Shown in pieces: positions 1 to 49,498 of a DNA stretch of 49,498 nt. The DNA is taken from positions 1 to 49,498 of the forward strand of contig CAYPVA010000001.1 in NCBI GenBank assembly GCA_964414045.1, in the 5' to 3' direction. The position numbers were made by a program, and so were the translations under genes. Every line of letters begins with the position of its first letter. Positions within the stretch are counted from its first letter, which is position 1. The notes beneath the pieces were generated by a model. The model saw nothing but the letters and a program-made list of their open reading frames with translations. It was not told the DNA's origin and ran no database searches. The stretch comes from an uncultured Lishizhenia sp. (GTDB lineage Bacteria > Bacteroidota > Bacteroidia > Flavobacteriales_D > Crocinitomicaceae).

Positions 1-2215
1 TGTAATTGTTTTTACCAATTTTTAGATAAGCACCATAACGACCATTCAGTAGTTGAACGTCTGGGTTTTCGTCAAAAGTTTTAATGAGCGCCTTTGCAGC
101 TTCTTCTTGCTTTAAAGTGTCTAATTCAATAGCACGTGCCAAATCCATTGAAAGCGGATCCTCCTCTTTCGGAATGGAGGTAAAGCGTTTGCCTACTTGA
201 ACATAAGGACCAAATCTGCCAATATTGACCTTGACTGCTTCTCCGTTGTGTTCCCCTAAAATTCTTGGTAAATCAAATAGTTTCAAGGCTTCTTCCAGGG
301 TAATATTGTTGATCGATTGATTCCCTTGAAGTGAAGCGAATTGTGGTTTGAGGCCATCAGCTTTTTCATCGCCAATTTGAATCATTGGTCCAAATCTACC
401 GATGCGGGCAATGACTTTTCTTTGTGTTTTAGGGTCGATACCTAATTCGCGTTCTCCGGTCGCACGTTCTGAGTGTTCTAATGTTTCTTCAACATGATGA
501 TGAAAAGGTCCGTAAAACGACTGGAGCATGTCGGTCCAGTTCAGATTTCCTTGCGCAATTTCATCAAATTCTGCTTCAACTTTTGCCGTAAACTGATAGT
601 CTAGAATTTGCTCAAAGTGCGCCACTAAAAAGTCAGTGACGACAATGCCGATATCGGTAGGGGAGAGCTTATTGCGCTCTTTTCCGGTAGTTTCGGATTT
701 GGTTTGTTCGGAAATGTTACCCGCTTTCAATTCAAGTTGCGCATAGTTGCGGATGTTTCCTTCACGCTCCTTTTTTTCAACGTAATTTCTTTTTTGAATG
801 GTGGAGATCGTTGGGGCATAGGTAGATGGTCTTCCGATACCGAGTTCTTCTAGTTTTTTGACGAGCGTTGCCTCTACATAGCGCGATGGTGCACGGCTAA
901 ATCGTTCAGTCGCTAGTGCGCTGTTTAGTTTTAATGCTTCGTTTACGGTTACTTTTGGCAATAAACCTTCTGTTTCAGTATTTTCCTCGGCGTCGTCATC
1001 TAGATTCGTTGCAAGATAAACCTTTAAAAATCCGTCAAAAACAATCACTTCTCCTTTTGCTTGGAAGTAATGAGGGCCAGTGAGTCCGCCGATTTTGATG
1101 GTCGTTCTTTCGAGTTGGGCCAAAGCCATCTGGCTGGCGATTGCCCTTTTCCAAATCAACTCATAAAGCCTTGTTTCGTCGCGTTCTGCTTGGATGGTAG
1201 GCTTGTTAAAGTCTGTTGGTCTAATTGCTTCGTGCGCTTCTTGAGCACCCGAAGTTTTCGTGCTGTATTTAGTTGGTTTGGAGTAGTTTGCTCCAAATTG
1301 AGAAGTAATGGCTTCCTTTGCTGCTGCTATGGCTGTTTCAGAAAGATTCACTGAATCGGTTCTCATGTAAGTGATATTCCCCGACTCATAAAGGCGTTGG
1401 GCAACACTCATCGTTTTGGTAACAGAGAATCCCAATTTCATACTGGCCTCTTGTTGTAATGTGGAGGTCGTAAATGGCGCAGCAGGACTTTTGGTAGCTG
1501 GCTTTTGCTGGACATCTTCAACATAGAAGTTGGCGGCTTTTGCTTGCTCTAAAATATCCTGAGCTGCAGCTTTTACAGGAATTTGCTGGTTTAATTCTGC
1601 TTTCAGTAGGCCATCAGTGGTTTGGAATTCGGCCTGAACTTTATAAAAACTTTCGGTATTGAATTTTTCAATTTCTCGTTCTCGTTCAACGATCAATCGA
1701 ACAGCAACAGATTGCACGCGTCCGGCAGATAAACTTGGCCTCACTTTTTTCCATAGTACTGGAGAAAGTTCAAAACCAACGATGCGGTCAAGTACGCGAC
1801 GCGCCTGTTGGGCATCGACAAGTTCCTGATTGATCTCTCTTGGACGCTCAATTGCTCGGGTGACGGCAACTTTAGTGATTTCGTTAAATGTAATCCTTTT
1901 GGTATCTTTTTTTTGAAGCTCGAGCGTCTCGTATAAGTGCCAAGAAATAGCCTCTCCTTCGCGGTCTTCATCGGTAGCGAGCCATACTGTATCCGCTTCC
2001 TTGGCTAATTTTTTCAGCTCCGAAACAACTTGTTTCTTATCGGCACTCACTTCATAATTTGGCGCAAACTTGGCGTCAATATCAATGGCTAGACCTTTTT
2101 TAGCGAGGTCTCGAACATGACCAAAGCTAGACTTCACAATGAAGTCTTTGCCAAGGTAACCTTCAATAGTTTTTGCTTTTGCGGGTGACTCGACGATTAC
2201 AAGATTCTTAGCCAT
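1..2215 (-). CDS. topA: DNA topoisomerase I; N-terminal ~738 codons are in the window and the C-terminus runs off the left edge
   Basis: Absent from the ORF track because it has no stop in the window. My minus-strand translation from the ATG at 2215 reads MAKNLVIVESPAKAKTIEGYLGKDFIVKSSFGHVRDL...VWLATDEDREGEAISWHL...RRVLDRIVGFELSPVLWKKV (Toprim/TopA signatures). It is still in frame near position 1 (...NGRYGAYLKIGKNNY). Confidence 0.92.
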   Translation of the reverse strand, partial: MAKNLVIVESPAKAKTIEGYLGKDFIVKSSFGHVRDLAKKGLAIDIDAKFAPNYEVSADKKQVVSELKKLAKEADTVWLATDEDREGEAISWHLYETLELQKKDTKRITFNEITKVAVTRAIERPREINQELVDAQQARRVLDRIVGFELSPVLWKKVRPSLSAGRVQSVAVRLIVEREREIEKFNTESFYKVQAEFQTTDGLLKAELNQQIPVKAAAQDILEQAKAANFYVEDVQQKPATKSPAAPFTTSTLQQEASMKLGFSVTKTMSVAQRLYESGNITYMRTDSVNLSETAIAAAKEAITSQFGANYSKPTKYSTKTSGAQEAHEAIRPTDFNKPTIQAERDETRLYELIWKRAIASQMALAQLERTTIKIGGLTGPHYFQAKGEVIVFDGFLKVYLATNLDDDAEENTETEGLLPKVTVNEALKLNSALATERFSRAPSRYVEATLVKKLEELGIGRPSTYAPTISTIQKRNYVEKKEREGNIRNYAQLELKAGNISEQTKSETTGKERNKLSPTDIGIVVTDFLVAHFEQILDYQFTAKVEAEFDEIAQGNLNWTDMLQSFYGPFHHHVEETLEHSERATGERELGIDPKTQRKVIARIGRFGPMIQIGDEKADGLKPQFASLQGNQSINNITLEEALKLFDLPRILGEHNGEAVKVNIGRFGPYVQVGKRFTSIPKEEDPLSMDLARAIELDTLKQEEAAKALIKTFDENPDVQLLNGRYGAYLKIGKNNY

Positions 2216-2232
2216 AAAGATTTTTTAGGTGA

Positions 2233-2240
2233 CAAATGTA
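2233..2240 (-). promoter_or_regulatory. Candidate Bacteroidota -7 promoter box (TACATTTG on minus strand) for topA
   Basis: Plus-strand CAAATGTA is the reverse complement of TAnnTTTG. It lies 17 nt upstream of the topA ATG. Confidence 0.4.
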
Positions 2241-2342
2241 AAAGTAAAACACTGCATTCAGCAAGTTGTTTGTTGCAATTTTATCCGAATATTTCCCTTA
2301 ACCTATGGTTAAATATTTTAGAAACAAAAAGCAGATCGTTCA

Positions 2343-2355
2343 TGACAATTTGTCA
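2343..2355. promoter_or_regulatory. Perfect 6-1-6 palindrome TGACAA-T-TTGTCA in the topA/miaB divergent region; possible operator that also overlaps a -33-like TTTG
   Basis: Read directly from the sequence. Its TTTG (2349-2352) lies 20 nt upstream of the miaB -7 box. Confidence 0.3.
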
Positions 2356-2372
2356 GCATCTTGAATTTGTCC

Positions 2373-2380
2373 TATTTTTG
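2373..2380 (+). promoter_or_regulatory. Candidate -7 promoter box TATTTTTG for the miaB operon
   Basis: Matches TAnnTTTG and lies 16 nt upstream of the ATG at 2397. Confidence 0.45.
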
Positions 2381-2396
2381 CAGTTCAGAACACAAC

Positions 2397-3824
2397 ATGG
2401 AGTCAGGAAATAAAGTTATCGATGAAGCATTACAAGGTACAGCCTTAGTAATTGAACAAGAAGGGGGACAAGCCTCAAAGAAATTATACTTAGAAAGTTA
2501 CGGCTGTCAAATGAATTTCTCGGACAGCGAAGTAGTTGCTTCTATTTTAGCCCAAGATGGCTATCAAACAACCAGAAACATTGAAGAAGCGGACGTCATT
2601 TTACTCAATACTTGTTCCATCCGCGACAACGCTGAGCAGCGTGTTCGCAACCGACTCACTGAATTTAAAATCAAAAAAGACCGCAATCCAGAATTGGTAG
2701 TTGGTATTTTGGGTTGTATGGCCGAGCGCCTCAAAAAGAACTTACTCGATGAAGAAAAACTTGTCGATCTCGTAGCGGGTCCTGATGCTTATCGCGATTT
2801 ACCGAACTTGATTGATGAGGTAGGGACTGGTCAGAAAGCGGTAAATGTTTTGCTTTCTAGAGATGAAACTTATGCAGATATTGCGCCAGTGCGCCTTGAT
2901 CAAGGAGGAATTTCTGCGTTTGTTACGATCATGCGCGGCTGTGACAACATGTGCTCATTTTGTGTCGTGCCCTTCACACGTGGGAGAGAGCGTTCACGCG
3001 ATCCGAAAACAATTGTTGCCGAGTGTCAAGATTTGTTTGACAAAGGATACCGTGAAGTTACTTTGCTAGGCCAAAACGTAGATTCTTACCGTTGGAACCT
3101 CAGTGCAAAAGGTGAAGTAAAAAATACAAATGAGCCTACTACTAATTTCGCGCAACTCATGGAAATGGTTGCCTTGGTATCCCCATTGTTGCGCATACGC
3201 TTTAGCACGTCGCATCCAAAGGACATGACCAACGATGTTTTAGAGATGATGGCCAAATATGAAAACATTTGCCCTTATATCCACCTTCCTGTTCAGTCAG
3301 GGAACACCGATGTTTTATACCGCATGAACCGTGGCTATTCGCGTGAGTGGTACTTAGAAAGAATCGAGAGCATTCGCCGCATCGTGCCAGGTTGTGCCAT
3401 TTCAACAGATATCATTACAGGTTTTTGTGGTGAAACAGAAGAAGAGCATCAAGAAACTTTGAGTTTAATGGATATCGTTCAATACGATTTCGCGTATATG
3501 TTTAAATACTCCGAGCGTCCAAAAACCTTGGCTGAACGTCGCTTTGATGACGATGTTCCCGAGGAAGTCAAAGGGCGTCGTTTGAACGAAATCATTGACA
3601 AGCAACTCAAACACTCGTTGGCATCAAATCAGCGCATGATTGGTACGGTCCAAAAAGTCCTCATTGAGGGGCCATCCAAACGTTCAGACGAGCATTTGTG
3701 CGGAAGAACCGGTACAAATGTCATGGTAGTTTTTCCAAAAGGAAATTTGGAGAAAGGTTCTTACGTCGATGTACAAATTACAGATTGTACCTCGGCAACC
3801 TTAATTGGTGAAGCAGTCAATTAA
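2397..3824 (+). CDS. miaB: tRNA-2-methylthio-N6-dimethylallyladenosine synthase (radical SAM methylthiotransferase)
   Basis: [18 protein letters not shown] (UPF0004 N-domain), radical-SAM CxxxCxxC as [12 protein letters not shown], and a C-terminal TRAM-like region. The start was moved from the TTG at 2361 to the first ATG (MESGNKV). Confidence 0.9.
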
Positions 3825-3835
3825 TTTCCAAAAAA

Positions 3836-5086
3836 ATGAATCTTTTACAAGTAAAGCAGCGCTTCGGCATCATTGGATCTGCTCCCTTACTCAATAGGGC
3901 GTTAGAAATTGCCATGCAAGTGGCGCCAACCGATATTTCCGTGCTAGTTACAGGTGAAAGTGGAACAGGAAAAGAAATTATTCCGCAAGTAATACATCAA
4001 ATGAGTGCGCGTAAGCACGGTGAATACATCGCCGTCAATTGCGGGGCAATTCCGGAGGGAACCATTGATTCAGAATTGTTTGGTCACGAGAAAGGCTCAT
4101 TTACTGGTGCTCAAGGTAGCAGACAGGGGTACTTTGAAGTAGCGAATGGCGGGACTATTTTTCTTGACGAAGTCGCCGAACTTCCGATGCAAACACAGGT
4201 TCGTTTACTGCGTGTTCTTGAAACCGGCGAATACATTCGTGTGGGTTCTTCCAAACCTTTGAAAACGAATGTGAGGGTTGTAGCTGCAACCAATGAAAAT
4301 ATGCAGGCTGCCATTCAATCTGGTAAATTCAGAGAAGACCTTTATTACCGACTCAGCACAGTTCCAATTAGTTTGCCCGCTTTGCGTCAGCGCTCTGAAG
4401 ACATCCATTTATTGTTTAGAAAATTCGCCAACGATTTTGCTGAAAAATACCGCATGCCTGCCATCAAGCTCACTGAAGATGCCGTGCTACTGCTTCAGCA
4501 ATACCCTTGGCCCGGTAATATCAGGCAACTTAAAAATTTGGTAGAGCAGCTCTCTGTCATCGAAACTGCCCGTGAAATCGATGAATTCACCTTACAAAAC
4601 TACCTGACCCCAGTTGCAGATAGAACACAAGGGCTTCGCATCAATGATCCGGCACAAGAGTCTATTTCCGAGCGTGAACTCATGTACAAGTTCTTGTTTG
4701 ACATGAAAAAAGACCTCACAGAATTAAAGAAGTTGGTCTTGGACCTTACCGGATCCAATCATGAAATTGCACTCAGTGCAGATCAATCAGCGGTGGTAAA
4801 CCGAATTTATCAAGAAGTTTACGAAGAAAGCCCAAGTATGCCTGCGCGCATGTTGCCTTCTGCTCCCGTTCAGGTAGAAATACCAAGTACCGAAAATGTG
4901 CACCACGAAGAATTTGCCGCACACATCGAATTAGAGGAATCTCTAAGTCTCGAGGACCGAGAAAAAGAACTCATCGTCAAAGCACTTGAAAAACATCGTG
5001 GGAAAAGAAAATATGCTGCACTAGAACTGGGTATTTCAGAAAGAACGCTTTATCGCAAAATCAAAGAATTTCAGTTGGGCGAATGA
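3836..5086 (+). CDS. Sigma-54-dependent transcriptional activator (bEBP) with no N-terminal sensory or receiver domain
   Basis: The AAA+ domain begins about 10 residues from the N-terminus. It has a Walker A (GESGTGKE), a GAFTGA-type loop (GSFTGA) and RVVAATN. The C-terminal Fis-type HTH reads [21 protein letters not shown]. Confidence 0.88.
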
Positions 5087-5595
5087 AGTACATCTTTTAC
5101 ATAGCTGTTTTGTGGTGCTCCTTAAGTGCTTGTTGGCCAGAGAGTTTCTCCTTCATTGATAAAGGAGGGATGCCACAGGAATGGCAAACATTTAGCATTC
5201 AAAATTTGGAGAATACTGCACCGAACTGCCCGTTGTCCTTTGGTCCTTTGCTCACAGAACAACTCAAAGATGGGGTCCAAAATAATACAAGACTCCTACT
5301 CAATACCAGTTTTGGCAAAGGGGAAGTGAATATGGAAGGGGCTATTACAGCTTATCAAGTACAGCCACTGGCTATTCAAGGTGCAGATGTTGCCTCGAGT
5401 AACCGCCTCACCATGACACTTCAAATGAAAATCAACATCAAAGCCCCGAAAGAAGAGGTCTGGCAATTTAGCTCGACGCGGTTTGCCGATTTTTCAGCTG
5501 CAACTAATTTGGCAGATGTGGAGAAAAAATTATTTGACGAAATTGCCACTCAAATGGTGCAAGATTTGATCAATAAGTTATACAGTAATTGGTAA
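5083..5595 (+). CDS. lptE: LptE-like LPS-assembly lipoprotein
   Basis: Lipobox LSAC ([17 protein letters not shown]), about 170 aa. Its start overlaps the upstream stop by ATGA. As I recall, Bacteroidota carry this gene after the sigma-54 activator. The family call rests on context and size, not on a strong motif. Confidence 0.55.
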
Positions 5596-5604
5596 TTTAG
5601 GCAC

Positions 5605-6531
5605 GTGTTAAGCAAAGAGCTACTTCATTTACAAATTCAAGATCCGCTGCGTTGTGATGCCGCATATTTGCCCGATCTCGAGCATCTGGAGTCTGCTTAC
5701 CCGTATGCAACGACCTTTTCAATTTTACACCTTAAATCTTTGGCTAATAGTCAAGATGTGCGCCTCTCCACAGTCCTTGATCAAAAAGCTTTTGCCATTC
5801 CCAATAGAGAAATTCTTTACCACTTACTGCAGCAAGTTACCACTGTTGAAACGCTAGCGCATTTGGTGGATGTTGAATTGAATGAGAAAAAGGATAACAA
5901 CTTAACGGTATCAAAAGATTCAGTTCAAATAAGCCCTTCACAAGAACAGGAAATTTCCGCTGCAATTCAAGAAATTGTCGAAGCAGACAATTCTCCTGAG
6001 CAAATCGAACAAACACCTGACGACCTGGATCAATTATTGCGTGCGAGCATGATCAGTGCGGCTTATGTCGATTTGACCTACAAAGAGGAATTAGCGCAAT
6101 TAGATGAGCAGCTAAATGAAAAGGACTTGGATGTTCAGCCAGAAGATGTTGTATCAGATTCCTTGACTAATGAAGATGCAAACAATCTGTCGGTTCAACC
6201 GGAATCAAAAGGTCTTGAAGAAAAACAATCGTTCAATAATTGGTTGCATTTTGGAGAGAACAACGCGCAATCAGAGGATGCTGCACCACAATATTTGGAG
6301 ATTGAAAAACCGAAAAAAGACTTTTATTCTCCGGCTAAAAAAGCCAAAGAAAGTCTAAGTTCAAGTCAAATCCCGGTATCCGAGACCTTGGCAAAAATCT
6401 ATGCCATGCAAGGTGCTGTACCCAAAGCGATTGCTGTTTATGAGCAATTAATTTTGCTTAATCCAGAAAAAAAGAGTTTCTTTGCAAATCAAATCAAAAT
6501 TCTAAAGAAAAACCTGAATTCAACGTCATGA
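5605..6531 (+). CDS. Hypothetical acidic, low-complexity protein with a C-terminal TPR-like helix pair
   Basis: GTG start. The E/D/Q-rich middle reads [30 protein letters not shown]. The C-terminus [28 protein letters not shown] looks TPR-like. There is no signal peptide. Confidence 0.5.
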
Positions 6532-6821
6532 CAGGAATCCTTTCATTTTTAGTTATTGTAGCCAGCGCGCTACTTATTCTAGTAGTTTACGTTCAAAACC
6601 CAAAAGGTGGAGGCTTAAGTTCTGACTTCGGTGGAGCAAGCCAACTCGGAGGTGTACAACGCACAAATGAACTCATCGACAAACTTACTTGGGGCTTGGC
6701 AGCCGCTATCCTTGTTTTTAGTCTTGGAATTAGCCTCAGTCAACCAAAAGCGCCAAAACAAGTCGTGCCGCAGCAACAACAACAAGCACCTATGCAAGGT
6801 CAAGGACAGGGCCAACAATAG
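6528..6821 (+). CDS. secG: Preprotein translocase subunit SecG with a Q-rich C-terminal tail
   Basis: [20 protein letters not shown] plus a second TM segment ([16 protein letters not shown]) is the SecG signature. The tail is [16 protein letters not shown]. The start overlaps the upstream stop by ATGA. Confidence 0.85.
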
Positions 6822-6840
6822 GCTTTAGTTTTAAATATTC

Positions 6841-6877
6841 AAAATGTCAGTATGTCACCCATACTGACATTTTTTTT
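6841..6877 (+). terminator. Rho-independent terminator closing the miaB-secG operon
   Basis: Perfect 11-bp stem, ATGTCAGTATG (6844-6854) with CATACTGACAT (6860-6870), a 5-nt loop, then T7. Confidence 0.8.
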
Positions 6878-6969
6878 GCACTAAAGTGAAAAAATGTCTT
6901 GTTCAAAGCGCCTGAATTGAGTTGGCATGTTTTTCGAAGAAGCGTTCACAACTAAATTATATTTATTTC

Positions 6970-7245
6970 ATGTCAGTAAATTTCAAACCTTTGGCAGACA
7001 GAGTTCTGGTAGAACCTGCGCCAGCAGAGCAAAAAACAGCAAGTGGAATCATCATTCCGGATACTGCAAAAGAAAAACCATTGCGTGGTACTGTTATAGC
7101 AGCTGGATCCGGTAAAAAAGATGAGCCAATGTCAGTTAAAGTAGGTGACTCCATATTATATGGACAATATGCAGGCACTGAAATCAAAATTGACGGAAAC
7201 ACTTATCTCATCATGAGAGAGTCAGACATTTACGGTATTTTCTAA
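6970..7245 (+). CDS. groES: Co-chaperonin GroES
   Basis: [37 protein letters not shown]. The start was moved to the ATG at 6970 (track ORF starts at 6922). Confidence 0.95.
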
Positions 7246-8901
<1,656 letters not shown>

Positions 8902-8907
8902 GGATTC

Positions 8908-8925
8908 AAGAGCCTTCGGGCTCTT
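8908..8925 (+). terminator. UUCG-tetraloop hairpin just after the groEL stop, with no clean T-tract
   Basis: AAGAGCC-TTCG-GGCTCTT, a 7-bp stem. It is followed by TATCATTTCTTTCTT. Confidence 0.35.
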
Positions 8926-8976
8926 TATCATTTCTTTCTTCCCGATTCATTCGGATAGCGAGAAATGTCTATATAG

Positions 8977-9005
8977 AGCCACCTTCGGGTGGCTTTCTTT
9001 TTTTA
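8977..9005 (+). terminator. Rho-independent terminator (UUCG tetraloop) downstream of groEL
   Basis: AGCCACC-TTCG-GGTGGCT (8977-8994) followed by TTTCTTTTTTT. Confidence 0.7.
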
Positions 9006-9011
9006 TTTTTG
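9004..9011 (+). promoter_or_regulatory. Candidate -7 box TATTTTTG placed 4 nt before the SRAP ATG; predicts a leaderless mRNA
   Basis: TATTTTTG-GGCT-ATG, read directly. It overlaps the T-tract of the preceding terminator. Confidence 0.4.
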
Positions 9012-9015
9012 GGCT

Positions 9016-9726
9016 ATGTGCTACAGTAACTCCTCTACATCCACCACCTTGCAGCTTGCCGAGCGATATCAAAAATTAAAGCCCGTAGCAGCACCTGAAT
9101 TGCAATACTATTTTGCTTCAGGTTTTCATTTTCCTCGTTGGAATATCATTACAAATGACGATACCTTACAGCAGATGCGCTGGGGCTTATTACCAAATTG
9201 GTACAAGGGTGGCAATTGGATGGATTTTGCTGCAAAAACGCTCAATGCCCGTGTTGAAACCTGCTCGGAAAAAGCATCATTTAAGCACTTGATCAGCAGT
9301 AAAAGATGTTTGGTCCCCTCCAATGGGTTTTTTGAATGGCATACTGAAGGCAAATTAAAAACGCCCTATTTTATCCATACTCCAAATCAAGAAATCTTTT
9401 CAATTGCAGGTCTATACGATAGCTGGTTAGATCAGACTACAGGTGCTTTTGAAAATACATTTACCATCTTGACTACCGAAGCAAATCCATTGATGGCCGA
9501 GATCCATAATGCTAAAAAACGCATGCCGCTGATCTTGCAGCAAGATGAGGAAAAAGCATGGTTAGACAGCGCGCTGGGCATTCATGAAATCATGGATAGA
9601 AATGACATTCAATTGGAGGCTTGGGAAGTCGATAAGCGCATTATTTTGAGTACCAATGCCAACAATTTGCAAGTCAGTCAACGATATCAGTCCAATCTTG
9701 GCATTCAAAAAGGCTTATTTGATTAA
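9016..9726 (+). CDS. SOS-response-associated peptidase (SRAP / YedK / HMCES family; abasic-site DNA-protein crosslinking)
   Basis: Begins MC..., giving the catalytic Cys2 expected after Met removal. It also has MRWGLLPNW, FFEW and the HNAKKRMPLIL region. The start was moved from 8989, which lies inside the terminator hairpin. Confidence 0.8.
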   Translation: MCYSNSSTSTTLQLAERYQKLKPVAAPELQYYFASGFHFPRWNIITNDDTLQQMRWGLLPNWYKGGNWMDFAAKTLNARVETCSEKASFKHLISSKRCLVPSNGFFEWHTEGKLKTPYFIHTPNQEIFSIAGLYDSWLDQTTGAFENTFTILTTEANPLMAEIHNAKKRMPLILQQDEEKAWLDSALGIHEIMDRNDIQLEAWEVDKRIILSTNANNLQVSQRYQSNLGIQKGLFD

Positions 9727-9731
9727 TTTTG
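9724..9731 (+). promoter_or_regulatory. Candidate -7 box TAATTTTG for the 9757-13660 cluster
   Basis: Matches TAnnTTTG, lies 25 nt upstream of the ATG at 9757, and overlaps the SRAP stop codon. Confidence 0.35.
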
Positions 9732-9744
9732 GCACTACTATTGT
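9730..9744 (+). promoter_or_regulatory. Sigma-54-like -24/-12 element TGGCAC-N5-TTGT (imperfect: the -12 reads GT, not GC)
   Basis: TGGCACTACTATTGT, read directly. This is the only intergenic TGGCAC I found on either strand. The predicted +1 falls within 1-2 nt of the ATG at 9757. Confidence 0.2.
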
Positions 9745-9756
9745 AGCGCTAGCCAT

Positions 9757-10422
9757 ATGAAAATCTTCCTTACTTTTTGTCTTTTTTTTCTCTTGAGTTC
9801 CTGCATTGAAATCTGGGATGATATTACTTTGAATAACGACGGCTCTGGTAATCTCAAATACAAAATCAATCTCAGTGAAAGCAAAGTGAAGGTAAATTCA
9901 ATATTAGCTTTAGATAGTCTCCAAGGCAAACCAGTGCCCTCTATTGAGCAAGTTTCAGCCAAGATTAAAGAGTTTGTAAAAATTTTAGATGCCCAACCCG
10001 GCATTAGTAATGTAATCATGGAAGAAAACTACACGGATTTTATCTTCAAGTTAAGTTGTGATTTTGCCAATGTGAAGTTGCTACAAGATGGCATCAAACG
10101 CAGTATAGAACAAATCAGTAAAGAAAAAGTCAATTTACAGCAAGAAGAAAATTGGATCAGTTGGGATGGAACTACGCTCAAACGAAGTATTCCTGGATAT
10201 GTTGCTGCCCAAATAAAAGCATATAAATTTGAAGATGAGGCCTTGCTTAAAGAAGGTATCTACACTTCAATTGCACGATTTGAAAGACCTGTTCAGCGCT
10301 TCGAAAATAAATTGGGGACGCTCAGTAAAAATCAACAAGCAGTCATGGTCCGAACCAATACTTTTTCGTTAAAAGAAAATCAAGCACTTTTGGACAATAT
10401 AATTGTCTTGACACCAAGATGA
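9757..10422 (+). CDS. Hypothetical lipoprotein
   Basis: Signal peptide with lipobox (MKIFLTFCLFFLLSSC). I recognise no domain. Confidence 0.6.
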   Translation: MKIFLTFCLFFLLSSCIEIWDDITLNNDGSGNLKYKINLSESKVKVNSILALDSLQGKPVPSIEQVSAKIKEFVKILDAQPGISNVIMEENYTDFIFKLSCDFANVKLLQDGIKRSIEQISKEKVNLQQEENWISWDGTTLKRSIPGYVAAQIKAYKFEDEALLKEGIYTSIARFERPVQRFENKLGTLSKNQQAVMVRTNTFSLKENQALLDNIIVLTPR

Positions 10423-10466
10423 TACTCGCGGATTATGCTTAACTTCGTCCTATAACATTCATTCTC

Positions 10467-12329
10467 GTGGACAAAGCATTCAAGAATTATTTTTGGCTCT
10501 GTATTGTGGGCCTTTTTTCTAGCACTTCTATAGCTCAAACGGCTGAGCGTCAGTCCGAACACCTGATTCCTACCGATGCAGTAACTGTTTTCAGTATCAA
10601 CAACATCAGTCTGCTACAAAAAATATCCATGGATGACCTCGTACAATACGAGTTCATGTCTGACGTACATCAAGAATTATTCGATGGTTCAACTTCCGGT
10701 AAAACGCTCAAAGATGCAGGCCTAGATTTCAATCAACGGCTCAATTTGTTTTACGGCAAAACAACGAAAACTGAACTCACCGGCTTCACATTTGGCGTGG
10801 GTAACAAACAACAACTTTTTGAGGTTTTTGACGACTTTCAAACCCTACAAAGCGACATCAAAGGTCTAGAAGTCTACGGAACTTTCTTCAATAACTTACT
10901 CATTCAAGGCAACACCGCGCTATTATTGCGCATTGAGCCAACGATGGAATACATCGATCAGGTCACCGATTCCATTTGGTATGCAAGGGGTAATGAAATG
11001 CCGTTTGACTTTTTTGATGAGGTACAGCAGGAAGAGGAAGTACTGAACGAACAAGAATACGATACGCAAAGTGGGCTTTTCCCAGAAGCGACAGAAAATC
11101 CACTCATCAAAAATTACTACGAGCTCAGAGATAGCGTACAAGTAATGTTGCAACAAGCAGAACTCGAGCGTGTCATCACGCAAATTTTTATCGAGGGCAA
11201 AAATCTTTGTTCTCAAGATCAACGCTTTGTAAACCAGCTTTTGCACAATGCAGAAGGAGCTTTCTACCTAGACAACGCTAGAAATCTTGACAAATCACAG
11301 GGGCTTTGGTATTTTCAGACGGTGCTGCCTACACTCTACAAAGACATTCAAGACCTCTATGCCGGTAATGTTATTCTAGGCGATTTATTTTTGAAAGACA
11401 ACAGCGTTGAATTTGCTGTAGAGGCGCAATATGGCCCAGCGCTCGGCAGTATTTATGCGGAAATGAATGACGCTAAATTTGATAAAAATGTACTCAAGTA
11501 TATTCCAGCAAGTAGCTCAGCATATTTTACGTACAACATTAACATGCAAAAAGCTTATGAGCAAGCCTACAAAGTGATACTTCCATTGCTTTCTGACGAG
11601 AAAAATGCACAAATTGCCATGAATGTTTTGACACTTGAATTGCTCAATGAGTTTGTCAACAAAGACGCGCTTTTTAGTACATACAAAGGCAGTATGTTTG
11701 GTACATTTAATGGTGTCGAGAAAATCAAGACTAAAAAAATCGAATTTTACTACGACGAAGAAACCTTCGAATACGGTGAGCGCGAAACTGATGCTGAAAC
11801 TGAAATGCCCGTATTTACACTCGGATTCTCTACCGACCGTTCGGACATCCCTGAGCTCGTATTAAAACATCTTTCCAGACTCACTTCACGCGTTCAGAAG
11901 CAAGAAAATTACTGGCGTTTCGACAACGCAATTTTAGATGCAGCCCCCTTGTTTATCATCAATACCGGTGACTTACTGATCCTTTCAAATGATGCCGCTT
12001 TTGCAAATAACTATGCCAAAGGCTATGGCAAGTTGGCACTGTCAAAAAAAGAAGCTAAAAAAGCCAGTAAGGGTGGCTTTATGTATGGAAAAGTAGACAT
12101 CAGTAGCACGCTCAATCGCTTCCCCACGGAATTGCTCACTCCAAAAAATGCAGAGGTTATTTCGTCTTTAAAAGGAAAGTCAGGTATGCTCGAACTCATT
12201 TCTTCAGAGACCGATACTGAGCACACAACCTTCAAGCTCAATTATACTTTCAAAGGAGAAGAGCAAACAGGCAAACACTTGTTGGATCTCATTAATTCAC
12301 TTTATTTAGTTTATACTTTAAATCCTTAG
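10467..12329 (+). CDS. Hypothetical secreted protein, 620 aa
   Basis: GTG start with signal peptide WLCIVGLFSSTSIAQ. I recognise no catalytic motif. The N-terminal region resembles that of the next gene. Confidence 0.6.
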   Translation: MDKAFKNYFWLCIVGLFSSTSIAQTAERQSEHLIPTDAVTVFSINNISLLQKISMDDLVQYEFMSDVHQELFDGSTSGKTLKDAGLDFNQRLNLFYGKTTKTELTGFTFGVGNKQQLFEVFDDFQTLQSDIKGLEVYGTFFNNLLIQGNTALLLRIEPTMEYIDQVTDSIWYARGNEMPFDFFDEVQQEEEVLNEQEYDTQSGLFPEATENPLIKNYYELRDSVQVMLQQAELERVITQIFIEGKNLCSQDQRFVNQLLHNAEGAFYLDNARNLDKSQGLWYFQTVLPTLYKDIQDLYAGNVILGDLFLKDNSVEFAVEAQYGPALGSIYAEMNDAKFDKNVLKYIPASSSAYFTYNINMQKAYEQAYKVILPLLSDEKNAQIAMNVLTLELLNEFVNKDALFSTYKGSMFGTFNGVEKIKTKKIEFYYDEETFEYGERETDAETEMPVFTLGFSTDRSDIPELVLKHLSRLTSRVQKQENYWRFDNAILDAAPLFIINTGDLLILSNDAAFANNYAKGYGKLALSKKEAKKASKGGFMYGKVDISSTLNRFPTELLTPKNAEVISSLKGKSGMLELISSETDTEHTTFKLNYTFKGEEQTGKHLLDLINSLYLVYTLNP

Positions 12330-12331
12330 AC

Positions 12332-13660
12332 ATGTATCGGAAGTTCCTGACGCTTGTCATGATTGCTGGTGCTTTGGCACTGATCCTCTTTGTCAAATCT
12401 TTTTTATTTGCGGTTCCGAAGTCACCAAGGCTTATTGATCGTCTGCCTACTGCAGATTTCCTCGCAAAGGCAAACATTTTGGAACTTGCCAAAGAAACCA
12501 ATTCGTTGTTGCAATACAACAAGTTGTCCATGCGTGATTTCACAACTTACGAATTTTTGCTAGGACAAGGAAAGCAATATGGCCTTGATCTTGAGCAAGA
12601 TGCCTATTTATTTGCGCAAGAAAATGGCGATTGGGGAGCGTTGCTCAAATTAACAGATTCTTCCAAAGTTCAAGTAGGTATCGAGCGGCTTAAGAAATAT
12701 GCTGAATTACAAGATTCCGTAATCGGAAACACGACCTTTTATTACATCAAAAAAGAAAAGTCCTATTTACATTACGGCAAAGACTACGCTTTTATTTATC
12801 AAGGAGCAAATTTTGACCGTTTGTTGAATCAGGTGGCCTCGGCTCATTACGGAGACCTACACAAAGATTGGGAGTTGTTTTTAAAACAAAAGCAATTCAA
12901 GAATGAGCATTTGGTCATCTATGCCAATTGGCCCAAATTACGCAGCTACAACATTCAAACTGCCATGTTTGCCCATGATAGCGATTCACTTGGCTTCAAA
13001 CTTAAAAGTTATGTCAAGAAGAAAACGCCACTATATTTTTCAATGAAACGCGATGGCCTTACTTACCACACGGTCCCCAAGACAGATCGCCTGATAGATG
13101 TACACCTTGACATCCATGAATTCAAGCAACATCCAGAAGATTCAGTTTACATTCAATTGGCTAAACTGAGTAAAAAAGTAGGATTTCCGTTTGAACGCTT
13201 TTTAAAGGCATGGAATGGTGACCTCGTTTATCAGCAAGGAGGCTTGCAAGTGCAAGAAACACGATATATCGAAACGATCCTCGATGAAGATTTCAATGAA
13301 ACAGAGGTAGAGCGCGTGCGCTATGATACAGTACCAGCATTTTCGGTATTTGCTTCGCTCAATAGAATGGGGCCGCTTTTTATATCAAAATTGGCACAAA
13401 AAGGCTTATTGCGCGAAGATGAAGGTGGCTATCGCTTTTTATTTTCACCCTTACTTCGTTTCAATAAAATTGGACCTTTTTACCAATATTACACCGGTGA
13501 TTTTCCACCAAGAATCATTAAAGGTCATGAAAACCAGGTCTTGTGGAAACACAAAGGCACCAATTATTATTTTCGCATAGAGCGCATGACGCGTTACGAA
13601 ATATTCGGAACACTTCAGGTACCAGTAAGAAGTTTATTGAGAAGAAATAAACTGATCTAA
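12332..13660 (+). CDS. Hypothetical membrane-anchored or secreted protein, 442 aa
   Basis: N-terminal hydrophobic anchor (LTLVMIAGALALILFV). It starts 2 nt after the previous stop. The family is unknown. Confidence 0.6.
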   Translation: MYRKFLTLVMIAGALALILFVKSFLFAVPKSPRLIDRLPTADFLAKANILELAKETNSLLQYNKLSMRDFTTYEFLLGQGKQYGLDLEQDAYLFAQENGDWGALLKLTDSSKVQVGIERLKKYAELQDSVIGNTTFYYIKKEKSYLHYGKDYAFIYQGANFDRLLNQVASAHYGDLHKDWELFLKQKQFKNEHLVIYANWPKLRSYNIQTAMFAHDSDSLGFKLKSYVKKKTPLYFSMKRDGLTYHTVPKTDRLIDVHLDIHEFKQHPEDSVYIQLAKLSKKVGFPFERFLKAWNGDLVYQQGGLQVQETRYIETILDEDFNETEVERVRYDTVPAFSVFASLNRMGPLFISKLAQKGLLREDEGGYRFLFSPLLRFNKIGPFYQYYTGDFPPRIIKGHENQVLWKHKGTNYYFRIERMTRYEIFGTLQVPVRSLLRRNKLI

Positions 13661-14656
13661 TTAGCCTACTAATAGAAATTCTTCTTGATGTGCTTCTATA
13701 TAATCAAGGATTTCTAGAATTTCGTCGAGTTCTGAGGTCGTAACAAGCTTGGTTCGGTAATCTTTAAAATGCGAAATGCCCTTGAAATAATTGGTGTAGT
13801 GGCGTTTCATTTCTGTGATGCCTAACTTGGGGCCTTTCCACTTGATACTCATGAGCAAATGTTCACGGCAAGCAATGACGCGTTCAGCAACTGTCGGCCC
13901 CTCGAGTTTTTCCCCAGTATGAATGTAATGTTTGATCTCTCGGAAAATCCAAGGATAACCAATAGAGGCCCTACCAATCATGACCCCATCAACGCCATAG
14001 CGGTTTTTGTATTCAACAGCTTTTTCTGGACTATCGATGTCGCCATTTCCGAAAACAGGAATGCGCATGCGCGGATTATTCTTTACTTCTGCAATCAAAG
14101 ACCAGTCGGCTTCACCCTTGTACATTTGTTTTCGGGTTCGGCCGTGTATAGAGATTGCTTCTATACCGATGTCTTGAAGGCGTTCTGCGGCTTCAACAAC
14201 GTTTTTGGTGTCGTCATCCCAGCCCAAACGTGTCTTGACCGTGACGGGAAGTTTGGTGGCTTTTACGATCTCGGAGGTCAGGCGAACCATTTTAGGGATG
14301 TCTTGTAAGAGACCAGCGCCCGCACCTTTACAAGTTACTTTTTTAACAGGACAGCCGTAATTGATATCGATGAGGTCAGGTTGTACGGCTTCAATAATTT
14401 GGGCCGACTGCACCATGCTCTCTGTTTCTGAACCAAAAATTTGAATCCCAATGGGTCTTTCGTATTCAAAAATATCGAGTTTCTGGCGACTTTTCGCAGC
14501 GTCTCTGATGAGCCCTTCCGAAGAGATGAACTCTGTATACATGAGGTCTGCACCGTATTGCTTGCAGAGCGCACGAAAAGGAGGGTCGCTGACATCTTCC
14601 ATTGGTGCAAGCAGCAAAGGAAAATCGCTTAATTCTATATTTCTAATTTTTACCAT
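13661..14656 (-). CDS. dusB: tRNA-dihydrouridine synthase
   Basis: LLLAPMEDVSDPPFRALC...DINYGCPVKKV...ISIHGRTRKQMYKGEADW (Dus family). Confidence 0.9.
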   Translation of the reverse strand: MVKIRNIELSDFPLLLAPMEDVSDPPFRALCKQYGADLMYTEFISSEGLIRDAAKSRQKLDIFEYERPIGIQIFGSETESMVQSAQIIEAVQPDLIDINYGCPVKKVTCKGAGAGLLQDIPKMVRLTSEIVKATKLPVTVKTRLGWDDDTKNVVEAAERLQDIGIEAISIHGRTRKQMYKGEADWSLIAEVKNNPRMRIPVFGNGDIDSPEKAVEYKNRYGVDGVMIGRASIGYPWIFREIKHYIHTGEKLEGPTVAERVIACREHLLMSIKWKGPKLGITEMKRHYTNYFKGISHFKDYRTKLVTTSELDEILEILDYIEAHQEEFLLVG

Positions 14657-14659
14657 GGA

Positions 14660-15730
14660 TCAAGCTTGCCCCATTTGTTTGAGGTATTCTTTGAGTTTCT
14701 GCTCGTTACTGAGTCTTAAGACCATTAGTTTGTCATCGGATTCTACAACGATGTAATCTTGTAAGCCGTCGAGTAGAACGGTTTTATGTGCCGGTACATT
14801 GACCAGGCAATTGGCAGAATCAAAGGCAAATATATTGCCTCCAATCAAGGAGTTTTGTTGCGCATCTTTTTGCAAATGTGTCGTGAGGCTTCCCCACGTA
14901 CCGAGGTCACTCCAGTCGAAATCGGCAAGGATAACACTCACGTTATCTGCTTTTTCCATGACGGCAAAATCGATTGAAATATCGGGGCAAGCGGCAAAGG
15001 CATCTTTCAAAAATGCAATTTCTTGGTTGCTGCCATAAACTTGGGCGTCTTGGCTAAAAATTTGATAAATATCGTTTTGATGTGCAGCTAAGGCAGCCAA
15101 GATTACTTCAGCTTTCCAAACAAAAATACCGGCATTCCAGTAAAAAGTGCCGGCGTCTAAAAAGCTTTGAGCTGTGGCTAAATCAGGTTTTTCTCTGAAT
15201 TGTAATACGGGGCAAGCACTTCCTTTGGTGGTGTTTGCATCTGTGGCAAATTCGATGTAGCCATAGCCTGTGTCTGGGCGGCTTGGCTCAATACCGAGTG
15301 TCACTAACTGACCACTTTGTGCAGTTTCCCAGGCAACATGAATGATTTCTTCAAAACGCTTTTCATTGACGATGAGGTGATCGGCAGGAGAAATGAGTAA
15401 AGTGGCATCAGGGTCAAGTGCGTGAATTTTCGCAGCAGCATAAGCGATACAAGGTGCGGTATTTTTGCGCTCTGGCTCGCACAATACTTGGCCTGCACTA
15501 AGTTCAGGCAGCTGTTCGAGCACTAATTGTTGGTATGCGCTATTTGTTAATATGAATATATTCTCAGTTGGAATAAAGCGATTGAGACGTTCAAAAGTGA
15601 GTCTGAGTAAGGATTTTCCAATCCCGAGCACATCTAGAAACTGCTTTGGATTTTCAGGTGTAGACATTGGCCAAAATCGGCTACCAACTCCGCCAGCCAT
15701 AATGAGGCCGTATGTATTATTTTGTGTCAT
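14660..15730 (-). CDS. manC: Mannose-1-phosphate guanylyltransferase
   Basis: GLIMAGGVGSRFWPMSTPENPKQFL nucleotidyltransferase motif. The start was moved to the ATG at 15730 (MTQNNTYG), so it overlaps the upstream gene by 14 nt. Confidence 0.85.
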   Translation of the reverse strand: MTQNNTYGLIMAGGVGSRFWPMSTPENPKQFLDVLGIGKSLLRLTFERLNRFIPTENIFILTNSAYQQLVLEQLPELSAGQVLCEPERKNTAPCIAYAAAKIHALDPDATLLISPADHLIVNEKRFEEIIHVAWETAQSGQLVTLGIEPSRPDTGYGYIEFATDANTTKGSACPVLQFREKPDLATAQSFLDAGTFYWNAGIFVWKAEVILAALAAHQNDIYQIFSQDAQVYGSNQEIAFLKDAFAACPDISIDFAVMEKADNVSVILADFDWSDLGTWGSLTTHLQKDAQQNSLIGGNIFAFDSANCLVNVPAHKTVLLDGLQDYIVVESDDKLMVLRLSNEQKLKEYLKQMGQA

Positions 15731-16346
15731 GTACGATAGGTGTAACGGCTGCCAACGCATGTACGAGGTACTGTTTGTTGCTGCCAATTTCGGTACAAAG
15801 ATAACGAGTTCTGCGCAGTTGCCCTTTTTTAAAGCACTTCTGATTCAATAAAAATTCGGCATGAAGCGGCAAGGATTCTAAAGTATGCGTTTCTTCTTTT
15901 TTGTCGTAGGCTTTGAGTGCGCGGCTCAAATGTAAGTCGGTTCCCGATGACGCTTTTAATTGCGTCCAACTTTTCCATAGGACCTTTTGAAGATCAGCAG
16001 GTAGGGTCTCGCTTTCTAAAACGGGTAAAAGTCGGTCTCTGAAAGCAGCTTTCCATTCAGCGCCATGTGCAGCAACGCGCCAACCATGCTTTCTGTAGGT
16101 GTCTAGGTGTGCAAGTTCGTGTAAGGAGGTAATTAAAAAACTATACGGATTGAGGTCTCCATTGACCGTGATGATCGGTTTCTTTTGTAGAGGGCTTGTC
16201 CTGAAATCGCCTAACTTTGTTTTGCGGCCTGGTACAATTTTAAATTGAATATTGGCGTTTAAAATGCAGTCAGTCAAGTACGGTGCAAAATGAGCTGGCA
16301 CAAACCTCGATAGTGTATCAATAAAATGCTGACGCTTTTCATCCAT
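15717..16346 (-). CDS. SprT-like zinc metalloprotease domain protein
   Basis: HExxH motif in ITSLHELAHLDTYRKHGWRVAAHGAEWK. Confidence 0.7.
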   Translation of the reverse strand: MDEKRQHFIDTLSRFVPAHFAPYLTDCILNANIQFKIVPGRKTKLGDFRTSPLQKKPIITVNGDLNPYSFLITSLHELAHLDTYRKHGWRVAAHGAEWKAAFRDRLLPVLESETLPADLQKVLWKSWTQLKASSGTDLHLSRALKAYDKKEETHTLESLPLHAEFLLNQKCFKKGQLRRTRYLCTEIGSNKQYLVHALAAVTPIVHDTK

Positions 16347-16350
16347 AGCA

Positions 16351-16358
16351 CAAAGATA
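16351..16358 (-). promoter_or_regulatory. Candidate -7 box TATCTTTG placed 4 nt before the sprT-like ATG; predicts a leaderless sprT-manC-dusB operon
   Basis: The minus strand reads TATCTTTG-TGCT-ATG. Confidence 0.4.
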
Positions 16359-16411
16359 AAAAGTGATTTGGCTTTGCTCATTGTGGAAGTAATAATGTTT
16401 AATTTAGCCTA

Positions 16412-17155
16412 GTGAAATTCTTACAAAAATTTGGACGTTACCTGCTCATGCTTACGGTAGTTTTTACAAAACCCGATAAGTGGCGTTTTTATTTCCAAAG
16501 AAGTCTCAATGAAATTGAACTAATAGGCATCAATTCTTTGCCGATAGTCGCGCTCATGTCAACTTTTATGGGAGCAGTAATAGCATTACAGACTGCCTCG
16601 AGCATGGAAAGTCCCTTGTTGCCAGATTATACAGTTGGTTTCATCACGCAATCAAGTACCATATTAGAATTTTCGCCCACCATTATTTCGTTGATCCTTG
16701 CGGGCAAGGTGGGTTCTAATGTTGCCTCAGAAATTGGCACGATGCGCGTCACCGAACAGATAGATGCCTTGGAAATCATGGGCGTCAATTCGTTAAATTT
16801 TTTAGTTCTGCCTAAAATTACAGCCGCTGTAGTATTTTTTCCCGTGCTCATTATTTTTTCGATGGCATTGTCGATGTTTGGTGGTTGGCTAGCACTATTG
16901 GTTTCAGACCTCACTACGACTGAAATTTATATTTTGGGTATTCGCGCTTTTTTCAATCCATTTCACATTACTTATGCCCTGACTAAAACCCTTGTTTTTG
17001 GTTTTTTAATTGTGAGTATTTCATCTTTCTACGGTTATTACGTAAAAGGGGGTTCTTTAGATGTGGGAAGAGCCTCAACCCAAGCGGTGGTGAGTAGCAG
17101 TATTGCTATTCTCATTTCCAACTTTATCCTTACCCAATTGATGTTGTTGTCATGA
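16412..17155 (+). CDS. mlaE: MlaE-family ABC transporter permease
   Basis: GTG start. Multi-TM protein with the typical LNEIELIGINSLPIV...LILAGKVGSNVASEIGTMRVTEQIDALEIMGVN motif. Confidence 0.85.
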   Translation: MKFLQKFGRYLLMLTVVFTKPDKWRFYFQRSLNEIELIGINSLPIVALMSTFMGAVIALQTASSMESPLLPDYTVGFITQSSTILEFSPTIISLILAGKVGSNVASEIGTMRVTEQIDALEIMGVNSLNFLVLPKITAAVVFFPVLIIFSMALSMFGGWLALLVSDLTTTEIYILGIRAFFNPFHITYALTKTLVFGFLIVSISSFYGYYVKGGSLDVGRASTQAVVSSSIAILISNFILTQLMLLS

Positions 17156-17922
17156 TCGAAGTTAAAGGATTATCCAAGAGTTTTGGTGGTCAGCAAGTCT
17201 TGTTTGACATCAATCACCGTTTTGAAAATGGGAAAGTCAACCTCATTATTGGACAGTCTGGGCAAGGTAAGTCTGTTTTGGCTAAATGCATCGTTGGACT
17301 CTATGAAGCAGATGCCGGCGAAATTTTATTTGACCAAAGAAATTTTTCGAATATGGACCGCGCTGAGCGCAGTGATATCCGTCAAGAAATCGGTATGCTC
17401 TTTCAGGGGGCTGCTTTATTTGACTCACTCACAGTAGAGCAAAACGTCATGTTTCCGCTTCAAATGTTCACTAACATGACCAAAGCAGAAATCCAACAGC
17501 GCGCTGATTTCTGCCTAGAACGGGTCAACTTAGCGGGTCGCAACAAATTGTATCCGTCAGAATGTAGCGGCGGGATGCAAAAAAGAGTCGGAATTGCCCG
17601 GGCAATAGCCATGAATCCTAAATATTTATTTTGTGACGAACCTAATTCTGGCCTTGACCCCAAAACATCTATTGTCATAGATAAACTCATTAAAGACATT
17701 ACGGTAGAATACAACATCACTACTGTTGTCATTACCCATGACATGAATTCTGTGATGGAGATTGGCGATAGCGTTTTGTACATTCATCAAGGTAAAAAAT
17801 GGTGGGAAGGAGATAAAAACAGCATCATCACCGATAACAACCCGGAAGTGGAAGCGTTTGTATATGCTTCTTCGTTTATGAAAGAAATCCGGACCCAAAT
17901 ACAACAAAAAAGAAGTCTTTAG
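17152..17922 (+). CDS. mlaF: MlaF-type ABC transporter ATP-binding protein
   Basis: Walker A GQSGQGKS, signature SGGMQKRVGIARA, Walker B LFCDEP. The start overlaps the upstream stop by ATGA. Confidence 0.85.
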   Translation: MIEVKGLSKSFGGQQVLFDINHRFENGKVNLIIGQSGQGKSVLAKCIVGLYEADAGEILFDQRNFSNMDRAERSDIRQEIGMLFQGAALFDSLTVEQNVMFPLQMFTNMTKAEIQQRADFCLERVNLAGRNKLYPSECSGGMQKRVGIARAIAMNPKYLFCDEPNSGLDPKTSIVIDKLIKDITVEYNITTVVITHDMNSVMEIGDSVLYIHQGKKWWEGDKNSIITDNNPEVEAFVYASSFMKEIRTQIQQKRSL

Positions 17923-17965
17923 ACCTAATTTTTCTATACTTTGTTGCAAATAATTAATTCTTTCT

Positions 17966-17973
17966 TATCTTTG
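17966..17973 (+). promoter_or_regulatory. Candidate -7 box TATCTTTG for tRNA-Leu
   Basis: Matches TAnnTTTG, about 48 nt upstream of the mature tRNA 5' end. Confidence 0.4.
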
Positions 17974-18021
17974 CAACCCCAAAGGGACTTGCGCAAACGG
18001 CTCAAGTAATTACATAAAATT

Positions 18022-18103
18022 GCGGATGTGGTGAAATTGGTAGACACGCCAGACTTAGGATCTGGTGCCGAGAGGTGTGCGGGTTCGAGTCCCTCCATCC
18101 GCA
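18022..18103 (+). tRNA. tRNA-Leu (anticodon UAG), type II with a long variable arm; CCA is not encoded
   Basis: Acceptor stem GCGGATG/CATCCGC. Anticodon stem-loop is CCAGA-CTTAGGA-TCTGG. T-loop is TTCGAGT. The T-stem GCGGG/CCCTC carries one C-U mismatch. Confidence 0.9.
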
Positions 18104-18107
18104 CTAA

Positions 18108-18139
18108 GGTCTCGTTGGGTCAACGAGGCCTTTTTTTTT
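18108..18139 (+). terminator. Rho-independent terminator after tRNA-Leu
   Basis: GGTCTCGTT pairs with AACGAGGCC (one G-U pair), followed by T9. Confidence 0.7.
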
Positions 18140-18163
18140 AAACATTAGGCAAATCATTCATTC

Positions 18164-19507
18164 ATGAAAATTACTCGTCAAGAAATCGATGCCCAAAATG
18201 GCGTTTTAAAAGTGGAAATCGATGCTGCAGACTATCAAGGAAAAGTAAAAGCTGCACTCGATAAATATCGCAAGACAGCAAAAATTCCTGGTTTTAGACC
18301 TGGTCATGTGCCTGCTGGGCTTATTCAAAAGCAATTCGGGAAGTCCGTTTTGGCTGAAGAGCTCAATAAAATCACCAACGACGCGCTTTATCGTTTCATC
18401 ATCGATGAAAAACTCGATATTCTTGGCAATCCGCTTCCTATTGAAAACGGAGTAGAGGGTAACTTTGATCAGCCTGAAAACTTCACTTTTAGCTACGAAA
18501 TCGGTTACAGCCCATCTTTTGAGTTGCCAATTACGGCTAAAACAAAGGTTGACTACGCAACCGTTAAAATTGACAAAGACCTCATTACCAAACAAGTTGA
18601 AGACCTTCGCCGTCGTTATGGCAAACTGATTTCTTCTGATACAGTGAGCGCTAAAGATATGGTGATGGGTAAGTTTGAAGAACTCGATGGCAAAGCTGTG
18701 AAAGCAGAGGGCATCAGTCATTCAACTACCATTTCTATGGAATTTTTAGAAAATAAAGCAGCCATCAAATTACTCACAGGAAAGAAAATCAACGAGTCAT
18801 TTGAACTAGACCCTAAAGATGTATCTAAAGGTCCTGAAGATGCTGCTGCGATGCTCGGTATCAGCCCAGAGGCATACGCCGAACTAAATGCGAAATTCCA
18901 ATTTACAGTTAACGATATCAAGCGCATGGAATTGGCTGAGCTCAACGAAGAGTTTTTCCAAAAATTATTCGCAGACGAAGTGAAGACCGAAGCTGAAATG
19001 AACAAGCGTATTGAGGCTGATCTCGCGCGCATGTTTGAAGAAGATTCAGATCGTCTCTTTACGCGTAAAGTATACGATATGCTCCTTGAGAAAACGTCCA
19101 TGACTTTCCCTGAAGCATTTTTGAAGCGTTGGATCAAAGCCTCTGCGGAGAAACCAATTACAGATGAAGAAATCGAAAAAGAATTTGCAGCTTACTTGCT
19201 CTCATTGAAGTGGCAATTGATCCAAACCAAGATTTTCAAAGAGAACAATATTCAATTGACCAACGAAGAAGTGCTTGATTTCACGAAGAATCTCGTAATT
19301 GGCAATTATGCACAGTACGGTTTGCCTGCTCCGGAAGAAGCAGAATTACTCGAAACCGCACAACGTTTATTGCAAAACAAAGAACAAGCCAACGGGATCT
19401 ATGATCGTTTGGCAGAAAGAAAACTCACAGACTACTTCAAAAGTGCCGTGAGCATGACTAAAAAAGAAATGAAATACGACGATTTTGTAGCACAGGCGCA
19501 AGCTTAA
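18164..19507 (+). CDS. tig: Trigger factor
   Basis: MKITRQEIDAQNGVLKVEIDAADYQGKVKAALDKYRKTAKIPGFRPGHVP (the ribosome-binding GFRPG motif). Confidence 0.92.
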   Translation: MKITRQEIDAQNGVLKVEIDAADYQGKVKAALDKYRKTAKIPGFRPGHVPAGLIQKQFGKSVLAEELNKITNDALYRFIIDEKLDILGNPLPIENGVEGNFDQPENFTFSYEIGYSPSFELPITAKTKVDYATVKIDKDLITKQVEDLRRRYGKLISSDTVSAKDMVMGKFEELDGKAVKAEGISHSTTISMEFLENKAAIKLLTGKKINESFELDPKDVSKGPEDAAAMLGISPEAYAELNAKFQFTVNDIKRMELAELNEEFFQKLFADEVKTEAEMNKRIEADLARMFEEDSDRLFTRKVYDMLLEKTSMTFPEAFLKRWIKASAEKPITDEEIEKEFAAYLLSLKWQLIQTKIFKENNIQLTNEEVLDFTKNLVIGNYAQYGLPAPEEAELLETAQRLLQNKEQANGIYDRLAERKLTDYFKSAVSMTKKEMKYDDFVAQAQA

Positions 19508-20433
19508 GCGACATCCCAATCCAACACCTGTAGGTGTTTATTTTGAGCCTTGATTCCATAGTATAATTGCATACTCCGGATCAAGGCTTTTATATTTTCG
19601 GTCTTCATGCTCCTATTTGGCGTGAGTGCAATAATTTCTCTTGCTGGAGCCGCAGTGGGAGAAACAAGCTTTTTAATTCCATTTTGTTGTGCTGGCTTGA
19701 GTTTAAAATGCTCAGGTACAAGTGTGTATCCTCCTTGTTGGTCCACCATTTCTAATAGAAGCGGTAAGTTGCCACCTTCGTAATCCCAGTCTGCTTTGTT
19801 ATCTTGGGCATTGAGTTGGCAAAAATGCAACATTTGTGTGCGCAAACAGTTTCCCTGATTGAGTAACCAAGGGTGCATTTTCTGAATTTCTTCTAGGCTG
19901 ATCGTAGCCGCAGGATGCTGCGGGCAATAGATAAGTATTTCCTCTAAATATAGCGGAATTGTCTGAATGCGCGGGTCGTGAAAAGGCCCGGCAATAATTG
20001 CCAAATCGAGTTCTTTCTTTTCAAGGGCCTCAATGGCCTCTGTTGTTTTAAGTTCTTTGATTTGAAGACGTACGTTGGTAAAATCCCGGACCCAACTTGA
20101 GAATAAATCGGGTAATAGATAGGTAGCAATGGTAGGAATGATTCCTATTCTTATTTCTTCCTTGACATTTCCTTTGAGCTGTTCAGAAAGGTATTTGATT
20201 TTCTCCGTTTCGGCTAATATTTCTCTGATGATTGGAAGTAGTTTTTTGCCTGCTGGAGTAAGTTGTAATGGTTGTGCATCGCGGTCAAAGATGGCATAGC
20301 CGAGGGTATCTTCCGCTTTTTTAATTTGCATTGAAAGCGTAGGTTGCGTCACGAAGCAGCGTTCACTTGCTCTTTGGAATTGCAGTTCTTCACTCAGAAT
20401 GACGATATAATTCATTTGTTGCAAGGAAATCAT
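19504..20433 (-). CDS. oxyR: LysR-family transcriptional regulator; OxyR-like by context
   Basis: N-terminal wHTH LQQMNYIVILSEELQFQRASERCFVTQPTLSMQIKKAE. It is divergent from ahpC. Cys residues fall in the effector domain (YCPQH, NQGNCLRTQ). The start was moved to the ATG at 20433. Confidence 0.7.
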   Translation of the reverse strand: MISLQQMNYIVILSEELQFQRASERCFVTQPTLSMQIKKAEDTLGYAIFDRDAQPLQLTPAGKKLLPIIREILAETEKIKYLSEQLKGNVKEEIRIGIIPTIATYLLPDLFSSWVRDFTNVRLQIKELKTTEAIEALEKKELDLAIIAGPFHDPRIQTIPLYLEEILIYCPQHPAATISLEEIQKMHPWLLNQGNCLRTQMLHFCQLNAQDNKADWDYEGGNLPLLLEMVDQQGGYTLVPEHFKLKPAQQNGIKKLVSPTAAPAREIIALTPNRSMKTENIKALIRSMQLYYGIKAQNKHLQVLDWDVA

Positions 20434-20439
20434 CAGGGG

Positions 20440-20467
20440 TAGATTTGAATAGTATAAATAAAATCTA
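20440..20467. promoter_or_regulatory. Candidate LysR/OxyR operator: inverted repeat TAGATTT-N14-AAATCTA containing ATAG-N12-CTAT
   Basis: Read directly. A third TAGATTT copy sits at 20538-20544. Confidence 0.35.
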
Positions 20468-20469
20468 TA

Positions 20470-20477
20470 CAAATATA
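20470..20477 (-). promoter_or_regulatory. Candidate -7 box TATATTTG for oxyR
   Basis: Plus-strand CAAATATA, 36 nt upstream of the oxyR ATG and abutting the inverted repeat. Confidence 0.35.
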
Positions 20478-20512
20478 AAACAAATCGAAATTTAAAATGG
20501 TTTCTTTGCGCT

Positions 20513-20520
20513 TAACTTTG
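20513..20520 (+). promoter_or_regulatory. Upstream copy of TAACTTTG; possible second ahpC promoter
   Basis: Identical 8-mer to the proximal box, 69 bp upstream of it. Confidence 0.25.
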
Positions 20521-20581
20521 TCACACAAAAGTTAGCATAGATTTAATCAACAGAACACTTCGTTCATCAACCAAATCGACC

Positions 20582-20589
20582 TAACTTTG
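20582..20589 (+). promoter_or_regulatory. Candidate -7 box TAACTTTG for the ahpC operon
   Basis: Matches TAnnTTTG, 35 nt upstream of the ATG at 20625. Confidence 0.45.
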
Positions 20590-20624
20590 TTGAAAGAGTA
20601 ATAACCAAATAAATAATAAATAAT

Positions 20625-21248
20625 ATGTCAACTTTAGTAGGAAAAAAATTTCCAGACATTAGCGTGAAAGCGATTGATGAAATGGGTGATACCTTTAGCA
20701 TCAATGTATTGAAACAAGCAACAGACAACAACAAAAAAGTAGTTTTATTTTGGTATCCAAAAGACTTCACATTTGTTTGTCCTACGGAAATTCATGCTTT
20801 CCAAGAGGCTGCTGCTGAATTTGAAAAAAGAAATACTATTGTAATTGGTGCATCATGTGATACCGCAGAAGTACACTTTGCATGGTTAAATACAGCGAAA
20901 GACAACGGTGGTATCGAAGGTGTTCGTTTTCCGTTGATTGCAGATTCTACCAGACTTCTTGCACAAGAACTCGGCATCTTAGATTACGATATGTTCGATG
21001 AAGACAACATGGCAGGAGACAACGTGCCATACCGAGCTACTTACCTTTTAGATGAAAATGGAATGGTTTTCCACGAATCAGTAAACCACTTCCCAGTAGG
21101 AAGAAACGTACACGAATACCTTCGTTTGATCGACGCTTTTGCACACGTTCAAAAACATGGTGAAGTTTGCCCAGCAAACTGGGAAGAAGGAAAAGATGCC
21201 ATGAACGCAACACGCAACGGCGTTGCTGATTATTTAAGCAAACACTAA
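20625..21248 (+). CDS. ahpC: Typical 2-Cys peroxiredoxin (AhpC/Prx1)
   Basis: Peroxidatic Cys in DFTFVCPTEI and resolving Cys in HGEVCPANWEEG. Confidence 0.9.
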   Translation: MSTLVGKKFPDISVKAIDEMGDTFSINVLKQATDNNKKVVLFWYPKDFTFVCPTEIHAFQEAAAEFEKRNTIVIGASCDTAEVHFAWLNTAKDNGGIEGVRFPLIADSTRLLAQELGILDYDMFDEDNMAGDNVPYRATYLLDENGMVFHESVNHFPVGRNVHEYLRLIDAFAHVQKHGEVCPANWEEGKDAMNATRNGVADYLSKH

Positions 21249-21252
21249 GTAT

Positions 21253-21567
21253 ATGTTCAGCGAATTGAACTCAGATAACCTAGACCAAGTTTTAGGTACG
21301 CACACAAAAGTGATGGTGCAGTATGGTGCAGGTTGGTGTGGCAATTGTAAAATTACCAAACCAAAATTCAAACGCCTGGCTGAAACGCACACAGACATCG
21401 AGTTTGTATACGTAGATGCTGAGTTGTATCCAAATTCTCGCAAATTTGCCAACGTGAGTAACTTACCAACTTTTGCATCTTTCGAAGGCGGTCAGTTGAA
21501 AGCAGAGGCACAAGGAAACAAAATAGAAACGATTCAAGAAGTACTCGATGCGCTTACCAGTCATTAA
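21253..21567 (+). CDS. Thioredoxin-fold protein with an atypical CGNC active site
   Basis: VQYGAGWCGNCKITKPKF, 104 aa. Confidence 0.8.
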   Translation: MFSELNSDNLDQVLGTHTKVMVQYGAGWCGNCKITKPKFKRLAETHTDIEFVYVDAELYPNSRKFANVSNLPTFASFEGGQLKAEAQGNKIETIQEVLDALTSH

Positions 21568-21802
21568 ACATATCGTAGAATTCATCGAGCAAAACGATGA
21601 AGATTACATCAATGAAACGATGGAAACGCTAGAAAATCTCATCGAGGCGCCCGGAATCAAAGACGAAGAACTTGACGTCATTGGCGAGTTACTCTCCAAT
21701 TTTTCAGGGGCCATAGAGGTTCATCGTGAAATTCAAAAAGGAATCCCTAAGAAGGAGGCTCTTAATGGATTCATGAAAAGAGTTACCGGATCTATTAACT
21801 AA
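21548..21802 (+). CDS. Small acidic hypothetical protein, 84 aa
   Basis: ORF overlaps the thioredoxin gene by 20 nt. It is followed directly by a terminator. I recognise no motif. Confidence 0.5.
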   Translation: MRLPVIKHIVEFIEQNDEDYINETMETLENLIEAPGIKDEELDVIGELLSNFSGAIEVHREIQKGIPKKEALNGFMKRVTGSIN

Positions 21803-21803
21803 C

Positions 21804-21829
21804 AAAAACCACCTTCGGGTGGTTTTTTT
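21804..21829 (+). terminator. Rho-independent terminator (UUCG tetraloop) closing the ahpC operon
   Basis: AAAAACCACC-TTCG-GGTGGTTTTTTT. Confidence 0.8.
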
Positions 21830-21834
21830 ATGCC

Positions 21835-21842
21835 TATCTTTG
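21835..21842 (+). promoter_or_regulatory. Candidate -7 box TATCTTTG placed 4 nt before the prfA ATG; predicts a leaderless mRNA
   Basis: TATCTTTG-CGGC-ATG, read directly. Confidence 0.4.
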
Positions 21843-21846
21843 CGGC

Positions 21847-22926
21847 ATGTCTGACTTACTTAGCAAACTAGAAGCCATTCATTTTCGCTTCATTGAAGTG
21901 GGTAAAATGATTACCGATCCCGATATCATTTCGGATATGAGTCGGTACGTCAAACTCAATAAAGAATACCGTGACCTCGAGATTCTTGATCAAGCCTACT
22001 CTAAATATAGCCTGGTGCTCGGAAATCTCAAAAGTGCTAAAGCGCTTTTAGAGGAAGAACAAGACCCAGAAATGCGAGAAATGGCAAAACTCGAAATCGA
22101 CGAACTCGAGCAACAACGTCCTGTTCTGGAAGAAGAAATCAAATTGTTGCTCATTCCCAAAGATCCTGAAGATGATAAAAACGCCATCTTAGAACTTCGA
22201 GCGGGTACGGGTGGAGACGAAGCTTGCATCTTTGTAGAAGATGTATTTCGCATGTATACCATGTATTTTAAAGCGATGGGCTGGAACTACGAAGTACTCA
22301 ATTCTTCCGAAGGTTCCGTAAAAGGCTACAAAGAAATTTCAATGGAAATTACAGGGGCGGGTATTTATGGTTCCTTAAAATTTGAATCTGGTGTGCATCG
22401 CGTTCAACGCGTGCCAGAAACAGAATCTCAAGGAAGGGTACACACATCTGCCATCACAGTTGCTGTTTTACCCGAAGCTGAAGAAGTTGATTTCGAACTC
22501 GATATGAATGACGTCAGAAAAGATACTTTCAGAGCGTCAGGAGCAGGAGGACAGCACATTAACAAAACTGAATCTGCTATTCGGCTTACCCACGTTCCGA
22601 CCGGAACCGTTGTAGAATGTCAAGATGGCCGTTCACAACACAAAAACTTGGAAAAAGCCATTTCTGTATTGCGTTCAAGGCTTTATCAATTAGAGTTAGA
22701 TCGCGTGCAAAGTGAAAGAGCAGCCCAAAGAAAAACATTGGTTTCTACCGGTGACCGCTCTGCCAAAATCAGAACTTATAATTATCCGCAAGGTCGCATC
22801 ACGGATCACCGCATCAATAAAACGATGTATAATCTGGGTGTCTTCATGAATGGCGATATTCAAGAAATGCTCGATGCCCTTAAAATGGCCGAAAATGCGG
22901 AAAAACTTAAAGGTGAAACTGCATGA
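21847..22926 (+). CDS. prfA: Peptide chain release factor 1
   Basis: GGQ motif (RASGAGGQHINKTESAIRLTH) and the RF1-type PxT tripeptide (PET in RVPETESQGRVHTS). Confidence 0.95.
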   Translation: MSDLLSKLEAIHFRFIEVGKMITDPDIISDMSRYVKLNKEYRDLEILDQAYSKYSLVLGNLKSAKALLEEEQDPEMREMAKLEIDELEQQRPVLEEEIKLLLIPKDPEDDKNAILELRAGTGGDEACIFVEDVFRMYTMYFKAMGWNYEVLNSSEGSVKGYKEISMEITGAGIYGSLKFESGVHRVQRVPETESQGRVHTSAITVAVLPEAEEVDFELDMNDVRKDTFRASGAGGQHINKTESAIRLTHVPTGTVVECQDGRSQHKNLEKAISVLRSRLYQLELDRVQSERAAQRKTLVSTGDRSAKIRTYNYPQGRITDHRINKTMYNLGVFMNGDIQEMLDALKMAENAEKLKGETA

Positions 22927-23738
22927 CAAAAGCTGAATTACTGGCACAAATTAAATTGAAGAAATCTTTTTTGTGCGTTGGTCTCGATCCAGATTTAAAT
23001 AAAATACCGCCACATCTCTTAGCCACAGCTGACCCTCTTTTTGAGTTTTGTAAAGCCATCATTGATGCAACGCATCCCTATGCAGTTGCTTTTAAGCCGA
23101 ATACAGCTTTTTTTGAATGTCATGGCGCTGCTGGTTGGGAAGCACTTAGAAAAACCATCGCCTATATTCCAACAGAATGTATGGTCATTGCCGACGCCAA
23201 GCGCGGTGATATCGGCAACACCTCCACCTATTATGCCAAAACCTTTTTTGAGCACATGAATGCCGATGCGGTTACTGTGGCACCTTACATGGGCTCAGAT
23301 TCTGTGTTGCCATTTTTAGCATTTGAAAACAAATGGGTTGTTTTGTTGGCTTTGACTTCCAATGAAGGAGCCAAAGATTTTCAACTCGCTACCGAAAATA
23401 AGGTACCACTCTTTGAACAAGTATTAAAGAAATCAGCACAATGGGGTAGTCCGGAGCAACTCATGTATGTTGTGGGGGCAACCCGCGCTGAGGATATAGC
23501 AAAAGTGAGGGCTTTGGTCCCGGATTATTTCTTTTTGGTCCCCGGAGTTGGTGCCCAAGGTGGAGACTTAGATGAAGTAGTTCGATACGGTGCCAACGCC
23601 GAATTAGGCTTATTGGTAAATTCTTCTCGGGCTATTATTTATGCGTCAGCAGGCGAAGACTTTGCGATTGCCGCAAAAAAAGAAGCGCTGAACATACAAA
23701 ACCAAATGGCCGTGCATATTCAGCGCCTCGCGTTGTAA
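22923..23738 (+). CDS. pyrF: Orotidine-5'-phosphate decarboxylase (type 2)
   Basis: FLCVGLDPD...ADAKRGDIGNTS. The start overlaps the prfA stop by ATGA. Confidence 0.88.
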   Translation: MTKAELLAQIKLKKSFLCVGLDPDLNKIPPHLLATADPLFEFCKAIIDATHPYAVAFKPNTAFFECHGAAGWEALRKTIAYIPTECMVIADAKRGDIGNTSTYYAKTFFEHMNADAVTVAPYMGSDSVLPFLAFENKWVVLLALTSNEGAKDFQLATENKVPLFEQVLKKSAQWGSPEQLMYVVGATRAEDIAKVRALVPDYFFLVPGVGAQGGDLDEVVRYGANAELGLLVNSSRAIIYASAGEDFAIAAKKEALNIQNQMAVHIQRLAL

Positions 23739-23745
23739 TAATTGC

Positions 23746-23889
23746 TTATCTTGTAGCTAAGTCAGCGTTTTGTTCAGTTTGTTGAACGCTTCCGTAAGCA
23801 TCACAGCTCGCTTTGCGACCTGCACCGCATGAAGCTAAAAACAATACAGCAAAAAGAGCTGCAACGATAAATGTAGATTTTGATTTCAT
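23746..23889 (-). CDS. 47-aa micro-lipoprotein
   Basis: MKSKSTFIVAALFAVLFLASC has lipobox LASC. The mature peptide is about 27 aa and carries a second Cys (KASCDAYG). The start was moved to the ATG at 23889. Confidence 0.55.
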   Translation of the reverse strand: MKSKSTFIVAALFAVLFLASCGAGRKASCDAYGSVQQTEQNADLATR

Positions 23890-23936
23890 GGTTGTTTGTT
23901 TTGTTGTTGTTGCTTCGTTTAACGGAAGTCCTTTTG

Positions 23937-23944
23937 CAAAGTTA
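23937..23944 (-). promoter_or_regulatory. Candidate -7 box TAACTTTG for the micro-lipoprotein gene
   Basis: Plus-strand CAAAGTTA, 47 nt upstream of the ATG at 23889. The leader that follows is A/C-rich. Confidence 0.35.
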
Positions 23945-23980
23945 CAATTTTTCAAAAATTACCGCGTTTAAAATTGAGCA

Positions 23981-25594
23981 ATGAGCTTTCGGTTCCGTTT
24001 TTTCTTTCTCTTGTTGTTTTCCTTTCCATTGACTGGTTTTGTGCAAGTTCAGTTTGTTTTTTCAGCTGACTTCCCTCAAGAGCTCAAGAAAATTGTAAAT
24101 ACAATACCTTCTGACATTCAGCAAAAGGCTTGGTCCCATTATGCGAACAAAGTTCAATTAGAGGCTTATGGTTTAGGTTATTTTTTATTTGAATCAAGGT
24201 GGATTACACATGCGGATTCAAGCAAAGTGATCGCTTTCAATGCGGGTAAAAAATTCGAGGAAATAGAGCTGCTTTCTTCAACCACCATTCGCAAATTAAA
24301 ACCAAAAGAATTTCAGCACCTCGTATCCGATAGTTTAGCAGATTATCTCAATAATGGCCATCCTTTTGTCAAAATTATACTTTTGGCACAATCTGCTGAG
24401 CAACCCAAATTCACCTTGCAAATAGAACCCGGACCAGCAATTGACGTGGGCCGAGTTGTCATTAAGCCAGAGGGGATCATTCAGTCAAATGTGTTGGCAC
24501 AGCTCCTGCAATTAGAAACAGGCTCAATTTTTTCAATAAAGGAACTCGAGCAAATTAGAAGCAGACTTTCCAATCAAAGTGGTTTTAAATTAATCAGAGA
24601 ACCTGAGTGGTTGGTGCAGGAAGACCAGGCCGATATCTATCTTTACTTGGAAAGAGTGAAGGCCAGTTCAGCAACAGGTATTCTTGGTTTACAACCTAAT
24701 CCGCTGACTCAAAAAAATACCTTAGTAGGTGAGTTGCAAGTGAGTTTGCATAATACTTGGCAAAAAAATGAAAAGCTCTATTTGAATTGGAGAAGTGTGG
24801 CACCACAAGTACAGCTGCTGCAGTTACAAGTGAATTGGCCTTACATTGCGAGTTCGGCATATGGCCTTCAGGCCGGTTTAAAAATGTATAAAAGGGATAC
24901 TTCTTTTATCGAACTGAAGTCACAAATTGGACTGCAGTATCAACTTCCCAAAGCATGGCAAATTCTAGGATTGCTTGATTTTTGGCGCTCGAGCAATTTA
25001 TCCGGCCCGCAAGCTTATCAGCTAGCGAATTTTCGCAATCTTTCCTATGGCCTCGCCTTGCAACGAAAAACCCTCAATAATTGGTTTAACCCAACCAAAG
25101 GACAGATTTTTTATAGTCAGTTTTTAGTGGGCACAAAAAAAATGTCACAGGCGCATTTTACATGGCGCATAGAAATTCAGCAGCAGCAATTTTTTGCTTT
25201 GGCCAAAAGACACACTTTGCTTTTTCAGCAACAATTGAGTCACATCGCGTCTGATTCACTTTTTAGAAATGAACTCTATCGTTTCGGAGGCTTAGATCGG
25301 ATGAGGGGCTTTGATGAGGAGGCATTTTTCGCATCAAGTTTTGCATTTGCTGGCCTTGAATACCGCTTTATAATAGACGAGTTCGCTTACGCTTCCCTAT
25401 TTACAGATTGGGCCGTATTTACCAATAAAACAATTTCTGCCCCGGCAGAATGGGTGCAGGCAGTGGGCTTGGGTTTTGCAATGGGCTCAGAAAAAGGACT
25501 TTTCAAACTCAATTATGCATTAGGTACGTACTTAGGTGAGCCTTTCAAGTTCTCATCGGGAAAAATACACCTGGCTTATATTTCTTACTTTTAA
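23981..25594 (+). CDS. Outer-membrane beta-barrel protein, Omp85/BamA-like (surface antigen family)
   Basis: Signal peptide, alternating amphipathic strands in the C-terminal half, and a terminal beta-signal (KIHLAYISYF). The family call is by general appearance only. Confidence 0.55.
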   Translation: MSFRFRFFFLLLFSFPLTGFVQVQFVFSADFPQELKKIVNTIPSDIQQKAWSHYANKVQLEAYGLGYFLFESRWITHADSSKVIAFNAGKKFEEIELLSSTTIRKLKPKEFQHLVSDSLADYLNNGHPFVKIILLAQSAEQPKFTLQIEPGPAIDVGRVVIKPEGIIQSNVLAQLLQLETGSIFSIKELEQIRSRLSNQSGFKLIREPEWLVQEDQADIYLYLERVKASSATGILGLQPNPLTQKNTLVGELQVSLHNTWQKNEKLYLNWRSVAPQVQLLQLQVNWPYIASSAYGLQAGLKMYKRDTSFIELKSQIGLQYQLPKAWQILGLLDFWRSSNLSGPQAYQLANFRNLSYGLALQRKTLNNWFNPTKGQIFYSQFLVGTKKMSQAHFTWRIEIQQQQFFALAKRHTLLFQQQLSHIASDSLFRNELYRFGGLDRMRGFDEEAFFASSFAFAGLEYRFIIDEFAYASLFTDWAVFTNKTISAPAEWVQAVGLGFAMGSEKGLFKLNYALGTYLGEPFKFSSGKIHLAYISYF

Positions 25595-25596
25595 TT

Positions 25597-26172
25597 ATGA
25601 AAATCATTTTTGCGAGTCACAATCAAAAAAAGACGGAAGAAATTCGTTCAATGTTGCCAAGTCATTTCAATTTATTGAATTTACATGACCTTGGACAAAC
25701 GGAGGTGATTCCGGAAGAAGAACCAACAATTGAGGGAAATTCAGCTTTTAAGGCCAATTGGGTTTTTGAGAAATATGGTCTACCGTGTTTTGCGGATGAC
25801 ACCGGTTTGGAAGTCCTGGCGCTAGCTGGTGCTCCTGGTGTGCATTCGGCGCGATACGCAGGTGAGGTCCGCTCCGACGACGCAAACATGCAAAAATTAC
25901 TAGAAAACTTAAAAACCCACAAGGACCGTTCTGCTCAATTCAAAACGGTGATTACCTATCGTGCTGAAGGAGTTTTTGAACAATTCACAGGCCTTGTAAA
26001 GGGTGAAATAGCGCTAGAGGCCAAAGGGAGCCAAGGTTTTGGTTACGACCCTATTTTTTTTCCGGAAGGTCAACAGCGCACCTTTGCAGAAATGGAATTA
26101 GCAGAAAAAAATGAATATAGCCACCGCGCTAGGGCGTTTTCCCAACTGATGAACTTTCTTACCAAACAATAG
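25597..26172 (+). CDS. rdgB: Non-canonical purine NTP pyrophosphatase (RdgB/HAM1)
   Basis: MKIIFASHNQKKTEEI...FADDTGLEV...GFGYDPIFFP...SHRARA. Confidence 0.9.
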   Translation: MKIIFASHNQKKTEEIRSMLPSHFNLLNLHDLGQTEVIPEEEPTIEGNSAFKANWVFEKYGLPCFADDTGLEVLALAGAPGVHSARYAGEVRSDDANMQKLLENLKTHKDRSAQFKTVITYRAEGVFEQFTGLVKGEIALEAKGSQGFGYDPIFFPEGQQRTFAEMELAEKNEYSHRARAFSQLMNFLTKQ

Positions 26173-26174
26173 CT

Positions 26175-26546
26175 TTATTTAAAGTCTTGTGCGCTAGATT
26201 TGATCACAATAGCTACGTTTTGAACATCGCCATTGATGGGAGGGCAAATTTTGGTGATTTTAACCTTTAGTTTGTCAACTCCAACAAGTTCTTGATAAAT
26301 GCGTTGGCAAATTCGATGACCAACATGTTCTATGAGCTTGGATCGGATGGCCATTTCTTCCGTGACAATACGGTTGACATCCACGTAATCAATGGTTTGT
26401 GTTAAGTCATCGGCAAGGGCTGCTGCTGTGAAATCAGTTGTGAGGTTTACATCGACTACATAGTTTCCGCCAACACGTCCTTCTTCCTCCAGACAACCAT
26501 GAAAAGCATAAAGTTGAATGCCGTTAACTTCAATTTGATGTTTCAT
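26175..26546 (-). CDS. folB: Dihydroneopterin aldolase
   Basis: IQLYAFHGCLEEEGRVGGNYVVDV...TIDYVDV, about 120 aa. Confidence 0.85.
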   Translation of the reverse strand: MKHQIEVNGIQLYAFHGCLEEEGRVGGNYVVDVNLTTDFTAAALADDLTQTIDYVDVNRIVTEEMAIRSKLIEHVGHRICQRIYQELVGVDKLKVKITKICPPINGDVQNVAIVIKSSAQDFK

Positions 26547-28065
26547 CCAGGATTTGTTCTATTGCTTTGATTCCTTGTTCCATGCGCTTTATTACTTCAG
26601 CTTTGCCTAAAAATGAAGTCACGTCAAACATGCCTGGGCCTGCGCCAACACCGGTAAGTGTCAGACGATAGGGTAATAATACCGCCCCAATACCTACTTG
26701 TTTTGCTTCTAAAAAGGCCTTGAAGGCACTTTCTATAGATGCCGCGGAAAAGTCTGACAAATCGGTTAAAATTTGTTTCCACTCTTGCATGAAAGCGGTG
26801 GTTTCTGGTTTCCATTTTTTGCGGATGGTTTCGGCATCAAATGTATTGGGCTCAGTTAATAAATAGGCACCTTCTTGAAGGATGTCCTGCGCAAAAGTAG
26901 CGCGTTCTTTCATGAGTCCACAAATAATGGCTAAACGAGAAGGGTCAACGTTTAAGTTGTTTTGTAAAATCAGTGTTTCAGCAATTTGCTCGTCAGAAAG
27001 TGCACGCAAATACTGTTGTTGAAACCATTTAGTCTTGTTCGGGTCAAACTTTGCGCCTGCTTTGCTTACACGCTCCAGAGAAAATGCTTCGACCAATTCT
27101 TCGAGGTTGAAAATTTCTTGGGTTGTTCCCGGATTCCAGCCCAAAAGTGCAAGCATATTGATAAAAGCTTCTGGCAAATAACCATTTTCGCGATAGCCTG
27201 AATAGAGTTCGCCTTCTGCTGTTGTCCAATTCGTAGGGAAAACCGGAAAACCTAAGCGATCGCCATCGCGCTTGGAAAGTTTGCCGTTACCATCGGGTCT
27301 GAGTAGGAGTGGAAGGTGCGCAAATTCAGGACAATCCCAGCCAAATGCTTGGTATAAAAGAATGTGTAAGGGCGCTGATGGAAGCCATTCCTCGCCTCGA
27401 ATCACATGGCTAATTGCCATTGTGTGGTCATCGACGATATTGGCAAGGTGATAAGTTGGCATGCCGTCGCTTTTGAAAAGTACTTTATCGTCGAGGTTGT
27501 TGGTGTTGACAACAACCCAGCCACGAATCAAATCATGAAAACGCACATCTTGATTGCGTGGCATTTTCATGCGGATGACATAGGGTTCGTTGGCAGCTAA
27601 TAATTGCTCTACCTCTGATTGCGGTAGTGTAAGCGAGTTGCGCATGCTACTACGCGTAACGCTATTATATTGCCAGTTTGGCATGCCCATGTTTTTTGCT
27701 TGATCGCGCATGCGGTCGAGGTCTTCGGCGCTATCAAAGGCATAGTATGCTTTGTCTTCGGCTACCAATTGTTCAGCATATGGGCGGTACATTTCTTTGC
27801 GCTCTGATTGAACGTAAGGTCCGAAATCACCACCTAAACCAGGGCCTTCAGTTGGCATGATACCACACCAAGCTAAAGCATCCATGATATAATCTTGAGC
27901 TCCAGGTACAAAACGCGTTTGATCAGTATCTTCTATGCGAATAAGGAAGGTACCATTGTGCTTTTTGGCAAATAAATAATTGTAAAGAGCGGTGCGCACA
28001 CCACCCATATGTAAGGGCCCTGTTGGTGACGGAGCAAAGCGAACGCGAACTGGAGTTGTAGACAT
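26530..28065 (-). CDS. gltX: Glutamate--tRNA ligase
   Basis: VRVRFAPSPTGPLHMGGVRTALYNYLFA (HIGH-type motif) and KLSKR (KMSKS-type motif). The start was moved to the ATG at 28065. It overlaps folB by 17 nt. Confidence 0.93.
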   Translation of the reverse strand: MSTTPVRVRFAPSPTGPLHMGGVRTALYNYLFAKKHNGTFLIRIEDTDQTRFVPGAQDYIMDALAWCGIMPTEGPGLGGDFGPYVQSERKEMYRPYAEQLVAEDKAYYAFDSAEDLDRMRDQAKNMGMPNWQYNSVTRSSMRNSLTLPQSEVEQLLAANEPYVIRMKMPRNQDVRFHDLIRGWVVVNTNNLDDKVLFKSDGMPTYHLANIVDDHTMAISHVIRGEEWLPSAPLHILLYQAFGWDCPEFAHLPLLLRPDGNGKLSKRDGDRLGFPVFPTNWTTAEGELYSGYRENGYLPEAFINMLALLGWNPGTTQEIFNLEELVEAFSLERVSKAGAKFDPNKTKWFQQQYLRALSDEQIAETLILQNNLNVDPSRLAIICGLMKERATFAQDILQEGAYLLTEPNTFDAETIRKKWKPETTAFMQEWKQILTDLSDFSAASIESAFKAFLEAKQVGIGAVLLPYRLTLTGVGAGPGMFDVTSFLGKAEVIKRMEQGIKAIEQILDETSN

Positions 28066-28082
28066 AATATTTAAATAGGATG

Positions 28083-28090
28083 CAAAGATA
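28083..28090 (-). promoter_or_regulatory. Candidate -7 box TATCTTTG for gltX-folB
   Basis: Plus-strand CAAAGATA, 17 nt upstream of the gltX ATG. Confidence 0.4.
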
Positions 28091-28178
28091 ATAAATTGGA
28101 AAAGAATCAAGTCTGAAATTGACTTGAGTCATGTTTAAAACGTGGTCCTTTTGAGACCTTTGTTTAAAATTCAACACT

Positions 28179-28562
28179 ATGTCAGACAAATCATTCATTT
28201 ACGATCAGCACCAGGAAAACCAAGATTGGCTGAAACGTTTAGATTTTTACAAAGAAGAAATTCAAATTTTACGTGAAAGACTAGAAGAGCTCACGCGTAA
28301 AAATACAGACCCGCAATTTTTGAAGTCCGTTGAGCATTTCCAAAATCAATTTTTGATTCAGAGAAACCACATCGACGAATTAGCTCATGATATTCGCATG
28401 AACGAAGGGAAATTAGTTCATGAAATCCTACAGAATCCTGTAGCCGTTGATCATCGAAAGGTCGAAAGCCATAATGCAGAGGCCGACTTCATGGATTTTT
28501 TCGAAAAGAACTTCGCTTCAACAAGAGCAGAATTTAATCAGATGGCATCCAAATGGATGTAG
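28179..28562 (+). CDS. Hypothetical small helical (coiled-coil-like) cytoplasmic protein
   Basis: 127 aa, no signal peptide, heptad-like EEIQILRERLEELTRKN. No motif recognised. Confidence 0.5.
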   Translation: MSDKSFIYDQHQENQDWLKRLDFYKEEIQILRERLEELTRKNTDPQFLKSVEHFQNQFLIQRNHIDELAHDIRMNEGKLVHEILQNPVAVDHRKVESHNAEADFMDFFEKNFASTRAEFNQMASKWM

Positions 28563-28566
28563 GATT

Positions 28567-29994
28567 TTAGAGAATAACTTTTTGGGACCTTCCTGCTTGA
28601 TTTTTTAGAAAGTAAATGCCTTTAGTCAAATTTTTGATGGGAATGCGTTGCTTACCTTCATCAAATATAAAGGAGGCTTCTAACTGACCCATAGTGTTCA
28701 ATAGGTCAAGTTGTAGTGTATTTTCACACATGATGTAGATGAATTCAGCATCTTGGCCTAATAACTTCCAATTGGTTAGATTTAAATTTTCAAGACCTGC
28801 TCCACCATCTAGGTTGATTTTCACGATGTAATCCAACACATTGGCACAAGAGTCATCATATATCGCATAATTGACCAATCCGCGGGTAATGTCGTCATAG
28901 CCATCCAAGATCAGGTTTTCGATGTAAGTAGAGTCTTGGGAGCAAAAACAATTGGCATTCACCTGGAAATTCTTGTCAGTGAGATTTTGTAAATTGTAAG
29001 AAGCGTTGAAACAAATGCTATTATTCTCAATTAGGGTAGAGTTAGGGCTGTAGGCTATGACAGCAACACCAATATTGTTATTATTGATAGTGTTATTGGT
29101 GAGAATTCCGTTATCACCAAGTTTGACAGCAATGTCATTGTTTTCAAAAACACAAGCAGTGATGTTATCAGATCCAGTATTGTCAATTGCTACACCGTTT
29201 CCTTCGAAGTAACAATTCTGAATGGTATGCCCAAAACCTTCAGCAAAAGCAAAGTCATTGTCAATAAATTGACAATTAGAAACCATTCCTGGTGAACCAA
29301 CAATGTTGTTTCCATTTCCTTGAAACAAGCAATTGGTTACACTGATGAATTGTGCCCATGTGAAAGAACAGAAATTATTGATGAACTGACAATTATTGGC
29401 TGTTAGAGAGCCAGTGATAATTTGAGCAGCTTGTCCAACTCCATTTCCTTCAAATAAACAGCCTTCATAAACCATATTAGCATTCAATTGAACGCCGTAA
29501 TTGTTGTTTTTAAACTGACAGTTGGTCCAATCGTAGCTCACACCAGGTTGAGCGATATCATTTGCGATTCCGTAGTAGCTATCATGCAACCTGAAGCGAT
29601 CCAGTTGAACATTTCCGCCTTGCGACCCCTTAATATTGATACCATACCAAGTTTGTTGTCCGGGTATGCTGACATCGGTAGTTTTAAAAGTAATTGGCGC
29701 TGAATCGGTACCGATAGCAATGAGCGTTCCTCTCACTTCTAGGTATCGCAAGTTTCCAGTATTGAAAGAATAATCAGGAGTTACTTTGACTTCGACACCT
29801 GGTTCAATCGTTAAAGTCACTCCAGGAAAAACAACCATTGAGCCAGTCATGAGGTAAGGGCTATTTGCTGCGGTCCAAGTAGTATTTTGGTAAATACCGC
29901 CTGACACAGTGGTTTGGGAAAACAAATTTGCGAATACCAAAAGGAAGCATAATAGTAGCGTATATTTCATTTTGCTAAGTTTATTTTTATTCAT
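28567..29994 (-). CDS. Right-handed parallel beta-helix repeat protein with a T9SS C-terminal sorting domain
   Basis: Signal peptide, then at least 8 repeats of about 22 aa of the form nC-F-xNN/GNG (NCQFKNNNYG, GCLFEGNGVG, NCQFINNFCS, NCLFQGNGNN, NCQFIDNDFA, NCYFEGNGVA, ACVFENNDIA). The CTD ends KGIYFLKNQAGRSQKVIL. An alternative start is the ATG at 29970. Confidence 0.75.
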   Translation of the reverse strand: MNKNKLSKMKYTLLLCFLLVFANLFSQTTVSGGIYQNTTWTAANSPYLMTGSMVVFPGVTLTIEPGVEVKVTPDYSFNTGNLRYLEVRGTLIAIGTDSAPITFKTTDVSIPGQQTWYGINIKGSQGGNVQLDRFRLHDSYYGIANDIAQPGVSYDWTNCQFKNNNYGVQLNANMVYEGCLFEGNGVGQAAQIITGSLTANNCQFINNFCSFTWAQFISVTNCLFQGNGNNIVGSPGMVSNCQFIDNDFAFAEGFGHTIQNCYFEGNGVAIDNTGSDNITACVFENNDIAVKLGDNGILTNNTINNNNIGVAVIAYSPNSTLIENNSICFNASYNLQNLTDKNFQVNANCFCSQDSTYIENLILDGYDDITRGLVNYAIYDDSCANVLDYIVKINLDGGAGLENLNLTNWKLLGQDAEFIYIMCENTLQLDLLNTMGQLEASFIFDEGKQRIPIKNLTKGIYFLKNQAGRSQKVIL

Positions 29995-30092
29995 TAAATA
30001 AGTGGGTTTTACAGACCTCGTCTATTTAAAACAAGCAAATTGTAATTTGGTTGTCCGAGTGCATCAAAATCTGTCATTAATTTTTTTTATAA

Positions 30093-30130
30093 CAAAAAAA
30101 AGAGGGCAAGCCTGTGGCTTGCCCTCTTTT
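30093..30130 (-). terminator. Strong symmetric (bidirectional-type) terminator closing the endonuclease operon
   Basis: A8, then AGAGGGCAAGCC-TGT-GGCTTGCCCTCT (12-bp perfect stem), then TTT. It begins 19 nt past the stop at 30149. Confidence 0.85.
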
Positions 30131-30148
30131 AGATATTCACTTGAGATT

Positions 30149-32410
30149 TTATTCAATCACAAATTCGCGTTTAACTGAACCATGAATTGTTTCAACATTG
30201 ATGTAATAAACACCAGCTTTCAAATCTGAAGTATTGTATTCTAGAACAGGTAATTTGATATCGCTTTCACTAGCAATCTGACGACCTTGAATATCAACAA
30301 TGTTGTATGCAACGATGTCAAGACCGTTTACTTGTGCGTAAAGTTTTGCGCTTGTAGGTACAGGGAAAACTGAAAAATTAACAGCCAATTGCTCTTCTAC
30401 ACCCATGTCGCAGTTCAAGTAGCTCATGTTCGCAAAATTGACATGGCAAGCAAAATGTGTTGAATCTATGTAAGGATTGCGATTCCCCTGAAGTACGGCA
30501 ACATATTCGTGGCGCGCAATTTCGTAGTTGTCCGGTAAGTCATTAAAATGCCATGTTTTCAATGACTCTTGACTTTGATTGGCAGGTAATTGCCAGTTAT
30601 TTCCAGACACGCCGTTGTAACAGGTAGCCATGTAGAATATAGAGCGAGCCGCATTTCCTTTTTGTTCAGGGCGTGGTTCATATACCAATTGGTTTCCTGA
30701 GTATCCAACACGTCCTCCTAAATAGGTGAAGACAACATTGCCATCAATATCCATTAACGGAAGATTACTACGCGGTGTGTTGGCTTGTTGCAGGTTTGTA
30801 GGCCATAGGTTATGTTGGTCGTTGTATTCAGGTTCTTCGGGATTGTCACATGGGAAAGTTGGCATCCAAGAATGTGAGTAGGTATGCTCTCTTGAATAAC
30901 CAGTAGATGTCCATGTAAATGGATCGTTGAAAACTTTGCGCTCTCCTGAATAAACACATAGTACATATGATTGGCCATTTGTTGTGTCTCGCACTTCATA
31001 CTGTGTAGCCATTGTGGTCAGGTAATTGTAGTAAGAAATGGAAGTGTGAGGGTTGATCAAAGCACTCAAATCTGTTAGGAAGCTAGATGATCCGGATTGA
31101 ATACCTGCATAATAGTTACCGATTTGTTGACCTTGACTTGTCACATTTCCTGTAGCAGGATTTGTGGTTTTGTAATTTTGATATCCATTTGGCCCATTAA
31201 ATGCATACACAGCGAAGTGGTAGTTGTTGTTGGCTTCAATATGACGCGGCGTAAATGCAGTACCGGCACCGATGTAGGCTACCTTTGCATTTCCGATGAC
31301 ATCACCTCTTTTGTAGGTTGTTCCGTCAATTGGAAGTCCAGCTACAGGGCCTCCAATGCGCCATAATACAATGTAGTTTTCTGCTGTAACTGCAGGGTAT
31401 TCACCTGCTAAAGTATATGCTTTAACCAGTGGAAAAGTAATGCTTGCCGGATTAGAGGCTGGCTCTGTTGCGAGGTTGTTTGTCCCGATGCCATAAAGGT
31501 TGATGATGTATGGATTTTCATCGGTATCATCGTTGGCAAGTGAAAGCGTTGCCAAACGAGATCCAGGGCCACCTGCTGCATAATTGAGTGTAACCGTTTG
31601 TGTACTGTTCGGGCCAACGACTACATTGGCAGCGCAGCTGTAGTCTGCCGCGTTGGCACCAGTAAAGCTTGCTCCTGAAACGGTCAAATTTTGAACACCA
31701 TAATTTTCAATTGTTATTGTGGTAGCTGCAGCAGTACCAACTACATAAGTATCGCCTGTCAATACATTATTTCCGTTGATTTTTACATTGATTTCTCTGG
31801 CCGGCGCAACATAAGTAAACATGTCCGAAATGCTTCTTGGTATCAACTGATAATTTGTGTTGAACTGTCCCATCAGACCAATAATGCTAATTGGACCAGA
31901 TGGAATGGCAGAACCGTCAATATTTGTGGTGCCATTGATACGAACATCAAAAGTATTGGAACCATCAAAAATTTGCACGGTACTGTTTCCGGTAGCAAAG
32001 CTTCCTGTTTGTACGAAAGTCACGTTGTCAAAGCGAACAAGTTGTCCTTCGAGTGCCTCACCGGCACTCGGGATAGGAATGACAACTGGTGCGGGTTGTA
32101 CTGCGGCTTGACCATGGTTCGTAAATGAATTGGTTGGAGACAACTCAAGTAAACCATTGAATTCAAAAAGCACACCAACTGCAGTGATGGAGTCACCTTT
32201 GATAATTGTGTTCAGGTTTGAGCCATAGCAAGCAATACCTGCTGTGCCATCTTGAATGTAACGGATTGGCCCTAATTCACTTCCGTTCGTAACCACCCCA
32301 CTGACGGTAACGGTTTGTCCGATCCCGAGGTTGCGTACTTGTTCGATACTTTGAGCAAAGAGCTGCTGACCAAAGCAGAGCACTGCTAAACTGAATAATA
32401 GTTTTTTCAT
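30149..32410 (-). CDS. Multidomain secreted endonuclease I (EndA/Vvn family) with a T9SS C-terminal sorting domain
   Basis: Signal peptide MKKLLFSLAVLCFGQQLFAQ. The N-terminal OB-like module reads GQTVTVSGVVTNGSELGPIRYIQDGTAGI, followed by Ig-like and FN3-like modules. The endonuclease I core has REHTYSHSWMP, DQHNLWPTNLQQANTPRSN, KGNAARSIFYM and GNRNPYID. The CTD is KAGVYYINVETIHGSVKREFVIE. Confidence 0.85.
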   Translation of the reverse strand: MKKLLFSLAVLCFGQQLFAQSIEQVRNLGIGQTVTVSGVVTNGSELGPIRYIQDGTAGIACYGSNLNTIIKGDSITAVGVLFEFNGLLELSPTNSFTNHGQAAVQPAPVVIPIPSAGEALEGQLVRFDNVTFVQTGSFATGNSTVQIFDGSNTFDVRINGTTNIDGSAIPSGPISIIGLMGQFNTNYQLIPRSISDMFTYVAPAREINVKINGNNVLTGDTYVVGTAAATTITIENYGVQNLTVSGASFTGANAADYSCAANVVVGPNSTQTVTLNYAAGGPGSRLATLSLANDDTDENPYIINLYGIGTNNLATEPASNPASITFPLVKAYTLAGEYPAVTAENYIVLWRIGGPVAGLPIDGTTYKRGDVIGNAKVAYIGAGTAFTPRHIEANNNYHFAVYAFNGPNGYQNYKTTNPATGNVTSQGQQIGNYYAGIQSGSSSFLTDLSALINPHTSISYYNYLTTMATQYEVRDTTNGQSYVLCVYSGERKVFNDPFTWTSTGYSREHTYSHSWMPTFPCDNPEEPEYNDQHNLWPTNLQQANTPRSNLPLMDIDGNVVFTYLGGRVGYSGNQLVYEPRPEQKGNAARSIFYMATCYNGVSGNNWQLPANQSQESLKTWHFNDLPDNYEIARHEYVAVLQGNRNPYIDSTHFACHVNFANMSYLNCDMGVEEQLAVNFSVFPVPTSAKLYAQVNGLDIVAYNIVDIQGRQIASESDIKLPVLEYNTSDLKAGVYYINVETIHGSVKREFVIE

Positions 32411-32412
32411 AG

Positions 32413-35148
32413 TTAGAATTGTATTGCTAGATTGACATTGAAACGCAATCCTTGACCAAACATAACGGTGGCAGATTGTGCATTGAATTGATCATAGATG
32501 CCGTTTGCATTGTTAGTGGCATCAGATATAAAAGAGGTGTTTAGTAGATTCGTGACGGCTGCTCCAAAACTCATCTTTTTGTAGCGATAACCCGCAAAAA
32601 CATTGATTAAAGAATAAGAAGGAATTTTCCATGAATCGCGTCCACCATTGCTACCTTGTAATGAGAACGGATCGAAATTGGCGTAGTAGCGATCAAAAAA
32701 TTGACCTTGCATTTTGATATAACCATTTTTTATTGGTTCATAACGCAAAGCAGCAGCAAGTGCGGTTTGGGCGGCATCACCCACATGAACGCCTTTGGCA
32801 TCAAATGTGAATTCTAAAGAATCGTATTGTGGAATAAAGACTGTCTTGCTTGAATTCCAAATCCAATTACCATAGGAGAACATGAATTCAAACGATAATT
32901 TGGGAGTAATTTCCCAGGCCACATCGATTTCTTGCCCCAAGTGAATGGCATCCATGCCATTGATATTGACTCGGATGAATTCTGTAGGGTCATTGGGGTC
33001 TGGAACTGCTACACCGTAAGGAAACGGTTTGTTTTTCCAGTTCGTGAAGTAGGCATTGAAATTGACGCCAAAGTGCTTGTTGGTATAATGATAACCACCT
33101 TCAGCAGCATAGATGATTTCATTGACAATTTCACCAAAAAAGGAATTGGTATTGTTGTCAATTACATTTGAAAACTGCGGTGTTCGGTTCAAGTATCCTA
33201 AGTTGCAATAGATATCTTGAAACTTATTGAGTTTGTAGCTCAGTCCTGATTTGATGGTAATACCTGGAATATACTTCCAATCCGTGGCAAAATATGCTAA
33301 ACCTGCTGAACTCGCATTATAAACTTGACCGTTATAGGTAATTGTGTCAAGCGCGCCAATGCGCAAAATGGTATCGCCGAGGTCTAGCACTTTGCGTTGA
33401 AAATAATCTACGCCTTTGTATCCGTTAACAATGCTTGATACATTGACAAACCAATTCACCTTGTCACCACTGTGCTCGATTTGACCAAATAAACCAGCAT
33501 ATTGCACGATGCCATCTCGATCTGCATTAAAGGTGTTTTTGGCAATTTTGTCGCCAACGCGTTTCATTGGATTGGGGTCATTGAAATTGGCAGTGCTGAC
33601 AAAATAGTCGGCACCTAGAAGATTGGTAATGACTTGATAGTGACGCCCTTCATAATAACGGTAGTCAAGACCACCCGAAATAGCTGTTTTTTTGTTGTAT
33701 TGGTAGTTGAATTGTCCAAGATAGCCCAGCCAAAAATGATTGTTCATGCTGGCCAAAAGAATTTGACTGGCTTTGATTTCGGTCGGCGAATAGATCGGAT
33801 CAATGTTTGGGGTGCCAAATAGGGTATTTACTGTATTTTCTGTCACCATTTGATCCCAATCAATATTCATGTTGGAATCGCGAAGTATCGCTGATGAGTT
33901 AAAAATACTCGTGCCCCCTCCACGACCGATAGACAGGTATGCCAAGTTTGAAATGTCTAGTTTGTCATTGACTGACCAAAAATCTTTGAGTGTAATTTGC
34001 GGTTTGTTGTAAAAATTTTGACGCTCACTTAAAAATTCTTGACGACCTTCTTCATTTGTAATATAACCCCAGTGTTGGTTGTAACGAATACCTCGGTCAT
34101 TGAGAATGAGCGAAGAATCATATGGAATGCCTAATTCTTGAGCGCTGGTAGCATCCCAATATTGTATCGATTGATTGTAGGATCGTTGCCCGTGTTTTTG
34201 TGGCGCTGCAAAAGCAGAAAGCGTGAGCAGGTGGTTGTCAAGGCGTTTTGATATTTTAGCATAGCCAAAGTATCCTTGTGTAGGCGTGCCGTCTACCCAA
34301 CCTTGTCCTTGTTTGTAGGAGCCGGAGAAGGTGAGGCCCCATCCTGATTTGGTCATGCCCGTATTGTAGGAAAGCGAGCTGCGTAAGAAATTTCCTGTAG
34401 CAAATTCTTGTTTAAAAGTACCACCTTGCTTGGTTCCTACGCCTTGGGTAATGATGTTAATGGTACCGCCGATTGAAGGCATTGCAATTTTGGTAGCGCC
34501 GAGCCCACGTTGCACTTGCATTTGAGATGTAATGGCATCTAGGCCGAACCAGTTGGACCAATATACAGCGCCGTTTTCCATGTCATTGACAGGTACACCG
34601 TCAATCATAACGCCGACATTGCGTTGGTCAAAACCGCGGACATTGATGCGGGCATCGCCGTCACCGCCTCCCTGATTGGTGGCATAAACACCAGGTGTTC
34701 CGTTTAAAAGCATTGGTAAATCACGAGAGGCCAATTCCTCAGTGATTTTTTTAGTGTCAATTTTCGTAACTGCCACGGGAACATTCTGACCTCTTACGAG
34801 GTTGCCGATTACCCTAATTTCTTTTACTTCTTGAGTTTCCCCGATAGCAAAGTCTTGAACTACCATTGCTTTATTGAGCGTGATGTCATAGCGCAAAGTA
34901 TCTTGTAAGGGTAAAGTAAAGACCAGCTGATACTTGCCAAAAGGGATATTCTTGAATTCGTATTTACCTTCTTCGTTTGTGGCGGTACGGGCAATGTAAT
35001 CTTTACCACTGTAGAGTGTGATTTTTGCACCAGGAACCGTATTTTCACCGGGATTCATAGTGGCGGCACCTGAAATTGAACCAGTTTCTTGTGCGAGGAT
35101 TGTTTGGGTAAAAATTACCGAAAACAGGGACAATAAAAATAAACGCAT
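32413..35148 (-). CDS. TonB-dependent receptor with an N-terminal carboxypeptidase-regulatory-like domain; no SusD partner
   Basis: The signal peptide is followed by GAKITLYSGKDYIARTATNEEGKYEFKNIPFGKY (CarboxypepD_reg-like). The plug has LLNGTPGVYA...ARINVRGFDQRNVGVMIDGVPVND. A long barrel ends NVNLAIQF. Confidence 0.88.
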   Translation of the reverse strand: MRLFLLSLFSVIFTQTILAQETGSISGAATMNPGENTVPGAKITLYSGKDYIARTATNEEGKYEFKNIPFGKYQLVFTLPLQDTLRYDITLNKAMVVQDFAIGETQEVKEIRVIGNLVRGQNVPVAVTKIDTKKITEELASRDLPMLLNGTPGVYATNQGGGDGDARINVRGFDQRNVGVMIDGVPVNDMENGAVYWSNWFGLDAITSQMQVQRGLGATKIAMPSIGGTINIITQGVGTKQGGTFKQEFATGNFLRSSLSYNTGMTKSGWGLTFSGSYKQGQGWVDGTPTQGYFGYAKISKRLDNHLLTLSAFAAPQKHGQRSYNQSIQYWDATSAQELGIPYDSSLILNDRGIRYNQHWGYITNEEGRQEFLSERQNFYNKPQITLKDFWSVNDKLDISNLAYLSIGRGGGTSIFNSSAILRDSNMNIDWDQMVTENTVNTLFGTPNIDPIYSPTEIKASQILLASMNNHFWLGYLGQFNYQYNKKTAISGGLDYRYYEGRHYQVITNLLGADYFVSTANFNDPNPMKRVGDKIAKNTFNADRDGIVQYAGLFGQIEHSGDKVNWFVNVSSIVNGYKGVDYFQRKVLDLGDTILRIGALDTITYNGQVYNASSAGLAYFATDWKYIPGITIKSGLSYKLNKFQDIYCNLGYLNRTPQFSNVIDNNTNSFFGEIVNEIIYAAEGGYHYTNKHFGVNFNAYFTNWKNKPFPYGVAVPDPNDPTEFIRVNINGMDAIHLGQEIDVAWEITPKLSFEFMFSYGNWIWNSSKTVFIPQYDSLEFTFDAKGVHVGDAAQTALAAALRYEPIKNGYIKMQGQFFDRYYANFDPFSLQGSNGGRDSWKIPSYSLINVFAGYRYKKMSFGAAVTNLLNTSFISDATNNANGIYDQFNAQSATVMFGQGLRFNVNLAIQF

Positions 35149-35149
35149 A

Positions 35150-36211
35150 TTAGCGAATGATTACTTTATGAAGCGCTTGTTGGCCGTCAGTAAGTGTCAG
35201 TCGGATAAAGTAAACGCCTTGTAAAGCACTGAGGTCAAGTTCTAAGACCGCCTGACTAGGAGCAAGGTTGTATTCTTTTACCTGTTGACCTAGTGCAGAA
35301 ATTACTTGAGCTTTACGCACTTGGTTTTGTGTTTTGATGTAAACTAAACCGTTGCTTGGATTAGGGTAAATACTTGGGCTAATGTTCGCAGTTTCTTTGA
35401 CACTGTTTGCGTTGCAATCGCAGTTATGAGAACCTAAAGAAGTCCAGTTGCCGTCAAGGATTGGATTTCCTGAAGTACCATAGAGTGTATCTCCGTTGGC
35501 ATCGAGGCGAACAACTACTGCCGGAATGCTATCCCATTCTAGGAGTGGATCAAAGAAAGATGGGTTGCCAACTTGACCCTTTAAAACAGTTGCTTTACGG
35601 ATCATGCTGTGGTCTTTGGTGATCAGAACGCCAAGTCCAGTGCTGTACGGGAATTGACTAGACCAAGCACCGTCATTACCTGAGGCAGTCCCTGTTTCAT
35701 TTGCAGGGTTTTCTCCAATTTTTCCGAAGACGTCAACAATGGCAAAGCCAGCAACATTCGTGGCATTAATAACTGTAGTTGCACTTGCAGGTAGCGTACC
35801 TTTTGCGAGTAGGATAGCGTCGTTTCCATTCCAGTAGAACGCATTTGAAGTGTTGTAGTCTGGGCAATAAAAACCATCTGCACGGCCCTGAAGTGAATCC
35901 CAAACAGGTGCTTCTTGTCCTGTGCCATTTGGATCGAGTTTTTCTAATACCGCGACATACACTCCTTTTGCAGGGACCGTACCGTTGAGTTGAATGGAGT
36001 TAGCTACTGTAGCAGTGGTAGCACCATTCGAGTAGCGGCTCACAAAATAACCCGATAAATTGATCGGATTATTGGTTGGGTTGTAGATTTCAAGCGCCTT
36101 GTTGTTTGACCAACCCTCAACATATTCAGAAATGAATAGCTCGTTGCAATTGTTTTGAGCATAGAGGTTAGCACCAAGAATGAAAATAATAGAAAGTAGA
36201 GCTTGCTTCAT
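35150..36211 (-). CDS. Lamin-tail-domain (LTD) protein with a T9SS C-terminal sorting domain
   Basis: MKQALLSIIFILGANLYAQ signal peptide, LTD signature LFISEYVEGWSNNKALEIYNPTNNPINLSGY, and CTD YPNPSNGLVYI...LQGVYFIRLTLTDGQQALHKVIIR. The ATG at 36211 is preferred over the GTG at 36229. Confidence 0.8.
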   Translation of the reverse strand: MKQALLSIIFILGANLYAQNNCNELFISEYVEGWSNNKALEIYNPTNNPINLSGYFVSRYSNGATTATVANSIQLNGTVPAKGVYVAVLEKLDPNGTGQEAPVWDSLQGRADGFYCPDYNTSNAFYWNGNDAILLAKGTLPASATTVINATNVAGFAIVDVFGKIGENPANETGTASGNDGAWSSQFPYSTGLGVLITKDHSMIRKATVLKGQVGNPSFFDPLLEWDSIPAVVVRLDANGDTLYGTSGNPILDGNWTSLGSHNCDCNANSVKETANISPSIYPNPSNGLVYIKTQNQVRKAQVISALGQQVKEYNLAPSQAVLELDLSALQGVYFIRLTLTDGQQALHKVIIR

Positions 36212-36310
36212 GAGTTTAATTTTTATCACCGAGCATTTAGCTTTGAAAATTTGTAACTTTCTATGGTTTCGGCATCAAAGGAGCCTCAAGGAGGTCATAA
36301 AAAGTCTGAC

Positions 36311-36318
36311 ACAAATTT
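36311..36318 (-). promoter_or_regulatory. Candidate -7 box TAAATTTG for the LTD/TBDR/endonuclease operon; a second candidate TAGATTTG is at 36351-36358
   Basis: Plus-strand CAAATTTA and CAAATCTA. Either implies a leader of about 95-135 nt. Confidence 0.3.
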
Positions 36319-36433
36319 AGTGCTTTTCAATTAAATCAAAAAATCTGTTGTCAAATCTATTTTATCAAAAAGTTAAGTCCAAAGGAAGACGCCAATTTTA
36401 AACTATGTATCTTAGGGGCAAAATAAATTTACT

Positions 36434-38593
36434 ATGAAAAGTTTCTCTTGGTTTGTCCTCTTTTTCTTGCTGAGCCAATCAATTTTATCACAGGATTTGA
36501 CTATTCCCCGAATCTGGAAAAATTATGAATTCACTGCGAAAGGTGCGGGTTCTTACCAAATGCTTCAAGATGGCGTGTCTTACACTGAACTAGATGAGAA
36601 GGGTGATTTAGTGAAAAGGTCACTCAATGAAACAGTGAAGGCAGAAATTTTAGTGAGTGCCGCAAAGCTTGTTTGGAATAATGTGCCAATCACAGTAGCA
36701 GGTTATGACTTCAATAAAGATGAACAAAAGGTTTTGCTTTGGACAGCTCCAAAAGCAATATACCGCAGAAGTTTTGAAGCATTCTATTTTCTTTATGATT
36801 TAAAAACCCAAAGTTTAACTGCCTTAGATGAAGAACACGCGCCTCAAACATTGGCAGAATATAGCCCAGATGGCACAAAAGTTTCGTACATCCATGGCAA
36901 TGACATCTTTGTTAAAGATTTGCTTTCTGGTAAAGTCCGCAAAATGACTGAAGACGGCAAGCGCAATAAAATCATCAATGGAACCACAGACTGGGTATAT
37001 GAAGAGGAATTTGCCATTACGAAAGCCTATGGTTGGTCGCCGGATAGTAAATACTTGGCGTTTTTGAAGTTTGATGAGCGGGACGTGCCTGAATTTCAAA
37101 TGGCCATTTATGGTGAATTGTATCCGCAGCAATATACCTACAAATACCCTAAAGCTGGTGAAAACAATTCTAAAGTAAGCCTTTATTTACTGCAAGTAGC
37201 TAGCGGAAAGTCACAACAAATTGAGCTTGGTAATTATGAGTACATTCCAAGATTAAATTGGTCAGAGACCTCCAATCAACTCATCGTTCAGACGATGAAT
37301 AGACATCAGAATGAATTGAATTATTGGCTTCTCGATTGTAATTCAAAACAAGTATCAACCAAACCGCTTTACCAAGAAAAATCTGATACATATGTTGAAG
37401 TAGATGACAATTTATGTATTCTAAAAGACGGCAAATCGTTTTTGCGTTGCAGCGAAATGTCAGGCTACAATCATATTTATCGTATTGGTTTTGATGGTAG
37501 TGTTCAGTCCATCACTTCAGGCAATTGGGATGTTATTGAGTTTTTAGGATTGGACCAAGAAGCGGCTGTTGTATATTATGCCAGTGCCGAACCAGGTGCG
37601 ATCTATAAGTCGGTTTATGCTGTGCGTATAGATGGTTCTCAAAAAACGAATTTGACCCCTGTTCTAGGATATCACCATGCTGAATTCTTGAACGGAATGA
37701 AGTATTTTATACATAGCTATTCAAATGCAAATACACCACCCGTTATTTCGCTTAGAAAAGCATCCGGAGAGCTCGTTCGTACCTTGGAGCAAAACAATGA
37801 TTTGCTTTCAAAAATGAAGAACGAAAGACTCAATCCAAGAACTTTCTTAACTATTCAAACGCCTGAAGTCACACTCAATGCGTCTTTGATTTTGCCACTC
37901 AATTATGATCCAGCTAAAAAATATCCGGTATTTGTCAATGTATATGGTGGCCCAGGACACAATGAAGTGTTGGATAGCTGGGATGGCAATGATTATTTTT
38001 TCCATCAGTTACTTGCCCAAAATGGTTATATGGTACTCAGTATTGATCCAAGAGGCACGCAATACCGCGGAACAGCATTCAAAAAGTCTACGTATTTACA
38101 ATTAGGGAAGCTAGAGATCGAAGATGTACTTGCTGCCACAAAAGCGTTTGCCATGCGTCCAGATGTTGATGCAAGTCGTTTAGGCATCATGGGCTGGAGT
38201 TATGGTGGTTTCATGTCTTCATTGGCCATGACCAAAGGCCAAGGATTATTCAAAGTTGGTATTGCTGTAGCACCTGTAACCAATTGGCGTTATTATGACA
38301 ACATTTACACAGAACGATTTCTAAGAACACCTCAAGAAAATGCAAAAGGTTATGACGAAAACTCACCGATCAATTTTGTAAAAGATATGCAGGGCAAATA
38401 CTTCTTAATCCATGGTGCTGCAGATGACAACGTTCATTATCAGAATAGCATGGAAATGATTACTGCCCTCGTTAAAGCAAATAAGCAATTTGACTTATTT
38501 ATATACCCGAATAAAAATCATGGGATTTATGGTGGAAATACCCGCAACCATCTTTTTGAAATGATTTTCGAATATATACAAGAGGAACTGTAA
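36434..38593 (+). CDS. Dipeptidyl-peptidase IV (S9B prolyl oligopeptidase family)
   Basis: Signal peptide, an N-terminal beta-propeller region (DWVYEEEF), the catalytic GWSYGG motif, and DDNVH. Confidence 0.88.
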   Translation: MKSFSWFVLFFLLSQSILSQDLTIPRIWKNYEFTAKGAGSYQMLQDGVSYTELDEKGDLVKRSLNETVKAEILVSAAKLVWNNVPITVAGYDFNKDEQKVLLWTAPKAIYRRSFEAFYFLYDLKTQSLTALDEEHAPQTLAEYSPDGTKVSYIHGNDIFVKDLLSGKVRKMTEDGKRNKIINGTTDWVYEEEFAITKAYGWSPDSKYLAFLKFDERDVPEFQMAIYGELYPQQYTYKYPKAGENNSKVSLYLLQVASGKSQQIELGNYEYIPRLNWSETSNQLIVQTMNRHQNELNYWLLDCNSKQVSTKPLYQEKSDTYVEVDDNLCILKDGKSFLRCSEMSGYNHIYRIGFDGSVQSITSGNWDVIEFLGLDQEAAVVYYASAEPGAIYKSVYAVRIDGSQKTNLTPVLGYHHAEFLNGMKYFIHSYSNANTPPVISLRKASGELVRTLEQNNDLLSKMKNERLNPRTFLTIQTPEVTLNASLILPLNYDPAKKYPVFVNVYGGPGHNEVLDSWDGNDYFFHQLLAQNGYMVLSIDPRGTQYRGTAFKKSTYLQLGKLEIEDVLAATKAFAMRPDVDASRLGIMGWSYGGFMSSLAMTKGQGLFKVGIAVAPVTNWRYYDNIYTERFLRTPQENAKGYDENSPINFVKDMQGKYFLIHGAADDNVHYQNSMEMITALVKANKQFDLFIYPNKNHGIYGGNTRNHLFEMIFEYIQEEL

Positions 38594-38695
38594 ACATTAT
38601 AAAATTATATGTGTTTTTTGTAAAGACTCTTGTTTGCAATTGCACATTCTTTTGTAATTTAGGCACGTCTTATCAAACGCATATACATCAATCCA

Positions 38696-39982
38696 ATGAG
38701 CGAAACAGCCAAAATAGAACTAGACGGTAAAGTTTATGAACTACCTGTTATTGTAGGTTCTGAAAATGAAAAAGCAATAGACATCTCCAAATTGCGAGAC
38801 CTAACCGGTTACATTACCCTTGATACAGGGTATAAAAATACGGGTGCCACCAAAAGTGCCATTACGTATCTTGATGGTGAGGAAGGAATTTTACATTACC
38901 GAGGTTACTCTATCGAGCAGTTAGCTGAAAAAGCATCGTTTATTGAAGTCGCATACTTACTGATCTACGGTAATTTGCCAAATCAAAAAGAATTGGATTC
39001 TTTTCAAGATAGCATTTGTAAGCATACATTGGTTCATGAAGATATGAAGCAATTTTTTGAAGCCTATCCTTCAAAAGCACATCCAATGGGTGTACTTTCT
39101 TCTATGGTGGCTTCTTTGGCTACATTTTATCCAGAATCGCTCGATCCAAACCGCAGTCCTGAAGCGAAGAATTTAACCATTCACCGCATTTTGGCCAAGT
39201 TGCCAACCTTGGCTGCATGGTCATACAAAAACCTCATTCGCCATCCGTTCATGTATCCGCGCAATGAATACGATTACTGCAAGAATTTCATGTACATGAT
39301 GTTTGCTATGCCAACCCAAGACTACCACGTAGATCCGGTTGTCATTGATGCACTCAATAAATTACTTATCCTGCACGCAGACCACGAACAAAACTGTTCT
39401 ACTTCAACCGTTCGTATCGTTGGTTCTTCGCAAGCGAATCTTTACTCTTCCGTCTCTGCTGGTATCTCCGCTTTATGGGGGCCATTGCATGGTGGTGCCA
39501 ATCAAGAAGTAATTGAAATGCTCGAGCGTATCCATGCTGATGGCGGAAACGTTGACAAATGGGTTGCGAAAGCAAAAGACAAAGAAGATCCATTCAGACT
39601 CATGGGCTTCGGGCACCGTGTATACAAAAACTTTGATCCACGTGCCAAAATCATTAAAAAAGCTTGTGACGACGTCCTTGAAAAATTAGGTGTCAATGAT
39701 CCTTTGCTCGACATCGCTAAAAAGCTAGAAAAAGTTGCCTTAGAAGACGAATACTTCAAAGCACGCAATTTATATCCAAATGTAGATTTCTATTCCGGAA
39801 TCATTTACAAAGCCTTAGGTATCCCAACCGAAATGTTTACTGTGATGTTTGCCATTGGCCGTCTTCCAGGATGGATTGCACAGTGGAAAGAAATGACAGA
39901 AAATAAAGAACCAATTGGTCGTCCGCGTCAAATTTACACAGGTCATACCAACCGCAATTACGTTCCTATCGAACAACGATAA
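38696..39982 (+). CDS. gltA: Citrate synthase
   Basis: ILHADHEQNCSTSTVR...GPLHGGANQ...GFGHRVYKNFDPRA. Confidence 0.95.
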   Translation: MSETAKIELDGKVYELPVIVGSENEKAIDISKLRDLTGYITLDTGYKNTGATKSAITYLDGEEGILHYRGYSIEQLAEKASFIEVAYLLIYGNLPNQKELDSFQDSICKHTLVHEDMKQFFEAYPSKAHPMGVLSSMVASLATFYPESLDPNRSPEAKNLTIHRILAKLPTLAAWSYKNLIRHPFMYPRNEYDYCKNFMYMMFAMPTQDYHVDPVVIDALNKLLILHADHEQNCSTSTVRIVGSSQANLYSSVSAGISALWGPLHGGANQEVIEMLERIHADGGNVDKWVAKAKDKEDPFRLMGFGHRVYKNFDPRAKIIKKACDDVLEKLGVNDPLLDIAKKLEKVALEDEYFKARNLYPNVDFYSGIIYKALGIPTEMFTVMFAIGRLPGWIAQWKEMTENKEPIGRPRQIYTGHTNRNYVPIEQR

Positions 39983-39997
39983 TCAAACTTAACAATC

Positions 39998-40026
39998 AAA
40001 AAGGGCGCTCTACGGCGCCCTTTTTT
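39998..40026. terminator. Bidirectional terminator between convergent gltA and the THUMP methyltransferase gene
   Basis: AAAAA-GGGCGC-tctacg-GCGCCC-TTTTTT. Confidence 0.7.
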
Positions 40027-40074
40027 ATGTAATGTAAATATGAATGATAGCAGATTTTTCTGCGAAGAGTGCTA

Positions 40075-41253
40075 TTATTCCTCCTTGCTTTCCCCGAATC
40101 TTTTGGTTCCTGAATAGGTTTCATAACATCTAAAACCACATTCGAGGTCACCGTTGAACACTTTATATTTTTTGCTTGGCTTAAGCCCAACACTTTTGAG
40201 CCCCTCTTCACTTGAACTAATGATCCAAGCTTTTGATTCGGTAAGGTCGTGTTTGAGCCAATTCCCAATATTTTCATAAAGTGGGCTGACGTCAGCCGCC
40301 ATTCTTTCATCATATGGTGGGTTGGTCAAAACAAATACAGGCGCTTCTACTTTAAGCTTTTCAAAAGAACAGGATTGAACTTCGATAAAGCGCCCGAAAG
40401 AAAAGCCTCTTAGGTTGCGTCTGGCCTTTAGCACCATTTCATCCGAAAGGTCACCCCCCATGATCTTACACGGTAAAGACCTTACATTTCGCGGGGCGTT
40501 TTCATAAATTTCATCCCACATTGCTGCATCATAGTTTTTGAGGTTTTTAAACGCATAGTGTTGGCGCTCAATATTGCTCGGAATACCAGTAGCGAGTAAA
40601 GCGGCTTCTATAAGTAGTGTACCTGAGCCACAAAATGGGTCAACGAAGGTTTGTTGGCGATCCCAGCCTGAAAGTCGGATTAAACTTGCAGCAACTACTT
40701 CATTGAGCGGCGCAGGGCCAACCGCATTGCGGTAACCTCTCTGAAATAAAGGCAATCCGCTGGTATTTACAGAGATCGTGACTTCGCGGTCTTTGATGTA
40801 AAGGTCAAATAGGATACTTGGTTTTTTAATGTCGATGTTTGGACGTTCATCTTGCTTAGCCTTGAACTGATCGACAATGGCATCTTTGACAAGTAAAAAA
40901 GGATAGTGTGTATTTTTGAATATCGAAGAAAAAATGGCTCCCTTGATGGCAAAGGTTTTATTAACATCAAAAAGTTCGGTCCATTTTACTTTTAAAGCAC
41001 GTTTATATAAATCCTCTTCTGATTGGATGTAGAAGCGTTCGATTTCTACTAATACTGCAATAGCACAGCGAATGTACAAATTGAGTTTGTAGACATCCTG
41101 CCAACTCCCGCGAATGCGTACTGCTCTGTTGAGTATTTCTGGATCAGTATAGCCTAACTCTGAGAGTTCATCTGCGAGCACTTCTTCAAAGCCATAGAAA
41201 CACTTTAAAGTGATGAGTAACTCTTCTTTTTTGGCTTGTTCTTTTGAATGCAT
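40075..41253 (-). CDS. THUMP-domain class I SAM-dependent RNA methyltransferase (RlmL/COG0116-like)
   Basis: N-terminal THUMP-like region, SAM motif I FVDPFCGSGTLLIEAA, and catalytic NPPYDERM. Confidence 0.8.
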   Translation of the reverse strand: MHSKEQAKKEELLITLKCFYGFEEVLADELSELGYTDPEILNRAVRIRGSWQDVYKLNLYIRCAIAVLVEIERFYIQSEEDLYKRALKVKWTELFDVNKTFAIKGAIFSSIFKNTHYPFLLVKDAIVDQFKAKQDERPNIDIKKPSILFDLYIKDREVTISVNTSGLPLFQRGYRNAVGPAPLNEVVAASLIRLSGWDRQQTFVDPFCGSGTLLIEAALLATGIPSNIERQHYAFKNLKNYDAAMWDEIYENAPRNVRSLPCKIMGGDLSDEMVLKARRNLRGFSFGRFIEVQSCSFEKLKVEAPVFVLTNPPYDERMAADVSPLYENIGNWLKHDLTESKAWIISSSEEGLKSVGLKPSKKYKVFNGDLECGFRCYETYSGTKRFGESKEE

Positions 41254-41268
41254 TCTTTCGGGATTCGT

Positions 41269-41276
41269 TAAATTTG
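41269..41276 (+). promoter_or_regulatory. Candidate -7 box TAAATTTG for the patatin gene
   Basis: Matches TAnnTTTG, 15 nt upstream of the in-frame TTG at 41292. Confidence 0.3.
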
Positions 41277-41291
41277 TACAAAAGAACGAAT

Positions 41292-43583
41292 TTGTTAAAG
41301 ATCAGCACCTGCTTTATACTCCTTTTTTTTAGTCAATTAATTTTGGCTCAACAAAGACCAACCGTAGGAGTGGTGTTGAGTGGAGGCGGAGCTTCAGGTG
41401 TGGCTCATGTGGGTGTTTTGAAAGCCCTTGAAGAAAATCATATCCCAATCGATTACATTGTTGGTACTTCTGCAGGTGCATTGGTTGGAGCTATGTACGC
41501 AAGCGGCTATTCTCCGGATGAAATTGAGGCTTATGTACTTTCAGAAGCGTTTCAATTAATGGCCAAAGGTCAAAAGGAATTAGATAAACATTATTTTTTT
41601 TATCAGGAAGACCAACATGCTTCCATGTTTAATTTTACGCTTTCGCAAGACAGCATATTAAATAAGTCATTGCCTTTGTCTTTTGTTGACCCTAGTTACT
41701 TTGATTTTGAAATGCTTCAAATTTTTGGCCGTACGAGTGCCAGTGTCCATGAAGATTTCAATCAATTACTTATTCCATACCGTTGTGTGGCATCTGCGGT
41801 TGAAAGTAAAAAGAGTGTTACGTTTTCAAAAGGAAAGCTCAACGAAGCGGTTCGTGCTTCCATGACTTTCCCACTTTACTTGAATCCTATTCGAATTGAT
41901 GGTGTTCTTTATTTCGACGGCGGACTCTACAATAATTTCCCAATCGACGTGCTATACCGCGATTTTCAGCCAGACATCATTATCGGAAGCAATGTTTCAA
42001 AAAATTTAGCGCCCGTTTCAGAGCGCGATTTCATAGGATTGGTTACCAGCATGATGACCACCCCTACCAACTATAATTTACCTTGTTCGGAAGGGATCAT
42101 TATTGAGCCAAATACACAAGTTGGAACCTTTGATTTTGAGGCGGTCAAACAGGCTATTACGGATGGTTATCAGGCAACTATTGCACAGCTACCAGCTATT
42201 AAAAAATTAGTGGATTTTGAGCAAAATGCAGCAGCGCTTTCATCGAGGAGAAGTGCATTCAGGTCGGAGCTAGTACCTTTGAAGGTTACCTCTGTGCTTG
42301 CTTACTCCGATAAAAAGCAAGATGTCGGTTTTGTCAGAAAATCAATACAGCCAAAACGTTCCAAATTGATACTTGACAGTGCCTTACTTGAGAAGCGCTA
42401 CTACAGAACTTTAGCGGCACCGTATTTAGGTTTTGTATATCCAACTTATGAATTGCGCAACAACGAAACTTTGCAACTCAAGTTAAAGGTCAATAAGTCC
42501 AATGCTTTTAAAGTTGATTTTGGCGGCATGTATTCTTCAAGGGCTATTAACACGGGTTATCTTTCACTGGCCTACCGCAGGTTGGGTAGGGTAGGACAGA
42601 CTTTTTCTGCCAATTCATATTTTGGTAAATTCTATGGTTCCGGGAAGGCCCAATATGAGCTCACTTTTCCTGGTCGGATGCCAATTAGTTTTTCAGCTTA
42701 TTTTACACTCAATCGCTGGGATTACTTCCGGAGCTTTGCAACTTTTTTTGAAGATGTTCAGCCTTCATATTTAATACAAAACGAGAGCTACGCTGGCATT
42801 CAATTAAAATTACCTTTAGGTTCACATAGCAAGCTGACAGCCAATGCGCGTTATTTTTACTTAGATGATCAATATTATCAAACCACTTCTTTTACCAAGG
42901 AAGACACCGCCGATTACACCACTTTTTATGGCGAAAGCTTTTCTTTGGAATACTCGAGAAATACACTGAATCGCAAACAATTCGCGTCAGATGGCACTTT
43001 ACTTTCGATTCGAGCTAAATATATTCTTGGAGAAGAAATGACTTTTCCGGGTTCCACCTCAATTTCAAACGATACGGTGCAAAAAAACCACGAATGGCTC
43101 AGTTTGCAAATGGAATTATTGACCTTCCCTTTTGAAAAGAAGCGGATGCTGAGTGTTGGGTTTCATTTGAAATCTGTCCTCAATAGTCAATCGTTATTTG
43201 CTAATTATACTGCTAGTATGTTGGCACTACCAGGTCTAAATGTGTTGCCCGACCTAGAAACTTATTTCATTGCACCTTATCGATCTACGCAATTTGTTTG
43301 TGGTGGTGTTCAATGGATACTGAGTCCATATAAAAATATTGACCTCAGACTAGATACCTACGGTTTTCTTCCTATTATTCAGCTGCAACAAAATCAAGAT
43401 GGTACATTTAGTTATGCCAAACCATTGAAAGGTAGAACCGTTTTGGCGTCTGCTTCTTTTGTTTACCACTCACCCATTGGCCCGGTAAGGGCTACACTCA
43501 ATTATTTTCCCAAATATGCCCAACCCTTTCAGTTTCAGCTCGGGTTCGGATACATTTTATTTAACGAACGTGCAATACGCTAA
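41292..43583 (+). CDS. Patatin-like phospholipase fused to a large C-terminal beta-barrel-like domain (PlpD / type Vd-like architecture)
   Basis: GVVLSGGGASGVAHVGVLKAL (oxyanion GGGxxG), GTSAGA (the GxSxG nucleophile) and DGG (FDGGLYNNFP). About 450 aa of beta-rich sequence end in GFGYILFNERAIR. The start is uncertain: the track ORF begins with a TTG at 41244, inside the divergent gene. I prefer the TTG at 41292, which gives MLKISTCFILLFFSQLILAQQ. Confidence 0.75.
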   Translation: MLKISTCFILLFFSQLILAQQRPTVGVVLSGGGASGVAHVGVLKALEENHIPIDYIVGTSAGALVGAMYASGYSPDEIEAYVLSEAFQLMAKGQKELDKHYFFYQEDQHASMFNFTLSQDSILNKSLPLSFVDPSYFDFEMLQIFGRTSASVHEDFNQLLIPYRCVASAVESKKSVTFSKGKLNEAVRASMTFPLYLNPIRIDGVLYFDGGLYNNFPIDVLYRDFQPDIIIGSNVSKNLAPVSERDFIGLVTSMMTTPTNYNLPCSEGIIIEPNTQVGTFDFEAVKQAITDGYQATIAQLPAIKKLVDFEQNAAALSSRRSAFRSELVPLKVTSVLAYSDKKQDVGFVRKSIQPKRSKLILDSALLEKRYYRTLAAPYLGFVYPTYELRNNETLQLKLKVNKSNAFKVDFGGMYSSRAINTGYLSLAYRRLGRVGQTFSANSYFGKFYGSGKAQYELTFPGRMPISFSAYFTLNRWDYFRSFATFFEDVQPSYLIQNESYAGIQLKLPLGSHSKLTANARYFYLDDQYYQTTSFTKEDTADYTTFYGESFSLEYSRNTLNRKQFASDGTLLSIRAKYILGEEMTFPGSTSISNDTVQKNHEWLSLQMELLTFPFEKKRMLSVGFHLKSVLNSQSLFANYTASMLALPGLNVLPDLETYFIAPYRSTQFVCGGVQWILSPYKNIDLRLDTYGFLPIIQLQQNQDGTFSYAKPLKGRTVLASASFVYHSPIGPVRATLNYFPKYAQPFQFQLGFGYILFNERAIR

Positions 43584-43586
43584 CAT

Positions 43587-44654
43587 ATGAATCACAATTA
43601 TCACCTCAACGGAATTCAACAAATGGGCATTGGTGTGCCAAATGTCCCTGAAATTTGGACTTGGTATCGCAAGGCTTTTGGTTTAGATGTCAAAATATTT
43701 GAGGAGGCAGCACCTGCTCCACTCATGACCCGCTATACTGGAGATGTCGTGCATCACAGGACTGCCACCCTTGCGTTAAATATGGCCGGAGGCGGTGGCT
43801 TTGAAATTTGGCAATTCACCTCTCGCAATACAGAAAAAGCCAATTTTGAGGTGCAATTAGGCGACTTCGGTGTCTACATTTGTAAAATTAAGTCTGCAGA
43901 TGTTGTGCATACCCAAAAGCACCTGGTGTCAATAGGTGCCAAAGTTAGCGATGTTTTCAAAGACCCTGCCGGACGTCAGACTTGCTATGTTCAAGATCCA
44001 AATGGAAATTATTTTCAAATCATTGAAGGTGCTTCGTGGTTTGCAGCGAGCAAACATCCATCCAAATGTGGAGGGGTAGCCGGCGCAGTTATTGGCGTTT
44101 CGAATATGGAAAAAAGTATGGCCTTTTACCGCGATTTACTCGCCTATGAGCAAATCGTTTTTGATGTAAAGGGTCAAGAAGAAGCATTCAAATTTATGCC
44201 CAGAGGAGAAGCCGAGTTTCGTCGTGTTTTATTGACGCATCCCAATGTGCGTTTGGGTTATTTTGCGGCGTTATTAGGAATTACAGAAATCGAACTCATT
44301 GAATTACAGACGCCAAATGTTGCCAGACCAATCTTTGAAAATAGATTCTGGGGCGATTGGGGCTTCATTCATTTGTGCTTTGACGTGCAAGGTATGGACG
44401 CGCTAAAAACGCGCTGTAATGAATTCGGTGCGCCGTTCACCGTAGACTCTGCCAATTCATTTGACATGGGCGAGGCGGCAGGTCGCTTCTCGTACATCGA
44501 AGACCCAGACGGCTACTGGATTGAATTTGTAGAGACGCACAAAGTGCCTGTCATGAAAAAGTGGGGTTGGTACATCCACCTTAAACAAGGCAAAGCCCTT
44601 AAGCATTTACCCAAAATACTGCTCAAGGCGCTTGGCCTCAACAGGGTTAAATAA
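43587..44654 (+). CDS. VOC-superfamily (glyoxalase/bleomycin-resistance/dioxygenase fold) protein
   Basis: Two VOC-like halves (GIQQMGIGVPNV...YVQDPNGNYFQIIE and VAGAVIGVSNMEKSMAFY...YIEDPDGYWIEFVE). It starts 3 nt after the patatin stop. Confidence 0.6.
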   Translation: MNHNYHLNGIQQMGIGVPNVPEIWTWYRKAFGLDVKIFEEAAPAPLMTRYTGDVVHHRTATLALNMAGGGGFEIWQFTSRNTEKANFEVQLGDFGVYICKIKSADVVHTQKHLVSIGAKVSDVFKDPAGRQTCYVQDPNGNYFQIIEGASWFAASKHPSKCGGVAGAVIGVSNMEKSMAFYRDLLAYEQIVFDVKGQEEAFKFMPRGEAEFRRVLLTHPNVRLGYFAALLGITEIELIELQTPNVARPIFENRFWGDWGFIHLCFDVQGMDALKTRCNEFGAPFTVDSANSFDMGEAAGRFSYIEDPDGYWIEFVETHKVPVMKKWGWYIHLKQGKALKHLPKILLKALGLNRVK

Positions 44655-47247
44655 GTCCTTTAACTTTCAAGAATTCATCGAGGCTATCGATATCCGAGAA
44701 CAAAACTTCCCGGGCTTTACTTCCTTGGAAAGGCCCGATGATGTTCATGCCTTCTAATTGATCCACAATGCGTCCGGCTCTGTTGTAGCCGAGCTTCAGC
44801 TTGCGCTGTAATAAACTCGCTGAGCCTTGTTGATTGATCACTACAATGCGCGCTGAATCAACGAACATAGGGTCAATTTCATTCATATCAAAATCACCGC
44901 CACCTTCAGCGCCTTCCGGCACATACTCTGGCAAAATGAGTGCTTCAGGATAAGCGCGCTGCGAACCGATGAAGCTACATATTTCTTCCACTTCTGGTGT
45001 GTCAACAAAACCACACTGTAAGCGCTTCATGTCTGAACCAGTAGAAATCAGCATATCGCCTCTACCAATTAATTGATCGGCACCTGAAGCGTCTAGAATT
45101 GTTCTCGAATCAATTTTAGATAACACCCTAAATGCAATACGCGCTGGGAAGTTGGCTTTGATCATACCTGTAATGACATTCACAGAAGGCCTTTGAGTAG
45201 CTACAATTAAATGGATACCAATGGCCCTGGCTAATTGTGCAATCCTTGCAATTGGATGCTCTACTTCTTTGCCAGCAGTCATGATGAGGTCTGCAAACTC
45301 GTCGATCAGGACTACAATATATGGCAAGTAACGGTGTCCTTTCTCCGGGTTGAGTCTTCTTCCGATGAATTTGGCATTGTATTCTTTTATGGTTCGAACC
45401 CCCGCATCTTTCAATAATTCGTAGCGTTCATCCATCTCGATACACAAGGAATTGAGTGTATTGACCACTTTAGACGTGTCTGTGATGATGGCATCTTCTT
45501 CTCCAGGTAATTTAGCCAAGAAGTGACGTTCAATTTTGTTGTACAAGGTGAGTTCAACCTTCTTTGGATCTACTAATACAAACTTAACTTGCGCAGGATG
45601 CTTCTTGTAGAGAATAGAAATTAGAATGGCATTAAGGCCTACTGATTTTCCTTGTCCAGTAGCACCAGCTACAAGCAGGTGAGGCATTTTGGTAAGGTCA
45701 AATACGTAGGTTTCATTGGTGATGGTTTTACCCATGACAATTGGCAATTCGCCGTCAAAGTTTTGAAATTTGTCAGAAGCAATTAAAGATCGCATGGAAA
45801 CCATTTCTGGATTTGAATTTGGCACCTCGATACCAATAGTGCCTTTGCCAGGAATAGGTGCAATGATGCGAATCCCGAGCGCAGATAAACTTAGTGCGAT
45901 GTCATCCTCGAGGTTTTTAATCTTTGAAATACGTACACCAGGTGCAGGAACGATTTCGTAAAGTGTGACAGTTGGCCCAACAGTAGCCTTGATTTTTGCG
46001 ATGTCAATTTTGTAGTGCGATAAAGTTTCGACAATGCGATCTTTATTGGTTTCGAGTTCTTCTTTACTCACAGAAACACCAGAGCTAGCATAGTCTTTCA
46101 TGAGGTCAAGTGGCGGTAGCAAATAGCCATCGAGGTCTTTGGTGGGGTCGTATTCTCCAAATTCTCTGACCAAGTTTTTGGCAACGTTTTCTTCATCACT
46201 TAAGCTCAATGCTGCGGCAGGCATCGCTTGTACGACCGGAGCTGGTTCAATAGGATCTTCCCCTAATTCGATTTCAAAACTGTTTTCAGCGTTTGCATCT
46301 GATTGAAAACCATCAACTTCAAGCAAATTTTCTTCAGGAGCGATTTGAGGTTCAGGGCGCTCATCTTCTTTGATAGAAACAATCAGTTCGCTTTGCTCTT
46401 CAAAAACGTCATCGTCGTCAAAATGAACCGTCTGAGAGACATCGTCGGCTTTGATTTGGTCCTCGCGAATGGTATTTACAACATATAAATCGTCAAAGGG
46501 TGCTGCACTATCTTGAAGCTCTTGCGCAGCAACTTCCTCGGATTTATTGCCAAAAAGACGATCAAAAAGTGCACGGTAATTTGGGTTAAAGAGTAGGGTG
46601 GTGAGCACAAAAAAGGTAACGATGTGTAGCATCAATGCACCAAAATTTCCGAGCGTAAGTTGTAGCCACTCATTGATGTAAAAACCGAATGTTCCACCTG
46701 CGTAACTTACCTGTGTGCTGAAAAAGCCTAAAAAGACAGAGCCCCAAATCAGGTATGCTATGGTGACGGTGGTTGCGCGTTGTAGTGGAAGTAGGGTGGT
46801 GTTGAATAATACCCGAACCCCCATCAAAAACATAATGAAAACGAGTCCGAATGCTCCGATTCCAAATCCTTCGTAGATGAGTAAATGAGAACTCCAGGCT
46901 CCAAATTTGCCAAGCCAGTTTTCTGCTGCGGGCACATTTTGGTTGAAAATATAGCCTAAAAAATTGCGGTTCAAGAGGTGATCTTGATCTTGTTTCCAAG
47001 TGAAGAGATAGGAGACACAGGCCAAAAGCAAATAAATACTGAGCAGTGATAAGATGGCACCTGTAACCAATTTGATTTTGCTTAAATCAAAACGGTTTTT
47101 TAAATCGCCCACTGCGCGCGCTTTTTTATCCTCTTGGGGTTTAGCGGGGTTGCCCGTTGCTTTTTTAGATTTGGGAGCAGCAATAGGCTCTTCCTTTTGT
47201 TGATAAGGTTTCGCGCTTGATTTTGGGATGTATTCGTTGTCTTCCAT
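44647..47247 (-). CDS. ftsK: DNA translocase FtsK
   Basis: N-terminal TM segments, an acidic linker, and the motor domain with LVAGATGQGKSVGLNA (Walker A) and IVVLIDEFADL (Walker B). The C-terminal gamma domain has SASLLQRKLKLGYNRAGRIVDQLE. Confidence 0.93.
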   Translation of the reverse strand: MEDNEYIPKSSAKPYQQKEEPIAAPKSKKATGNPAKPQEDKKARAVGDLKNRFDLSKIKLVTGAILSLLSIYLLLACVSYLFTWKQDQDHLLNRNFLGYIFNQNVPAAENWLGKFGAWSSHLLIYEGFGIGAFGLVFIMFLMGVRVLFNTTLLPLQRATTVTIAYLIWGSVFLGFFSTQVSYAGGTFGFYINEWLQLTLGNFGALMLHIVTFFVLTTLLFNPNYRALFDRLFGNKSEEVAAQELQDSAAPFDDLYVVNTIREDQIKADDVSQTVHFDDDDVFEEQSELIVSIKEDERPEPQIAPEENLLEVDGFQSDANAENSFEIELGEDPIEPAPVVQAMPAAALSLSDEENVAKNLVREFGEYDPTKDLDGYLLPPLDLMKDYASSGVSVSKEELETNKDRIVETLSHYKIDIAKIKATVGPTVTLYEIVPAPGVRISKIKNLEDDIALSLSALGIRIIAPIPGKGTIGIEVPNSNPEMVSMRSLIASDKFQNFDGELPIVMGKTITNETYVFDLTKMPHLLVAGATGQGKSVGLNAILISILYKKHPAQVKFVLVDPKKVELTLYNKIERHFLAKLPGEEDAIITDTSKVVNTLNSLCIEMDERYELLKDAGVRTIKEYNAKFIGRRLNPEKGHRYLPYIVVLIDEFADLIMTAGKEVEHPIARIAQLARAIGIHLIVATQRPSVNVITGMIKANFPARIAFRVLSKIDSRTILDASGADQLIGRGDMLISTGSDMKRLQCGFVDTPEVEEICSFIGSQRAYPEALILPEYVPEGAEGGGDFDMNEIDPMFVDSARIVVINQQGSASLLQRKLKLGYNRAGRIVDQLEGMNIIGPFQGSKAREVLFSDIDSLDEFLKVKGLI

Positions 47248-47357
47248 AAGGTCATTACGTGTAATCTAACGAAAATACGCTAAAGCGGTACATCAAAAGT
47301 GCATTTCAAAGAAACCTATAAACACCCCGGTGTTAGTTTGATAAAAATAGATTTAAG

Positions 47358-47972
47358 TTATTGTTTATTAGACCATTGTAAGAAGGCGTCAAGACTTAGA
47401 ATCTTGTATTTTTTGTCCGGCATAAATAAGCTTTGCGGTGGTAAACGTCGGTCTATTTTTTGTAATTCAAAAGCCATCAAACCATTTTCAGTTGGAAGTT
47501 GCCCTTTGGTGGGTAGTCCTGGGGCATTATTTAATCCTACAAAATACTGTGCATCAACTCCTTTTGTATAAAAAATCAGGGTGTTCCCTTCGGGAAATTC
47601 AACATTTGCTTCGCGGCATTTAAGACCTGCAATGGTCTGTCGTGCGCCGTTTTTGTGGTAAATGTATTGCGCACTTTCAGACACAGTGTCTTTGATTTGA
47701 ACAGCAAAAAATTGCCCGTCAATTTCAATTAAGGAGAGTAATTTTTTCTTTTTTAAATGATGGATTGTTTCCTGATTTTTACCATTTGACAGTAAATATT
47801 TGATTCTGACCAGCGAGTCTCGGGCGTAAATAAAAAGTTTGCCGTCAATGGTGTCTTTTGTCACAAAATCTATGGTTGTGATGTTGTATTCTAAGCTGCC
47901 AACAAAGGGCTTTTGGGCTGATATCCCAAGTGCGAGGAGACTTATAGCAAGCGCAAAAAGAAGTTTAAGCAT
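47358..47972 (-). CDS. Hypothetical secreted protein
   Basis: Signal peptide MLKLLFALAISLLALGISAQ. No motif recognised. The ATG at 47972 is preferred over the TTG at 47978. Confidence 0.55.
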   Translation of the reverse strand: MLKLLFALAISLLALGISAQKPFVGSLEYNITTIDFVTKDTIDGKLFIYARDSLVRIKYLLSNGKNQETIHHLKKKKLLSLIEIDGQFFAVQIKDTVSESAQYIYHKNGARQTIAGLKCREANVEFPEGNTLIFYTKGVDAQYFVGLNNAPGLPTKGQLPTENGLMAFELQKIDRRLPPQSLFMPDKKYKILSLDAFLQWSNKQ

Positions 47973-47975
47973 AAA

Positions 47976-47983
47976 CAAAGCTA
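47976..47983 (-). promoter_or_regulatory. Candidate -7 box TAGCTTTG placed 3 nt before the ATG at 47972; predicts a leaderless mRNA
   Basis: The minus strand reads TAGCTTTG-TTT-ATG. Confidence 0.3.
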
Positions 47984-48037
47984 AGAATAGTTGTGCTGCT
48001 CGTGGTCATTTGAGTCATTTTTTGCGGATTTTCATCT

Positions 48038-48045
48038 TATCTTTG
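48038..48045 (+). promoter_or_regulatory. Candidate -7 box TATCTTTG for the arginase-family gene and argS
   Basis: Matches TAnnTTTG, 24 nt upstream of the ATG at 48070. Confidence 0.4.
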
Positions 48046-48069
48046 TCACAGCCCCTAAAGGGTCCTAAT

Positions 48070-49005
48070 ATGCCAAAAGCAATACACTTTATTTTCAATC
48101 CTTCTGAGATTGGTGCCGGAACACGAGGTGCTTCTCTTGGTCCTGAGGCAATCCGTGCAGCTGCCAGAGCAAAAGGCAGTTCTTTGTTTGCCGAGCACGA
48201 AGTTAAAACCACCGTTCATTACAACGAGTTACTTGATCAAAAGAGCCCATATACGTTTGCAAAAAATATTGATGGTCTTCAAAAAGTTTTTGTTTCGTTA
48301 GAGGCGAATATTTCAGAAAGTATTGAGCACAATGCATTTCCGCTTCTCATCGCTGGTGACCACAGTTCTGCAGCAGGTACCTTAGCGGCCCTCAAAAAGA
48401 ATTATCCAAACCAACGAATTGGTGTTGTTTGGATAGACGCACATGCCGATATTCATTCGCCTTACACCACTCCTTCGGGAAACATGCATGGCATGCCTAT
48501 AGCGGCGGCGCTTGGTCTGGATCACCTTGATTTGGCAAAAAACGAGGTCGACGCCCCAACTCAAAGTTATTGGAATGCGCTTAAATCGCATGCTTTCAAG
48601 CCGCAAGACCTCATTTATATTGGTGTCCGTGATACCGAAGCGGAAGAAGAGGCAGTAATGGCTCAACTCGGGCTGAGGAATGTTACCGTACAAGAAATAC
48701 GTCAGAAAGGTTTAGAAAATTGCCTCCAAGAAATTTCAGAAAGTTTAGCTCCTTGTGATTTGATCTATGTTTCTTTTGATGTCGATAGTATTGATCCACT
48801 TGAAACTTCTTATGGTACGGGTACTCCAGTCGCTAACGGAATTAGTTTCAAAGAAGCAGACACCTTACTTCAATTTTTCTCCCAAGACCCAAGACTCTGT
48901 GCTTTAGAAATTGTAGAAGTCAATCCTTGTCTGGATGACGAAAAAAACAAAATGGCTGAGCAAGCCCTATTTTTAATCGAGAATATCATTAGTCACCTTC
49001 AATAA
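48070..49005 (+). CDS. Arginase/agmatinase/formimidoylglutamase-family ureohydrolase
   Basis: Mn-binding motifs IAGDHSSAAG, WIDAHADIHSP and SFDVDSIDP. The start was moved from 47839, whose 5' part overlaps the opposite-strand gene (47358-47972), to the ATG at 48070 (MPKAIHFIFNPSEIGAGTRG). Confidence 0.82.
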   Translation: MPKAIHFIFNPSEIGAGTRGASLGPEAIRAAARAKGSSLFAEHEVKTTVHYNELLDQKSPYTFAKNIDGLQKVFVSLEANISESIEHNAFPLLIAGDHSSAAGTLAALKKNYPNQRIGVVWIDAHADIHSPYTTPSGNMHGMPIAAALGLDHLDLAKNEVDAPTQSYWNALKSHAFKPQDLIYIGVRDTEAEEEAVMAQLGLRNVTVQEIRQKGLENCLQEISESLAPCDLIYVSFDVDSIDPLETSYGTGTPVANGISFKEADTLLQFFSQDPRLCALEIVEVNPCLDDEKNKMAEQALFLIENIISHLQ

Positions 49006-49008
49006 TTC

Positions 49009-49498
49009 ATGGAACAACACATCCGACAAGCACTTCTTGAAGCAGCACCGAGCTTATTTGGTACTGCAATATCAGATTCTCTTATTCAGTTTCAACTCAC
49101 CAGACGAGACATGGAAGGAGACCTCACATTGGTGGTGTTTCCATTTGTAAAAATGCTGCGTTGCTCGCCACAAGAGGCGGGAGACAAGCTTAAGAATTGG
49201 ATTGAACAAAACATTGAAGGCGTTTCTCATTGTATTGTTGTCAATGGGTTCTTAAATATAGTGCTGCAGAAAAGCTATTGGATCAATGCACTGAACCAAA
49301 TGCAGCAAAATGCACAGTTTGGCTTACAAAGCCCTAACTCGAAACCAACAGTCATGGTGGAGTATTCTTCACCAAACACAAATAAACCACTACACCTAGG
49401 TCATCTCCGCAATAATTTCTTAGGATATTCGGTTGCTGAAATTTTAAAGGCAAACGGACACAAAGTGGTGCGTACGCAGGTTATCAATGACCGCGGGA
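49009..49498 (+). CDS. argS: Arginine--tRNA ligase; N-terminal part, running off the right edge
   Basis: Absent from the ORF track because it has no stop in the window. My translation reads MEQHIRQALLEAAPSLFG...VMVEYSSPNTNKPLHLGHLRNNFLGYSVAEILKANGHKVVRTQVINDRG (HIGH motif HLGH). Confidence 0.9.
   Translation, partial: MEQHIRQALLEAAPSLFGTAISDSLIQFQLTRRDMEGDLTLVVFPFVKMLRCSPQEAGDKLKNWIEQNIEGVSHCIVVNGFLNIVLQKSYWINALNQMQQNAQFGLQSPNSKPTVMVEYSSPNTNKPLHLGHLRNNFLGYSVAEILKANGHKVVRTQVINDRG

Follow-up and report, generated by a model that had tools for sequence, protein, structure and literature searches.

A probable type IX secretion variant of DdbCD-type nucleic-acid utilisation in an environmental freshwater Flavobacteriales bacterium

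Organisation of the locus

The window analysed here is the whole stretch of 49,498 nucleotides, and the locus lies on its minus strand. According to the ORF listing, three genes follow one another there, from 36229 or 36211 to 35150, from 35148 to 32413 and from 32410 to 30149, with gaps of 1 nt (gene 1/gene 2) and 2 nt (gene 2/gene 3), which agrees with the near-contiguous arrangement given in the preliminary description. Of the two possible starts of gene 1, the alignment shows conservation of the ATG at 36211 and not of the GTG at 36229. The trio was found in identical form on four independent metagenome contigs. The features of the locus are the following.

36312-36319, minus strand: -7 promoter box TAAATTTG (TAnnTTTG), Bacteroidetes-type, read from the sequence
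36248-36309, minus strand: structured 5' leader RNA (covariance model R1, 58.2 bits, E 3.8e-12)
35150-36211, minus strand: gene 1, 353 aa; signal peptide, lamin-tail domain (LTD), middle region and type IX secretion (T9SS) sorting domain (CTD) (Pfam, NCBIfam)
35792-36154, minus strand: gene 1 LTD, residues 20-140 (Pfam LTD, E 2.5e-13)
Within gene 1, minus strand: conserved middle region, residues 141-280, with an H-x-C-x-C motif
35153-35371, minus strand: gene 1 T9SS type-A CTD, residues 281-353 (Pfam Por_Secre_tail, E 2.4e-11)
32413-35148, minus strand: gene 2, 911 aa, predicted DdbC-family TonB-dependent receptor (Pfam, BLASTP); signal peptide, CarboxypepD_reg-like N-extension (residues 25-93), TonB-box-like EIRVIG (110), plug (121-229) and barrel
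30149-32410, minus strand: gene 3, 753 aa; signal peptide, OB module, Ig/FN3 region, endonuclease I and CTD (Pfam, NCBIfam)
31796-32353, minus strand: gene 3 DdbD-like DUF5689/HIN-like tandem-OB module, residues 20-205 (Pfam, AF2, Foldseek)
31091-31795, minus strand: gene 3 Ig/choice-of-anchor-D and FN3-like region, residues 206-440
30461-31081, minus strand: gene 3 endonuclease I, residues 444-650
30152-30370, minus strand: gene 3 T9SS CTD, residues 681-753
30098-30130, minus strand: intrinsic terminator at the operon end; 15-pair stem (8 G-C), 3-nt loop, then TTTTGTTATA (T-run)

The operon is flanked by a Bacteroidetes-type promoter on its 5' side and by a strong terminator on its 3' side. 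TAnnTTTG is the consensus of Bacteroidetes sigma-A promoters; the box is conserved when related upstream regions are aligned, and a second element, TTTG, lies approximately 17 nt upstream of it. A scan for sigma-70 promoters was uninformative, with 21 sites found and 20.9 expected. The terminator is located 18 nt past the gene 3 stop. It had been described as a 12-bp-stem terminator at 30093-30130; the terminator itself was found, but its stem comprises 15 pairs and extends from 30130 to 30098.

The TonB-dependent receptor

Profile searches, which had been proposed for the three proteins, matched LTD, Plug, CarboxypepD_reg-like, Endonuclease_1 and Por_Secre_tail. For gene 2, described earlier as a TonB-dependent receptor with a CarboxypepD_reg-like N-domain, Plug was matched at E 1.7e-14 and the N-extension at E 2e-7, the latter just below the Pfam cut-off. 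No PDB chain sequence matched gene 2 at E<=1e-3. The SusC/RagA signature was absent from its NCBIfam matches, and no Pfam match to the SusD family was obtained among the window ORFs of at least 150 aa, so that the absence of SusD noted earlier held. The combination that defines a SusCD polysaccharide utilisation locus (PUL), i.e., a SusC/RagA receptor with a SusD lipoprotein, was thus not found.

The relationship of gene 2 to DdbC was studied by BLASTP. The ddbABCDEF loci, which encode the DdbC receptor, its DUF5689 partner DdbD and secreted nucleases, are needed for the metabolism of exogenous DNA, and their deletion abolishes DNA depletion by B. thetaiotaomicron; transport of DNA or oligonucleotides by DdbC was inferred in that work rather than measured (Sharan et al., PNAS 2025; PMC12478041). 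With those authors' own DdbC sequences, taken from the bioRxiv version, as queries, gene 2 aligned with Pv2 DdbC over residues 2-911 versus 7-865 at 30.2% identity (E 4e-126). The other queries gave E-values of 8e-119 (Pv1), 8e-35 (Bt2) and 1e-21 (Bt1); as a yardstick, Pv1 and Bt2 DdbC match each other at 6e-62. On this sequence evidence, gene 2 is a full-length member of the DdbC family. For assignment to a ddb subtype, a receptor must share >50% identity with any of the four DdbC queries at a coverage of >75% (PMC12478041). Because the best identity was 30%, the locus falls outside Bt1, Bt2, Pv1 and Pv2 and represents a further type. Homologues of gene 2 formed 413 clusters at 50% identity (E<=1e-30).

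The exported proteins

For gene 1, the signal peptide proposed earlier was present, and the lamin-tail domain and T9SS CTD were recovered with Pfam and NCBIfam profiles. Its Por_Secre_tail scored 42.6 bits with TIGR04183 (cut-off 23), and its LTD region matched the ExeM N-terminal region (NCBIfam, 5.9e-15). A search of PDB sequences with gene 1 gave no match.

Gene 3 combines more domains, and the matches agreed with the earlier assignment of Ig/FN3-like modules, a complete endonuclease I core and a T9SS CTD. DUF5689 was matched by residues 99-196 (Pfam, E 5.9e-13, 49.6 bits; cut-off 28.6) and choice-of-anchor-D Ig at E 2.8e-10. Endonuclease_1 (PF04231) was matched at E 1.7e-22 over profile positions 5-233 of 235. 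The Por_Secre_tail match was borderline with TIGR04183 (23.8 bits against 23) and had an E-value of 7.3e-6 with Pfam; a CTD was present in 44 of the 51 homologues at position +1 among the best 80 loci described below. The endonuclease motifs were all found, that is, SREH (506-509), DQHNL (531), N544, RSN and NRNP. In the alignment with Vvn (1OUP), N544 is paired with Asn 109 of the chain, presumably the Mg2+ ligand Asn127, and the E-H pair of SREH, by analogy with other members of the family, presumably corresponds to Vvn Glu79-His80. Judged by its sequence, the endonuclease I core is complete, and gene 3 is predicted to encode a nuclease. The fusion architecture is shared across >120 protein clusters.

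The N-terminal module of gene 3 was modelled separately. The first two homologue searches returned close relatives alone (at least 69% identity), and an AF2 run on residues 1-440 with 22 close homologues was unusable (mean pLDDT 45.5). In its place, the domain was modelled by itself from a deeper alignment, for which a profile search with the OB module supplied depth, mostly as fragments. The resulting model of residues 20-205 had a pLDDT of 96 and a tandem OB fold, which bears out the OB-like module read earlier from the sequence. With this model, Foldseek placed HIN-200 domains on top, including that of p202 (4JBM), and the best 35 PDB matches consisted of HIN-200 domains and OB DNA binders. 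The same 4JBM structure was given as the structural match for DdbD (PMC12478041). The OB/DUF5689 module probably fills the role of the missing SusD, and the earlier label of a PUL without SusD needs correction, since a SusD-like role most likely lies with the DUF5689 module fused to the nuclease.

All three proteins begin with ...A-Q cleavage-type (type I) signals with no lipobox Cys at +1, and genes 1 and 3 both combine such a Sec signal with a Por_Secre_tail, as expected of T9SS type-A cargo. Their surface attachment is plausible; nevertheless, the surface-tethered nuclease of the preliminary description was an assumption, as type-A CTD cargo may also be released. No further nuclease was found in the window, and thus no periplasmic DdbB-like one.

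Conservation of the gene triad

Gene order was studied in the best 80 loci of a scan of a genome collection, which covered many Bacteroidota orders; the counts in this section refer to these loci. An LTD+CTD gene preceded the receptor (position -1) in 57 of the 66 evaluable loci, a T9SS nuclease followed it (position +1) in 45/52, and the full LTD-receptor-nuclease triad was present in 43 of the 51 evaluable loci. Compared with ORFs elsewhere, the LTD occurred at -1 in 59/69 versus 4/688, and the nuclease at +1 in 45/60 versus 6/697. Therefore, the triad, whose co-occurrence had been put forward for checking, is syntenic well above chance. The carriers included freshwater Crocinitomicaceae-like Flavobacteriales, Saprospiraceae, Chitinophagales and environmental Bacteroidales.

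The nuclease position was occupied by Endonuclease_1 in 29 loci and by a two-HKD PLD nuclease in 16, with the same OB module ahead. This exchange of enzyme families in one slot speaks for selection on the cleavage of nucleic acids. Of the 45 nucleases at +1, 18 have another N-terminal module; since its hhalign probability against the OB module was 0.3%, one common N-terminal module for all of the +1 proteins was rejected. Eleven sister loci carry additional 5_nucleotid_C and Metallophos genes, which amount to a split UshA-like 5'-nucleotidase; the operon in the window is without these genes.

A structured leader RNA

An RNA of approximately 60 nt, which does not appear in the earlier sequence-only reading, was found ahead of the operon in 17 of 17 instances. 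It consists of a P1 stem of 9-11 bp (11 bp by RNAalifold), an asymmetric internal loop conserved as 5' CUCCUUGA / 3' YGAAAC, and P2, a short hairpin that varies. In the covariation analysis, 93% of the cells were paired versus 73% in shuffles, and none of 500 shuffles reached 93%; double changes were observed in 12 of the 14 pairs. Both stems also appear in the centroid fold of the copy in the window (z = -2.55).

Against Rfam, a cmscan of 36150-36440 with permissive settings returned noise alone (E >=4), and at gathering thresholds the whole window yielded a tRNA and nothing else. A simple terminator search in the leaders detected no consistent attenuator. Conserved mini-uORFs of 2-3 codons lie downstream of the leader in the long-leader loci. 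When metagenomes were scanned with the leader pattern, at least 120 stretches matched, mostly by chance, and 2 of the 80 loci listed were positive by the covariance model. A hammerhead or a C/D-box K-turn was considered by eye for the conserved UGAUG/CUGA loop and set aside, as the leader has two stems rather than three and there is no supporting model.

The leader presumably has a regulatory role. Candidate mechanisms are a riboswitch or an element that responds to a protein or to ribosomes, with a metabolite derived from nucleic acids or the phosphate status as the possible signal, and in the long-leader loci, the leader may act jointly with the mini-uORFs.

Proposed function and alternative explanations

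On balance, we favour the view that the locus is a type IX secretion variant of the Bacteroidota DdbCD-type nucleic-acid utilisation system. The products of genes 1, 2 and 3 would cross the inner membrane by Sec with type I signal peptides, and those of genes 1 and 3 would be exported by the T9SS and then attached to the surface or released. Extracellular DNA would be held by the tandem-OB module of gene 3 and probably also by the LTD protein, and it would be cut into oligonucleotides by the endonuclease I domain to which the OB module is fused. The oligonucleotides would be carried into the periplasm by the DdbC-family receptor, with the OB module docking as its substrate-binding partner in the SusD/DdbD role. 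In sister lineages, the operon would be extended by the split UshA-like 5'-nucleotidase. Expression would be governed via the dedicated leader RNA, and the main purpose may be the scavenging of phosphate, nucleosides and nitrogen. It should be noted that nutrient scavenging is not established for the DdbC family, since DNA is a poor sole C, N or P source in B. thetaiotaomicron (PMC12478041).

The preliminary description had arrived at a similar capture, cut and import reading. This reading gained from the homology to the ddb system, the intact nuclease core and the synteny of the triad, whereas its claims of novelty, of a SusD-less PUL and of tethering were not supported. In particular, the statement that no such TonB-linked system had been demonstrated is out of date in view of the genetics of Sharan et al., in which ddbABCDEF deletion abolishes DNA depletion, and of the Riemerella pair, which is essential for transformation.

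A more far-reaching version can be put forward only tentatively, namely that the leader represents a previously undescribed cis-regulatory RNA class specific to the operon and that the OB-nuclease is an active 'lid' of the receptor that couples cutting to import. Such an OB lid is not universal, since the N-terminal module of 18 among the 45 nucleases at +1 has no detectable similarity to the OB module.

Natural transformation of the Riemerella type, which the preliminary description does not mention, is a rather unlikely explanation, beside or instead of feeding. The receptor and DUF5689 would then pass long DNA through the outer membrane to ComEC, ComF and DprA, and the fused nuclease may make entry ends or trim the DNA. 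RA0C_RS04915, a CarboxypepD_reg receptor, and RA0C_RS04920, a DUF5689 protein, are essential for natural transformation of R. anatipestifer (Huang et al. 2021; PMC8459023). This pair, which adjoins a ddbB-like nuclease, is homologous to DdbC and DdbD (PMC12478041), and Riemerella, the closest experimentally characterised relative in the Flavobacteriales, to which the window organism also belongs, uses it for transformation rather than catabolism. However, an endonuclease without specificity on the same protein as the DNA-binding module would destroy the DNA to be taken up, ComEC, ComF and DprA were not found in the 49.5-kb window, and the sister operons run on into a 5'-nucleotidase, which points to catabolism.

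It is improbable that RNA or another phosphodiester polymer is preferred over DNA and that the locus is a general nucleic-acid or organophosphate scavenger. Endonuclease I is sugar non-specific, and the T9SS endonuclease I of Riemerella is active as both a DNase and an RNase; the PLD-family enzymes that take its place in other loci can act as phosphodiesterases with a wider substrate range; and OB folds also bind ssDNA and RNA, with Teb1, RPA and the LysRS anticodon domain among the Foldseek matches. The best structural matches, however, are dsDNA-binding HIN domains, and the experimental data on the DdbC family concern DNA only. Least credible is the idea that the LTD protein and nuclease function in remodelling of the eDNA matrix, in biofilm dispersal or in competition, with an unrelated receptor cargo and co-expression as the sole link: such roles are frequent among secreted nucleases, and a B. 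thetaiotaomicron ddbF homologue was first described as a DNase for bile-dependent biofilm formation (PMC8851478, as cited in PMC12478041), but the gene order is kept in 43 of the 51 evaluable loci among the best 80 despite the exchange of nuclease families, the receptor is specifically DdbC-like, and the nuclease bears a DdbD-type receptor-partner module.

Extracellular DNA is a major pool of P and N in water, soil and sediment, where Bacteroidota are leading polymer degraders. To our knowledge, reports of TonB-dependent DNA utilisation have so far been limited to the lipoprotein-based ddb loci of gut Bacteroidales and to Riemerella transformation. If the T9SS-variant reading is correct, a differently built relative of the ddb system is widespread in environmental lineages, and the triad could serve as a genetic marker for DNA foraging or uptake in metagenomes. 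The natural domain swaps could be used for dissecting the mechanism, and the ligand or partner of the leader could reveal the signal that turns on DNA foraging.

Comparison with known systems

The catalytic core of gene 3 matches Vvn, one of the periplasmic or secreted Vvn/EndA endonucleases, and the LTD region of gene 1 matches the model of Shewanella ExeM, an extracellular nuclease with an LTD. These enzymes stand alone, however, with neither a receptor of their own nor an OB module or sorting by the T9SS. EndA1 and EndA2 of F. johnsoniae (Fjoh_4721/4723), also from the Flavobacteriales, likewise have LTD, fn3 and Endonuclease_1 domains, and the experimental link to P scavenging is theirs, with an induction of log2 4.1-4.7 upon phosphate depletion (Lidbury et al. 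2021; PMC8115612). However, LTD and nuclease form one polypeptide in these 'orphan' gene products, for which no link to a DdbC-type receptor is reported (PMC8115612).

Like the SusCD PULs, the locus co-encodes a surface binder, a surface hydrolase and a TonB-dependent importer; unlike them, it has no SusD, would act on nucleic acids and exports its proteins through the T9SS instead of as lipoproteins. The Riemerella locus, compared by domain descriptions, is likewise from the Flavobacteriales and places a CarboxypepD_reg receptor beside a DUF5689 protein with an adjacent nuclease, but its DUF5689 protein lacks a fused nuclease and has two further domains, DUF5017 and choice-of-anchor J, and its shown role is in transformation (PMC8459023).

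The closest likeness in the receptor is to the Pv1/Pv2 ddb loci, given the full-length 30% identity and the CarboxypepD_reg N-extension, which is also present in Pv1, Pv2 and Bt2. The locus shares with ddb the DdbC-family anchor, the HIN-like DUF5689 module directly downstream of the receptor (here with a nuclease domain), a secreted non-specific nuclease and a PUL-like logic without SusD. It lies below the 50% subtype identity, and neither SPII lipoproteins nor a periplasmic SPI DdbB were found. The ddb loci are those of gut Bacteroidales, whereas the host here belongs to the environmental freshwater Flavobacteriales. The secreted parts carry T9SS CTDs in place of the SPII lipoprotein signals of ddb, the DdbD-like module forms one polypeptide with the nuclease and does not stand as a protein by itself, the first gene encodes an LTD protein, a domain unmentioned in PMC12478041, and a leader RNA takes its place in front of an operon that has no periplasmic DdbB-like nuclease. 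What is new in this system is the use of T9SS sorting domains in place of lipoprotein signals, the fusion of a DdbD-like module to the nuclease and the LTD partner.

Operon organization and domain content

Three open reading frames, separated by 1 and 2 nt, were found on the minus strand and were followed by a terminator:

36319-36312, minus strand: Bacteroidetes-type TAnnTTTG box, upstream of gene 1
36211 (ATG) to 35150, minus strand: gene 1, LTD/T9SS protein (353 aa)
35148-32413, minus strand: gene 2, receptor (911 aa), 1 nt after gene 1
32410-30149, minus strand: gene 3, nuclease fusion (753 aa), 2 nt after gene 2
30130-30098, minus strand: G+C-rich 15-pair terminator hairpin plus T-run, 18 nt past gene 3

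The packed, terminator-closed layout of the preliminary description was therefore confirmed, with a hairpin of 15 pairs and not 12. All of its domain calls were borne out by Pfam and NCBIfam HMM searches, which detected LTD and Por_Secre_tail in gene 1, Plug and a CarboxypepD_reg-like N-extension in gene 2, and a DUF5689-matching N-module (above the Pfam curated cut-off), a choice-of-anchor-D Ig domain, a complete Endonuclease_1 domain and a T9SS CTD in gene 3. It had also reported no SusD-like protein at the locus, and no SusD-family protein was encoded anywhere in the window. The operon neighbours were housekeeping genes, e.g. gltX and those for citrate synthase and a divergently oriented DPP-IV peptidase, and four independent metagenome contigs carried the identical triad. 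The taxon names borne by close homologues point to a freshwater host of Crocinitomicaceae/Cryomorphaceae-like Flavobacteriales.

Just past the terminator, a gene for a beta-helix protein (28567-29994, minus strand; 475 aa, T9SS CTD weak) was present; it is unrelated to the triad, was kept in the closest relatives (L005) only and lies outside the conserved unit. Elsewhere, two adjacent plus-strand genes (10467-12329 and 12332-13660) with DUF4836 matches were tandem paralogues.

Kinship of the receptor with DdbC

The ddbABCDEF locus of Bacteroides thetaiotaomicron, described by Sharan et al. (PNAS 2025, PMC12478041), encodes, besides three active nucleases, a TonB-dependent receptor (DdbC) and a DUF5689 protein (DdbD). 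Four DdbC sequences from Table S3 of the preprint of that study were used as BLASTP queries.

BLASTP comparison of the window receptor with DdbC subtypes
Pv2: 30.2% identity over residues 2-911 of 911, E 4e-126
Pv1: end to end, E 8e-119
Bt2: E 8e-35
Bt1: E 1e-21
Scale reference, Pv1 against Bt2: E 6e-62

The PDB contains many TonB-dependent receptors, and the window receptor gave zero matches to all PDB chains at E<=1e-3. Because of the DdbC matches and the lack of a PDB match, the window receptor is taken to belong genuinely to the DdbC family, within its Pv branch. Its sequence falls outside the Bt1, Bt2, Pv1 and Pv2 subtypes of Sharan et al., whose cut-off is >50% identity.

Conservation of the triad

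An exhaustive search at E<=1e-30 yielded 413 receptor clusters (50% identity). Species-representative genomes were scanned with a diverse receptor alignment (A1), and the best 80 loci were taken; apart from a few MAGs with odd labels, their sources were Flavobacteriales, Saprospiraceae, Chitinophagales, environmental Bacteroidales and Hymenobacter. After ORF calling in these 80 loci, Pfam scans by position detected LTD in 57 and Por_Secre_tail in 59 of 63 genes preceding the receptor gene; among 51 following genes, Por_Secre_tail was present in 44, Endonuclease_1 in 29, PLDc_2 in 16 and DUF5689 in 23. A second count in the same loci, with local HMMs and explicit room criteria, placed the nuclease at +1 in 45/52 loci and the full triad in 43/51, so the triad is syntenic in relatives. 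Both positions were specific: LTD occurred at -1 in 59/69 cases against 4/688 other ORFs, and the nuclease at +1 in 45/60 against 6/697, although Fisher p-values for this enrichment overstate independence, since the loci are related by descent. The triad was no longer present in the most distant of the 80 loci (receptor identity <=35%).

Three environmental Bacteroidales MAGs (L034, L036, L040) had expanded loci: additional stand-alone Endonuclease_1-CTD genes lay downstream, and large proteins (830-1100 aa) combining LTD and OB modules were encoded upstream. Eight MAG records (L007, L064, L077, L081, L084, L014, L028, L063) bore unexpected taxon labels on a Bacteroidota-type locus, namely Sphingomonadales, Comamonadaceae, Chloroherpeton, Latescibacterota or 'Chryseobacterium gleum'. 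These labels are probably binning or labelling errors, while two complete 'Latescibacterota' chromosomes with the locus might be real.

Loci carrying individual features (L-numbers, related loci from other genomes or metagenomes)
PLD-type gene at +1: L023, L024, L027-L030, L033, L035-L037, L039, L040, L046, L052, L059, L074
Alternative N-module in the +1 gene: L016, L032, L038, L047, L050, L051, L053, L054, L058, L062, L063, L068-L073, L075
5'-nucleotidase genes at receptor +2/+3: L012, L014, L015, L016, L018, L019, L020, L026, L053, L054, L062
Leader RNA: window (36248-36309, minus strand), L005, L006, L009, L011, L015, L016, L018, L019, L026, L038, L042, L053, L054, L062, L132, L154
Mini-uORF: L053, L054, L038, L042, L011, L015, L026, L018, L019

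Among the best 80 loci, each of the 16 PLD-type +1 proteins contained two HKD motifs. Because the OB module and T9SS CTD were common to these proteins and those of the endonuclease I type, nuclease families have been swapped in a fixed slot, and this exchange is strong evidence that nucleic-acid cleavage beside the receptor is the selected function. In 18 endonuclease I proteins at +1 in these loci, the first ~160 residues formed a different module, in which hhalign detected no similarity to the DUF5689/OB module (probability 0.3%); the OB 'lid' is therefore common, not universal.

The OB module of gene 3 and the middle region of gene 1

An AlphaFold model of gene 3 residues 1-440 from a shallow alignment reached a pLDDT of only 45. 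The OB module alone, with a 44-sequence alignment, was modelled with pLDDT 96 and pTM 0.89, and its 35 best PDB matches in Foldseek were HIN-200 tandem-OB DNA-binding domains (IFI16, MNDA, p204, AIM2 and p202, including 4JBM) plus Teb1. These matches had probability 1.0 and E 4e-5 to 1e-3, with low TM-scores (0.35-0.42) because the two OB halves differ in orientation. The match to p202 (4JBM) parallels that published for DdbD, which structurally resembles the dsDNA-binding HIN domain of this protein and caps DdbC in an AlphaFold3 prediction (PMC12478041). Gene 3 lies directly 3' of the receptor gene, and DdbD holds the equivalent position relative to DdbC. The best reading of gene 3 is a DdbD-like DNA-binding module joined via Ig-like spacers to endonuclease I, and its OB module probably fills the place of the 'missing SusD'.

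The OB-module profile search also retrieved stand-alone proteins of ~290-330 aa with DUF5689 and a T9SS CTD only (P0445, P0448-P0452, P0487), which look like unfused, T9SS-exported DdbD equivalents.

In gene 1, residues 141-280 (35372-35791, minus strand), between LTD and CTD, had no Pfam family and were conserved in 66 homologues, including a G-x-H-x-C-x-C motif that hardly varied (HNCDC, residue 262). An invariant Cys was located directly past the signal peptide. The H-x-C-x-C region may be a metal or disulfide site.

A candidate leader RNA

Alignment of the regions upstream of gene 1 in related loci revealed a conserved element directly 3' of the -7 box. In 1.33 Mb of searched sequence, a covariance model with a two-stem structure hit 15 sources, with exactly one copy in each locus, and every copy preceded the LTD gene in the orientation of the operon; the L038 copy was found although it was outside the training set. 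Pairing was observed in 93.4% of cells compared with 73.4 +/- 1.9% in shuffles (0/500 as high) and fell to <=57% when the 3' partner was shifted by 1-3 columns. Double changes occurred in 12 of the 14 base pairs, and RNAalifold independently gave an 11-bp P1 with 10 covarying pairs. Both stems recurred in the centroid fold of the window leader (36309-36248, minus strand; z = -2.55). The asymmetric loop between P1 and P2 was highly conserved (5' CUCCUUGA / 3' YGAAAC).

A metagenome pattern scan, mostly noise, added at least two model-positive copies, both directly 5' of an LTD-CTD gene, which was followed by a DdbC-like receptor in one of them. Among the matches listed, the leader was directly upstream of the operon's LTD gene in 17/17 instances. 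It was restricted to a Flavobacteriales subset (receptor identity to the window receptor 39-94%) and had no match in Rfam 15.

Between the motif and the LTD start codon, 9 of 10 long-leader loci (125-160 nt) contained a conserved mini-uORF of 2-3 codons (MKK*, MRK*, MIK*, MK*, MI*, MN*) that started 5-10 nt past the motif. The short window leader has instead a 6-codon uORF (MLGDKN*), which stops 5 nt short of the ATG. The leaders showed no consistent terminator. The conserved leader is a candidate new cis-regulatory RNA.

Nutrient scavenging and transformation

Eleven sister Flavobacteriales operons among the best 80 loci extended into 5_nucleotid_C (~235 aa) and Metallophos (~300 aa) genes, a split UshA-like 5'-nucleotidase in the order C-domain then N-domain. 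Such an enzyme would be expected if imported oligonucleotides were degraded to nucleosides and phosphate, and this continuation fits their catabolism. Both genes were absent from the window operon and the rest of the window; the window lineage either lost or never acquired them. Extracellular fn3+LTD+Endonuclease_1 nucleases of F. johnsoniae were induced by log2 4.1-4.7 on phosphate depletion (PMC8115612), and an endonuclease I that Riemerella exports by the T9SS has DNase and RNase activity (PMC12398890).

Two points argue against nutrition as the sole role: functional data from Flavobacteriales are confined to transformation (PMC8459023), and B. thetaiotaomicron grew poorly with DNA as the sole C, N or P source (PMC12478041). 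Weighing the 5'-nucleotidase and nuclease context against them, we consider nutrient scavenging the somewhat probable role of the window operon and rank natural transformation, which is compatible with scavenging, second and rather unlikely.

Comparison with known systems

The preliminary description held that no such system had been demonstrated. This is out of date: deletion of the ddb locus abolished depletion of exogenous DNA and also uracil/xanthine production from DNA (PMC12478041), and natural transformation in Riemerella anatipestifer requires RA0C_RS04915 and RA0C_RS04920 (Huang et al., PMC8459023), to which Sharan et al. related DdbC/DdbD (PMC12478041). DNA translocation through DdbC is itself inferred only. 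The proposed mechanism of capture, cutting and import was a largely correct reading. The system-level idea was already in the literature.

The window locus is real and is a distinct, widespread architectural variant of the known system. It uses T9SS sorting where ddb loci have lipoproteins, and it differs from them further in an LTD partner, termed obligatory (at -1 in 57/66 of the best 80 loci by local HMMs), in the fusion of the DdbD-like module to an interchangeable nuclease, and in the candidate cis-regulatory RNA.
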